Below are positions 1 through 64,000 of a DNA stretch of 64,000 nucleotides, piece after piece. The position numbers and the translations under genes are program-made. Position 1 is the stretch's first letter; every line of letters begins with the position of its first letter. A model generated the notes under the pieces. That model was not told the origin of the DNA. It searched no databases and saw nothing but the letters and a program-made list of their open reading frames with translations. The stretch is from Nageia nagi (taxonomy: Eukaryota; Plantae; Pinophyta), in assembly GCA_050084985.1 (NCBI GenBank), contig JBITNC010000001.1, forward strand, positions 45,632,001-45,696,000. Direction: 5' to 3'.

Positions 1-105
1 GAACCTAGGAAAATCAAGCTTAGTTGTTCTTGGAATAATAGATGCCTATGGACCTGCATGTTGGTAGGTATTCCTATTTTGATTAGAACTTCCTGTTGAT
101 GAATT

Positions 106-315
106 TTATGCCTGTTGTGTTAATTGTGTCAATGTTTGAATTTGGATTACGTTCCTATCTAGGGCATTATACTTGAGATCCAATCCTGATAACTTTGCAT
201 TCAAATCATCAAACATGTCCTTGAGATTTACTCCTCCCAATGTAGATTTAATCTGTTGAATCTCTTGGTCTAAATCCTTCAATGTCGGGTCTTGAGATCT
301 TCTCCCTTCAGCCAT
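106..315 (-). CDS. Probable gag N-terminal fragment
   Basis: First ATG ORF downstream of the PBS and leader; heptad-like L/I pattern; no diagnostic domain visible. Confidence 0.45.
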   Translation of the reverse strand: MAEGRRSQDPTLKDLDQEIQQIKSTLGGVNLKDMFDDLNAKLSGLDLKYNALDRNVIQIQTLTQLTQQA

Positions 316-1435
316 TTTTTTTTAAACTACTATTTCTAAAAAATTGCTATTTTTGGTAACTGCTATTTTTGGAAAGGCAAAAAAGTGTATGGGTATAGTA
401 TATCAAAATGATCAGTGTGAAAAAATATTTGCAATGGTCTAAGTCTCAAAAAAGTGAATTTGGGCTACTGAAAATGTTTTTGTGGATACTGGCCTAAATA
501 TGGTGAATGGAGAAAATAAATTATGGTGGTTATGTTGGGAAACTATATGAAGATGGAGGAATTAGGATGTGAAAATTTATGGAAAGGTGGGAAATGGTGT
601 AACTAAGATCCAAATTGAATTTCAATTTTTTTAGAGATGTGTAGAATATTTTATGAATTTTTTTGATAGTATTTTGGGTAAAAATTTGCTCCAAAATAGA
701 GTAAAATTAAAACCAAAATAAATTTTTGTTTGAGCTCTATTTGCAGTGATTTTTTTTTCTATGGTTGTAAAATCAAAAAGTAGTAAAAAAGATATTTTTT
801 TTTCACAATGGGCCCATGGTCATTTACACTCAACAATAGGTGGCCGCCAAAACTCAACCCTGAAACACACCCTTTTTTTTCTACTTTGTTGTAAGATACT
901 ATGATTCTGAACTCTAAACTCTGAACTCTGAGCTTTGAACTAATTTACTGTAGCACCTTATGCCTCCCAAGTTAATTTTTTTTTTTTTTGGTTTTCTATG
1001 GAAAAATCGAACTAGGGTAAGGTGTGTTTGCTCTATAGGCCCACCTAAACACCCCTCCTATCCAACTTTTGTAATGAAAGAGGCTATGGAGATGGCTTCT
1101 GTGGTGAGTAACTTCCCAAGGCTAACTGCTTATCGGTGCACTACAGTTTACGAATGACCGAAAGATTCCTACCTAATTCCAATTTTTTTTTCCTAAATGG
1201 TCTCCAATATACCTTTCAATACGTGGAGTCTAATTCTTATACAGGTTCTATCTAAGGCCTGGGTATTGATGCAAAGTTTTATGCACCTCACTTCACACGT
1301 AACTTTATGGGCAAACATGCTTAGCCAAAAATGATAGATCCTCCATGATATTTTAAAACCCCAGCACAGGGTTTCTAGCCTAGACTCTAAATTTTTTTGT
1401 AGTAGAATGGCCCTGGAAAGAGCTTTGATATCACT

Positions 1436-1821
1436 TGTTACGATTCTGCTAGATCTTAAAAAAATAATGCAAAAATAATAATAAGATTTCCATATTTTCA
1501 ATGAAATAAGAGTAGATTTGCAAAACTCATCAATATTCAATAGATAATAGAACTCGAATTTGCAAATGAAAACACTAAATCACAATACCTTTACTGAATA
1601 AGAGCTAAATCACTAGCTGCTTCGAGGGGGCTTCCTCCTTACACTTCAAATCCAAAAATATGAGCTGAATGATGACATTCTCAAGCCATACAACATCTTT
1701 ATATGATACTAACCCTAACCCTAATCTGCCCTACTAATAATTATGGTATTCACATTACAATCCGGTTACATCATAAGTATACTACTAATATAATTAAATG
1801 TTAGGATGTGGGATCCTAACA
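1436..1821 (-). repeat. 5' LTR (386 bp) of the left-edge gypsy element
   Basis: TG...CA termini with adjacent PBS. Shares the motifs ttgaataagag/ctgaataagag, cttcgaggg and the terminal ggga(t)cctaaca with the LTRs at 47615 and 48705. Confidence 0.7.
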
Positions 1822-3100
1822 ATCTTACTTTGTTTCCTCATTTTTGCTTATGGATGTCTTATGCAATTTATTAGGCCTCTCGATTAGAATAGTTTGAAGT
1901 GAATCCCCCTTTGGTATAGATTTAGGTAATTTAGTATCAAGGGTTCTAGGGGTAGCATTCATATCTACCAAAGGTCAACTTGACTAGTTAGGTTCATTCC
2001 ACTTGATCCACACTATGACAAAGGTTTTCAATAAGGGCCTAATTCACCACTCATAAGATGTCACTACCATAGTCTTCATCATCATGTGAGTCAAATAAAT
2101 CATAATCCAATGTGGAGGTTGAGATAGAGGGAGCCTGATATTTGTAGGGTGGTATGCCTCTAGGTAATTTTGCTTTACATACATTGATTTTTGAAACTAA
2201 TAATATCTCAATGAAACATTTTTATATTCAATACTTTGGTGTTAAGTTTTCTATCATGAGGTCAAGGGATAGATTGAGGCCAAGGTTTAGATAATGACAT
2301 CCATACTATGATTTGGCCTTTTGTAGGTCCTTTTTCATCTCATTCTTTTTTATATATTTATCAATAAAAGGAAATTTTCCAATTACATTTCCAATTTTCA
2401 TGATGGCCATCTTACTCCAAAATTTTATGGAGAGGTTGTATATATTTACCATTAATAAAATATCCTCAATTAGCTCAGAGAGAGGATTAAAATTCAATGA
2501 TCAATCCTAAATGTAAAGGTCCCTTTTCCCAAAAAGAATTGGCATCTCTTGTTAAGGATCCAATCTCTAACTTCGATGTCATAAAAAATTATCATGTATA
2601 AATTATAGTGGAGGAGGACAATCTAAGGCTTACAATCCCATTCTTTTTCAACAAATTTTATCAGATCCTCCCAAAAAGGGTGTGTTCCTCTTAGTTTGCA
2701 GATGATGGCATGAGATTTCAAAACATTTGGATCCAATCCAACTTCATCATCTCCAATATCAATCTCCATTGGGGTATCATTGATAAGTTGCATTTGTGTG
2801 GATTTCAAAGGATCCCTACAATTTCTATGATCACTCTATCTGATTTTCTTATGGTTTGATTTTTTTTTTAGGGTTTACTCCATGATCAAAAGGTAATTTT
2901 GAGTCACATTTCTTCATCTATAGAATTTGCTCCTAACTTCATTTTTGAGATATTAAGGTTTCAAAAAGCTTCGTATGAGAGAGTTTTTCATTTTGAAAAT
3001 CCATCATAGGTGCTTGCTCTGATATCACACCCTTAGCCTCTTCCTAGCATCATCTAGGGTATCCATTGCTATCACCTAAAAAGTTGCATGCAGATGTGCT
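1822..3100 (-). pseudogene. L1-type LINE ORF1 remnant (DUF4283-like domain plus degenerate zinc knuckle)
   Basis: ORF fragments HAIICKLRGTHPFWEDLIKFVEKEW (2623-2808) and NLSIKFWSKMAIMKIGNVIGKF (2306-2497) match plant L1 ORF1 patterns; many stops. Confidence 0.7.
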
Positions 3101-3479
3101 CTTCAGCTCACCCTTCCCAAGTAATTATTTATGTCAATTGATATTTACTTTAAATTATATATAAATTCTCATTTTTTACATATTTTTAATATTATATTTT
3201 CCTTTTTTAAAAAATTAATTTAATTAATTATTAATTCTTATTTTTGGCATATTTTTTATATTGTATTTTAATAATTTTTTTTACAAAATTAAGTTATTTT
3301 ATTTCATTAAATTAAATTAAAATAAATAAATATAAATATTAAATATTAAATGTGAAACTCAACTCAAGGTATAAGTTTAAAATTTAAGACATGAATATAT
3401 CAAAATATCAAATCACATTGTAAATGTAGCATAATTTCAAATCATAATGTATCATGAATCAACATCATGATCATGATCA

Positions 3480-4324
3480 CTATCAAGCTCATAATGATCA
3501 CTGTGTGCATCATTATGATCACCACCACCACTCCTCCTATCCTTAGTAGTCTATTCCTTGACCTCTACTGGCACTAGTGATGAACCCCACTATAATTAAA
3601 AATTAAATATATATTAATAAATAAATAGAAAATAAAAATCTTAATTACATGATAAAATGAATTAAAATAACATAAAATATCACTAATTACTTACCACCTC
3701 CACCAATGTGATTAGCCTATTGAAACCTTCTTTAATTCTATAAGCCAATTCATCTAATGTTAGAAGTATTCAAAATCTATTGAACCACCAAAAATATATA
3801 TATTTAATTAAATAATATTACTATTATTTAACTTTTTTAAAAAATATTAAATAATTTACAAATATACTCACAACCATAGCCTCAATTTTGCATTTTCTTG
3901 TGTTAGCAGTTCCATACATACCACCAATAGAAATTGATCTACTAAAATTATGCATGGATACAAATTTTTCCTGCACTAAGTGTTCATTTGTGGACCTGCA
4001 ACACCCTTCATCATCATTCACTTTTTTTGACCATTTGTTTCCACACTTTCTTATTTCATGTTGGTGGTTTGATGCTCATATGATTGTCTAGTTGAAGCTT
4101 TTTTATGAATCTTCTAAAGTTATCCCTTTTGCAATTCAAGTTGGGAGTTGTCATTTGGAGTATTTTTTTGCACTCCACCCATCACCCCAATCTTTTATGA
4201 GCACATCTATCATTTGTCTATTGGCTACAAAATACATAGTTATAAAAAAATATTTTTTATTTTTTTATATTTAATTTTTTTTAAATATCATAAAAAATAT
4301 GTTTTGAAATTATTATTATTAATA

Positions 4325-4355
<31 letters not shown>

Positions 4356-5000
4356 TGATCTAATTTTTTCATTTAAAATCCAATGTTGGATCAAAATATA
4401 GGAATGTCGCATCCTTGAGCCAATCATAAATAATTTTCTTTGAAAAATATTTGCAAATTAATATATTGTAAATCTATATATAAATATACATTTTTTCAAG
4501 CATCAACTCTTACCAGCTTCATCACGCATGACTTCATCATCTACTTTGACCCTTATTTCAATCCCCTTTGCTCCCTTTGAAGTTGAAAATGTAGAGGTCT
4601 CTTGATTAACTAACTCTACACTTAATCACCTTTAACACATCAAAAATAAATAATTTAAAAATATTACTTCATTCGTAAATAAATGAAAATTAACAAATCA
4701 TTAAAAAAGTATTACCATGTGGAGTGCTTGGAGGTTGTGGTCTAGTGCTTATGGTATGAATTCTAGAAGAAGTCTCAATACCCAAATCTTCCTCCTATTC
4801 TTTGGTAGTAATATTATTTTCACAATTTTAAACATTTAGTTTGCTAACTCTCCTTGAAAAAAATAAGTTAGTTTCCTTATAAAATCAAAGCATTAATTAA
4901 AATATATTGATATTACATTATAGCATTTTCTTGTCATCTTCAAGATCATGATCTAACCACTCCTTTCCAAGTCTTTTTTTTTTTTACCATGATGATCACT
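3480..5000 (-). pseudogene. Possible CACTA TnpA/Ptta-like (Transposase_24) multi-exon remnant
   Basis: Minus-strand KPPT*NKKVWKQMVKKVNDDEGCCRSTNEHLVQEKFVSMHNFSRS (about 3930-4085) resembles the Ptta pattern P....VW..LV..W.....RS..N...R....H..GS. Short coding-like blocks are separated by very AT-rich GT-AG-bounded gaps. Confidence 0.4.
4328..4354. repeat. (TA)n microsatellite, about 13 units
   Basis: tatatatatatatatatatatatatat read directly. Confidence 0.95.
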
Positions 5001-5269
5001 AAATAAAGGTAATAAAAATTTTAATATTGTTAGTATAATAAAGGAAAAACATAATATCAAAAAATTTAAATTTAAAACCTAATATCATAATTTAAAAAAA
5101 AAAAGCTTAATGTTCTAATAAAATAAAAAAATAAATTTCATGTCATAAATCAGATAAAAATTAAGCCTAATGTCATAAATATAAAAAATAATTAAGCCTA
5201 ATATCATTAATTTTATTTAAAAAAAAATTAAAGCCTAATGTCCTAAACGTAAATATTTTTTATAAAGTC

Positions 5270-5550
5270 CTAACCTTGAATGTTTTCACAAAGTCCTAAT
5301 CTTGATTTGTTTTATAAAGATGTAACCCTAAAATGTTTTACAATATCTTAATCATATATATTTCTTGCAAATTATTAACCCTAAGTTTCTTTTACAATAT
5401 CATAACCCTATATCCTAAACCCCTAAAACTCTAAACCTTAAAACACTTTACCCTAAATCTTGCCCTTAACCCTTTACTCCTAATCCTTAAACCCTAACCA
5501 TAACCCCAAACCCTTGAACCCTAACCTCCAATCTAAATCCTTAACCCCTA
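5270..5550 (+). repeat. Degenerate plant telomere-like (CCCTAAA/AACCCT) tract
   Basis: Repeated aaccctaa, taaaccct, aaccttaa and aacccttg units. Confidence 0.7.
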
Positions 5551-7565
5551 ATTTAATCAAAAAAATGGAGGAAACACTAACCAATGATAGGAATTGAAGC
5601 AACAAATATGAGATCCTTAGGATAGATGATCCAAAAGGAGAAAAATTTTGAGCTCAATTCAAGTAGAAAATACAGAGACATATGGAGAATATGAGACTTG
5701 ATCATCATAACTACCAGTCATATAAAACCAATAATAGAGGTAAGAAATTATTTTTCCCTCATAATTAGGTTTAGAGGGAGCTCCAATAGTGTATAAGCAT
5801 GATGAACAAACCATAAAGGATGTAATAATAGGATTACTAGAGAAAAAATGAGATAAGCCAACCTTGGGAATCAATCAAATGGATAAAATACAAAGACAAG
5901 AATGCCCATAAGGAGAAGTTAGGAAGTTAAATAAATAGAAGATGCAAAAATAAGGTGAAAAAATGAGAGAAATAGGGATTGTTGAGTCCTTAAACTACTT
6001 CTACAAAATTGTTATCAATGATAATACATACATGGAATGTAAGGGGATTAAAAAACCATCCTAGATTAATATTGTTGTATAAGGAAATTAAGGATTCCTT
6101 ATAGGGAATGCAAAATATATCAAAGAGATGTTGGTAGCAAGGAGACTTTATGCATCAAGCTTATCAAGATCTCTCAAGAGGTTTAATATCATTATGGAAT
6201 AAGAATAGATTTAAGATATTAGACTTAACTTAGCAAGAGAGATTGTTATGACTAGACTTGAAGAAAGGGAATCTAGAATAGTTTAGATGATAGTAAAATT
6301 TTATGGTATAATAGAGGTAAGGGTTCAAGAGGTACAGTGGAAAGTAATCCAAAAACTTAAAGAGTCATATCCAAGAGAGTTATGGATAGTGGGAGGGGAT
6401 TTAACTATTAAAATATTAGTCTAAGATTTAGGAAGGAGGATTGGTTTAGTTAAATTAGAAGGACAATTTATTATTATCTCAAGTAGAATTTTAAACTTAT
6501 TTGATATAACCCACCATGGTGTAGCAACACTTAAATAAATAAAAGGAAAGGTGATGACACTATCAAATCTAAGTTGGACATATTTTTGGGTTTGGGGAAA
6601 AAAAGACTATTTTATGACAATACCAATCCTATATTCTAAACTAGTTGGCATCTTATCATTTTCTTATACAACTTCATATAAGATAAATGCCTCAAGAAAA
6701 AAATTGACCCTTTAGGTTTGAGCATTTTTAATTTTTAAATCAAGACTTGTGAAGACTTATAGAGCATTAGTGGTAATGGGTAAACCCTCACATAGAGAAA
6801 CATAATTCCAATATCATTCTAGATTGAAATTCATCAAGAGTAAATTAAAAATTTGGAGCAAATCTCTTAAGTCAAATTTTCCAATAGCAAAGAATAAGTC
6901 TCTCCATACAAATGAAAGAAACAAAAAAAATAATTCAATATGAGCCTCTTTCTTAAGAATTGGTCTAAGAAAATTATTTGCTACAAGAGGAGGAGGAACT
7001 TGATAAAAAAAGAAGAGGCTTGTTAGAGATAAATATCAATAACTACCTAGTTATTGAAGGGAGATAAGAATACAAGATTTTTCCATCAATCAATAACAAC
7101 CTAAAATCACCATAATAGGATTGATGCTCTATTTACAAAGGAAGATAATACAGTTACCACTACTTAGGTATGCAAAAAATAGCTAATAATTATTTTATAT
7201 CACTATTTTCATCAATGACTAATATATCTAGCCAACATTAGGAGGAAATTATTGAAAGCATCCCAAAGATACTTTATCATAAATAAAATAAGAAACTCCA
7301 AGAAATAAGGAGTAGGAAGTCAAATTAATAGTGTTCTCTATGCAAATAGGAAAGGCACCTAGTCCAAATGGTTTTCCAATAGTGTTTTTTAGGACATTCT
7401 AGGACATAAAAAGCATAATATCTAAGCCAAGAAATAGAGGAAGCAAAGCTAGTGGTAAAATTTTGAAGGCCTTCAACCATACTTTTCTTACTCTAATTCT
7501 TAAAGAGACATGAAATATCTCTCCAACTATGCATAAATTATATTATATTGTAATGTAGTCTATAA

Positions 7566-8069
7566 TGTTGGAGAATTGGCCCTTATAACAAGTTCATTTT
7601 TTGAGCTTCCATATTTTAGGTCCTAATTATTAGCTTGTGAACTGACTAGTTGTAACTAGAAGCTATCCGATGACCTCCAAATCTACCAACCAACCTACTA
7701 GCTAGGCTTAGATAAAAAGTGCTTCATAAATCCAAATATTGAATATATTTTTATGTGTTTTATCTAGTTGCTCATCTCACCTTGATTTACTTGACAAGTG
7801 TCGTTAGTTATTACTTTCATTTACTATGGATAAATTTATAAACTTTGTATTAATAGTTAAATCTCATTCTCAAGTTGAATGTATTGATGATTTTTATTCT
7901 ACAAATCTCTCCATTGAATAATGTATGAAGCTTCATTCTTAAACTTCATTTGATATAATTTTTTTTCTAGTAATATATTATTGTTCCTATTCAATTCCTC
8001 TTTTATTTTATAATATTGCTCCATTATTTACAGTATTGTTGTCTATTTTGAATATTCTTGAACTTATCA
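7566..8069 (+). repeat. Copia A 5' LTR (504 bp)
   Basis: TGTTGG...TTATCA; homologous to 19944-20476. Confidence 0.85.
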
Positions 8070-8923
8070 TTTGTTATCAGAGCTTTGTTGGGTCTGAGTT
8101 GGGTTTGAGAAAGCCTATGCCTTATTGTAAATACAAATGTTTCTTATAGATTATACAATTTCTTATTTTTAGGTATCATGGCTAGCAATACAAATTCATC
8201 CATTCCAATTCCAAAATTTGATGGAAGTGACTATGAATACTAGAGAATTAAGATATAGACTTTGCTCATAAGAAAATATTAATGGGGTGTAGTTGATAAT
8301 GGCTACTTAGAACCTATTCATTAGAGTAAACTTTTAGAATATGAGAAGAATACTAGGAAGAAATGTAGGAGAAATAAATCTCTTACCTTGTCTCACCTCC
8401 AAGAAGCTCTTGATAGGAGCATTTTTCCCAAGATTGTTGGTTGCAAGATAGCCAAAGATGCTTGGATAGTGTTGAAGGAAGGATTCTAAGGGAATGATCA
8501 AGTACTAGAGGTGAAGTTACATACTCTAAAAATAGAATTTGAGACACTCAAGATGAAAGAGACTGAGAAGGCAATTGATTATTATATTAGAGTGAAGGAG
8601 ATTATCAATAAAATGGAAATTCTTGGTGAAGATATGAAAAAGCTAGTTATAATTAAAATATTTTGAGATCACTCACTAAGAAGTGGAACCATATTACTAT
8701 GATTTTGGAGAATACCAAGGATGTATCTAAAATGGAGATTAATTATATCATTGAATCTCTTATGTTTTATGAGGAGAGACTAGATGATGAACCATTCTAT
8801 TCTAGTAATGTACGAGAGAAATCCTTTACTGTAAAAGAAGATGAATCAAGCTCAAATGGACAAGGAAGAGGAAGAGGAAGAAGCTATAAAAGAGGTAGAG
8901 AAAGAGGAAGTGGAGGTTCTTCA

Positions 8924-11900
8924 TGTTGGAGTGTGGAGCCTGTTATCCTAGGAGCTACATGTATAAACCATGTATAGGTGGAGTGCCCCTATGATCCCTT
9001 ATTAGAAAAGTGTTATTCTTGTAAAAACCTACTTTTAGGAGAAGCAATTTTTAATGGTGAATTAGGAACATTGATATTTAGGTCATAGATTGTATTCTCT
9101 ATTATATAAAAAGGATTTTTATGAAGGAAATATCATGGTCTTAGAGTTATGATAGGGTTTGAGCATATGGGAGCTTGATAGAGAGCTTGTGAGAGATTGA
9201 GGAGATTGTGCATCAGGGTTGATATGAATTATAAATTTGTAATCCCTCTATTTTGGACTATGATAAAGATTGATTAGTTATTTCTTTAGGGACATAGCCC
9301 ACATTGGATGAACCTCATTACATATTATGTTAATCTCTTATGTGATTGTTCTTGGTTATTTATTTTACTTGTGCAAGTTTTATTGTGCATATATATTTTA
9401 CTTGAATATATATATACCCAACAACTGGTATCAGAGCTTTGTGTTAGGCACTCACAAAAGGGTGTTCTGTTGGAGTGGGAGTAATGGAAGAAAAAGGGAT
9501 ATTTCAAGTAGAAAAGTTTAACAGATAGAATTTTCAATTTTAGAAAATGCAAATGGATATTCCCTTTATTAAAGGGACCTCTACCTACCTCTAGAAGGTA
9601 AGGTAAAGATACCAAGTACAATGCCTAATGAATAATGGGCTTTGTTAGATAGGAAAGAATTGGGGATGGTGAAGGTTATGTTAACTAGCATGGTAGCCTT
9701 CAATATTTCAAAAATGAAAACCATAAAGGATGTGATGCATGCATTAGCTAAGTTGTACGAGAAACCTTCATCTTTGAACAAGTTTTTTCTAATATAGAAA
9801 TTATTTAATATGAATATGAATGAAGGTGCTTCAATTTAGGGTCATTTAAATACATTTAATATTGTGAATAGTTAATTAGGTTTAGTAGGAATAGATTCTA
9901 ATGATTAAGTCAGGGCTTACTAATTTTGTAATCACTTTTAGAGAGTTGGAATAGTTTGGTAATGGCTTTAAGTAATTCTACATCTAGTTCTAACAAGTTA
10001 GTATTTGATGATGTTGTTAGCATTATTCATAATGAAGGTATGAGGAGAAAAACCTTGGGAGAGCCCTCATTATCAAGAACAATGTTAATGGTTGAGAGCA
10101 ATAAAGGAAGGTAGAGAGAGGAAAAAGTTAGAGCAGAGGAATATTAAAAGGAAGATATAAGTCAAAAAGTAAAGGAAAACTTCAATATTGGTATTGTGGC
10201 AAGAAAGGCCATTTGAAGAAGGATTTCTAGAATAGAATCAATGATGAAAAAGGTGAGGATGGAAGAAATAAAGGTAATAAATTAGAATCAAATTTAATTG
10301 GTGAAATATTGTAGGATGTTTTGATGTTATCTTTATATAAGAATAATGATTACTTGGTTATTGATTCTGATGCATCTTTTCATGCTACTTCATAGAAGGA
10401 TTATTTTGTAGAGTGTGTTTAAGGTGATTTAGGATAATTTCTATTAGGAGACAAGATTTCCTACCAGGTTGAGGAAATGGGAAAGATAAATATGAGGTTA
10501 TCTAATGGAACTCTATTGGTATTGAATGAAGTATGATATATTCCTAATCTGAAGAGAAATTTGATCTCAACCAGTAAACTTGATAAAGAATGCTTCACAA
10601 TTGTATTTGGAGAAAACCCTTGGAAGTTAGCAAAAGGCTCCATGGTGTTTGCTAAAGGTAAATAAGCTGGTTTGCTTTATTTTCTTATAGAATCATCTAT
10701 TTGCACTATGAATTTTGTTGCTATAGGAGAATATGCACTACAAATTAGGCCAAATGAATGAAAAAGGAATGAAAGTTTTGCACTCATAGAAATTACTATC
10801 AAAAATCAAGGAAGTTTATTTGGGGTTTTGTGAGGATTACATTTATGGTAAATAAAAAGGGTAAGATTTCTACAAGTTGAAAAAGAGAAGAAGATAGAAA
10901 AGTTACAATTAGTTTACATTGATGTATGGGGACTAGCTCAGGTAACTTCTCTTAGTGGTTCCAATTATTATGTATTTTATAGATGATACCAAAAGAAAAA
11001 CCTAGATTTACAGTATTAGTAAAAATTCTGATGTCTTTGATACATTTCAAGGTGGAAGGCATTGGTGGCTAATTGTGTTGACACTGTTATTTATTTGATC
11101 AATAGGGGGCCTTGTACTGCTTTAGATGATGGTATTCTAGAAGAGACATGGAAAGGTAAATTTGTGAACTATTCCTTCCTTAAAGTCTTTGGGTGTGAAG
11201 GTTACACTCTCATAGATAAGGAAAATAGAAAAAATCTAGATGCTAAGTTAGGAAATATTATTTCATTAGATATGGGGTAGATGGCTTATTTTTCAGATTA
11301 TGGGAGAATACTAAAAAGTAATTCATTAGGAGTAGAGATATTTTTAATAAGAAAAGAGTGTAAAAGGATGTATTGTAGGGAAATGATGATAGTAAGTACA
11401 TTGTACTTGATAAAGAGAATATACCAAAGGTGCAAAATGAGAACCTTCAACTAAAAGAACTAGTAACACTAGTAAATATTGTAAGAAGATCTCAAAGTGT
11501 TAGTAACTCTTCTGATAGATATTCTCCTACTTTGTATTATGTTTTGTGTACTAATGCTAGTGAGCCAAAGAGTTTTTATGAGGTTATGTAAGCAAGTAAC
11601 AAGAAGCAATGGGAGCTAGGGATGGATGAGGAGATGGATTTCTTATGCCAAAACCAAACATATGGTTTGGTTAAGCTTCCTACTAGAAAGAAACCATTGC
11701 ATAATTAATTGGTATATATGGTTAAAGGAGAAGTGGGAGGCAACAAGACGTACAAAGAAAGGCTTGTAATGAAAGGTTATGCATAAAAGAAAGGTATAAA
11801 CTATTATGATATTTTTTCCTAGTAATCAAGATGAATTATATTCATACTATTTTAAGTTTGGTTGTAACCTAGGATTTGCATTTAAAGAAGCTTGATGTAA

Positions 11901-13673
11901 AGATTGCTTTCCTCCATGGTGATTTAAGGAAATATATATGCACCAACCTTAGAGTTATGAGGTAAAGGGGAAGGATAAGTTTATTTGCATTTTAAACAAG
12001 AGCTTGTATGGTTTGAAATAAGCTCCTAGATAGTGGTACTTAAAGTTTGATAAGTTCATGCAGAACTTGGATTATGGTAGGTGTCATTCAGACCATTATG
12101 TGTACTTAGAGAGACTAGGTAATGGGGGTTATATTATTTTGCTTTTATATGTTGATGATATGCTTGTAGCTAGTAATAGTATGTAGGATATTAGTTCTCT
12201 CAAGAGGAAGTTTGAAAGCATTTTTTCATGAAGAATTTGGGAGCTGCAAAACAAATCCTTGGTATGAGAATCATAAGACATAGGAAGAACCAAAAGTTGG
12301 AGCTATCACTGATGGAGTACATAGAATTTTTTTTAAAGAGGTTTAATATGAATAATGCTAAAATAGTAAGTACACCTCAAACCATTTTAAATTAACCAAA
12401 GAATGTATCCTAGAACTAATAAGGATAAAGAACATATGGGAAAGATCCCCTATGCATATGTTGTTGCTAGTTTAGTGTATATTATGGTTTATACTAGACT
12501 TGATATTTCCCAAGTAGTGGGATTTATGAGAAGGTATATGAATAACCATGAAAAAGAGCATTGGGAAGCAGTGAAGTTGATACTTTGGGATTTGAGAGGT
12601 ACATCCAATCATTATATACATTTTGATTGTACTAATACTAGTGTAAAGGACTTTATAGATTAAGATATGGAAAGTGACAGAGATGGTGGAAGGAGCACCA
12701 CTGGTTATGTTTTGACTATTGGTGGAATAATTTTGAGTTGGGTGTCCAAGCTATAGAAGGCTAGCACTTTGTCTACAATATACATAGAGTATATTGTAGT
12801 TATAGATGCTAGCAAGGAGATCATTTGGCTTCAAATATTTATGGAAGAATTGGGACATGAATAGGATGATTACAAGTTATGGAGTGATAGCTAGAGTGCT
12901 ATTCATCTTGCAAAGAATTTAGCTTTCCATTCAAGAACTAAACACATTCAAATTAGTTACCATTGGATACGAATAATATTGGAGAATGGATCCTTAAAGC
13001 TAGAAAAGATACATACTAGTAAAAATATTGCATATATGTTAACCAAAGTAGTTTTGAAAGATAAGTTAAGCTTTTGCTCAAATGTGATTGGGTGGATAGA
13101 GCCATGAAGGGTTAAAGGAGATCCCCAATAGATGCAAAAATAATGTAGTTTATATGGATAGTATTTAAGTAGAAGATTGTTGGATTATGGAGCCTATTAT
13201 CCTAGGAGGTGCATGTGTGCAACCATGTACAAGTGGAGTGCCCCTATGATCCCTTGTTAGAAATAACATTGTTCTTGTAAGAACCTATTTTTAGGAGTGG
13301 CTATTTTTAGTGGTGAATATGGACCATTGATATTTAGGTCACAAATTGTATTCTCTATTATATAAGAGGATTTTGTATGAAACAAATATCATGGTGTTAA
13401 AGTTAAGCATTTGAGCATATGGGAGCTTGATAGATAGCTTGTGAGAGACTAAGGAGATAGTGCATCAAGGTTGATGTGAATTGTAATCCCTCTATTTTGG
13501 ATTGTGATAAAGATCTTATTAGTTGTTTCTTTGGAGATGTAGCCCACATTGGTTGAACCTTAGTACATATTAGTGTTAATATCTTATGTGATTGTTCTTG
13601 GTTATTTGTTTTACTTACTTTTGCAACTTTTATTCTACATATATATTTTTCTTGAATCTATATATACCCAACA
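8924..13673 (+). mobile_element. Copia B: decayed Ty1/copia (Tnt1/Tork-like, same lineage as copia I) inserted in gag of copia A
   Basis: Perfect TSD CTTCA (8919-8923 and 13674-13678). LTRs 8924-9423 and 13178-13673 (TG...CA), PBS tggtatcagagc 9426-9437, PPT remnant aagtagaagat 13167-13177. gag MEEKGIFQVEKFN and RT LLYVDDML (~12140) with many stops and frameshifts. Confidence 0.95.
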
Positions 13674-13706
13674 CTTCAAAATCAAGGGAAGAGGTCAAGG
13701 TTATGC

Positions 13707-14881
13707 TTAAGGAATTTTGGTGAATCAAAATATATAAAATGGTGGCAAAATAATTTAAAAATATTGGCAATTTTATCCCAAAACATCATATAAGTAATGG
13801 AGATATTTCAATTTTTTTAGAACTATGTTATAAAAAAATTGGCTAGTTGATATCATTTTCTAAACAAAGGTAACAATTATAGGTGACTTTGAAATATTAG
13901 TTTATATCAAATGCTCATCTTGATAATGATCAGATGCTCATATTTAGTAGTAAGATGTTTATGTTTAGTAATAAGATGCTCATCCTCTACAACAAGTTGA
14001 TTGTCTTCAACAAGTCACTCCTCTTCAATAACAAGTCATTGGTCATTAGTAATAAATTCACTCATCTTCAATAATAAATTACTTTTATTTAGTAACAATC
14101 ACTCATCTTGAGTAAGAAGTTACTTGTATTCAGTAACAAGTCACTCATCTTTAGTACTAAGTTCTCATCTTTAGTAACAAGTCACTCATCTTCAATAATA
14201 AAATGCTCGTATTCATTAATAAGTTGCTTTTATTTATTAACAAGTCTCTTATTTATAGTAATAAGTTATTTGTATACAATAATGAGTCATATTTAATTAA
14301 AAAGAATCTATCTTCACTACAAGTTACTCATATTCAATAATAAGTTTTTCATCTTCAATAACAAGTTGCTCACATGTAGTAACAAGTTGCTCATCTTTAG
14401 TAATAAGTCATTCATATGAGTGACAAGTTACTTATGTTTAGTAACAAGACACTCATATTCAGTAACAATTCACTCATATTTAGTAACAAGTTGCTTATCT
14501 TCAGTAACAAGATGCTCATCTTCAATAACAAGTCACTTTTCTTCTATAACAAGTCAATTTTATTCTCCTCTTACAATATGATCTTATTTTTATTTAGATC
14601 TACATTCTTTTTCCTAGAGAACTTGGGTCTAATAGGTGATTTGCTTGGGAAAATTAAAAATATATATAAAATATAGGCAATAAGGTGCAAATTTGGTGAG
14701 AGTATAGTTGGCTAATTTCTATAAAAAATACTTTGAAATTATAAAATTTTGGCTAATTGACCAAGAAAAAAAAATAAACCCAAAAAAATTAGGCTACTTG
14801 GGCTCGAGCTAATGAGCATAAAAATAGCAAAATAAAAAATAAAAAATACTATAAAATAGCTACTTTGCAATAAATAGCCAC
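13707..14881. mobile_element. 1.17-kb non-coding insertion (probable non-autonomous DNA transposon) carrying a 21-bp minisatellite
   Basis: Interrupts the copia A gag RG-rich segment (…GRGQGY|AFLGRGRG…). Flanked by TATGC at 13702-13706 and 14882-14886. Short ttggc/ttggtga motifs are scattered near both ends. Confidence 0.6.
13910..14555. repeat. 21-bp tandem repeat array, about 30 degenerate copies (approx. CTCATCTTCAGTAACAAGTYR)
   Basis: Period visible directly; it produces the SNKLLIF repeats in ORFs 14108 and 14416. Confidence 0.9.
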
Positions 14882-15510
14882 TATGCATTTCCTTGGAAGA
14901 GGTAGAGGTAGTGTTGATAAGAGGAATACTCAATGTTACTATTATAACAAATATGGGCACTTTAAGAGGGAGTGTAGAGCCAAAAAAATAGCCACTGATG
15001 AAGGAAGAGTATCCAATTATGGAGAGGAGGAAGACTATGGTGAAACTCTCTTTCTCTCCATGGAAGAGACAACCAATGTAGTTGAGATAAAGGGTGAAGA
15101 GACTTGGTTGCTAAACATCAATTGCTCCAACCATATGAATGGAAAGTGGGAGCTTCTTTCCTTTATGAATCATTCTTGTAAGTAAAGCATTAAGCTTGGA
15201 AATAATAGTGACATAGAGGTGGTTGGTAAAGGCATTGTTAAAGTTGGTACCAAGCATAGAATGAAGAAGATAAAGGATGTTTATCACACTTCAGATATGG
15301 CTCATAGCTTGCTTAGTGTTTGGCAAATTATGAAGAACAACTACAAGCTATTTTTTTAGAATAGAAAATATGAAATTTTTGATAAGAATAATGGGAACAA
15401 GCATGTTACTACCATGTTTATGATAGAAAATAGGTTATTTCTATTGAATATTGAAGATAAAGGGGATAATATACTTGCAAATGTTGTTATGAATGACATT
15501 TCTTGGTTGT

Positions 15511-17193
15511 TGTTATAGGAAATTGTAACTTGCATTAAGGAGGAAGATTATTTTCTTATTGCCTTGTGCTTTAATAAGTTTGAAACATTTTAGAGGCATC
15601 TAAAATAGTAGCAATTTTGTATATATTAATCATTTTCCCAAAGCCTAGCAATACTCTTATCTTACATATTTTCCCAAAGTGTGATGAAATTCAAAGCATA
15701 AGAACTTTCCCAGCACCTTAAATATTTGTAGTTTTACAATGTTCCCAAAAGTTGATGCTCTTCACCCTTTATGTATATTCTCAGAATGTGACTAGATTGT
15801 TACCAAGGTATCTCTAAGTAAAGTAGTATGATTAACCAATATACCCCATGCTTCCCAAGAACCCAATAGACTCAACCATAACTCATTCTTATAGATCTTA
15901 GTATCATCCATACACATCCATTGGAGAAAATAATCATTTCCTATTAGTATAAATCATGACAGTCTAATTATATTGCCTAAGTTTGGAAAGATTGCATAAC
16001 AAATTATAATAATTTAAGCAAATCTTTTAACATTTATTTGATCTTATGAGAGCAAGATTTCTCAACTACATTTGGGCACTAAAGATAAAAATATAGTTTT
16101 CATTTAATATAATTATAGGAAGTTACAACTATGTAGATCAAACTTGTAACCTAGATATGCTTTAGATTTCATAATTTTGTTAAATTATAGTTAGTTGAGT
16201 ATAGGCTATAGTTTATAGATTCTCTTTAGATTCGTATTACCATTTGGAGATATTTTGAATTTAAAGCTATATATATAGCTCAAATTGATGTAAAATAGGA
16301 GGTTGGATCTTGTAGCATTTATGCCTAAGTAATGAAATATCTATTATTCCAACCTAACTCGAGTATGATGACACTTGTACATTTATTTCTTCATCTAGTC
16401 TTTGGATGGCTTAGATGACTACATTGTCTATATGTTTCATGTTGTCCATGGGATTATGAATGAAATATTTGTGACTATAGCCTCTACTCTCTTGCAACTA
16501 AATGATATATACTACATTATAGGGATTGCTATGAGTAAGGGGTCCTTCCTCCAGGTTTCAAAAGAATTTTTGGAAGCATGGGTTGGTCCTAAGCTATATC
16601 ATTTCCTTTTTTGTTGCACTTTGAACCTTTTTATCTCTTTTGGTATCTCTATCCTTTTTCCTTTTATTTTCCACCTTTCATAATGGATCAAGCACTATTC
16701 TCATGAAATCATACCAAGGAATTTGGAATCAAACTATTCTTATGTATGTGATGAGCCTTTTAAAGGGTCTACATGTTTGTCTATGGGAAGTAAACCTCAT
16801 GGTTTTAAATTTAGAGAGCTATAACAAATGGGTAACATCATCTTATCTATGAGAGATATAATCCCATATAGATCATATCCTTTTATGTGGAAAGGATGTA
16901 TCTAATTGGTTAAAGACCCAAGACAAGGTTAGCCTGTATAAAAATGGACCAACAAAAGATTAAGATCCTATTCACTTCTTTTTTTGTGGGATGCATATAA
17001 AGAATATTATTAGATATTGATCTTTAGGGATTTGAATTTTTAAAATAAGGACCATTTACAAGAAGAGACATTATATAGAAAATATATAACTTTGATGTTC
17101 TAATAATCCTATTGTTTAAGAATATCATGATTTTATCTACAATCATGGTCCATAACATTGTTTGAAAATGGCTCACCAATTTTCAAATCAACA
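15511..17193. mobile_element. Solo LTR (1683 bp) inserted in the GAG-pre-integrase region of copia A
   Basis: TGTTA...CAACA termini; TSD GTTGT/GTTAT (one transition). The host reads DISWL|WHVKFGHLNF across it. No PBS, PPT or pol inside. Confidence 0.75.
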
Positions 17194-19943
17194 GTTATGG
17201 CATGTCAAATTTGGCCACTTGAATTTCAATAACTTAAAGCTATCACATGATCTTGTCCATTGTTTGCCTCTAGTTGAAGATCCCAAATTTGTTTATGAAA
17301 CTTGTATTTTGGGTAGGAAAACAAGATAAAACTTTGAGTATGGGAAAGCATGGAGGGACTCCTTCCCACTACAATTGGTTTATATTGATTTATATGGACC
17401 AGTGTGATCAAAAAGTCTTGGTATGAATTCATATTTTCTCATTTTTATTGATGATTTTAGTAGAATGTGTTGGGTTTATTTTCTTAAACATATAGATGAG
17501 TTATTTGCATGTTTTAAATAATTCAAAGAGATTTTTGAGAATGAGAGTGAGCACTCCATAAAATATGTAAGAAGTAATAAAAGGGGAAAGTATGAATCTA
17601 ATGAATTTACTAATTTTTGGAAGGACTATGACGTTAAGAGGAAATTTACTACAACCCATACTCATCAATAAAATGGAGTAGTTGAGAGAAAAAATGGAAA
17701 CTATTTGTTGCAAAAAAAAAGTTGCATAAAATGTATTGGGTTGAAGCAGTAAGAAAATCCAATTATATTTTGATTAGATGTTCCACTAGTACAATGGATG
17801 GAAAGACCCCTTTTGAAGCTTGGTATAATAAGAAGTCAAGTGTCTACAATTTTAAAGTTTTGGTTTCTTAGCACATGCTCATGTTCCAAAATAAAATAGG
17901 AAAAAAGTGGATGCAAAGAGTGAACCATATGTGTTCATTGGTTATAGTGAAGAGAGTAAAGCATATAGGCTATACAATACTAAAACAAAACAAAACAATT
18001 GTGTCAAGGGATATCATTTTTGAGGAGGGAAAGTCTATGGAAAGTAGCAAAAATGTATGGTGAATATTGAAAAAGAAGTTACCAACTAAGAAAACACTTC
18101 AAATTTGAAGAATGTTCAGCCCAAGAGATGTATTCCTCTTCCAAATCTTCAAGTTGTGCCTCCAAGTTCTCCATCAAACCCCTCCAATATCTCCAAGTCC
18201 ACTCCAACTTCTCCTTAAGTGGAGGTAAGAATCATTTCCAAATCATCCTCCTTTCAATTTCTAGATCTTAATTTTCATCAAAGGCTTACTAGAAGTCAAT
18301 TTCATAAAATAGAGAAATTTGTCACAACAATTTAGTGATATGGAAGTGGATGATAAACCAAAGGGGGAGATGGTTAATTATGCATTATGTGCATCCCAAA
18401 AGGTTATTTTTTCTAATTTTGATCCATCATATTATAAGGAATATTCTAGAAAAAAATGTGTGTTTGAAGGCCATGCAAGATGAGCTTCATTTAATTAAAA
18501 ATAATGATACTTGTGAACGTTGTGAGTTTCCCAAAGGAAAGAGATGTGTAGGCTCTAGGTGGGTTTACAAAACTAAATATAATAGTGATGAGATAAAAGA
18601 GGTATAAAGAAATGTTGGTTGCCAAATTTTTTTCTCAAAAATATGGAGTGGATTATGAAGAGACTTTTACCTCAGTTGCAAGGTAATAAACAATGATAAT
18701 GCTTCTTTCATTAGAAGCCCAAAAGCATTGGAATATACACCACATGGATGTAAAAATTACATTCTTGAATGACTATTTGGATGAAGAGGTTTATATGCAA
18801 CAACCTAAATAATTTCTAGTGAAGGAAAAGAGAAGCATGTGTACAAGCTCAAGAAGGCCTTGAATGACCTAAGCAAGCTCCAAGAGCTAGGTATACCTAC
18901 ATTGATGGATACTTCCAAAGGTTTGGGATAATTACAAGACAAAATAAGCCAACACTATAAATTAAGAGAGAAGGTAATAATATCTTTCTAATTATCTTTA
19001 TATTGATGATTTAATTTATATGGGAAGTGATTTTATCATAAATGAAAAGTTCAAGATTGATTTGATGCATGAGTTTGATATGAAGGATCTAAGCCTCATG
19101 AGGTACTTTATTGGCATGGAGGTCTATCAATATAAAGATCATATTTTACCAAAGAAAGTATGCAAGAGACATGCTTAAAAAGTATGGTATGGATAATTTT
19201 ACCTTTATTTTAAATCTTATAGCTCATGGAGACTTACTTTGCAAACATGATGGTGCTCTAAAAGCTAATGTTATAGAATTTAGGAGAATTATAGGTAGCC
19301 TCATATTACTTTCAAATATTAGGCTTGATATCCAATTTGTTATCTTAATGATATTTAGATATATAAATGATCCTTCAATTTTGCACATGAAGGTTTCCAA
19401 ATTATGAGATATGTGCAAGGTACATCAATTTTGGTCTCCATTATTCTCATGTTGACAAGGTGGAACTTGTAGGCTAGAGTAATAGTGATTGGGGTGGTAA
19501 TATTCATGGAAAGAAATCAACTTTTAGGAAATGTTTCTCACTTGGTCCAGGTCTAATTACATGGAGCTCAAAGAAGCAATATACAATAGCACTTTTTCTT
19601 ATGAAACAAAGTATATTTCTCTTACAATAGCCAATGCTCAAGCATTGTGGCTGAGGAAGTTGCTGGAAGAGATTAGTAAGAAATAACATGGACCAACCAT
19701 TCTTTACTATGATAACCAAAGTGCCATTTCAGTTGGAACATAATTACATCCACCATAGTAGGCCAAAGCACTTTTACTTGAAGTATAATTTCATCTATAA
19801 CATGGTGGAGAAGAGACAAATTGAGCTCTAATATTGCAACACTAAGATCAATTTGGTCGATATATTCATAAAATGTGTTGCCAAAGCTTAATATATGATT
19901 CTTAGAGACTCCATGGTGATCCCTATTCACATTAAGGGGAGAA

Positions 19944-20476
19944 TATTAGATAATTAACCCTTGTAATGAGTTCATTTTTTGAGCTTCCACATTTCAGGTC
20001 CCAACCAGTAGCTTGCATATTGGCTAGTTCTAACTAACAGCTACACGATAAACCCCCAAATATGTCAACTAGTTTTCATACAACCAGTTTGATCTAACCA
20101 ACTAGCCTGCAACCCACCAGTTAGGGTCAAACAAAAATTCCTTCATAAATTTAAATATTGAAGGTATTTTTATGTATTTTTAGGCATTTTATCTAGTTTC
20201 TCAGCTCACCCTAATGTACTTGATAAGTATAGTAGTTTCAATTACTAGGGATTTACAAGCTTTATATCAATAGTTATATCTCATTCTTAAGTGGAATATA
20301 TTATTAATTGTTATTTTACAACTCTCTCCATTGAAGAGTGTATGAAGCTTCATTCTTGATCTTCATTTGATGTAATTTTATTTTTCAGTAATAGATTATT
20401 GTTCCTATTTAGTTCCTCTTTATTTTACATTATCACTTCATTATCTAAAATATTATTATCTATTTTGAATCCTCTT
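19944..20476 (+). repeat. Copia A 3' LTR (terminal bases deleted)
   Basis: tattagataattaaccc...gagttcattttttgagcttcca matches the 5' LTR; homology stops at tattttgaatcctctt where the LINE RT resumes. Confidence 0.8.
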
Positions 20477-23400
20477 AGATTGTTACTTGAGTTAATTTCA
20501 CCTAAATAAGGGGATTTTATGTAGGGAAGGTATATTCTAGATAAAATAGTAGTGGCACATGAGGCCATACATAACCTTTTTCATAAAGGAACTAGTGGAA
20601 TGTTCCTAAAGCTTTATTTATATAAAGCTTATGATAGGGTAAGCTTGGCAGTTTCTATCCAAAATATTGAAGAAATTAGGATTCAAGGAGGAATGGGTAA
20701 ATTTGATTATGAAGTGTAATTCTACAATTTATTTCTTTGTGCTTATTTATGGCCTACCCTCTCAACTATTTAAAGCTTCTAGAGGGATTAGACAAGGATA
20801 TCTTTAATCTCCATATCTATTCATAATTTTTGTAGAAGTTTTGGTTGTACTCATTTAGAAAATAAGGGCATAGAACATATTTGATGGGTTGTAGATAAAA
20901 TGAAACATAAAGTTAACACATATTCAATTTGTAGATGGCACAGTAATAATCCATAATAAAAGAAGCAATTAATATTAGAAAAGTGTTGGATGGATACATA
21001 ACATCGACAAGGAAATTTTTAAATGAGAAAAAATCCAAATTGGTTTTCTTTAATGTGGCCAAAATATTAAAGGAAAAAATAACTTATATTCTCATATTTT
21101 CAAAATCATCCCTTCCTTTGGACAACTTAGGTATTCCTCTCATAAGAGAGACCTCAAAATAAAGGACTAATTTCTAATTAAATATAGAATCCATTCAAAA
21201 CAATTTCTTTGGACTCACAAATGACTAATATTTGTAAAAAAATGTAACCCTTATGAAATCTATTCCTCAAGTTATTCTAGTATACAAATTCTCCATCCCA
21301 ATAGCTTAAATTAGCATCCTAAAATACTTCAATAAGATGATGATATGTTTTCACTAGTTTAGAGTACATAATAAATAAAAGAGTGCTCTAATAAGTTAGA
21401 AAAAGGAGTATCAACCAAAGTAATAAGGAGGAATTGGAATCTAAGTTACAATAATAAATCATCAAAACCTCACAAGAAAACTATATTAGAGATGGATTAA
21501 TAATAAGGAGCAGATATGGTTCTGAGTACTAAAATCCAAATACAACCCTTCTAAAAACATAAAAGAGATTTCATGCCATCCTATCATAGGAGCAAGATCT
21601 ATGATTTGAAAAGAAATAAGGAGAGGGGAAGAACTTACTAAACAAAGCTTATACTAAAACAAAAAGGGATAGAAAGAAGGCTTGACTTTGAGGTGATTAT
21701 TAAGAACTCTTCACACCCATAGTTACCCAATATGCTCACCTAATACCTTTGAATGAACATTTCAAAATAAAAGGATGGTATCTCATTAAACACTACCTCA
21801 AACCACCTAATCAACTATACAAGCATACCATAAAATGGAGCATGACAAAGGAAGTATTGGAGAATGAATGGTTTGAGTAGATAAATGAACTAAAAGAAGT
21901 TCTAGAGGGAAGGAAATGGCCAAGATAGAATAGCCTTGATCAACTAGCATAGGAGCATTGAAAATTCAATACTTATATAGTAAATGAAGGATACAAAAAA
22001 TAATGAATATCTCAAAAAACCCATAGAATTTCCCTAGCTGAAAATATAGTAACCAAAATGATGGCCAAAAATAAATTACTTTCTATGGAAAGTAACACAT
22101 AATAACATAATGACTTTGGACAATATGAAGAGGTAAGTTATGGTTGTACCTAACATGTATGTAATGTGTGATTGAGAGAGGGAAATAATAAATCATCTTA
22201 TTTTTGAATGCTCTTATGCTCATACAATCTAGACTTTATGAAAAATAATTTTAGACAAGCAAAGGGATCCTTCCCTATTGAAAATTCCTTTTGGAAATAT
22301 TGAGAATCCAAAAATTTCAAATCTAAGATCATGAAGATAGCTTCAAATTTGGGAATAGGTTTTATTTATTGGCAAATCTAGCTAGAAATAAATAATAGGA
22401 TTTTATTGGATGAGTTTAGACCAAAGGAAAGGACTTGGGAATTTAATAGATACTTTACATGCAAAAATCTAGGACTTTCAGATGGAAGAGGAGATAAATG
22501 GAATTTGGGCTCAACTCCAAAAATAGATGTAAAATGAAGAATCAAAAAAGGAAGAAAGAAAAAAGGAAGAAAGAAGGAAGTTTCTAGAAAAATGGTATGA
22601 AGCCCAAATCTCAAGAAAGTAAATTTTTTTAATTTCTAGTGATCAACTAGCAAAGACTAGAGTTGTCAAAATCTGCATAGAGAAAAAGCTAAGCTGGTTC
22701 ATATTTTGATTCTATCCAAAAATAGCAAAGTTAAAAAATCTATTTTATATCTTTGCTTTTTTTAATAAAATTTTTACCTTTTTTTCAAAACAAAATGATA
22801 TGATTACAATTTAGTAAAGAATACAAAAAATTAATCTATTAAAAATTAATCAATCAAAGCTAATGGTTCTATAGATAATTAAATTTATTTAAAATTATAT
22901 TTTATGTATCTAAATGATATAATTGATTTATGTGATTTATTATTGTATTTATGGAAATATTTATGATTTTCATGTCTCATGTTTTTCCTTATTTTATGTC
23001 ATGAGGTTCAAGGAGTGTTAAGTGAGGTATCTCTACTAGATAAGGAGCTCATCTATAAAAGAGGAAATGTCTTAGTTGAGAAATTAATATGTATTTGGAT
23101 AGAAAATTCAAACATTCTATGATTGGTGATTATTATCACCACCTATCATGTATATATTTTGTTCTCAATTGTTATCACTATATTCATGCTTTCACTATAT
23201 TGTAATTAGATTTGACATTGTATCATGTCCCTCTAATGAATGATCTTGAGTTTGGACAACATTATCAAGATACTAATCTATTTAATATCATATAACATAC
23301 CTACATCATGCATCAATTCACTATTGCTAAAAACTATTTAAGGTTAAAATATTGAGAGGTCATCATGAACCTCTTCAACTCATATTTGATTGGGATTCAT

Positions 23401-24129
23401 CTCAATATGTAAGAATAACAAGTTTGTGTTATCTTTTAATTCATACTTGATATGTCTATGCCAATCCATTGGATAATTGTTTGAGATATAATTATGATAA
23501 TTCTACTTATTTATTTTATTTATTTAATTATTTAAATAAAAATTATTAGTTGATTAAAAAACTTTAGTATCTATAGGTTCCTTTCCCTTATCATTAATAA
23601 AACAATATGTTTATCCCCAATAAATATTAAAAGCTAAATCTATAGTTTTAATATTCCCAATTTGAGTTACAACATGCATGTTGAAAAAACTACCCCAACC
23701 TACAAATTGTTCTTAAGTGTTAGTAGGAATCATCCAATCAATGTTAGTACTAGAAGGGGAGATATTTAGGAATAGTTGGGGGATCTCATTAGGGTTGGAT
23801 CATAGATCCCTAATATGTCAAGGGGTTAAGCAAGTTGATGAATATAGTCATCATGATGGAGAAAATTGACATCTCTATTGATATTTATAATGGTAAAGGG
23901 ATCAAGTACTTAGGTAGCATTGAATAATTATGCATAACATATTGATCAATGATAATCTCAAGGTACGATACATTATTGAATAATTTGAGATTTCATGGTT
24001 AATAGAAGAAGCATCATGTTCAAATCTAAAGTATTCATAGTCAAACAATTTAGTAGTCATGGTCAAACATAATGACTATATAGAAGAATGAAGTAATCAT
24101 GATCAAGAAGAGTACAAAAGTTAGATTAC

Positions 24130-24505
24130 CATACTTTGAGGTTGATGATGTTAGTAGAAGCTTTACCACAATATAGGACAAGGTAAAACAAAAAATGTTG
24201 TGCTTTAGAGATAATGACATTAGTAAAAAGGTATCTGTGATGCAATATCAAAAGGAAATAGAGCAATGTTGCACTTTTACAAGGATGAAATTAGCTAAAG
24301 TGTTATCATGATGAGCATAAGGAAAACTCATTATGTCATACTTTCCAAAATATGATTTCAACAAATATATTATCATGATATGATACATGGAGAAAAACAT
24401 TAAGTGTCACATGATAAGAGTAGTGATATCAGGAAATAGATTGTTGGAGCACCACACAATAAGAAATATACTAAGTATTATATGGTAAGATATATGACAT
24501 CAACA
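24130..24505. repeat. Degenerate ~70-bp tandem repeat (about 6 units), probably in an old LTR remnant
   Basis: Recurring (ctt)...atga(c/t)(a/g)t(t/c)a(g/a) cores near 24145, 24213, 24284, 24351, 24422 and 24493. A PPT-like aagggggagat lies upstream at ~23753. Confidence 0.45.
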
Positions 24506-24531
24506 TCCAATAGGTAATAAGGTATTGAATG

Positions 24532-27500
24532 TGTTGATCAATCAAATCAATTGATAGGGTTCTTATCTACAACTAAGAATCAATGGATAAATGGAAAAAG
24601 GAATAGAAAGTAAAGAAAAGTAATTCAGTTACAATAATAGTGGATCAAGCCTTTTATTAACATTAATAAATATTAGTTACAATGATATGATTACTAAACA
24701 TCTGGGCTCTCACACATTCTCTCTATCCTCATTTATCCTCTTATTGGTCCCTACTTAGAGTTGATAAATTTACATAATGAAATTGTCTCCTACTAACATC
24801 CTCCCCAACTTAATAATCCATCTCTTCCTCAAGTCAAGTTCTATAAACCTATGCCATCAATAAGGAATCTTCAACACAAGAAATCTTTAAGAAGTTTCTC
24901 TTGAGTTCTTCAAAACTTCATGAGCAGACTCTCAATTCTTTTATGATGAGTTCGTATTTTTCCACTAGTCAAAAGCATTGAATCATTAGCTATCATAAAT
25001 TCATGGTTGTAATCATAAAAAATCATTATCTTGGTAATCAATCACTTATCCATTTTATCTCATGTGGTTGCACTACAAAACTGATTGATATAGCCCCAAA
25101 AGTATATCAAAACCAATAATGAGTCACATAATCTCATATGATTTGAGGAGTAGGGGCTAGGCTAGAATTGTAATACTTTTTCATAAATTTTGGTTCTAAG
25201 TCTTCTTATAAAAACAAATGCTAGGAATTTGCTTTTATAAGTAATTTTTCTTCGTATATGTCTAACTCCCAAGCATACAAATTTCTCTTTTAAATAACTC
25301 AATTGTAATGGTTACCAAAATATCGATGGGAAGTTGGACCACTTTGTGTAGATCCAAGTTGGCCATCAATATAGATAGGATTCCTCTTCCTTTTCAGTGG
25401 ATACTTTTATTCTTTCAAGATTCTAGTGAGTTTTTAAGAATTCTATTTCAATCATCGGGTATCATGAATATCTCATTGGATTTGGATCCCCAAAATAAAA
25501 TACTTTTGAATTATTATTACCTAAGTGGTAAGGTCTTGTAAATTATTCAATGTAATTGAACACTACTCTTACGTGTGGTAACCTCACCAAGATCCATCCT
25601 AATACTCCATAATACATTGAAGGGTATTAGATCAAGAAATATTTGGGATATTCACATAAAGGCCTTCTAGTAGTGCACTTCATCCATACTCAAGGGGTTT
25701 CATATGACCAATATGAGAAGATAAATCAAAGTTTAGTAAATTCCCATTCTTCCTCCAAAAAAAATCAATGAACATTATAATTATCATTAAATACTCTTCT
25801 TTGATTCTCATCCTCCATCTATCTACCTCAAGTTGATACATAGTCTATAGTATTAGGCTTCTAAATAGGTATGCTACTATTAATAATTGTTATAAATCTA
25901 ATTCAAAATAGGGGAATAGTTTGAAAGGACTATGGTCAGCATCATAGGCTTCATAATAGAATCAATATTCCATTGGTATCTCTTTATGAGTGGTGTCTTA
26001 CTTAGTAAGAAATTTTATCTTAGGAAGTCACCAAACACTTCTATCCTTCATTACTAATTCCTTTTATAGTGCCTTATTTTTGTTCCTTATAGTTACCAAT
26101 TTTTTGTTATATTTTTAACAACTTACTTAATTATTTCTCAACTTCCTTTTTTTAATAGTTTTATTAATATATTCATGATTTTTGCATGAAGAAGAGGGAG
26201 GGACCTTCATTGTTTTACTTCAAAAAATTACAATCATCTGTAAATTCTTCATTAGTAACTATTTTCTATTTTCTGTATGGTTACCATTCCTTTAAAAACT
26301 TTCACATTACAACTCTTAACCATGGCATAATATAATTCTCTCCTATAACATCACCACTATAAGAGTAAGTAGAAGGTTGTTGAAGTTATTTTTGAATAGG
26401 GTTGAGGATCGAAAGTAGTAATTTGATTAGGTTGAACTCAAGTTGGGCGAGTATCATTCTCTTTGAAGGATCCACACCTTTGTATCATGGTTGATTTATC
26501 AATGAAAAATATCAAGCTGAGATTTGATTTAGATTCCTTGGATGGTATCAATCATCTCCTTAGTGATAAAATCCTCCACTTATGTTATTTGTTTGGTATG
26601 GACATAATTTATCTATTACAATCTCTAGTATTTTCCAACTGCTACATCCCATTCTTATTTGTTTGATTCCAAGACAAACACTTGATTATTGATTATGTTT
26701 AGCTCTTGGATTTTTTCATCTAGGATAGGGAAGTGTTGTTGGATTTCCTTTACCTATGTTATGAACTTCATAATCTACTCATTGATATATGAAAAGTTGG
26801 GTTATTTCTTCTTATTTATGAGATTTTGCATATCTACACAAACATCCTTATACTTCTATAGATCACCCTATAGCTCCATGAAATGTTTTTCTAGTTCCCC
26901 TTTATGCTCTCAAACTCTTGCTCCTTAATTCATTAGAGTTGGTCTAACTCTATATAAGTTAGTGCTACCTTTTTGACCTCCTTTGTAAGCTAGTTGATTT
27001 CTTCATTCATGATCGAGAGTTGTTCCATCTCCTTTGTGATTCAGGAAACCTCCTCTTGAAGTTGTTTATTCTATTCACTCAACTCAACTTTTTTCTTCCT
27101 TTCTAACTAAAGGAGTTTGTTGATTATTTCTTTTCTAATGCATAAATCTTTGATCTCCTTATTCCATTATTGTTGAAGAGTATGCAATTACTTTTCTTTC
27201 TATATCTAGAATTCTTTCATCATGGTCTGGGTGTTGGATTATAGTGGATCTATAGTTGCACTTGTGCTCCCTAAGTTGTTATGCTTACCTTAGTTGATCA
27301 ACTTCAACCTTATATTTTTATACCTCTTCCTTGTATGTATCCATTATTTTGACCATCTTCTCCTAGTGGTGTTGCTTTGTTTGATTGATCTCTTGTTGCA
27401 TATGTGTTACAATGATTTCAATGATATGATCTAGGTGGAAATCAATGGAAGGAAAATATTGGTGAAGTATGGTGGTAGGTTTAATAATTTTGGTGGGTTG

Positions 27501-30500
27501 GGTGAATTTAGCAATGATGGTGATGACCAAGTGCTCCAATTTCTTGGTTAATTTATTTCTTGGTATGGAAGGATAACTAACATTAATTTGAAGTTGAAGG
27601 ATAATTGATTGGCAATCCTTATGGGTTTTATGTGTTGGAACTCATAGGCTCAATGGACTATCTCAATATTCCTATTTATAATCTCACTAATCAATTAATC
27701 ATCAAAAAATAAGAAATGGGTTGTGTCTTACATATTGTGTCATCAATTTCCTATGATGTGAGTGTTTGAATGGGTGGTTTGAAGGGTTTTACATATTGGC
27801 TAATGAGTGCATGATATGTGTCTAAGCATGAATTGGTCAATAGATGGTTACTTGTTCCTATTCATTAAGTGATGAGGTAATGTATGTTGGCTACTAGTGG
27901 TTTGTTTAATTGGTTTAATGGTAATGTTGGTGGCCTCTATCAAATTATTCTATTACAATATAGATAATTTTATGGGAAGTGGTAATGGTTATTGGTGTTG
28001 AAGTTGATGGGGTGGTGGAGATAGAAATAAGAACAAACATAAAGATAGAAACTAGAATTATAATTGGGGTTAGGAATCAAAGATTACTTGTATTAGTTGG
28101 GTGGTTTGGGTTGATTTGCCCAGTTGGATTTTTGATGACAACTATGCTCCTCCTCAATGATGGTATATGTTGATGCTCAATTATCAAAGACCTCCTTGGA
28201 AACTCTTTTTGGAGGTTTCTCTAGGTGGTCTTCTATGATTATTACTCCTCTATTATAGGTCCTTCATCAACATGTTATCTTTTTTATGGGGGTTGGAAGC
28301 TTTCATTCTCTATGGATTCAATGTCTGAATCCCATCCTTTTCTCTTTGTCATACTTTTTGATGATGATGGCATAGTTTTGATGGAACTTTGTTTTACCTT
28401 GGATTTTTACTCCTTCTGAAGTTGTTTAATGATTTACTAGCATTGACTATAATCAATCATGTATGGAAACCCTCCCATCAAGTGCAAAGAATTTGGATGG
28501 GTGTGCCTCAACAATATTTTGTTGGTAATCAATGTGAAAACATTGAATTACCATATATCTTCAAATCAATGATGGTTTGCTTTCATATTTTTTATGTGCC
28601 TCTGAATCATATTTTGCACCTCCTTTACCCATGCAATGAAGTTCACTACTCGATCATGTATGTAATTGTACACCTCTATAATTGATTATGTATTCTCCAT
28701 ATCGATTTATTCCATTATATTGATAACTTTCTCCTCTCTTTTAATCTTTGTTGAACTTTTAACTTTAGTTATTTAAAGGGTAGTCACAAAAAATGATCCC
28801 TTGGTGGTGAGGACTAGAAATGTTCCATACTTAAATATTGCATTCTTTTTTATTATGTTCTTGATTGAATAGTCATTCTACTACAAATTCTCCAAAAAGA
28901 TATTAGTGAGGGTGAATTCATTGTAATGATTTATTATTTTGTAAGCTACCATTGATTGGGTTGTAGTGAATCTATTAGTATTATTATTATAGTATAATCA
29001 TCTAGAAATGACTACTACCACTTCCTAGACATGGGGTAAGACAATGGGGTTAAGTTTGAAGGATTTTGTATTATTTTTTGCATCCATGAATTGTTGCACC
29101 AAGGTGGCTTTTATAGGATCCCTCCTTCCATAAAATAATCATGGCTGACTCCATTCCTATTCAATTTGATAAATTTCTTGACCACTTCCTCTATAATTGC
29201 ATATGCTCTATCTAGCCAAAGTACATTATTATTGTTGTGGTTGTATATGAATATTACCACATTCTTGCAAATGTAAAAAAATTGGTATGTTTAGTAGGTT
29301 CAAAAAGCCCACTAAGTTGAACACCTTTAGTTGCTCTAGTGTTAGCTTTTCTACATTTAGTTAGGCATTTATAACCTTGGGGTCCTCTAATTTCATGGTG
29401 TGGATGTACAACATGGATTCTTATATGCCTTCTACCTCATCTAGTACACCCATAAAATGGTAGTCTAACAAGGTTTCCACAAATTGATCTCTCTCCTAAT
29501 TTATCAGGTGTGGTTGCTTCTAGTTTGGTTTCATTTCCTCTACCTATGTCTTTAGATTCTTTGTTTTTGGTTTTTAATCCTACATCGATGGCTCTACAAC
29601 TCTTTGCTTCTTCTTAGCACTTCTACTACTACAATTGCAATGGTGGGATGGATTTTATTAATTTTCCAATTATGGTGTATCCTATTTATAAGGTTGAAAT
29701 TTGGTGAGTGGTATTACATGTGAGTGGGTGGTATCATAGCTTACTTGGTAGGTGTTAGAGACATGCATTGGTGGGTGAGGTGGTGTGTCATAGTCATTTA
29801 TTATTTCGATGGTGGTGTGTTGTCAACTATACTAGTGTTGTGGAATTCAATTATTTGCATCCCATTTTGTACTCTTCACTCATGTTAGCTAAATTCTCAA
29901 GGTTAGATATGGGTATCATGTAAGATATTCTTATAATACCAATGCAATTTAAACCTTTCATTTGTATTTCATATTTAATATCACACATGATTGTGGGGGA
30001 ATTTTAATTAATGCTTTAATATTTCATGGTTTAATATTTGGAGCCATATTTTTCTATAAATATGTTTGTATATTAATTCTTAGTAATTTTATTTTATTTT
30101 ATTTTCCTTGGTCTATTTTGATGTTGTCAAGGTTAAGGAACCAAAGGTAAAGATGATGCATTTGCTGGAGGGTGGTGGTATTTTGAACTTAGAATTGGAG
30201 TGGATGTTGTATTTGTTAGTGAATCACCATTGGAAGGCTCAAGAAGAAGCAAAGATATCAAAAGAAAATTGTACATTATAGGTGCTATCACAAGGAGTGA
30301 ATTTTTATGCTATTTGGAAGCTTCCATCTAGTTTTCTTCAACCCCACCATAAGTGGCAATAGTAAAATGGTTAGTAGAGGTGGTTATTCATCAATATTGT
30401 GTGGCTATAAGTCATAATGCTACATTATTTTTATTTTATAGACATGCGAGCTATGTATTTTTTGGTTGGTTTCAATTTGAATCCTATGATTGATATTAAC

Positions 30501-33500
30501 TCCTATATACTCCCTAACTTAATAAGGATTTTGGGTGCAATGTATAGACAAAATGCAAAAAGAAATATCCAAAGAAATTTTGACTATATAATGTAACTAA
30601 TCTATTCTACTATGTTACAAATGTACTTTTGTGTTGCTTTCATGTGTTGTTTATGCAAATATGGTATCTTTCCAAGTAGTATACTTATTTAATATATGGT
30701 TATTTACAAAACTAGATCAAACTTATCTATCTAACATTCATAATTATATGGTTTCTTCATCTTTAATATTATGGAATGTGTAAGGTCTAATCCATTGAAC
30801 TCTTGATTTCTTGGGATGATGTTTATACCAACTATCATATAAAAGAACTTGGTCACCAATTTTGAACTTTTTATTTTTACTATGTCTATCATGACATGAT
30901 TTTTGTCTATTATTTTTTGAATTTGGTTATATAATGTTATCCATTGATTCTCATTTAATTGTTTGAGAGTGTAGAGTCATTCCCATAGTGATTGATTTTC
31001 ATCAATTCATGTTACTTGTAAGATTTGTAGTGATGGAACTTGGAATTCCATAGGTACCATTACTTTGATTCCATAAACTAATTTGAATGGTATTTTCTTA
31101 TTTAGTATTTTATAAGTTATTTTGTATGCCCAAAGTATGGCTAATAACTTTTCCTCCCAATTTAATCATCCTGACTAAAATGAGGAGCTCTGAATATATT
31201 GAACCATAAAGTTTGTAAGTAACTTATTAATGGTCTGATTGACAAAATGCTTTCCTTGGTCATTGATAATTTCTTTTGAATATCTGAACCTTGTAATTAT
31301 ATTTTCATATATGTACTTAGATATTGTTAACCTTATGCAATCTTTCATGACTTCTGCTTCTACCCACTAAATGAGATATTCTATTCTAGTAATAATATAT
31401 CTTGCCCTTAAATTCCATTTTAAAGGTGATATTGGACCAAGAAAGTCATTCATCAACTTTTCAAATGGTTATAAGGGTAGTACTAGTTGAAGTGGGAGTT
31501 CATCTCGGGTAGACTGTCGATCAATTCTTTGATAAATATTGCAATTATTAGCATAGAAGTGGGAATTATAGTGGAGGGTGGGCCACTAATGCTTGACTTA
31601 TAGTACTTTTTTACTTGTTACATCTCCATCAAAATGATTGTTATTTATTCCATCATGTGCTTCCTTAAGAATATTATATCATTTGTGTGGGAGTGTTATT
31701 GTTCAATTTACTTCATCCATAGCTACCTTGTAAAGTTCACCTGATATAAGGTTAAATGGTATTTATTTAATAAGTAATTTCCTTTATTCCTTCAAGGATA
31801 AGTCATCAAGTAATTATCCTAATATTAGAAAGGTTGCTATTTCAATGAAGTCATGTGGAACTTCTTCAACTCAAAATAGGTGAGCTCTTGGTAGGTCTTC
31901 ATTAATTTTTGATGTTTCACCATTATCAATTCTACATAACATATCAAGAACCACATTCAAGTTTCTTTATTTAACAACCACTTTGAATGTGAAACAAGAA
32001 TAGCCACCAACAAATTCTTCTTTAGATAACTAGTTTGTTGAGAAGGTAGCATAGAGCCTCATGATCTGTGAAGAAAATAAATATTGTGGCTAATAGATAA
32101 TGATGAAATTTTTGAAGAGTGTATACAATGGTTAGTGCTTCTTATTTGGTGATAATATATTTATTTTATGTATCCATCATTTTATGGTTGGTAAAGTAAA
32201 CTAGATGATCGATCTTACCTTCATTGGGTTGTGCTAATATTACTTTGATTACTTGAATGCTCGAATCTACATGCATGTGAAACTCCTTAGTCCAAAAAGG
32301 AAATATTAGTATTGGGTCTTTAGATAGTTTGAGTTTTAATGTATCAAATTTCTCTTGCTATTACATTATGACCAATAAAATAGTCAATTTTTCTTGGTTA
32401 AGTCATTGATAGGAGCAACTAAAGCTACATAGTTTTTGATATATTTCCTATAGTATCCTTTCAATCCTATGAACCTTATTACTTCTTTTACTATTTTAGG
32501 TGGGGGTATGTTCACTAGTACTATAATATTTGCTAGGTCCACCATCAATCCTTCTTTACAAATTGTATTCCCTAGTAGTATTCCATTTGGCATAGTGAAG
32601 AAGCAATTTTTTAGATTAAGTGATATTTGAAGTTATTTACATCATTCAAACATTAATATTAATGTTTGGACATGATTTTTTATTAAGCCATATATCATCC
32701 ATTCATCTAGGTAAATGTCTAAAAAGTCATGATAAAGTCTTTAAAGGCTTGAATCATAATTTAGGAGAAAACAGCTAGAGCTTTTTTATGTCTATATGGC
32801 ATAATGTTATACATGAAAATCACCACTTAGTTATGAATGTTATTTTTGGATGATATTCCTTTGCAATTTGGACTTAGTGCTATTTGGAGAAACTGCTACT
32901 AAAGGAGTAGACTTCATTAATAGCCATATTTTCTATATTTCCCTCTATAAATGATGTGGGGAAGGGATCATGTTCATAGGATTTATTGAGTACCTAAAAA
33001 CCTACACAATCCTCAAATCATCTATCTTTTTATGTTGGATTACCATAGGGCTAATCCATTTAGTGTTATTAATAGGTGATATGATACATGGTTCCAACAT
33101 TCAGTCTAATGTATCTTTTACTTGTACTTATAATTCAATTTTAACCAATATGATCTTTATTTTCTAGGTTTATAGTCTAATTTTAATCATATTTGCATTG
33201 TTCCAATCTCTTCATTTATTCCTCGTAGTTACATCATATTATGTGGGAATAGATCTTGGTATTCAACTAATATCTCTACAATTTTATTTACTTCATCTTT
33301 TATCCAATAGTCACCTATGATAGCCATTTTTGGTTCTACTTGTGTACCATTATTTAATTTCATTATTTTAATCTCTTCATCATATTTAAATTTCATCTAT
33401 TTTTTTGTCATAACTTCTCTTTCACTTTTCACTACTTTGTATTTAAGGTTCTCCAATTTTTTCATCTGGTTCCTTTGGGTCTGTTTATTTTAGCATTTTG

Positions 33501-36500
33501 GCTATATTTTTAACCATTGGAAAGGGATGTATAGTTATTAGTATTATATTAGGTTGGGTTGTTTTTGAATAGATTACTCTTATAGTAGTTGGTTCTGTGA
33601 GTAGAAACTTTTTTATTTGTAATAAACATTTATGAGTTGAGGTATGGTCATCATAAAATTGAAACATATGGATGAAGGTTGTTTAGATCATATCCCAATC
33701 ATTTATTCCTCTTTGGAGTTCTTGGTGTATGTACCAAGTAGGTGGAATAGTGCCTAATTTCTAGTGGAATATGTGTACCCAAGTGTTGGGTTGAAGATTG
33801 GTTGAATTTTTCCAAATGATTCACATAGTGCAATTTGCTTTATGGGGTCTTCATCACCTAAATACTTATCGATAGTGTTTATTATCAAATATGGAGTAAT
33901 AAAATGTAATTGATATGTGGTACATTACCTTATCCCATGACATTAAATTCATCGATGTATGTCCCACCATCTTGTAGTTGTTCCAATGAGGATGTATTTA
34001 AGTGCATTAATTTTATCTTCTTCATTAGGAAAGTTTTAATCATGGCTTAAAAAATTCATGTAGAGGAACTATCTTCATAGTGTCATCAAATTTTGGTAGT
34101 TTTTCCTGACATACATCCTTTGAAATTTGGCACACCCAATGTCCTAACATAGTTTAGCATGCTCTTTTTGAGTGTAATTTGTGGTTTCTTGCATTCCACA
34201 TCATTGCGATAATTTTAGAGTTAGAATCTAAGGAACCATTATGGAAAGTCAATTGACCATCATCTATGGGGTTAATGTAATCTTAGAATACATCTAATTT
34301 TTTTCTTATAGTTAGAGCATATTTTTCATTTAAGTGATCAAATCACTTCCATTTACTGCTTTTATTGTCATTGCTTTAATTTGGTGCTTGGTATCTGCCC
34401 CTCTCATGCCTTTATTCAATGGAATGTGCACTTCATAGTCATTGTTAGATAGGACTAGCTATTGGGTCTTATTGTTTATGATTCCATTATTATATACAAA
34501 CCATTATAAGTTTAGTAAAGTGATGTATTCTAAATTTTATGTATCAGTCATATCGATCACATCAAATGTAGTTATGAAGGTGATTCCTAAAAACAAAACT
34601 AGCATATCTCATAATAATACTAAAGATCAAACTAATGAGCCATCAGCTAATGAAATTTATATTTTGTTGGCTATAAGGGGGGTACCCTAATTATTTCCAT
34701 GTTCCAATAGGTAAGAGGTTTATATCGATAATTAAATCTAGCATGAGTTCTTTGCAAGCTTACCATTCTATATCACTTCAATCAAATATGGAATTCTTTT
34801 TCCAATGCTTTACATACTCATTTTTGGATGTGTTTCTTGTTCTAATACTTGGATAGTTGTATTATTTTTGGTAGTAAATCTCATCATTCAAAAAATTTAC
34901 ATAACCTTTTTAATAGTGTATTTTCTCTTCTTTTAGTTGTTGAAAGGATGATTATGGTTGACTTACTTGATAACCCTACTTTTGTAATGTTTCAATGATT
35001 TGTTGAGTTGTTTTGATGATGTCATGATGTTTTTCAAGATCTAAATATTTTATTTCTAGGATAATTTATTGGATTACTAATTCAGTAAAATCTATTTTAT
35101 TTTCTTGTGACCTAGTTATTATACACATTGATGATGCATCTAGAGCGATCTATCCTCTTAGGATCGAAGTTGAGTGTATTAGGTTATCTAGAAAACTTGT
35201 TTTAGCTAAGGTAGCTCTAGAATTAGTAGAGAATGGTACTCATTAAGTGGATTTTATATTTGAATTGTTATTATTGTTGGGTTTAGACATTCTAGCTTGC
35301 ATATCCTAAAATAGTTTAGGGTAATCTATGAAACTATGATCATTCATCATTTGGTAAAATTAACACCTTAAAAATGCATGAGGATGTGGAAAGTCATATT
35401 TTTGGTGAGGGAAATTATCACAGTTAAAGCATTGGGGTCAATAGCCTCCTTTACCATCTTGATATCCTACTTTGTATCCACCTCCTCTACCATGTTCACC
35501 TCCTTTGTTATCATATCGATCATTAGGTGCATTGTATATTCTCATGGTTATTGTTGTTGAGTAGAGATAATAACGGGAATATATGTAACTCAATTCATTA
35601 ATGAATGATGTTGGTATTTATTTGATGGATTTGAATTTTGATGCTTGATATTGTAGTCTTGTAAATTTTCATGGGTTCCCTTGTAAGTCTTCCTTAATGT
35701 CCTCTAAAAATTCCTTGCCTCAACATTAATGAGTCCAATAATTTTGGGATCCATAAGTTCAAATACTCATTTTTCCATCTATGAATGCATGAAATTCAAT
35801 AGTGTTGGCAATATTCTTGATCAAATTTTTGAAGTTTTGTTCATTCATTTTCCAAATTTCCTTCTTTGGTACAAATTTGATACAAAATTTCTCTACGCTA
35901 TGAAGGCATTGTAGATTTTCCTTATGTCAATAGTTTGTTAATTTGTTCTATTAGTTTTATTAGTTAACTAGACAAATCATCATTAACAATATTCAATCAC
36001 CATGGTTGGGATTCAATCTCAATTGCTACCTATAAGTTATTGATATACATTGGGTATATTTTCTCCATGGCTCTTTTGAACTCCAATCGTAGCCCAAAAA
36101 TGAACCATTCCACTTTCTATTTTTCTATCATTGGTTCTTGAAGTCTCCTTTGAGTGAATTTAAATCTTGTGTCATACTCTTGTACTATTTCCCTAGGTCC
36201 CATTATTAGGTTGCATATTTTACTTATGCTTTCTAGTCCAGCTTCAAGAAAATGTATTAATCTTTGAAAGCTACTTTAATCTCATTCCATGTTTTCATTA
36301 TTCATCCTTAGATAAGATCTATGAATTTCATATACCATTTTAATACTTTTTCCTATAATTTGGCTATAAATTTGATATAAATGTACCCTCATCTATAACA
36401 CATCACCTTATCCAATCATTTTTTAGTACAAATAAGTGCTCCTTTGATTCATTGGTATCTTTTTGGAAGATAGGTAATTTAGTGGAAGCATCCATTTGTT

Positions 36501-38670
36501 ATTGGTTGTGTTGTTAGATTCAAGGTTTATGTTTTCTCTATTGGTTAGGTTGAGGATTTGGTATCATCTATTGATGATGTTGATTGGATGTCCTAGGATT
36601 GTCCCTTTGCAGTTGTATATCAAAATAGTTTTCACCTATAACTTCAAAAATATCCTTAAATGGAGGTTTTTTTACTTCCTCTATAATGGGAGTTAAGGAT
36701 TTTCATTGATTTTTGGGCTACTTAAAGGGAGAAGATAAACTTCTTTAAACTTCTAGGTCATCTAGTGGTACAAAGGGTAGGGAGAAGTTATGGAGGAATA
36801 AGTATTCAATATATCATCTCTTTTAATTGATTATGCTAGTTCAGGTCATATTATTATATATTTTGGGGGTAAAGGGTACTATAGCTCTTTTTGTAATTTT
36901 TGAGGTCTCTTCATCTATTTGTTGTTTAGAGTTTTCTATTACTTTTTTTTTTATTATTTAGCTAGGTAATTTTGTATGTTCTATCTCTAATATTTGTTGA
37001 TATTGGGTGGTAATGGACATAAGCAAGAATAGTGTTGATAAATTGATGGTGATAGCCCCTATTACTCTCTTAATCCATCGAGAGGTAGCATAAGTTAGCT
37101 GAGAAAGGTTTCTCTTCTTTGATATTTGTGATGTTGAGGTATAGGGTTGATGATATAAAGTTCATGGTTTGTGATCTCTAGTTATACAAGTTCATCTATC
37201 TAGCCTTTGTTATTAGGTATTTAATATCCCTATCGGTGATCTCATTTAGTTGGTTGATGAAAGGTTGAGTCATATTATCTAATATAATATCAAATAAATT
37301 TAAGAGGAGTGCTCCTTTAAGATTCTTAGGTGGGCTTACTAATGGTCCATATGAGTTATCATCATACTTGTATGTATGTTTCTCTACTACTATGAATCCT
37401 TATATAATAATAATTCCCTTAGTATTCACCACTACTATTAGTGGTCATAGTTCATTAGTAGGTATATCCTTGATGGTATCCTTGTTTTTCATTGATTAAG
37501 GGTGAATCTTATCTTTAGTCATTCCTTCTTCAATATTGCACCCACTTTCCACATGATCATGTATCGATTCTTGAGCTTCTATTATGTTATCTTTCAAATT
37601 TATACCTAACAGTGAACTTTGTTCCCTATTCCTATCGATCTCCATTTGTATCTTCCTCATTTCTCTATCCTTTCATTATTGATCCCATAATCTATTATCA
37701 TAAAATCATCTTAGTACAATCAAACTTATGTTTGAACTTGCTTCCTCTTCTTTCTTAATCATTGTATGTTCCTCAGCTTTCAAATTTACCACTTATTTTT
37801 TGATCCTATCTACTTTATATAAGTTCTCCTTTCCAATTGTTGCATCTCTTCCCCCTGTACCCTTTAGTTATCCCATATCAATTTATTTAATCTTCTTTCC
37901 CTCCATATTATCCCCCTACCCCTGGGTTCCTACCCCTTAAAATTATGAGAGAGTGTTTGGGATATCTCCTTGCTCAATCAGATATCATTTATAGATATAT
38001 TATAGGTTTTCTAAAAGTATTTTCCTAGGTCCCCTAAAGAATCTTTCTCTACCTTCTTCCCACCACATCTAGTCTTGTAATGTGAATTTGGTGGTGTAGG
38101 TATCTTAGGTACTTTATACCCACTCTTTGACATTATATATTTAATATTATATTGATTGTTCTAGTTGTAGCAAGTTCTCTTTATCCCAATTGGTTTCTAG
38201 AATAAGAAGTTGTGTTTTAAATTATTTCTGCTTGGTTATCCACTTTAGAAATATGTCTAAAAATTTGCAAAAAATAATCTTGTAGCTTTTGTATTCATGA
38301 ATCTAACCAATTGATTTGGCTTTACCATATTATGTCCATCAAATAATCCACCTCATAAATTTTTTCAATTCCCTCAAGAACCACTCTTGTAGTGATTTTT
38401 GTGAAGGAAGAAAAGGTACTTGCTTGTAACTATTACTTTGCATTCCACTCAATCATCAAATCCTCCAATTTGTAGATGTCCCTGCAACAAAATTATTAAT
38501 CGATCGAATTAGTCGATAAGATTCTTATCTGGAATCGAGAATCAATGGATAAATGAAAAATAAGAATATAAATGTAAGTAATTTAGTTACAAGAATAGTG
38601 GATCAAACATTATAAGAGAATTAATAAAATCAGTTAAAAATTATATGATTACTAAACATATGGCTCTCAA
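24532..38670 (-). mobile_element. Gypsy D: large decayed non-chromovirus Ty3/gypsy element with short LTRs and extra ORF regions
   Basis: 3' LTR 24532-24798 with PPT (tcctcccc 24799-24806); homologous 5' LTR from 38494, cut at ~38670. gag ~35500-36500, protease ~34600-34800, RT DFLDIYLDEWMIYG (~32690-32730) and GILLGNTICKEGLMVD, RNase H ~31900-32300. Integrase zinc finger LKEAHDG...WPTLH...CNIYQRI and PFEK..DFLGPI (~31420-31680). Confidence 0.85.
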
Positions 38671-41600
38671 TCATATGAAGAGAATAAAAATACAAAGTTG
38701 TAAAGTAAATAAAATATTTTATATTATGAGTTTTGTAAATGGTATCATAATATTACAATAATCTCTTCTATATATTTGAAAAAGGAAACTTAAAACCTAT
38801 TTATAGATACAAATGATATAGTATTAGAGACTCCAAGAAATATGATAGATCATAGTCTGCTTATTGAATTAAGAAAATATAAATGAAATCTATCATAAAA
38901 AAATAGGCATCCCTGTATATACATCCAAGGAATATATGATCATATTATGAGCAGTAAAACTCAACTACATGCCTACAAAAGGAAACAAATATCAATAGGT
39001 GAAGATGCAATCCACCATGTAGAAATTGTTGGAGGAGATATGTGTATGTGGAAGATGTGACCAAAATGAGAATTCAAATTTGAAATTAACTTCCTTTATT
39101 CTACCCCTTAATGTGAATGTGTTGAACTCTAATATGATTCTAAATACTAAGGAATTGATCCTTTAGTAAGGATTTAGTGAAGATATCTACTAGTTGGTTG
39201 GTAGTAGGACAAAACATGAATTCAAGGAATCCATCATTCACCAAGTATCTCATACAATGGTGTTGGATATCTATATACTTTCTCCTACTATGAAACATTA
39301 TATTCTTGGTCATTACAATGGTGTTGGTATTGTTAGATTGGATGGGAATAGGTTGGAGAAGTTCCATACCTAAATCCTTAAACAATTAAGCCATCCAAAT
39401 GGCTTGTATGCAAGGAGAGGAGGTATCCATATATTACATTTATGCAATATAAAGAGAAACTATCTATTGCTTCATATTTCTCCATGAGATGGGGGATTCA
39501 TTAAAGAAGAAGGCATAGCCATATTTTGGTGTCTCGCTCACTCCCACACAAGGAAGTGGTACGTTCATCCTAATTGTGCTCTTTTAGCTTTTTAGGCATA
39601 TTTTTGTATTTTTAGAGTAAATTTAGAAATATTAATATAATTTGGACAATAATAAAGTCCTTTTCTATGTAAAGTTCCACTTGGAGTCTCTCCAACATAG
39701 GATTTATTATTTATTATTTTGATTAGATAAATTATTTGTAATTGCATGTGCCATTGAAAGATGTAAAACAAAATATTGTAATTTGCAATACAAAGATATA
39801 TTATATTTATAAATGCAATATTAGTCTCCTTTAATTAGACATTGCATATCTTGGTCTTTGTAAATTATAATTTAGCATCTTGAGGTAATTAGAAGCTTAT
39901 CAATGTACCTTAGCTTCTCTCTAAGTTGGATGTTCTACTAGAGGTAAAGCATGATGATTCCTAGAAGGTGACACTGATCACAAACCATAAAAGACACCAA
40001 GAGTGAGGTGTGGCACTTAGAAGAGAAATTTGGCATTATTGGATGAGAATTTATGGATCCTAATGTACCCATGGATGAATCTAGACCCTATGACTTGCTC
40101 CTATTTATCCCAAGGTTGGCATAGGATAGGAAGGACATTCAAAGGCTATAAAAGAAAGAGATTTGGATTCATTTGGATGCGCTTAGGTTATTTCTTCTCT
40201 TTTAAATTGGATTTAAGGTGTCAACTCTCTTCCTACCCTTATGAATGAAAACCTACCTAGAAATACTTGAGGTCACCTTAATAATTAACAGATTATTGCT
40301 TTGAAGAATAGCATCCCTCATAAGGCACAACTAGCTATCTAGGGATGTTGGCATCACCCTAGATTATCTTAACATTACTAGTGGGACCTTGGAGTCTCAA
40401 CCATAGATGATTGGAGGATGAAGCCCTAGTACAAGCCTTACCTCTATTAAGGATTTTATTATTCAAAAAATCATAGAGATCTATGGAATCATCCCTAGGG
40501 TACTCTTGCTTTGGAATTAAAGGCATGTAATTTGGTTCTCTTTGCAATATTATTCAAATTACATTTGTGGTCTTAATTATAATGTTACTTTTATGATATC
40601 ATGCCCTTGTTGCATGGGCATTGCATTTTGAAGGTTAATTACTAATTTTATACACTTAATTTATAGTCATTGGAATATTTTCTTAAGATCTTACTATTAC
40701 TAAATAAATAATTACATTGGAGTGAGCTCTTATTGAGATATGTTATTTTTGGCTTAAACATTGGCTTTCTAGTTTTAATTTTGGCTTTTGGACTTAGATT
40801 ACATTGATATTTTGCACTTAAGACCAAATTTCTACATTGTATGGGTAATATTAGAGCATTTTAGGTATTTAAAGTGCATAAATAGCTTGATTTAAATTTT
40901 CTATGAATTTTAGCAATTTTTATGAGTCCTATTTGGACAATTCTAGAGCGGCCCTTATTCAAAATATTTTAGTATTATTAGAGACTAAGATTTGGCATAC
41001 CTAATGGGAAATAAGGAGATTAGAGTGGTTACAAACCTATGATATATCTGAGGAAGAGAAAAGAGAAAATTTTAAAATAATTTTAGTGGATATGAAGCAC
41101 CTCAAGTAAATTTTATCATCAAGATCCAATCTTTGAGCACCTGAAGGAAGACATTGGGGATTCCTTCATCAAAACATGGCATTTAAAGGATTTAAGATGT
41201 TCATGGACCATTAAGGAGAGTAATGTTAGATATTTTAGCACCATAACTGAAGAATCCAAAGCACCATAACTCAATTTTAGAAATAAGAGTCATCTTGGAA
41301 GTTCATTGAGGTTGAGGGAGCATCTTGAGCTTCTACTCTTGGGCCATTTGGAGGAAGGTTTTGCATCACATTTCAAGAATATGATTCATTTAAAGAATAA
41401 CATTGAGGATGAAAAGTCACATTCTACATTTTATGATAAGTTTGGTCCTATACCTATAGATCCTATATCCATTACACCTTAAAGGGATACCAAAGTCAGA
41501 TCTAGTGTTAATAATTTGCAATAGAGATCAAATTCTCAATAAAATCTTAGGACTAAGGTAATTTTAGTAATATTTCATAAGGATATTTGCATACTCCTAG

Positions 41601-43795
41601 CTCATTAGTATTCTAGGAGTGCAACATTGGTATCTTGACCCTTGAATCATACTCATCACATTCATGGAAGAGTGATATTAGTAAAATTTGGAACACAACT
41701 AAATGTTAAGGAGGCTAGAGGTGTGACAATGGGCATTCGAGGACCCTTTGGCATCTTACACTCTGGATCTAGCACTAGGAAAAGTTCATCCACCCCCTAT
41801 AAGATTCAAACATTTTATATGAGTAATTTTAATTGGGGTATTTTAATTTTAAGCTATTTTAGAAATTTTGGAAATTAATTTCAAATTTTTTGGATCATAT
41901 TAAGAAAAAAATACATATTTTATTTCAATAATTTACTTTTAATTTGAAAAAAAAAAATTAATTTAGAGGGATAGGTCAAATAGGAATATAGAGGGAAAAA
42001 TAGCCATTTAAATTTTTTAAATGGTCCTATAAATGAGATGTTGAGTTAGGAGAAGAAGCATATAAATTGAAGAGGAAAAATCACTATTTTTGAGCATCAT
42101 TTTGAAATCACATAGAGAAGAGGAATTTGTCCAAATTTATAAGGATCATTGCACTTGAAAGAGGTTACACCTAAAAATTCTAGCCTCAAGAAGATTTGTT
42201 CATCCTTAAGGAGGACATCTACACATTTTGAAGGCTATTTTTAGATTTCAAAGATAATTCTTCTACTTTGGGTAAGTCATTCACCTTGGAATATTTTCTT
42301 TTCCATTTTGAAGATAAAATTTTATTTTTGGACAAACATCACACTATAGTAGCACTAAATTTGAGAAGAGTGCAAGTCTATACATCCTAAAATTCACTAA
42401 TTCTACCAAACGTGAGTCAAAACATCAAAAGAAATGGCAGATCCAAGAATGGATGCTATACTTAAATCATTAAACAAGTTGTTAGAAAATATAGATGAGA
42501 AAATGCCCAACAAGGATAAAACACTTGAAAATGATGGATCAATCAAGCAAACTCATTCACTCCCAAAGAAATTTTAGAATTTGACCTTGTAGAAGTGGAC
42601 ATAAATACAATGATCCAAGAATATATAGATCAAATAGAAGCATTCAAAGAAATTATTCCCTTCTAGCTATTTTGGGATATACATAAGCAAAAATATAGGA
42701 GAATTATAAAATCTATTGAAAGAAAGGATAATCATCAAATATGCATATGCCCATGTTTAATGGGAGAAATAAAATTTCAGCAAGAGCATGGTTACAAAAG
42801 TTACAAATGTACTTTACTCTCAAATCTATTGATGAAAAAAAAGGAACTTCAAACTATGACCATGTGCTTGTAGGGAGTGGCATACGAATGGTTGCACCAT
42901 GGCCTTGCCACATTGGGTCATAATGAGGTAACCATATTTGAAAAGTTCAATCACAAATTGCTAGAAAGGATTGAACAAAAGTGTGTAAAAGAATACTCCA
43001 ATGAATTAGCTTCTCTTATACAAACCACCATAGTTGGAAACTACGTTGAAGAGTTTCAAAGAATATATTGCATGGTTCCTAATATCGATAATGAAATACT
43101 TTCATACCTCTTTATGGATGAATTACAAGTTCCCATAAGGGCCACTATTAAGGTCCTATAGTCACCTACACTAGTTGCAACCATACACAAAATATTACTT
43201 CTCAAAGTATAGTCTATATTAAAAAAATAAAAGGGATTGAATGTAGCAACACATAGGCCCAACTAGGTAGGACCATTAGGGTCAACATTTCAAAAGGATA
43301 TGTTATCCATACAAAATTTTCCCAACCCCATAGGAAAGTTGGATGAGGTCACACAAAATGAATTAAGGAAAAGAAAACTTTGCTTCACCTATGAAAACTT
43401 GTGGGAAAGAGGAAACAAGTTTCAAGTTAAGGCACATAATTTGTACATAAAGGTTATTAAATATGAAGGAGCATTAGATCACGAATCAGAACATTATCAA
43501 CATGAATTTAGATATATTAGAGGAGAGTTGGCTACCTTAAAGGGGAAATCCTAATTCCTCACTATAAAGGTAGAAGAAGAATTGAAAAAAAAAGTCTTGA
43601 TACTCATATATGGTGGGGCCACTCACAAATTCATAGATTAAGACTTTATTAAGGAAAAAGGGTCTAAAATACAAAAGTTTAAAGGCTTTGATGTAGTAGT
43701 AGGCAACGAAAATATTACCTCAAGCAATAAATTGATAGAAAAAATGAAGGTAAGCCTAGAAATCTATTTCATGATCAATGAATTCTATGTCTTAC

Positions 43796-46700
43796 TGTAT
43801 ACTAAAAAATAATGCATGAATAATAAATCAAAGCACTATTTTTCCATAATATAATATTGAATCATATATCATAAAAATGTTAATAAATGAACATGAAAAA
43901 TGAGGTACTTTTTCCAATTTGCATTATTACGAAGTAACATGAATCATACATCAAAAATGATAACTCATTATAAGAAATGTACACCATTAACAACCTTAAT
44001 GAAGTAGATTCACATGCACAAATTGAAGTATGTAGAACAAGATGAAGAGTATTGTAGATCAAAATTCAAATACAATGATATACCATGCATAATGAACATC
44101 ATTAACATCCTTAATAAAGTAAATCCATGCACATGAATTAAAGTATACAAAACAAGATGAAGGATATAGCCAATCTACGAATGGGTGGTATTGCAAAACA
44201 CCTTTTTTGGTAGGATAGAATGATATTGGATGTTCTAATCTTTTTTTCTTTGGCTTTCTATTCTTCCCCCCAAAATTATGTTTCCTTTGATATTCTTTTA
44301 TAGCAACATTTTGATCCTCTTTGATTCTTAGGATCATTTTCTTTTACATTATTTGTGATTTAATTCGATATTTGATACCTTTTACATTATAAATGGTCCA
44401 TTACATTGATTACATTGCCTTGGGTATATTTAAACCCTTTTTACAATAAATATTCCTTGATGCTATAAAATGAATTATTTTATAGAAGGAAATTCATTTT
44501 TAGGCATCTATATTTTGACCCTCTTTGGAAATGTGGTTGAAGAAATGAGATTAAATATCTAAAGAATAAGTATAGAAGAAATTTGTGAAATCTTGGAACT
44601 CTTTATCTAGCACTGCCATTTGATGATAAGGGTCCTTTGTTGCCCCCTTTTGACTTGGTTACTCCTAGAAAACTCCTTGAGTGGTGTAGCCAAGATAAAA
44701 TATGAAGAAATGCATCCTTTCTCCCCCTGCAATATTTTTAACATGGAAGGAACTCTACTCCTTCATCTCTACTAGTAGGGAGTCTTATGGTCCCACATCC
44801 AATATTTAAAATAGAAGAGGTTCTTTTTCCCCTTACACTATTCAACCATGAATTTGGTTGCTCCATCATATTTGATACTCAAGAATCATATGCTTTTATA
44901 ATAATACCTTGATACCTCTCAGTTATTTGATATGAACGTTGCTAATAATGTGTAAATAGTGGAATGTCATTAACAATGTGAATTTTACTTCATTTGTTTT
45001 CCTTATTTTTATGTAAGTACCTACAAAAAGTGTTAGATGTACCCTACCTAAATATATTTTGGATACATAGTGTTTTGCATCATCCATTGATAATGAGTCA
45101 ATGTCAATAACCTACTTACAGTTGCATCATTGGTTTACTTTATAGTGAGTGAACTCTCATTAGCTATATTAATGGCCATCGATAACCTAGCATTTTTATG
45201 GCTATGTTTCACACACATTATATTGTCTTCATTTTTTTTTCACTTGTGCTTTCTTTTTACACATTGTTAACAATGTGTGAATAGTAATGCACATTGTTGA
45301 TAACATTCTTTATCTACATGCTCATCTAGAAATTCTTCATGCATCACTATACTACCACTTTGAGGGAATTCTTCTATCAAACCTACAATTTCCTATCCTT
45401 TTACCAACTTTTATTTGACCACATTGATATCAAATATTTGTAGTAATATTACCCCTAAGGAAAATAATGTAGCTAATATGGAGAAATATACTTCTTTCCT
45501 AAAATCCATTAAAACTAAACTTTGACTATATCTTGAAAATCCATCCATGAGATATAATATGTCATGACTAGCTATACTATCTACCATCATATCAACATTT
45601 AGTAATGTATAATCAACTCTTATCCCTCTAGTAGGTGTAGTAAATAGTAATCCATTAAAATATGAAATCACATTTGCTTCCTCATATTCTTGAAATATTT
45701 CATTAACATTCATTTCCTATCCAAAATTTTCATACTCACTAAGGATATAATCTACCTTCATAATTTCATTTGATTTAGACAATTCTAAATATGACCCCAT
45801 GTGTTCTAATATATTATCATCATTAAAAAAATCAAGTTTAATTGGTATAGTATCATCAATCCATAAATCCTTATAAAAATTAATAGGTTTAGTATCATCA
45901 AACCATATATCATCATCATTATCATCATATTTATGAACAAAAGGATATGGAAAGGAATTACCCATTGTGTTCTTCATCTGATCCTTTATTAAGGGAACTA
46001 GGTTGGGAAATAACTTTACTACAGAGCAAGAACCATCATTTTTCATATTATTTTCATGTTGTTGATAGCATGCAAATATAATTTCATGTTGTTGTTATCT
46101 ATCAATAATGCTTATTTTCAATTTTTCCAAGTCTTTTATGGACATCAATGGATAAAAGTTCTCAATTTTGTACATTTCCATTCTTGTCTTTGCAATCTAT
46201 GGATCTAAAGCATTCTAATTGATCTCATATTTTTCTTATGCAATGAGATCTAAAATTATAGCCTTTAAAGCCTTACAAAAATTTTTAAAATGACCTCTTC
46301 TTTGATGATAAGCAAAATGAGCATTAGAATATCCCATTGATATACTATCATCTTCATATTTCCTATCTATTGGCTGTAACAATCTCTTCTTCATCAAATC
46401 CATAAAAATAAACCTTGGTACTCTTGGAAATCTAAAATTTGTATCTCTTGTTATATTTGTTACTTGTTGTTTGATATTATGCTTGGGGACCTTATAAGGG
46501 TGGTGGGGAATAATTATGGATGTTATTCAAACTTTGCAATGCATCTATCTTCTTCTATAGATTGCTTATCAATTTAGCTAACTATGCTAGGGTTTGCTCC
46601 ATTTTTCATGCTGATAATAGCATAAAAATAGTATTTGCATTTCATTAATAACATTAATCCATTACAAAATTCTAGTGAGATCTTGCTAGTAGGGAAATAT

Positions 46701-47444
46701 TAGTCAAAATAGTTAGGTTCACCAAAATGTAAGCTAAAAATAATGATGAATAATAAATTGAAGCACTATTCTTCCATAGTATAATATTGAAGCATATATC
46801 AAAAATATGTTAATAAATGAATATGATAAATGAGATAGCTTCATGAAATCTACATCATTATGAAGTAACATGAATCATACATCAAACACAATAACTCATT
46901 ATAAGAAACACACATTGTTAACAACCTTAATGAAGTAGATTCATGCACATGAATTGAAGTATGTAGAACAAGATCAGGAGTATTGCAAATCAAAATTCAA
47001 ACATGATGACATACCATGCATAACAAACATAATTAATAGTCTTAATGAAGTAAATTCATGCACAAAAATTGAACTATGTAGAACAAGATGAAGATGTAGC
47101 AAATCTATGAATGGGTGATGTTACGAAACACCTTTGTTAGTATGATAGAATGATATTGCATGTTCTAATCTTTTTTTCTTTAGTTGTTTATTCATCCCCC
47201 TAGAATTATGTTGCATTTTATATTCTTTTATAGTAATATTTTGATCCTTTTTTATTCTTTAGATCATTTCCTTTTACATTATTTGTGGTGTCTTTCTTGA
47301 TATTTGACATCTCTTACATTATACAATGGCCCATTACATTGATTACATTGTCTTAGGTATATTTAAACCCTTTTCATAATAAATATTCCTTGATTCTATA
47401 AAATGAATTATTTAATACAAGGAAATTCATTTTAGGCATATACA
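43796..47444 (-). mobile_element. Element G: Tat/Ogre-like gypsy deletion derivative, tRNA-Trp primed, inserted in the protease of F
   Basis: Perfect TSD CTTAC (43791-43795 and 47445-47449). LTRs 43796-44512 and 46728-47444. PBS gttaggttcacca (46712-46724) matches the plant tRNA-Trp 3' end with CpG-type changes. PPT AAAGAGGGTCAAAA (44513-44526). RT fragment VDMMVDSIASHDILYLMDGFSRYSQ (ORF 45411-45713). Confidence 0.9.
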
Positions 47445-47614
47445 CTTACCATTTGGGGTACTATCATATTTAGTGCTTGGAGTACAATGATTATACACTT
47501 TAAGAGAAATCACTTCCAACTATAAAATATTGAATATGAAATTCAAAATCAACAGATGTGAGGCACACTTCCAAGGAATCAAGGAGAAAGGGGAACATGG
47601 AATAGGATTTAAAA

Positions 47615-49043
47615 TGTTATGAATAAAGTTCCCAAAATATCATAAAATCATGAGAGAAAGAGCTCAACACCTTGAATAAGAGATAAAATCTGTAATAAGC
47701 CACTTCGAGGGAGCAACCTCCTTTACATCACATCAAATACACAACAATAGACCCTCCAAATGATAATACCTCCTTAGTATAAATAGGAGTCCAAGGGGTG
47801 CCATTACAATGAAAGGACACTAGCTGACATAACAATAATAATGTCTAGCTGATATAAAAATAATAATTTAAGGGAATAACAATAACCATAGTGGCTTCTA
47901 TGGGACACATAATAACAATATATGGGCTACATGAGTAGTATAGGGACCTAACATGCCCCTCTCCTTAAAAAAAATATTGTCCTTAATGTTTGAGTAGTTT
48001 TGGATGATTATATATAAAATTCTCATCTTACCATGTGGAATCTTCAGCTATTGCCATATTTTTACTTTCAACCTTCCTTGCCATCCTAAAAACCATCTCT
48101 AAGGATGTTGGTTCAAACAGATTTGGAGACTGTTCTATTATCTGACCTTCCAATTGATGTAAATCTAAAATTTTTCCCCTTTAGAGTCTGAAATTTCTAC
48201 TTGTGGTAGAATCAGATGTATTCTTTTCAATTACATATATTTTGTCAAATTCTGATATTCCAAGAGGAAATGGCTGCAACTTTTCCAAAATGTACTGATT
48301 TTTGGATTTTTCAGAAGCATGAACTTGTACGAAGTGCTACATGTCACCTATTTATTCCCATACCTTGAAAATTGTAAAAGATAAACTTAAATCTATACCC
48401 TAACCAATCCAATAGGTTTCACATAGTTTGGAGCTATAAAAATTTAGATAAACACTTTTTAGCTAGAACACCTATTTCAGACCTACTTTTGAGACTAGTC
48501 AAAAACCTTAAATTCCCCTTAGTGTAACTTGTAAATTATAGAGAATTAGGATCTGAAATTTGAACTGAAACTTCTTAGGTATGTCTTCTAAAAACCTAAT
48601 ATATTTCAGAATCTAAAACCTTTCGAAACAAAATTGGTAGCGAAAATGCCACGATGACTAGTTTTGAGCCGTGAAATCGTAGAATCATCTGCTCTAATAC
48701 CAAATGTTACAAACAAAGTTCCCAAAATAGCATAAAATCATGAGAGAAAGAGCTCAAAACCTTGAATAAGATATAAAATCTATAATAAGCCACTTCAAGG
48801 GGGAAAATTCCTTTACATCACATCAAATACACAACAATAGACCCTCCAAATGATAATACCTCCTTAGTATATATAAGAGTCCAAGGGGTGCCACTACAAT
48901 GAAAGGACACTAGCCGACATAACAATAATAATGTCTACCTAACATAACAATAATAATGTAAGGGAATAAAAATAACCATAGTGGCTTCTATGGGACACAT
49001 AATAACAATATATGGGCTACATGAGTAGTATAGGGACCTAACA
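47615..49043 (-). mobile_element. Element H: TRIM-like miniature non-autonomous LTR retrotransposon (1429 bp) with chromodomain remnant
   Basis: TSD TAAAA (47610-47614 and 49044-49048). 339-bp LTRs 47615-47953 and 48705-49043, about 22 mismatches by eye. PBS gctctaatacca 48691-48702; PPT AAGGAGAGGGGCA 47954-47966. The 751-bp interior ends in a frameshifted KNMAIAEDSTW*DENFI…HPKLLKH*GQ. Confidence 0.92.
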
Positions 49044-50993
49044 TAAAAGGATGGAGATAATTCATAAATACCCTCTACAACAAAGATAAATCCATAAACC
49101 AACTTCAACCCAAGAAAGTTTCATAGCATTCCACAAGCATTAAACTTTGTATGTTATTGAGAACATAAAAAATTATGAAAATGAAGAAGAATGTGGGAAG
49201 GAGAAAGAAGACTTTGAATTAGCTATCACATTCATAGTTTTGAATTATTTGGGGACAAGCAATTTGGGAGGGGTGGATTTGTAATATTCTTAAATTTTGG
49301 CATCTTACTCACTCCAACACAAAGAAGTGGGGCATTCATCCTCATTGTTCTCTTTTAGATTTTTAGAGGTATTTTAGTAGTTTTAGAGTAAATTAAGGAA
49401 TAATAAGATAATCTAGATAATATTAAGATCATTTTCTATGTTAAGTTCCACTTGGAGGTTCTCCAACATGGGATGTATAATTATTTATTATTTTAATTAT
49501 CTAAATCATTTCTAATTGTATGGGCCACTTAAAGATGCTAAATCAATGTTGTTATTTGTAATACCAAGGCATATTATATTTGTAAATGCAATATTAGTCT
49601 TCTTTATCGAGGTATTATATATCTTGGCCTTGAAAAAGTATAATTTGGCATATCAAGATATTTAGAAGCCTATCAATGTAATTTAGCTCCCCTCTAAGCT
49701 AAATGCTCCATTAGAGGTAGAGCATTATCATTTGTAGAAAGTGATATTAATCATGAAGCATAGAAGATACCAAGAGGGAGACATGGCACCTAGAAGGCTT
49801 ATAAGAACAATTTGGAATTGGTGGATGAGACTTTATGGATCCCAATACATTCATGATGTTGTGTCTCACCCCATGGGTGAATTTGGACCCTATGACTTGA
49901 TCTTGATCATCCTAAGGTTGGTGTAGGATAGGAAGGATATATAGAGGCTATAAAAGGAGTAGCTTAAGACTCATTTGGACATGCTTGGATTAATTCTTCT
50001 CTTTTACACTAGATGTAGGGCATCATCTCTCCTACTACCCTTATGGATGAAAATCCACCTGGAGGTACTTAAGGTCTGGTAAAGCCTCAATACTTAATGA
50101 ATTGTTACTTTGAGGAATAACATCCCTAAAAGAATATAACTAGCTATCTAAGGCTATTGGAATTACCTTAGATTATCTTAACACTACTAGTGGGACCTTG
50201 GAGTCTCCATCATAACTAATTGGAGGAGGAATCCTTGGTGCAAGCCTTATCATTGTTGAGAATTTTATTATTTAGAAAATAATAAGGATTTATGGAATCA
50301 TCCCTAGGGCACTTTTTCTTTGGAAGTGAAGGCATGTAATTTAGTTCCCTTTATAATATTATTCGAATTACATTAATTGTGATCCTAATTAATATGTTAT
50401 TTTCATGAGATCTTACCCTAGTTGTATGGATGTTGCATTTTGAATGTTAATTATTAAGTTAATTCACTTAATTACTAGTCCTTGGAATATTTTCTTGATA
50501 TCTTGCTATTTCGAGCTAGATGATTACATTGGAGTGAGCTTCTATTGAGATCTAGTATTATTTGCTTACATGTTGGCTTTTTGGAATTAATTTTGACTTC
50601 TTCACTTGAACATTAGGTTTTTGCATTTATATTTTGCACTTGAGACCATACATTTGCATTTTATGGGTAAGGTTAGGGTATTTTGGGTATTTGAAGAGCA
50701 TAAATAACTTAATTTTAATTTTGATGAATTTTAATAATTTTTATGAGCCCCATTTGGGTGATTTTGGACCAATCCTAGTTTAGAATATTTCAAATCTTCC
50801 TACCATCTAGGATTTTGGCCCAATCAACATCAACATATACCTCTAAAGTCTCAAATTCAATAGAATTATATCATAATTTAGAAGTTTTGGTATCAGATAT
50901 GTATTAGAGTATCCTTTAACTACTTTCTAATGGGATTCATGAGGAGAATGCATTAATTGATTTATTAGATTAACTGCAAATATTATATCATGC

Positions 50994-51628
50994 TGTTAGA
51001 AAAATGGAGACTAAGACAGAACCAGCCAGATAGAACAGGCCAGCCGGCCAACCGGCTAAGATGCTAGTAAATCTGAAGGATAGTTTTGTTTATAAAGCCA
51101 ACCGGTCTGCAGGGCAGTTTCTTTCTCATTTCAAACCAATTTTCAGTTGCCAAGGAGCCATGACACCTGTTCAGCAGTTGTAGAAGGGTTGGGGGTTACC
51201 TAACGACCTTCCTGATCCAACTTGGGTTTAAGTTGGGTTAGTTTGTACCTATAAATAAGAGGCTTGAGTTGAGGCATGTATGTAGTTGGAATATGTGTGT
51301 ATGACTGTAATTTGACAGCATTTGTGAGGTTGATTGTAATTGTTGAGAGAGAGATTGTAGTGAGGCTTTGTTGTAACTCCAAAGTGAAGGTTGTAGCAAG
51401 GTTATGCTACTGGTGTATTGCTTGGAGGACTTGAATGCAAAAGAGTTGAAAGCTTCTCCATGGATGTAGCCTACACTGGGTGAACCACGTTATCTCTTGT
51501 GTCTCTCTTATGTGATTGATGTTTATGGATGTTTATTTTCAGTAGTATGCTTAATGTTGTTTCTTCTTTGCCAAAGACAATCTAAATTGTGAATACTCTT
51601 GGTTATATGAACTCTTTAAATCCTAACA
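50994..51628 (+). repeat. Copia I 5' LTR (635 bp)
   Basis: TGTTAG...CTAACA; TATA box tataaata at ~51250. Confidence 0.98.
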
Positions 51629-51630
51629 AT

Positions 51631-51643
51631 TGGTATCAGAGCC
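51631..51643 (+). promoter_or_regulatory. Primer binding site (tRNA-iMet)
   Basis: TGGTATCAGAGCC, 2 nt after the LTR. Confidence 0.97.
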
Positions 51644-51708
51644 ACGTTGTTGTGTTGGGATTTTCTTGGTGAATCTTGTGTGTAGATTGGAAATCAAGGA
51701 AGAGCACT

Positions 51709-54700
51709 ATGGCAGAAGAAGGGAGGCTGAAGGTGGAAAGGTTTAATGGGCAAGGATTTCAGTTTTGGAAAATGCAAATGGAAGACTACCTCTACCAAAA
51801 GGATCTCTATCTACCTCTAGAAGAGAAGAGTAAGAAACTTACTTCTATGAATGATGAAGAGTGGAATCTCTTGGATAGAAAGGCTTTGGGTGCTATAAGA
51901 CTTTGTTTAAGTTCTAGTGTAGCTTTCAATATTTCCAATGAAAAGACCACTAAAGGTGTAATGGATAAGCTTGCTAAATTGTATGAAAAACCATCTACCT
52001 CTAACAAAGTATACTTAATAAAAAAATTGTTTAACATGAAGATGAATGAAGGTAGTTCAGTTCAGGACCATGTTAATGAGTTCAATACAATCACAAATCA
52101 ATTGACTTCAGTAAGTTTAGAATTTGAAGATGAAGTAAGGGCCTTGTTAATTCTATGTTCACTTCCGGATAGTTGGAATAGCTTTGTTATGGCTATTAGC
52201 AATTCTTCTTCTAATGCAAAATTGGTCTTTGATGAAGTTGTTGGAACAATTCTTAGTGAGGACATGAGGAGAAAGTCCACAGGAGAATGCTCCAATGCTG
52301 CTCTCACAGTAGAGGCAAGAGGAAGACCAAAGGAAAGAAGGAGAAGCAAGTCAAGAAGCAAATCACAAGGAAGGTCGAAATCACAAGGTAAAACAAAATT
52401 GGAATGTTGGTATTGTGGTAAAAAGGGTCACATTAAAAAGGATTGTTGGAATAGAAAAGGTAAAGAATGTGATAGTAGTAATAATGAAAGCACAAGTAAT
52501 CAAGAGGTTAATATGGTTGGTGAATTAATCCAAGATGCTTTAATCATGTCTAACGAAAAGAACAATGATTATTGGGTTCTTGATTCGGGTGCTTCATATC
52601 ATGCTACTCCACATAAGGACTTCTTTTCTAATTACACACATGGTGATTTTGGTCAAGTGTTATTAGGTAATGAACATCCATGTAAAATTGTTGGTATGGG
52701 CAATATAACAATGAAATTACCTAATGGAACATAATGGACTCTTAATGAAGCAAGACACATTCTGGATCTTAAAAGGAATCTCATATCAATAAGTAAATTG
52801 GATAAGGAGGGCTATGTGATGACATTCGGGGATGGTAATTGGAAAGTTTCTAAAGGTTCAATGGTATTTGCAAAGGGAAATTTGGTGGGGTCTCTTTATT
52901 TACTCACAAATGTCTTTGATTATTCATTGAATCTTGTTTCCTTTGGTAATGATACATCACTATGGCATAATAGACTTGGACATATGAGTGAAAAAGGAAT
53001 GAAAATGTTACACACTAATGGTTCACTTCCAAATCTAAAAGAAATTGATTTAGGATTTTGTGAAGATTGTGTGTATGGTAAACAAAAGAAAGTTAGATTT
53101 CTTAAAGTTGGCAATGAAAGGAAGAGTCACAAATTAGAGCTTGTTCATACAGATGTGTGGGGTCCTGCACAGGTTTGGTCACTTGGGGGCTCATCTTATT
53201 TTGTCACTTTTATTGATGATTGTACCAGGAAGACATGGGTATACTGTATTAAAAAGAAATCTGATGTGTTTGAAACTTTTAAGAGGTGGAAGGCATTGGT
53301 TGAGAATGAAACTAATTCTAAGTTAAAATGTATTAAGTCAGATAATGGTGGAGAATTTTGCAATAATGAGTTTGATTCATTTTGTTCACACAATGGCATT
53401 AGAAGGATTAAGGTGGTTCCTAGAACTCCACAGGAAAATGGGGTTGCAGAGAGAATGAATAGGACTATCTTGGAAAGGGCTAGAAGTATGAGGATACATG
53501 TTGGGTTTCCTTTAAATCTTTGGGCTGATGCTATTGACACTACTATTTACTTGATTAACAGGGGTCCATCTATGGCTTTAGATGGAGGCATTCCAGAGGA
53601 GATGTGGACAGGTAAAAAGGTGAATTACTTATTCTTGAGAGTCTTTGGTTGTGAGGCTTTTGCACATGTTGATAAGGAGAATAGAAATAAACTTGATGCA
53701 AAATCACAAAAATGTTATCTTATTGGATATGGTGTTAATGATTTTGGATATAGGTTATGGGATGTAGATAACCATAAAATCATTAGAAGTAGAGATGTTG
53801 TATTCAATGAGAATAACATGTATAAAGATAGGTTGCAAAAGGTTGAGGAACCCAAGAATGTATCTCTAGAAGATGTTGATCAATATAAGGGTCCTGATAA
53901 TGTTGAAGCACCTCCACCACAAACACCTCAAACTTTTTCGCTTAGAAGATCCACAAGGATTAGAAATCCTCCTGAACGATATTCTCCTACTCTTTATCAT
54001 ATTTTGTATACTGATGGTGGCGAACCTGAATGTTTTGATGAAGCTATGCAGGGTGGTACACAGATTAAGTGGGAGCATGCTATGAAGGAGGAGATGGACT
54101 CCTTACTTAAGAATCAGACTTGGAGTTTGGTTGAGCTTCCAGAGGGTAAGAGGGCTCTTACTAACAAATGGGTGTATAGGATAAAGGAGGATGCAGATGG
54201 GCGACAAAGGTACAAGGCAAGACTTGTGGTAAAAGGTTTCGAACAGAAAAAAGGTATTGATTATGATGAGATCTTTTCTCTAGTTGTTAAAATGACCTCG
54301 ATTAGAGCAATATTGAGTCTTGTTGCTACTGAAAATTTGTTTCTTGAACAACTGGATGTAAAGACAGCTTTCCTTCATGGGGATTTGGAGGAAGATATTT
54401 ATATGCATCAACCCGAAGGTTTTGAGGTCAAAGGTAAAGAAGGGTATGTATGTAAATTGGAAAAGAGTTTGTATGGCTTAAAACAAGCACCCAGGCAATG
54501 GTATCATAAGTTTGACACTTTCATGGTAACAAATGAATTTGTAAGATGTCAATCTGATCATTGTGTGTATATAAAAAGAACAACAAATGGCAACTATGTA
54601 ATCTTGCTTTTATATGTGGATGACATGTTGATAGCAGGACCTAGTATGCAGGATATTGTTGATCTTAAGGAAAAGTTGGCTAAAACTTTTGAAATGAAAG

Positions 54701-55575
54701 ATTTGGGTGAAGCTAATCAAATTCTTGGAATGAAAATAACAAGAGATAAACAAAACCACTCACGAAGATAAGTCAAGAAGACTATATTGAAAAGGTTCTT
54801 AAACGGTTCAATATGAATAATGCAAAAATCTGTAACTTTACCATTGGCAAAACATTTTAAACTCACCAAACATTTATGTCCTAAGACAGATAAGGAAAAG
54901 GAGTACATGACTAAGGTTCCTTATGCTTCAGCGGTTAGGAGTTTAATGTATGCAATGGTATGTACTAGACCAGATATAGCACAAGTAGTGGGAGTGGTTA
55001 GTAGATTTATGAATAATCTAGGAAAAGGGCATTGGGAAGCAGTTAAATGGATCCTTAGGTATTTAAGGGGTACTTCTCATTACTCTTTATGTTTTGGTGG
55101 ATCTAACTCTTGTTTGCAAGGATATGTTGATTCTGACATGGTAGGTGATATAGATGGTGGGAGAAGCACTACAGGTTATGTGTTTACCATTGGAGGTACA
55201 GCGGTTAGTTGGATTTCAAAACTCCAACAGGTTGTGGCTCTCTCCACTACTGAGGCAGAGTACGTGGTGATGATAGAGGTGAGTAAAGAATTGATTTGGT
55301 TGAAGAGACTGATGGAGGAATTGGAAAAGGTGCAGGAGGATGCAAAGTTATGGAGCGATAGCCAGAGTGCTATCCATCTTGCAAAGAACTTAGCCTACCA
55401 TTCGAGAATTAAACACATCAAATTGAGGTACCACTTCATTAGGGCAGCGTTGGAGGATGGTTCAGTCAGTTTGGGGAAGATTCACATGTCACAAAATCTT
55501 ACAGACATGTTCACGAAAGTTGTTACAAAGGAGAAGTTGGGCTCTTGCTCAACTTGGATTGGTCTTAAGGAGTAA
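51709..55575 (+). pseudogene. gag-pol polyprotein (gag, zinc knuckle, protease, integrase, RT, RNase H) with one premature stop and a -1/+1 frameshift pair
   Basis: ATG at 51709; CWYCGKKGHIKKDC; WVLDSGASYH; integrase HTDVWG/SDNGGEF/ENGVAE; RT LLYVDDML; RNase H VDSD…TEAEY. TAA at 52732-52734 and indels at ~54763 and ~54825. Confidence 0.97.
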
Positions 55576-55635
55576 AGGCCAAGATGAGGAGCTTTTGACC
55601 CTTGTTGCAGAGGAAGAAGTCTCCAAGTGGGAGAT

Positions 55636-56260
55636 TGTTAGAAAAATGGAGACTAAGACAGAACCAGCCAGACAGAACAGGCCAGCCGACCAACCGGCTA
55701 AGATGCTAGTAAATCTGAAGGATAGTTTTGTTTATAAAGCCAACCGATCTGCAGGGCAGTTTCTTTCTCACTTCAAACCAATTTTCAGTTGCCAAGGAGC
55801 CATGACACCTGTTCAGCAGTTGTAGAAGGGTTGGGGGTTACCTAACGACCTTCCTGATCCAACTTGGGTTTAAGTTGGGTTAGTTTGTACCTATAAATAA
55901 GAGGCTTGAGTTGAGGCATGTATGTAGTTGGAATATGTGTGTATGACTGTAATTTGACAGCATTTGTGAGGTTGATTGTAATTATTGAGAGAGAGATTGT
56001 AGTGAGGCTTTGTTGTAACTCCAAAGTGAAGGTTGTAGCAAGGTTATGCTACTGGTGTATTGCTTGGAGGACTTGAATGCAAAAGAGTTGAAAGCTTCTC
56101 CGTGGATGTAGCCTACACTGGGTGAACCACGTTATCTCTTGTGTCTCTCTTGTGTGATTGATGTTTATTTTCAGTAGTATGCTTAATGTTGTTTCTTCTT
56201 TGCCAAAGACAATCTAAATTGTGAATACTCTTGGTTATATGAACTCTTTAAATCCTAACA
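55636..56260 (+). repeat. Copia I 3' LTR (625 bp)
   Basis: TGTTAG...CTAACA; about 99% identical to the 5' LTR. Confidence 0.98.
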
Positions 56261-57147
56261 CATGCTAGGTAACTATGAGATACACTAGAATACCTATAAG
56301 TGACTTGTATAGGATTGCATTAACTAGAGGAGTAGAATCCTCCTTCATCAGTTTATAACCAACAACCTTGAGGGTACCAAATGGTTTACAATCTTTCATT
56401 GAGAATCTAACAAGAATATCATTAACATTTTTTGTTTCATTGATGAATATGATGTTATATGATTGTTGAACATGCATGTCTAAAAAGTATTGCATCTCAC
56501 CCAAATTACTCTCAAACTCATTAACAATGGCAATCTTAAATTGTTGGAGCATGGGCGAAGATAAGTCCATAAATATAATATCATCAACACAGAGATAAAT
56601 GATAATATAATTAGAGTCAATTACCTTTATGCATAATGTATATTTTGCAGAGCACCTCTAACATCCATTTTGATTGAAGTAGGTATCAATATAGGGTTAC
56701 CAAATGCAAAGGGCTTGCTTCAGCTCATAAAGGCCTTTCTTAAGCATGTATTCTTTGTCCTCATGGTTGATGATAGTTAATCCTTATGTTTGATTCATGT
56801 ATAATTCTTCTTCCAAGTATCCATTAAATAAGGTATACTTCACATCCATTTGATATAATTTAGACCAAAATGAAAAGTTAAAGCAAGAAGAGAATAGACT
56901 ATATCAATGTGGGAAATAGGGGTAAACATCTCTTTGTATTCTAGGCTTTCTTTCTCGATATATCCCTTAGCAACGAACTAGGTTTTGTATGTTGCAATGC
57001 AACCATTAGCATTGTGCTTAACTTGTAGATCCATTTGAATCCACTAACATTATTATTCTTTGGAGGAGGGATAAGATATCATACATCATTCTTTTGGATC
57101 TACTCTATCTCATCTTGGATTATTACTTTCGAATATTTATTGGATAC

Positions 57148-58336
57148 TATAGACACCAAAAAATGTACTTCTTTGAATAAATATGTTTTTATGGCATTGA
57201 AATGTTATAATGAATTACATTTTAATCTTAATTTCTAAAGTGCAAAAAATCAAATAATTTAAAAGATTAAATTAGAATTAATAGGTAACTTTAATTTAAA
57301 AGGCTCAAAAACTAGGTATCTAAAATAATCACTTAAGTTATCAAGGGTGGTATAAAAGTTAATGATAAACTAGTAAATCCTCCTAATTCATTTTTGCACT
57401 CTTGATTTAATTTTTTTCTCATGCTCTCATGTGATCTATGCTCCTAATATTTGGCTCTAAGATTGTAATAAGGTTTGAAGGATTTTCTCAAGGGTTAAGT
57501 GCTTTTGGGAGGATTTTCCATCAACTCAAGCTAAATATCTTCATGCCATAACACTTGTGGTAATATTCTTCTCACAAACTTATTTAATTTTACAAATACA
57601 TTTGTATGTTTAAGGTTCTTGCAAGTCTTGGAGATCTCTCCACCATTGGAGAAGCTTGGATATACCCATAGTTTGTATCCACCATAAAATTGTATGAATT
57701 TAGTACTATGTTTAGGCTAATCTCATTATAAATTGTATTTTCATCATTAAATTTACCATTTAAATCCATAATATCATTAATATCTATTATTCATAGTCAT
57801 ACAATCTTGTGGGTATCCTTGAATCCCTTGGATTCAAGGATCTTTAAAGATCTTTTTCCTTGAACTATTTGAAGGTTTTTGAAGGTGTAAATTGCTAGAT
57901 CTTACATTTTGTTGTCAATGCATGTAAAGATTGATTGCATTATTTAAATCCACCCTTTCATTTATGTTAGGCATACAAACTACATAATAAGCATTCCAAT
58001 TTCATTTGTTCTCACTAATTTGAGGGCTTGGGGGATCATATGCTTCTTTGGAGTGAGAAAAATCACACAAAGCTCACCTAGGTACCTTAAAGGACCTAGG
58101 TTAGGAGTCTTCCCTACCCATTTAGATGCATGTAGGGTTTATTTATGTTCTTACAAAATTTTAGTTTATTATTTCAAGATTTGATCATATTTCTACCTAG
58201 GGTTTTGGTGAGTGCAGATCTAGTAAAGCATTGTTATGTATGTATGTGTTTATGTGTGATTTTGATGAGTTTAAGCTTGTTAAGGCACACTTGAGCATGA
58301 ATTTCTACCTACATTAATTGGTGAACTGGACATGAA
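57148..58336 (+). mobile_element. LTR (57148-58313) plus tRNA-Trp PBS of a Tat/Ogre-like element J inserted in copia E
   Basis: The host RT frame ends at 57147. LTR starts t(a)tagacacc and ends cctaca. tggtgaactggacatgaa (58319-58336) is a 15/18 match to the complement of the plant tRNA-Trp 3' end. Confidence 0.7.
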
Positions 58337-58659
58337 CCTATTACAACCTACAAATTTGGTGTTCTCTACACCTTTCTCCTTTAATTTGCAAGTTTTACTC
58401 ATTTTGGGGGTTTTCTTGATTCTCACTCACCTAAGTGGAAAAACAAGTAATGTCCATACTATTTAAGTTCAATTTTAAGTGAAATTTTAATACAAAAATC
58501 TGAGAGAGGGGTGAATTGGATATAATATTTTAGAGCTCAAATTTGTAATTTTTTCCCAAGCATAGCCTCTATTGCATCTCGTGCTAGGTGTATTTCACAT
58601 AAACATAGCAATAGGAAAGTTACAAGCTTGTTCAAGGGCCCAAAATGCACTTCAAACTA

Positions 58660-58955
58660 GTTGTACTATGCCTAGCCCCTAGGTACATTGCACCAAGACC
58701 CCAAGCACAACCCCCATTACACCTAGCTCCTAGGTGCACTATGCCCCAAAATAGGCCCATATTTTACCTAGAGACACTCAAACCAAGTGCAATCCCCATT
58801 ACACCTAGCCCTTAGGCTTACTACACCCTAGAATAAAGGTTATTTTCACTCAAATTTAACTCATATGAGGTATAATCCTAACTACACCTAAGAACAAATA
58901 GCACCTTTTTTAAAATTTGATTAGATGAGGCATAATTTCAATTATGCTAGGACCA
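58660..58955. repeat. Degenerate short repeats (ccccattacacctagc…tagg) in the leader of element J
   Basis: Related units at ~58662, 58707, 58789, 58871 and 58931. Confidence 0.5.
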
Positions 58956-59039
58956 AAAAGTAAGTTTTTTAAATTTTTAGTCTCAAATTGGTAATAGGTA
59001 GTGGTTTTTTAGCTTTTCATAGCCAAATGTAGTGTTGTA

Positions 59040-62000
59040 ACATTGTAGGAGATGTGTTTACACCCATGATAAGGTGTGCATCCATTGTTTGTTTTCATAT
59101 GGATTCAATTCCAAAGTAATCACTAGGTCTATCATGCAAGATTGTTATTCTATCAAGTGTGTCAAATCATTTACATTTAAATATCTCACACTAAAATGAC
59201 CTATAATCTAATTGTATAATTTCTTGAATTTTTTCAACATATTTTAAGTTTCCCTATATCAAGTTTGTATCTCTAAAACTTGCATGACTTTCTTGATCAA
59301 AATAAGCCATCACTCCATAGTCAAATGTTATTCTTCTCTCATCATTCTTTTTTTAAAGTGTTGACCATATGCCTACATTACAAGGAAAGATAGTTCTTAA
59401 ACATATTTACATGAAAAATGTTATTAGTGCTTGAACATATTCACACAAAAATTTAAGTTTTATAAAATATTAATAAAAATGGTGCATCCTATAGCAATAT
59501 TTAATGTATTTTCATAATCTTCATCTATTTTTCCTCCTGTACGTGTTATTTCATTTCAATTTCATTCTTAATCCATGACCTTGGACATTCTTATGGCTAA
59601 TTTTTCTCTCTTAGATTTTCAGGTAGACTAGATGTACCCCTTTGAATGTGTCTACGAAATAAGGCACATTCCTATTCAATTTCCCTTCTTTTATTTAGTA
59701 CAACTCAATCCACTTTTTGCAACATGCATAATTCATCATGATAAATCAATTTATAGATTCATGAAGGTGACAATATGTAAATTCACAATACCATAATACA
59801 AACTTGTTAGCTAGTAATTAAGCATATATACAATTTGTAAATCCAAAGTGCATGTACATATCTAAAACATAGTAAATACCTTTAATAGAATATAGTGTTC
59901 CACCTATTTTTAAGACCTCTCCTTTTAATTTTTCACTATCTTTGTTTGCATTCCATATCTTTGGGGTAGAAGGATCTATTTGGTATAGATACTCACTTGC
60001 ATAAAAACATTATTCCTATACAATGTTAGCACTTTTAAAAATTCTCCATAAAAAATATGTTTCTAGCAGCCATAACACTTGCCATGTCAATATCATCTAC
60101 TAAGTGGATCAAAGGTGTACTTACATATCCATAAAAGCATGTGGCAATTCTTTTCTAATTTGCAAACAATTTCAACAATCTCTCTACACCATTGATCTAT
60201 TGCAACCACATGTATCTCCTTTGAAGATAACCACATGTTCATGAAAATATAATATCATCAAAATATTGCACATCAAAATGCAAAAAATATTAGAAAATAA
60301 GATCAAAATCATGTTATATTATTTTATAAAGCCATACTATAACATGACATACCTTATAAATAATGAAAATTAACTAATTGCATGTCTAAGATCAATAGCT
60401 AGACTCCCACATCCATGAATTTCAATTGGAAAAATATGTTGTAGAAAGTATGAGTATAAATATAACAAGTATTTTTATTTCAATGGAAAATATGAAAAAC
60501 ATATTATGATATCAGTACCTTCATGAAGTTGTAGTAATCATGAGTCTTGAATCCTATTATTTTACCATTAGCACTGAATGCACTTCTTAGAGATGATCCA
60601 TAATTTATTGGTGTTATGATGTTTTGAATAAGTTCATGTAACTTTTCCACTTTATCTTTTTTCATAAAGTATTTTGTTATTTCATGAAAATATGAAAAAC
60701 ATATTAGATTATCTACTTCTATGAAGTTTTAGTATCAAATGAGTCTGAATCCTATTATTTTACTATTAGCACTGAATGCACTTCTTAGAGATGATCCATA
60801 ATTTGTTGGTGTTATGATGTTTTGAATAAGTTCATGTAACTTTTCCACTTTATCTTTTTTCATAATACATGTTGTTATAGGTACTTATTTTCTTTCATCT
60901 TGATAGTTAGTTATCCATAAAGATCTCATTTTCTTAATATCTTTTAAATCTTTTCTCATAATATTAGAATCTACTTCTTTGCTTGTCATATACTGATACA
61001 AAAAAGTTACAACATTATTTACAATGTGCATAGGATCCATTAAATATGTCACTAGCAAACTCCTTCCAATATTTTAGTGTGTAAAATATTGATAATTTGT
61101 TCATTCTTGAAAACATGCAACCAATTCATAATAAACATTGTATATTTTTTAAATAATAAATATATTACAAATATATTGTATTGTATAATATTTCAACTGC
61201 TAGTAAATCATTCTTTTCAAGAATAATCTCATCATCTAACCCTAAAGTAGTACCCTCATCATAGGATCTTTTTCTAACATTTTCCACACATTCATGGTAC
61301 TTTATCAACCAACTCATAGAAGTTTCATAAATAGGAATAGGGGTTTTATCTATTAGACCATAGGCTTTTTTTTTCAAAAGTATGATCCATTGGCAAATAT
61401 TTCCTATTGCCAATATATTACATCTTATTCATCTTACTTGATAGCTTGATGGAAATTTTGTTAACCTTTTGTATGAAGACCTATGATAATTTTATTTATA
61501 GAACGCATATAATTCATATGATTATAAAAAATTAAAAATACAGATGTATATATATATGCATACCTACCCAAATAGAAAGCCCTAGATAATAATGTATATT
61601 CTAACATATTATTCCATAACATTTGAATGACCTCTAATTGATAGGTCTACTTATATCACACATTTGAACTTCTTTCCATAAGAGTTACAACTTGTTAATT
61701 ATTGGTTTAAGGTAGACATCCATATGTGTAACCTATTTTGGTCTAGGGACTATAATATCCAACATAAAATGCTCTTTTCTTATAGATATACATGGAGGTA
61801 TGTTATAACTTATTATAATAATCAACCAACATGAATGAGTGGATGTTTGGTTCAAAAATGGATTGACACCATCCATTACTATACCTAATCTAACACTCCT
61901 GGGTTCATCCTTAAATTTCTCGAGCCACTTCTCCTTTATATGTTACATTGATTTATTATCTGTAGGTATACACAACATACCTTCTTCAATTATATTTTTT

Positions 62001-62851
62001 CATGCTAATCCATTAACTTTGCAAGTGACTTATAGCAAAATATTGATATCAACTTGGGAAGGATTGGTATTACATGAACAACCTTATTGGAGTTTTTTTT
62101 CCTATTTCATTGTATCTTTTTTTTTACACTTTGCACATTTATTCTTTGTATCATATTCTTCTTCTATATACAATATGAAATCATTAATACATGCATGGTA
62201 TGAATTATACTCAACCCTTACATTCTTCATAATTTCACATTCTTCTTTGCATGAATCTGGATTACATTATCACTTGGAAATAACTTTTTTTTTAGTAACC
62301 TATAATACCAATTAAAAATAAGTTATGTAGTTAATTTTATTAAAAATAAAATATTAGAAATTGAAATATCATAAAATAAAATAAAATTCAAACCTTATAA
62401 GAGAAGTGAAACTTGTATCTGACCATCCATATTTAGCTTTTATGTTCATTACAAGTAGGATCATCGATAATACAGTTATGATTGTTCCTTCATATAATTT
62501 GGTTTTGGAATACTATACATGTTATCCCTTTCTAAATCATCATCTCTTTTGTCACCATCTCTTTCTTCATCATCAACATGAACATAGAGGGACTCAAGTA
62601 AACCATCAATTCCATTTTCTTTATCATCATTATTATCAACATCATCACCATGACCAAAATTATTCTCTATTAGTTCATCATCAGTACTTAAATCCCACAT
62701 AGGTATTTGAATAGGAGTTTTTGGATTTGGTTTAGACATAAAATTTGCATATTGCTCAAGGATCCATGCTTTTCATAAAATCTTTTTATCACTCCTATTA
62801 CATTATTTTGATGCAATGTTGGTGTAACAATTATCATTCTTGACTAGTCAT
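59040..62851 (-). pseudogene. CACTA/EnSpm transposase (TnpD-like: Transposase_21, DUF4218, DUF4216), intron-containing, decayed
   Basis: LYEGTIITVLSMILLVMNIKAKYGWSDTSFTSL; YHACINDFILY…KCAKC; KFKDEPRSVRLGIVMDGVNPF…CWLIIIISYNIPP; MDVYLKP; MDPMHIVNNV; IVEIVCKLEK…IHLVDDI; IQEIIQLDYRSF*CEIFKCK*FD. GT-AG introns at 62300-62393 and 61481-61563. Confidence 0.92.
60467..60864. repeat. ~200-bp tandem duplication within the CACTA transposase
   Basis: 60467-60666 repeated at 60667-60864. Confidence 0.9.
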
Positions 62852-63081
62852 AATGACTATTTATTTCATATAAAATTAGTTGTTACAAACCATTAATTTA
62901 GAATATAAAAAAAATTAGTGAAACAAGTGTAAAGTTAATTTGATACATCCATTGATACATAAGTTCCAAACATATAATTTGAATATACATGCATACATAT
63001 AACAAATTGATACATCCAAACATAGAGTACGTTATTTATACATACAAATTGAAACATCCATTCATACACATCAATAATATA

Positions 63082-63908
63082 TTAATTTTTGTTTTTATTT
63101 TTGGGTTTTGGTTTAGGATGAATTATTACATTTTTATCATCTCCTAACTCCAAAGTTCATGCCTTACATGTTGAAGTAGGTCTCCTATAACTATAGTGAT
63201 CTAGTAGCTCATCACCAACATTAAGAATTTTAATGGAAACAACAACTATATAATTATTTCATTTGTCTACCCATGAAATCTTCTTTATCATTAGTACATT
63301 GGTGAAATTCACAATTTGGTGCCCATTCTTCACCTACATAATTATTTATGTATCCAACTATGTTTCCTTATATTTTTGGTCAACCATAAATGTATAAGTG
63401 TTTTGACTTCTATGGAGGTGGAATGTTGGAATCATTTTCATATAATCCATATGTGGACATATTGTACATATATCATGCTAATTCTCTCCAAACTACTACT
63501 ATGTAAACTAGCCCATAAAATGGTATCAATGGATCTATCTCAGAATGTGGAGTAACAACCACAGTACTATGTATAAACAAACCATATCCAAAACACATTT
63601 TAGATCATTTGATCATATATCAATGACCATAATAAAAAATATCTCATAAGCCTTTGGAAAAGGTATTTTAGTTGGCCATGCACCGTATTCCCCATGATTA
63701 TATGTATATTGATATTTAAATTGTAGATTTGGTGGTATGCATATCAAAACCAAATTATAAACATCCTCCTTTGGTAGATCAAATGGCTAGTCATGTGCAT
63801 CCTATACTAATTGATCATGAAGCTACTTCTAAAATATTATTCTTAAGGCATCTCTCTAACTTCATCTATCAATGGACCTACACATTATTTTGGCTTCATC
63901 TTCTAGAT
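63082..63908 (-). pseudogene. SET-domain protein (lysine methyltransferase-like), decayed, adjacent to the CACTA transposase
   Basis: Manual minus-strand translation: YMIK*SKMCFGYGLF (GxG, 63575-63589)…LIPFYGLVY…LYIYG*PKI*GNIVGYINNYVGEEWAPNCEF (63305-63367)…YIVVVSIKILNVGDELLDHYSY (63193-63216), then a basic tail HPKPKPKNKNKN*. Two frameshifts; stops are consistent with C>T/G>A decay. Confidence 0.85.
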
Positions 63909-64000
63909 CTACATTTAATTTTATTTAGTTTTATTTGATATCATTCAATATATAAGAATACAAAAATAAAATCAAATATTTTATTAATTAATTATCTCAT

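Follow-up and report, generated by a model that had tools for sequence, protein, structure and literature searches.

The window, the whole stretch of 64,000 nucleotides of Nageia nagi DNA analyzed here, has a base composition of 69% A+T. In the 5 kb at its right-hand edge it contains two decayed genes that are read in the same direction, a SET-like accessory gene followed by a CACTA transposase gene. Their features are as follows, in the direction of reading.

63900–64000, minus strand: part of the element that precedes the SET-like gene; homology to the family extends past the window edge
63899–63082, minus strand: whole SET-like accessory pseudogene, about 272 codons, interrupted by 11 in-frame stops and changing frame three times
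63899–63897, minus strand: start codon ATG (MKPK...); the copy L001/L002 and protein P0002 have a matching start and an open frame
63616–63786, minus strand: N-terminal extension containing KYQYTY...AWP...PFPKAYEIF; no known domain
63476–63604, minus strand: N-terminal part of the putative SET domain, with GYGLF (GxG-like) and PFYGLVY (xYxGxxx-like)
63413–63472, minus strand: middle part of the putative SET domain (YMYNMSTYGLY...), placed by frame translation and permissive alignment
63257–63367, minus strand: putative SET core with GNIVGYINN, a VGEEWA insertion and PNCEF, placed by the hhalign core alignment; the orthologous piece L003:10520–10780 corresponds to positions 61–104 of Pfam PF00856
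63160–63258, minus strand: C-terminal part of the putative SET domain, with the beta strand IVVVSIKILNVGDELLDHY and the ELxxDY equivalent, its Tyr kept
63085–63156, minus strand: basic Lys/Pro/Asn-rich tail HPKPKPKNKNKN (PKPKPKNKNKN), retained in other copies
63084–63082, minus strand: stop codon of the SET-like frame
62838–63081, minus strand: intergenic spacer separating the SET-like gene from that of the transposase, with 22–23-bp tandem units in L003 (10816–10890)
62837–59096, minus strand: decayed TNP2/TnpD-type CACTA transposase gene, with its ATG at 62837

An earlier reading of the locus, made from the sequence only, had reported four SET signature motifs in the correct order on the minus strand, and all four stretches were located in that order. 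The two frameshifts that it counted are correct for the part it had delimited, but the whole frame contains three changes, situated near 63860, 63640 and 63258. With these and the 11 in-frame stops, the copy is dead, as had been stated. No Cys cluster of the pre-SET or post-SET type was found flanking the SET-like part, and the N-terminal extension, described earlier as unrecognized, has no Pfam match. The basic tail that had been noted is present as well and is possibly nuclear-targeting.

The transposase gene matches Transposase_21 at window positions 61736–61942 (E = 1.1e-17). The orthologous pieces of L007 and L001, two copies of the family from metagenome contigs, match Transposase_21, DUF4218 and DUF4216 with E values of 3.8e-15, 1.2e-14 and 3e-4, and because of these matches the gene is assigned to the TNP2/TnpD type of CACTA transposase. 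The sequence-only reading had placed the end of the SET-like frame about 230 bp upstream of a CACTA transposase on the same strand; the measured distance is 245 bp. The array of the spacer was not detected by Tandem Repeats Finder in the decayed window copy. Homology to the family ends at 59096, so that the 3' part of the element is missing from the window.

The transposase pseudogene also carries a 198-bp tandem duplication (60548–60680 and 60746–60878). It is specific to the window copy, being absent from both copies that span the region at full length (L007 and L001). Just past 59096, at 58640–58860, there is an unrelated short repeat (units like CCTAGGTGTAATGGGG; direct repeat D4), which is probably another inserted element truncating the CACTA copy. 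Elsewhere in the window, a young Ty1/copia LTR retrotransposon occupies 50994–56267 on the plus strand. Identity between its LTR pieces is 99% and 96%, and it has an open gag (51676–52734) and an open integrase-reverse transcriptase frame (52798–54771), both confirmed by Pfam. Its insertion site adjoins minus-strand remains of older copia elements (56000–57100).

Copies of the SET-like frame

When the N-terminal piece of this frame was compared with 1.84 billion representative proteins, eight matches were obtained. The five convincing ones are short fragments (62–95 amino acids) of the same repeat family from metagenome assemblies, and the other three are long proteins matched in short or repeated stretches; neither an intact copy nor a longer protein of the family was present among the proteins searched with this query. 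In the fragment P0004 the N-terminal and SET-like parts are joined in one continuous reading frame. In a protein homologue search P0004 matched itself only, and a search with the alignment A3 returned family fragments only. When JGI metagenome contigs were scanned with an alignment of the fragments, nine loci were obtained. L001 and L002 are one locus sampled twice, and the same applies to L003 and L004, which leaves seven independent copies besides that in the window. No RNA run containing the stretch was found.

The eight copies were aligned by codons over a length of 261 codons, with L003, whose frame is free of frameshifts and contains four stops, as the guide. All eight contain the SET-like frame, which is continuous over about 270 codons without a visible internal intron. 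The number of stops per copy is 3–11 in the true frame versus 18–35 in the other two frames, and codon columns with a stop in most copies number 1 in the true frame versus 21 and 27 off-frame. Because the stop counts are so much lower in the true frame, at least 261 codons must have been open in the ancestor. All the copies observed are dead, and no intact SET-like copy was found. The stops lie mostly opposite CAA, GAA, CAG or TGG codons of other copies. Short contigs of the Logan collection differ from the window mostly by having G/C where the window has A/T. Both observations point to decay by C-to-T and G-to-A change.

Codon 136 (window 63482–63484) is TAA in five of the eight copies, the exceptions being the window (GAA), L007 (AAA) and L009 (CAA). 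The pattern is ambiguous between an ancestral premature stop and repeated hits on CAA, a C-to-T hot spot. At codon 174 there is a clear pattern of repeated hits on a CAA codon. Given the TAA shared at codon 136, the SET-like frame may have been broken already when the sampled copies arose.

The family is old and has a high copy number. Between 700 and 7,100 short Logan contigs per run match window positions 62700–64000 at 80–99% identity, in four runs that carry four different organism labels. The copies are about 20% apart, each about 10% from the ancestor, which at the usual neutral rates of plants corresponds to a rough age of several million years.

Pairwise dN/dS among the copies lies between 0.9 and 2.8 (median 1.3) and gives no sign of purifying selection, but this is the value expected for dead copies that decay independently, and off-frame controls revealed a bias of the Nei-Gojobori estimate in AT-rich DNA, so that the ratio says little about the active ancestor. 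A more distant relative, P0018, which is 42% identical, keeps GNIVGY.NSS, PNYEF, EDFM and GDELL..Y.Y. The retention of these motif residues is a hint that they were conserved for longer than the age of the copies compared here.

The main alternative to a former gene of the element is a functionless passenger, in which the ancestor captured a host SET gene or a retrocopy and the frame was then copied along passively, in the manner of Pack-CACTA elements. We consider this unlikely, although several observations fit it, namely the dN/dS of about 1 among the copies, the failure to find an intact copy, the missing catalytic His described below and the possibly ancestral stop at codon 136. It accounts poorly for a complete frame with start and stop codons on the same strand as the transposase, for the presence of that frame in all eight copies, one of them a deletion derivative that has lost the transposase, and for an ancestral frame open over at least 261 codons. 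Nor would a passenger be expected to keep the SET motif residues in a relative as distant as P0018. No host-like parent was detectable, the full HMMER protein search having used the N-terminal part. The completeness of the frame, its orientation along the transposase, its retention in every copy and the residues kept in P0018 all argue for a past function.

Relationship to SET domains

The homology of the frame to SET domains is real but remote, and a very divergent SET domain occupies the last ~150 residues. Sequence-to-profile methods have little power here. Pfam gave no match when the window pieces were taken separately. For the longest uninterrupted piece (L003:10520–10780, 87 amino acids), PF00856 was the sole Pfam match, with an E value of 0.055 over positions 61–104 of 105. 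A match to this SET model had been put forward as a check by the sequence-only reading; at 14.3 bits against a cut-off of 22.4 on the best uninterrupted piece, it falls below the threshold. Pfam and NCBIfam searches of the separate pieces returned nothing or sub-threshold matches only, and phmmer and hmmsearch found no match among the Protein Data Bank sequences even at an E value of 10. An AlphaFold2 model of the 87-residue C-terminal half, the only foldable piece, had a pLDDT of 46 and was useless. A feature search of the ESM Atlas with the 87-residue L003 piece was more informative, with a score of 0.92 and 171 of 256 features shared. SET clusters make up 21 of the 30 matches, some of which may be fragments of the same family. 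The atlas search with a 43-residue piece gave no usable match.

For profile-profile comparison, reference SET domains were fetched by means of a degenerate DNA pattern for FxNH(S/T)CxPNC, and eight were checked with Pfam. Viral contigs yielded nine pattern loci, and the eight frames tested all match Pfam SET (E values from 7e-6 to 2e-20). Prokaryote genomes yielded 120 pattern loci; the final profile contained 116 bacterial, archaeal and viral SET domains. In the family profile the frame was read through, with X at every stop and frameshift. Using hhalign, the C-terminal half aligned with six viral SET domains (Pfam E values from 1e-8 to 1e-20) at P = 7e-4. The whole family aligned with the viral SET domains with a score of 35.1 and P = 1.2e-4, a score reached by none of 100 column shuffles. 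Against the 116 SET domains the probability was 93%, with an E value of 3.5e-7 and a score of 47.7; among 100 column shuffles the highest score was 22.4, and the reversed sequence scored 13.0. Inclusion of the divergent relative P0018 left the probability at 92%. The earlier claim that the frame is SET-related is thus borne out by a profile-profile probability of 92–93% and by shuffles that never reach the score.

The confidently aligned columns are those of the SET core, ID..GN..(F/Y)IN.S., followed by PNCE, a strand and I..G(D/E)EL..(D/H)Y. With permissive settings collinearity extends through the entire domain and takes in G.G and (E/P)(Y/F).G. GYGLF and PFYGLVY then stand opposite G.GvfA and EY.Ge, outside the confidently aligned core. 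G-Y-G-L-F itself is intact in two of the eight copies (the window and L003), the others having RYG, GYS, RYS or GYD. At the other end of the domain, the ELxxDY motif is represented by GDELL(A/V/D)HY in all seven copies that reach it and by GDELLVSY in P0018.

The middle motif, GNIVGYINN...PNCEF, had been read as the equivalent of RFINHSCxPN. This holds for the PN region, which is kept, but not for the His, which is missing from all copies. In the eight copies and in P0018 the NHSC His is replaced (INSC, INSS or INNY), while PNC or PNY is kept and the N aligns. Compared with the reference domains, hhalign places an insertion of four residues (VGEE) before PN and one of twelve more after PNCEF.

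Might the frame be a genuine transposon gene unrelated to SET, with a motif order that arose by convergence or by chance in an AT-rich frame? The Pfam match below threshold, the empty HMMER searches of the Protein Data Bank, the poor model of the C-terminal half and the absence of the NH dyad would all agree with this. We nevertheless regard it as very unlikely. The comparison gave 93% probability and an E value of 3.5e-7, with a score that none of the 100 shuffles reached, and the aligned columns are exactly those of the SET core (ID..GN..INHSC..PNC...I.aG.EL..DY), with collinearity across the entire domain in the permissive alignment. The atlas feature search, moreover, indicates SET independently.

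The frame as part of the element

By blastn, window positions 64000–59096 are collinear with L007 (352–5131) at about 80% identity. L001, L005, L008 and L009 are also collinear with the window as far as their contigs reach, and L006 is a rearranged copy. The SET-like frame is followed by the transposase in six of the eight independent copies, which are the window and five of the seven from metagenomes. L003 is an internal-deletion derivative that has lost the transposase and kept the SET-like frame (9998–10780). Here, a 5' array (8148–9114) is followed by the frame and by a direct junction to the 3' region of the family, which contains an inverted array (11352–11834). Likewise, the arrays at the 3' side of L007 repeat, in inverted orientation, those at the 5' side of L009 and L005. 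Inverted subterminal repeat arrays, a trait of CACTA/EnSpm elements, are therefore present at both sides of the element. The six linked copies, together with the position of the L003 frame between inverted arrays, uphold the proposal that the frame is transposon cargo and not a host gene, and no element boundary of the kind that could have spoken against it is present between the frame and the transposase.

That a decayed host SET gene came to adjoin a CACTA insertion by chance, for which adjacency alone speaks, has a negligible probability and is refuted by recurrence, since the junction, the spacer and the flanks are found again with about 80% identity at no fewer than five further loci that are independent of the window, and matching short contigs number in the thousands.

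In L003, homology to the family runs on for about 2 kb past the point that corresponds to the window edge, through the 5' subterminal repeat array. A candidate 5' end, CACTTACTTGGTG, is found in L003 (7934) and in a mutated form in L008; the contigs stop short of the 3' end. The window copy is without either end, as its 5' part leaves the window and its similarity to the other copies ends at 59096. Terminal CACTA repeats and a 3-bp target-site duplication were not seen in the window or in the metagenome contigs. In the most complete copies, L007 and L001, there is no TnpA-like frame. Because no second gene of the TnpA type was found, the SET-like gene is the only accessory gene seen in the family.

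Several further features were observed in individual copies. The subterminal arrays (in L003, at 57–1290 of L009 and at 5570–6040 of L007) consist of telomere-like TTAGGG/TTAGTGG units with higher-order periods of 13–33 bp. About 300–400 bp upstream of the frame there are tandem repeats of 19 residues (..RSDVSSNSKELPTPITRR..), situated at 9412–9723 in L003 and found also in L001, L005, L008 and L009. This stretch is open over 68–104 codons in the five copies, ends in ..EDEV(R/S) and has no Pfam match. Judged by eye, its end could contain a GTAAG-like splice donor; the stretch may thus belong to the SET-like gene as an upstream exon, or it may be a small gene in its own right. In L001 the SET-like frame is interrupted in its C-terminal part by a 5.3-kb nested insertion (3211–8542). 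This insertion has 560-bp direct repeats that are 85% identical and is probably an old LTR element.

Proposed role and related systems

We judge it probable that the window contains a 3'-truncated, dead copy of an old, high-copy, autonomous CACTA/EnSpm family whose ancestor carried a SET-fold, chromatin-directed accessory protein. In the active ancestor, this protein would have been expressed with a novel N-terminal part, a SET fold and a basic tail. Its targets would have been lysines in chromatin proteins on or near the element, which it may have modified or simply bound, and the chromatin state of the element would thereby have been biased toward expression or transposition, by the logic that applies to other epigenetic modifiers carried by transposons. 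Because the NHSC His and the Cys clusters are absent, the protein may have been an enzyme of atypical kind or a decoy-like module without catalysis. The best reading of the gene is as that of an accessory protein once directed at chromatin, which was a methyltransferase of unusual type or a binder with a SET fold and no catalytic activity. A role in altering the silencing of the element itself is purely speculative. Going one step further, a plant CACTA lineage might have had its TnpA-type gene replaced or complemented by a SET-fold chromatin protein, which was selected in active elements and which, as an enzyme or a decoy, manipulated histone lysine methylation to escape silencing. This stronger version is doubtful; if it were true, it would constitute a chromatin-level counter-defence in a plant DNA transposon.

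Transposon-encoded epigenetic modifiers are rare and show how mobile elements fight host silencing. VANC of VANDAL elements and TnpA of En/Spm are transposon-encoded anti-silencing factors of plants and act as sequence-specific DNA-binding proteins. To our knowledge, the known cases in flowering plants are DNA-binding anti-silencers of this kind (VANC, TnpA). Like VANC and TnpA, the protein described here would be a second product of its element with the potential to affect the chromatin of that element, but it is SET-like, whereas VANC and TnpA bind DNA and have no SET domain. If a CACTA family did encode a SET-fold protein, the list of anti-silencers would gain a candidate directed at histones, and the SET-like proteins would form a defined family open to reconstruction and assay. 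As a fossil, it records that a successful high-copy family carried such a gene, whose past role can only be inferred.

Pack-CACTA elements are non-autonomous CACTA elements that carry gene fragments. The present family resembles them in having non-transposase coding cargo within a CACTA element. It differs from them in that its frame is complete, occurs in transposase-bearing copies and is common to the whole family. A Pack-CACTA with a captured host fragment was rejected on these grounds, the frame being complete in a transposase-bearing element and no host parent being found among plant proteins searched with the N-terminal part.

A SET gene carried by a DNA transposon is rare, with precedents in other transposon groups. 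The novelty implied by the sequence-only reading is reduced accordingly, as SET genes have been published in other transposon lineages. Full-text literature searches for a flowering-plant CACTA element with a SET gene found none described. HarbingerS elements are DNA transposons with a SET gene (Kojima and Jurka 2014, Repbase Reports, as cited in PMC12730594). As they are described there, they share with the present family the arrangement of a cut-and-paste DNA transposon with a SET-domain accessory gene beside the transposase; going by the same description, they differ in belonging to PIF/Harbinger and to other hosts, and the SET-like protein of the present family lacks the His of the NH dyad and has a novel N-terminal part. 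SET genes are also described in MuDR families of Phytophthora and in Helitron captures, according to the accounts in PMC12730594 and 10.1101/2025.02.11.637652. On those accounts they are likewise independent acquisitions of SET by transposons, in other superfamilies and other kingdoms.

A precedent from the same superfamily is Plavaka, a member of EnSpm/CACTA in red algae, in which the accessory gene PAG2 has a SET domain (bioRxiv 10.1101/2025.02.11.637652). Both are EnSpm/CACTA-superfamily elements with a SET-domain accessory gene, and most copies are degenerate in both. In Plavaka, however, PAG2 is an N6-adenine DNA methylase fused to SET and belongs to a three-gene cassette in giant elements of 17–19 kb (10.1101/2025.02.11.637652), whereas the present family has a single, small, stand-alone SET-like gene in a canonical plant CACTA of the TNP2 type.
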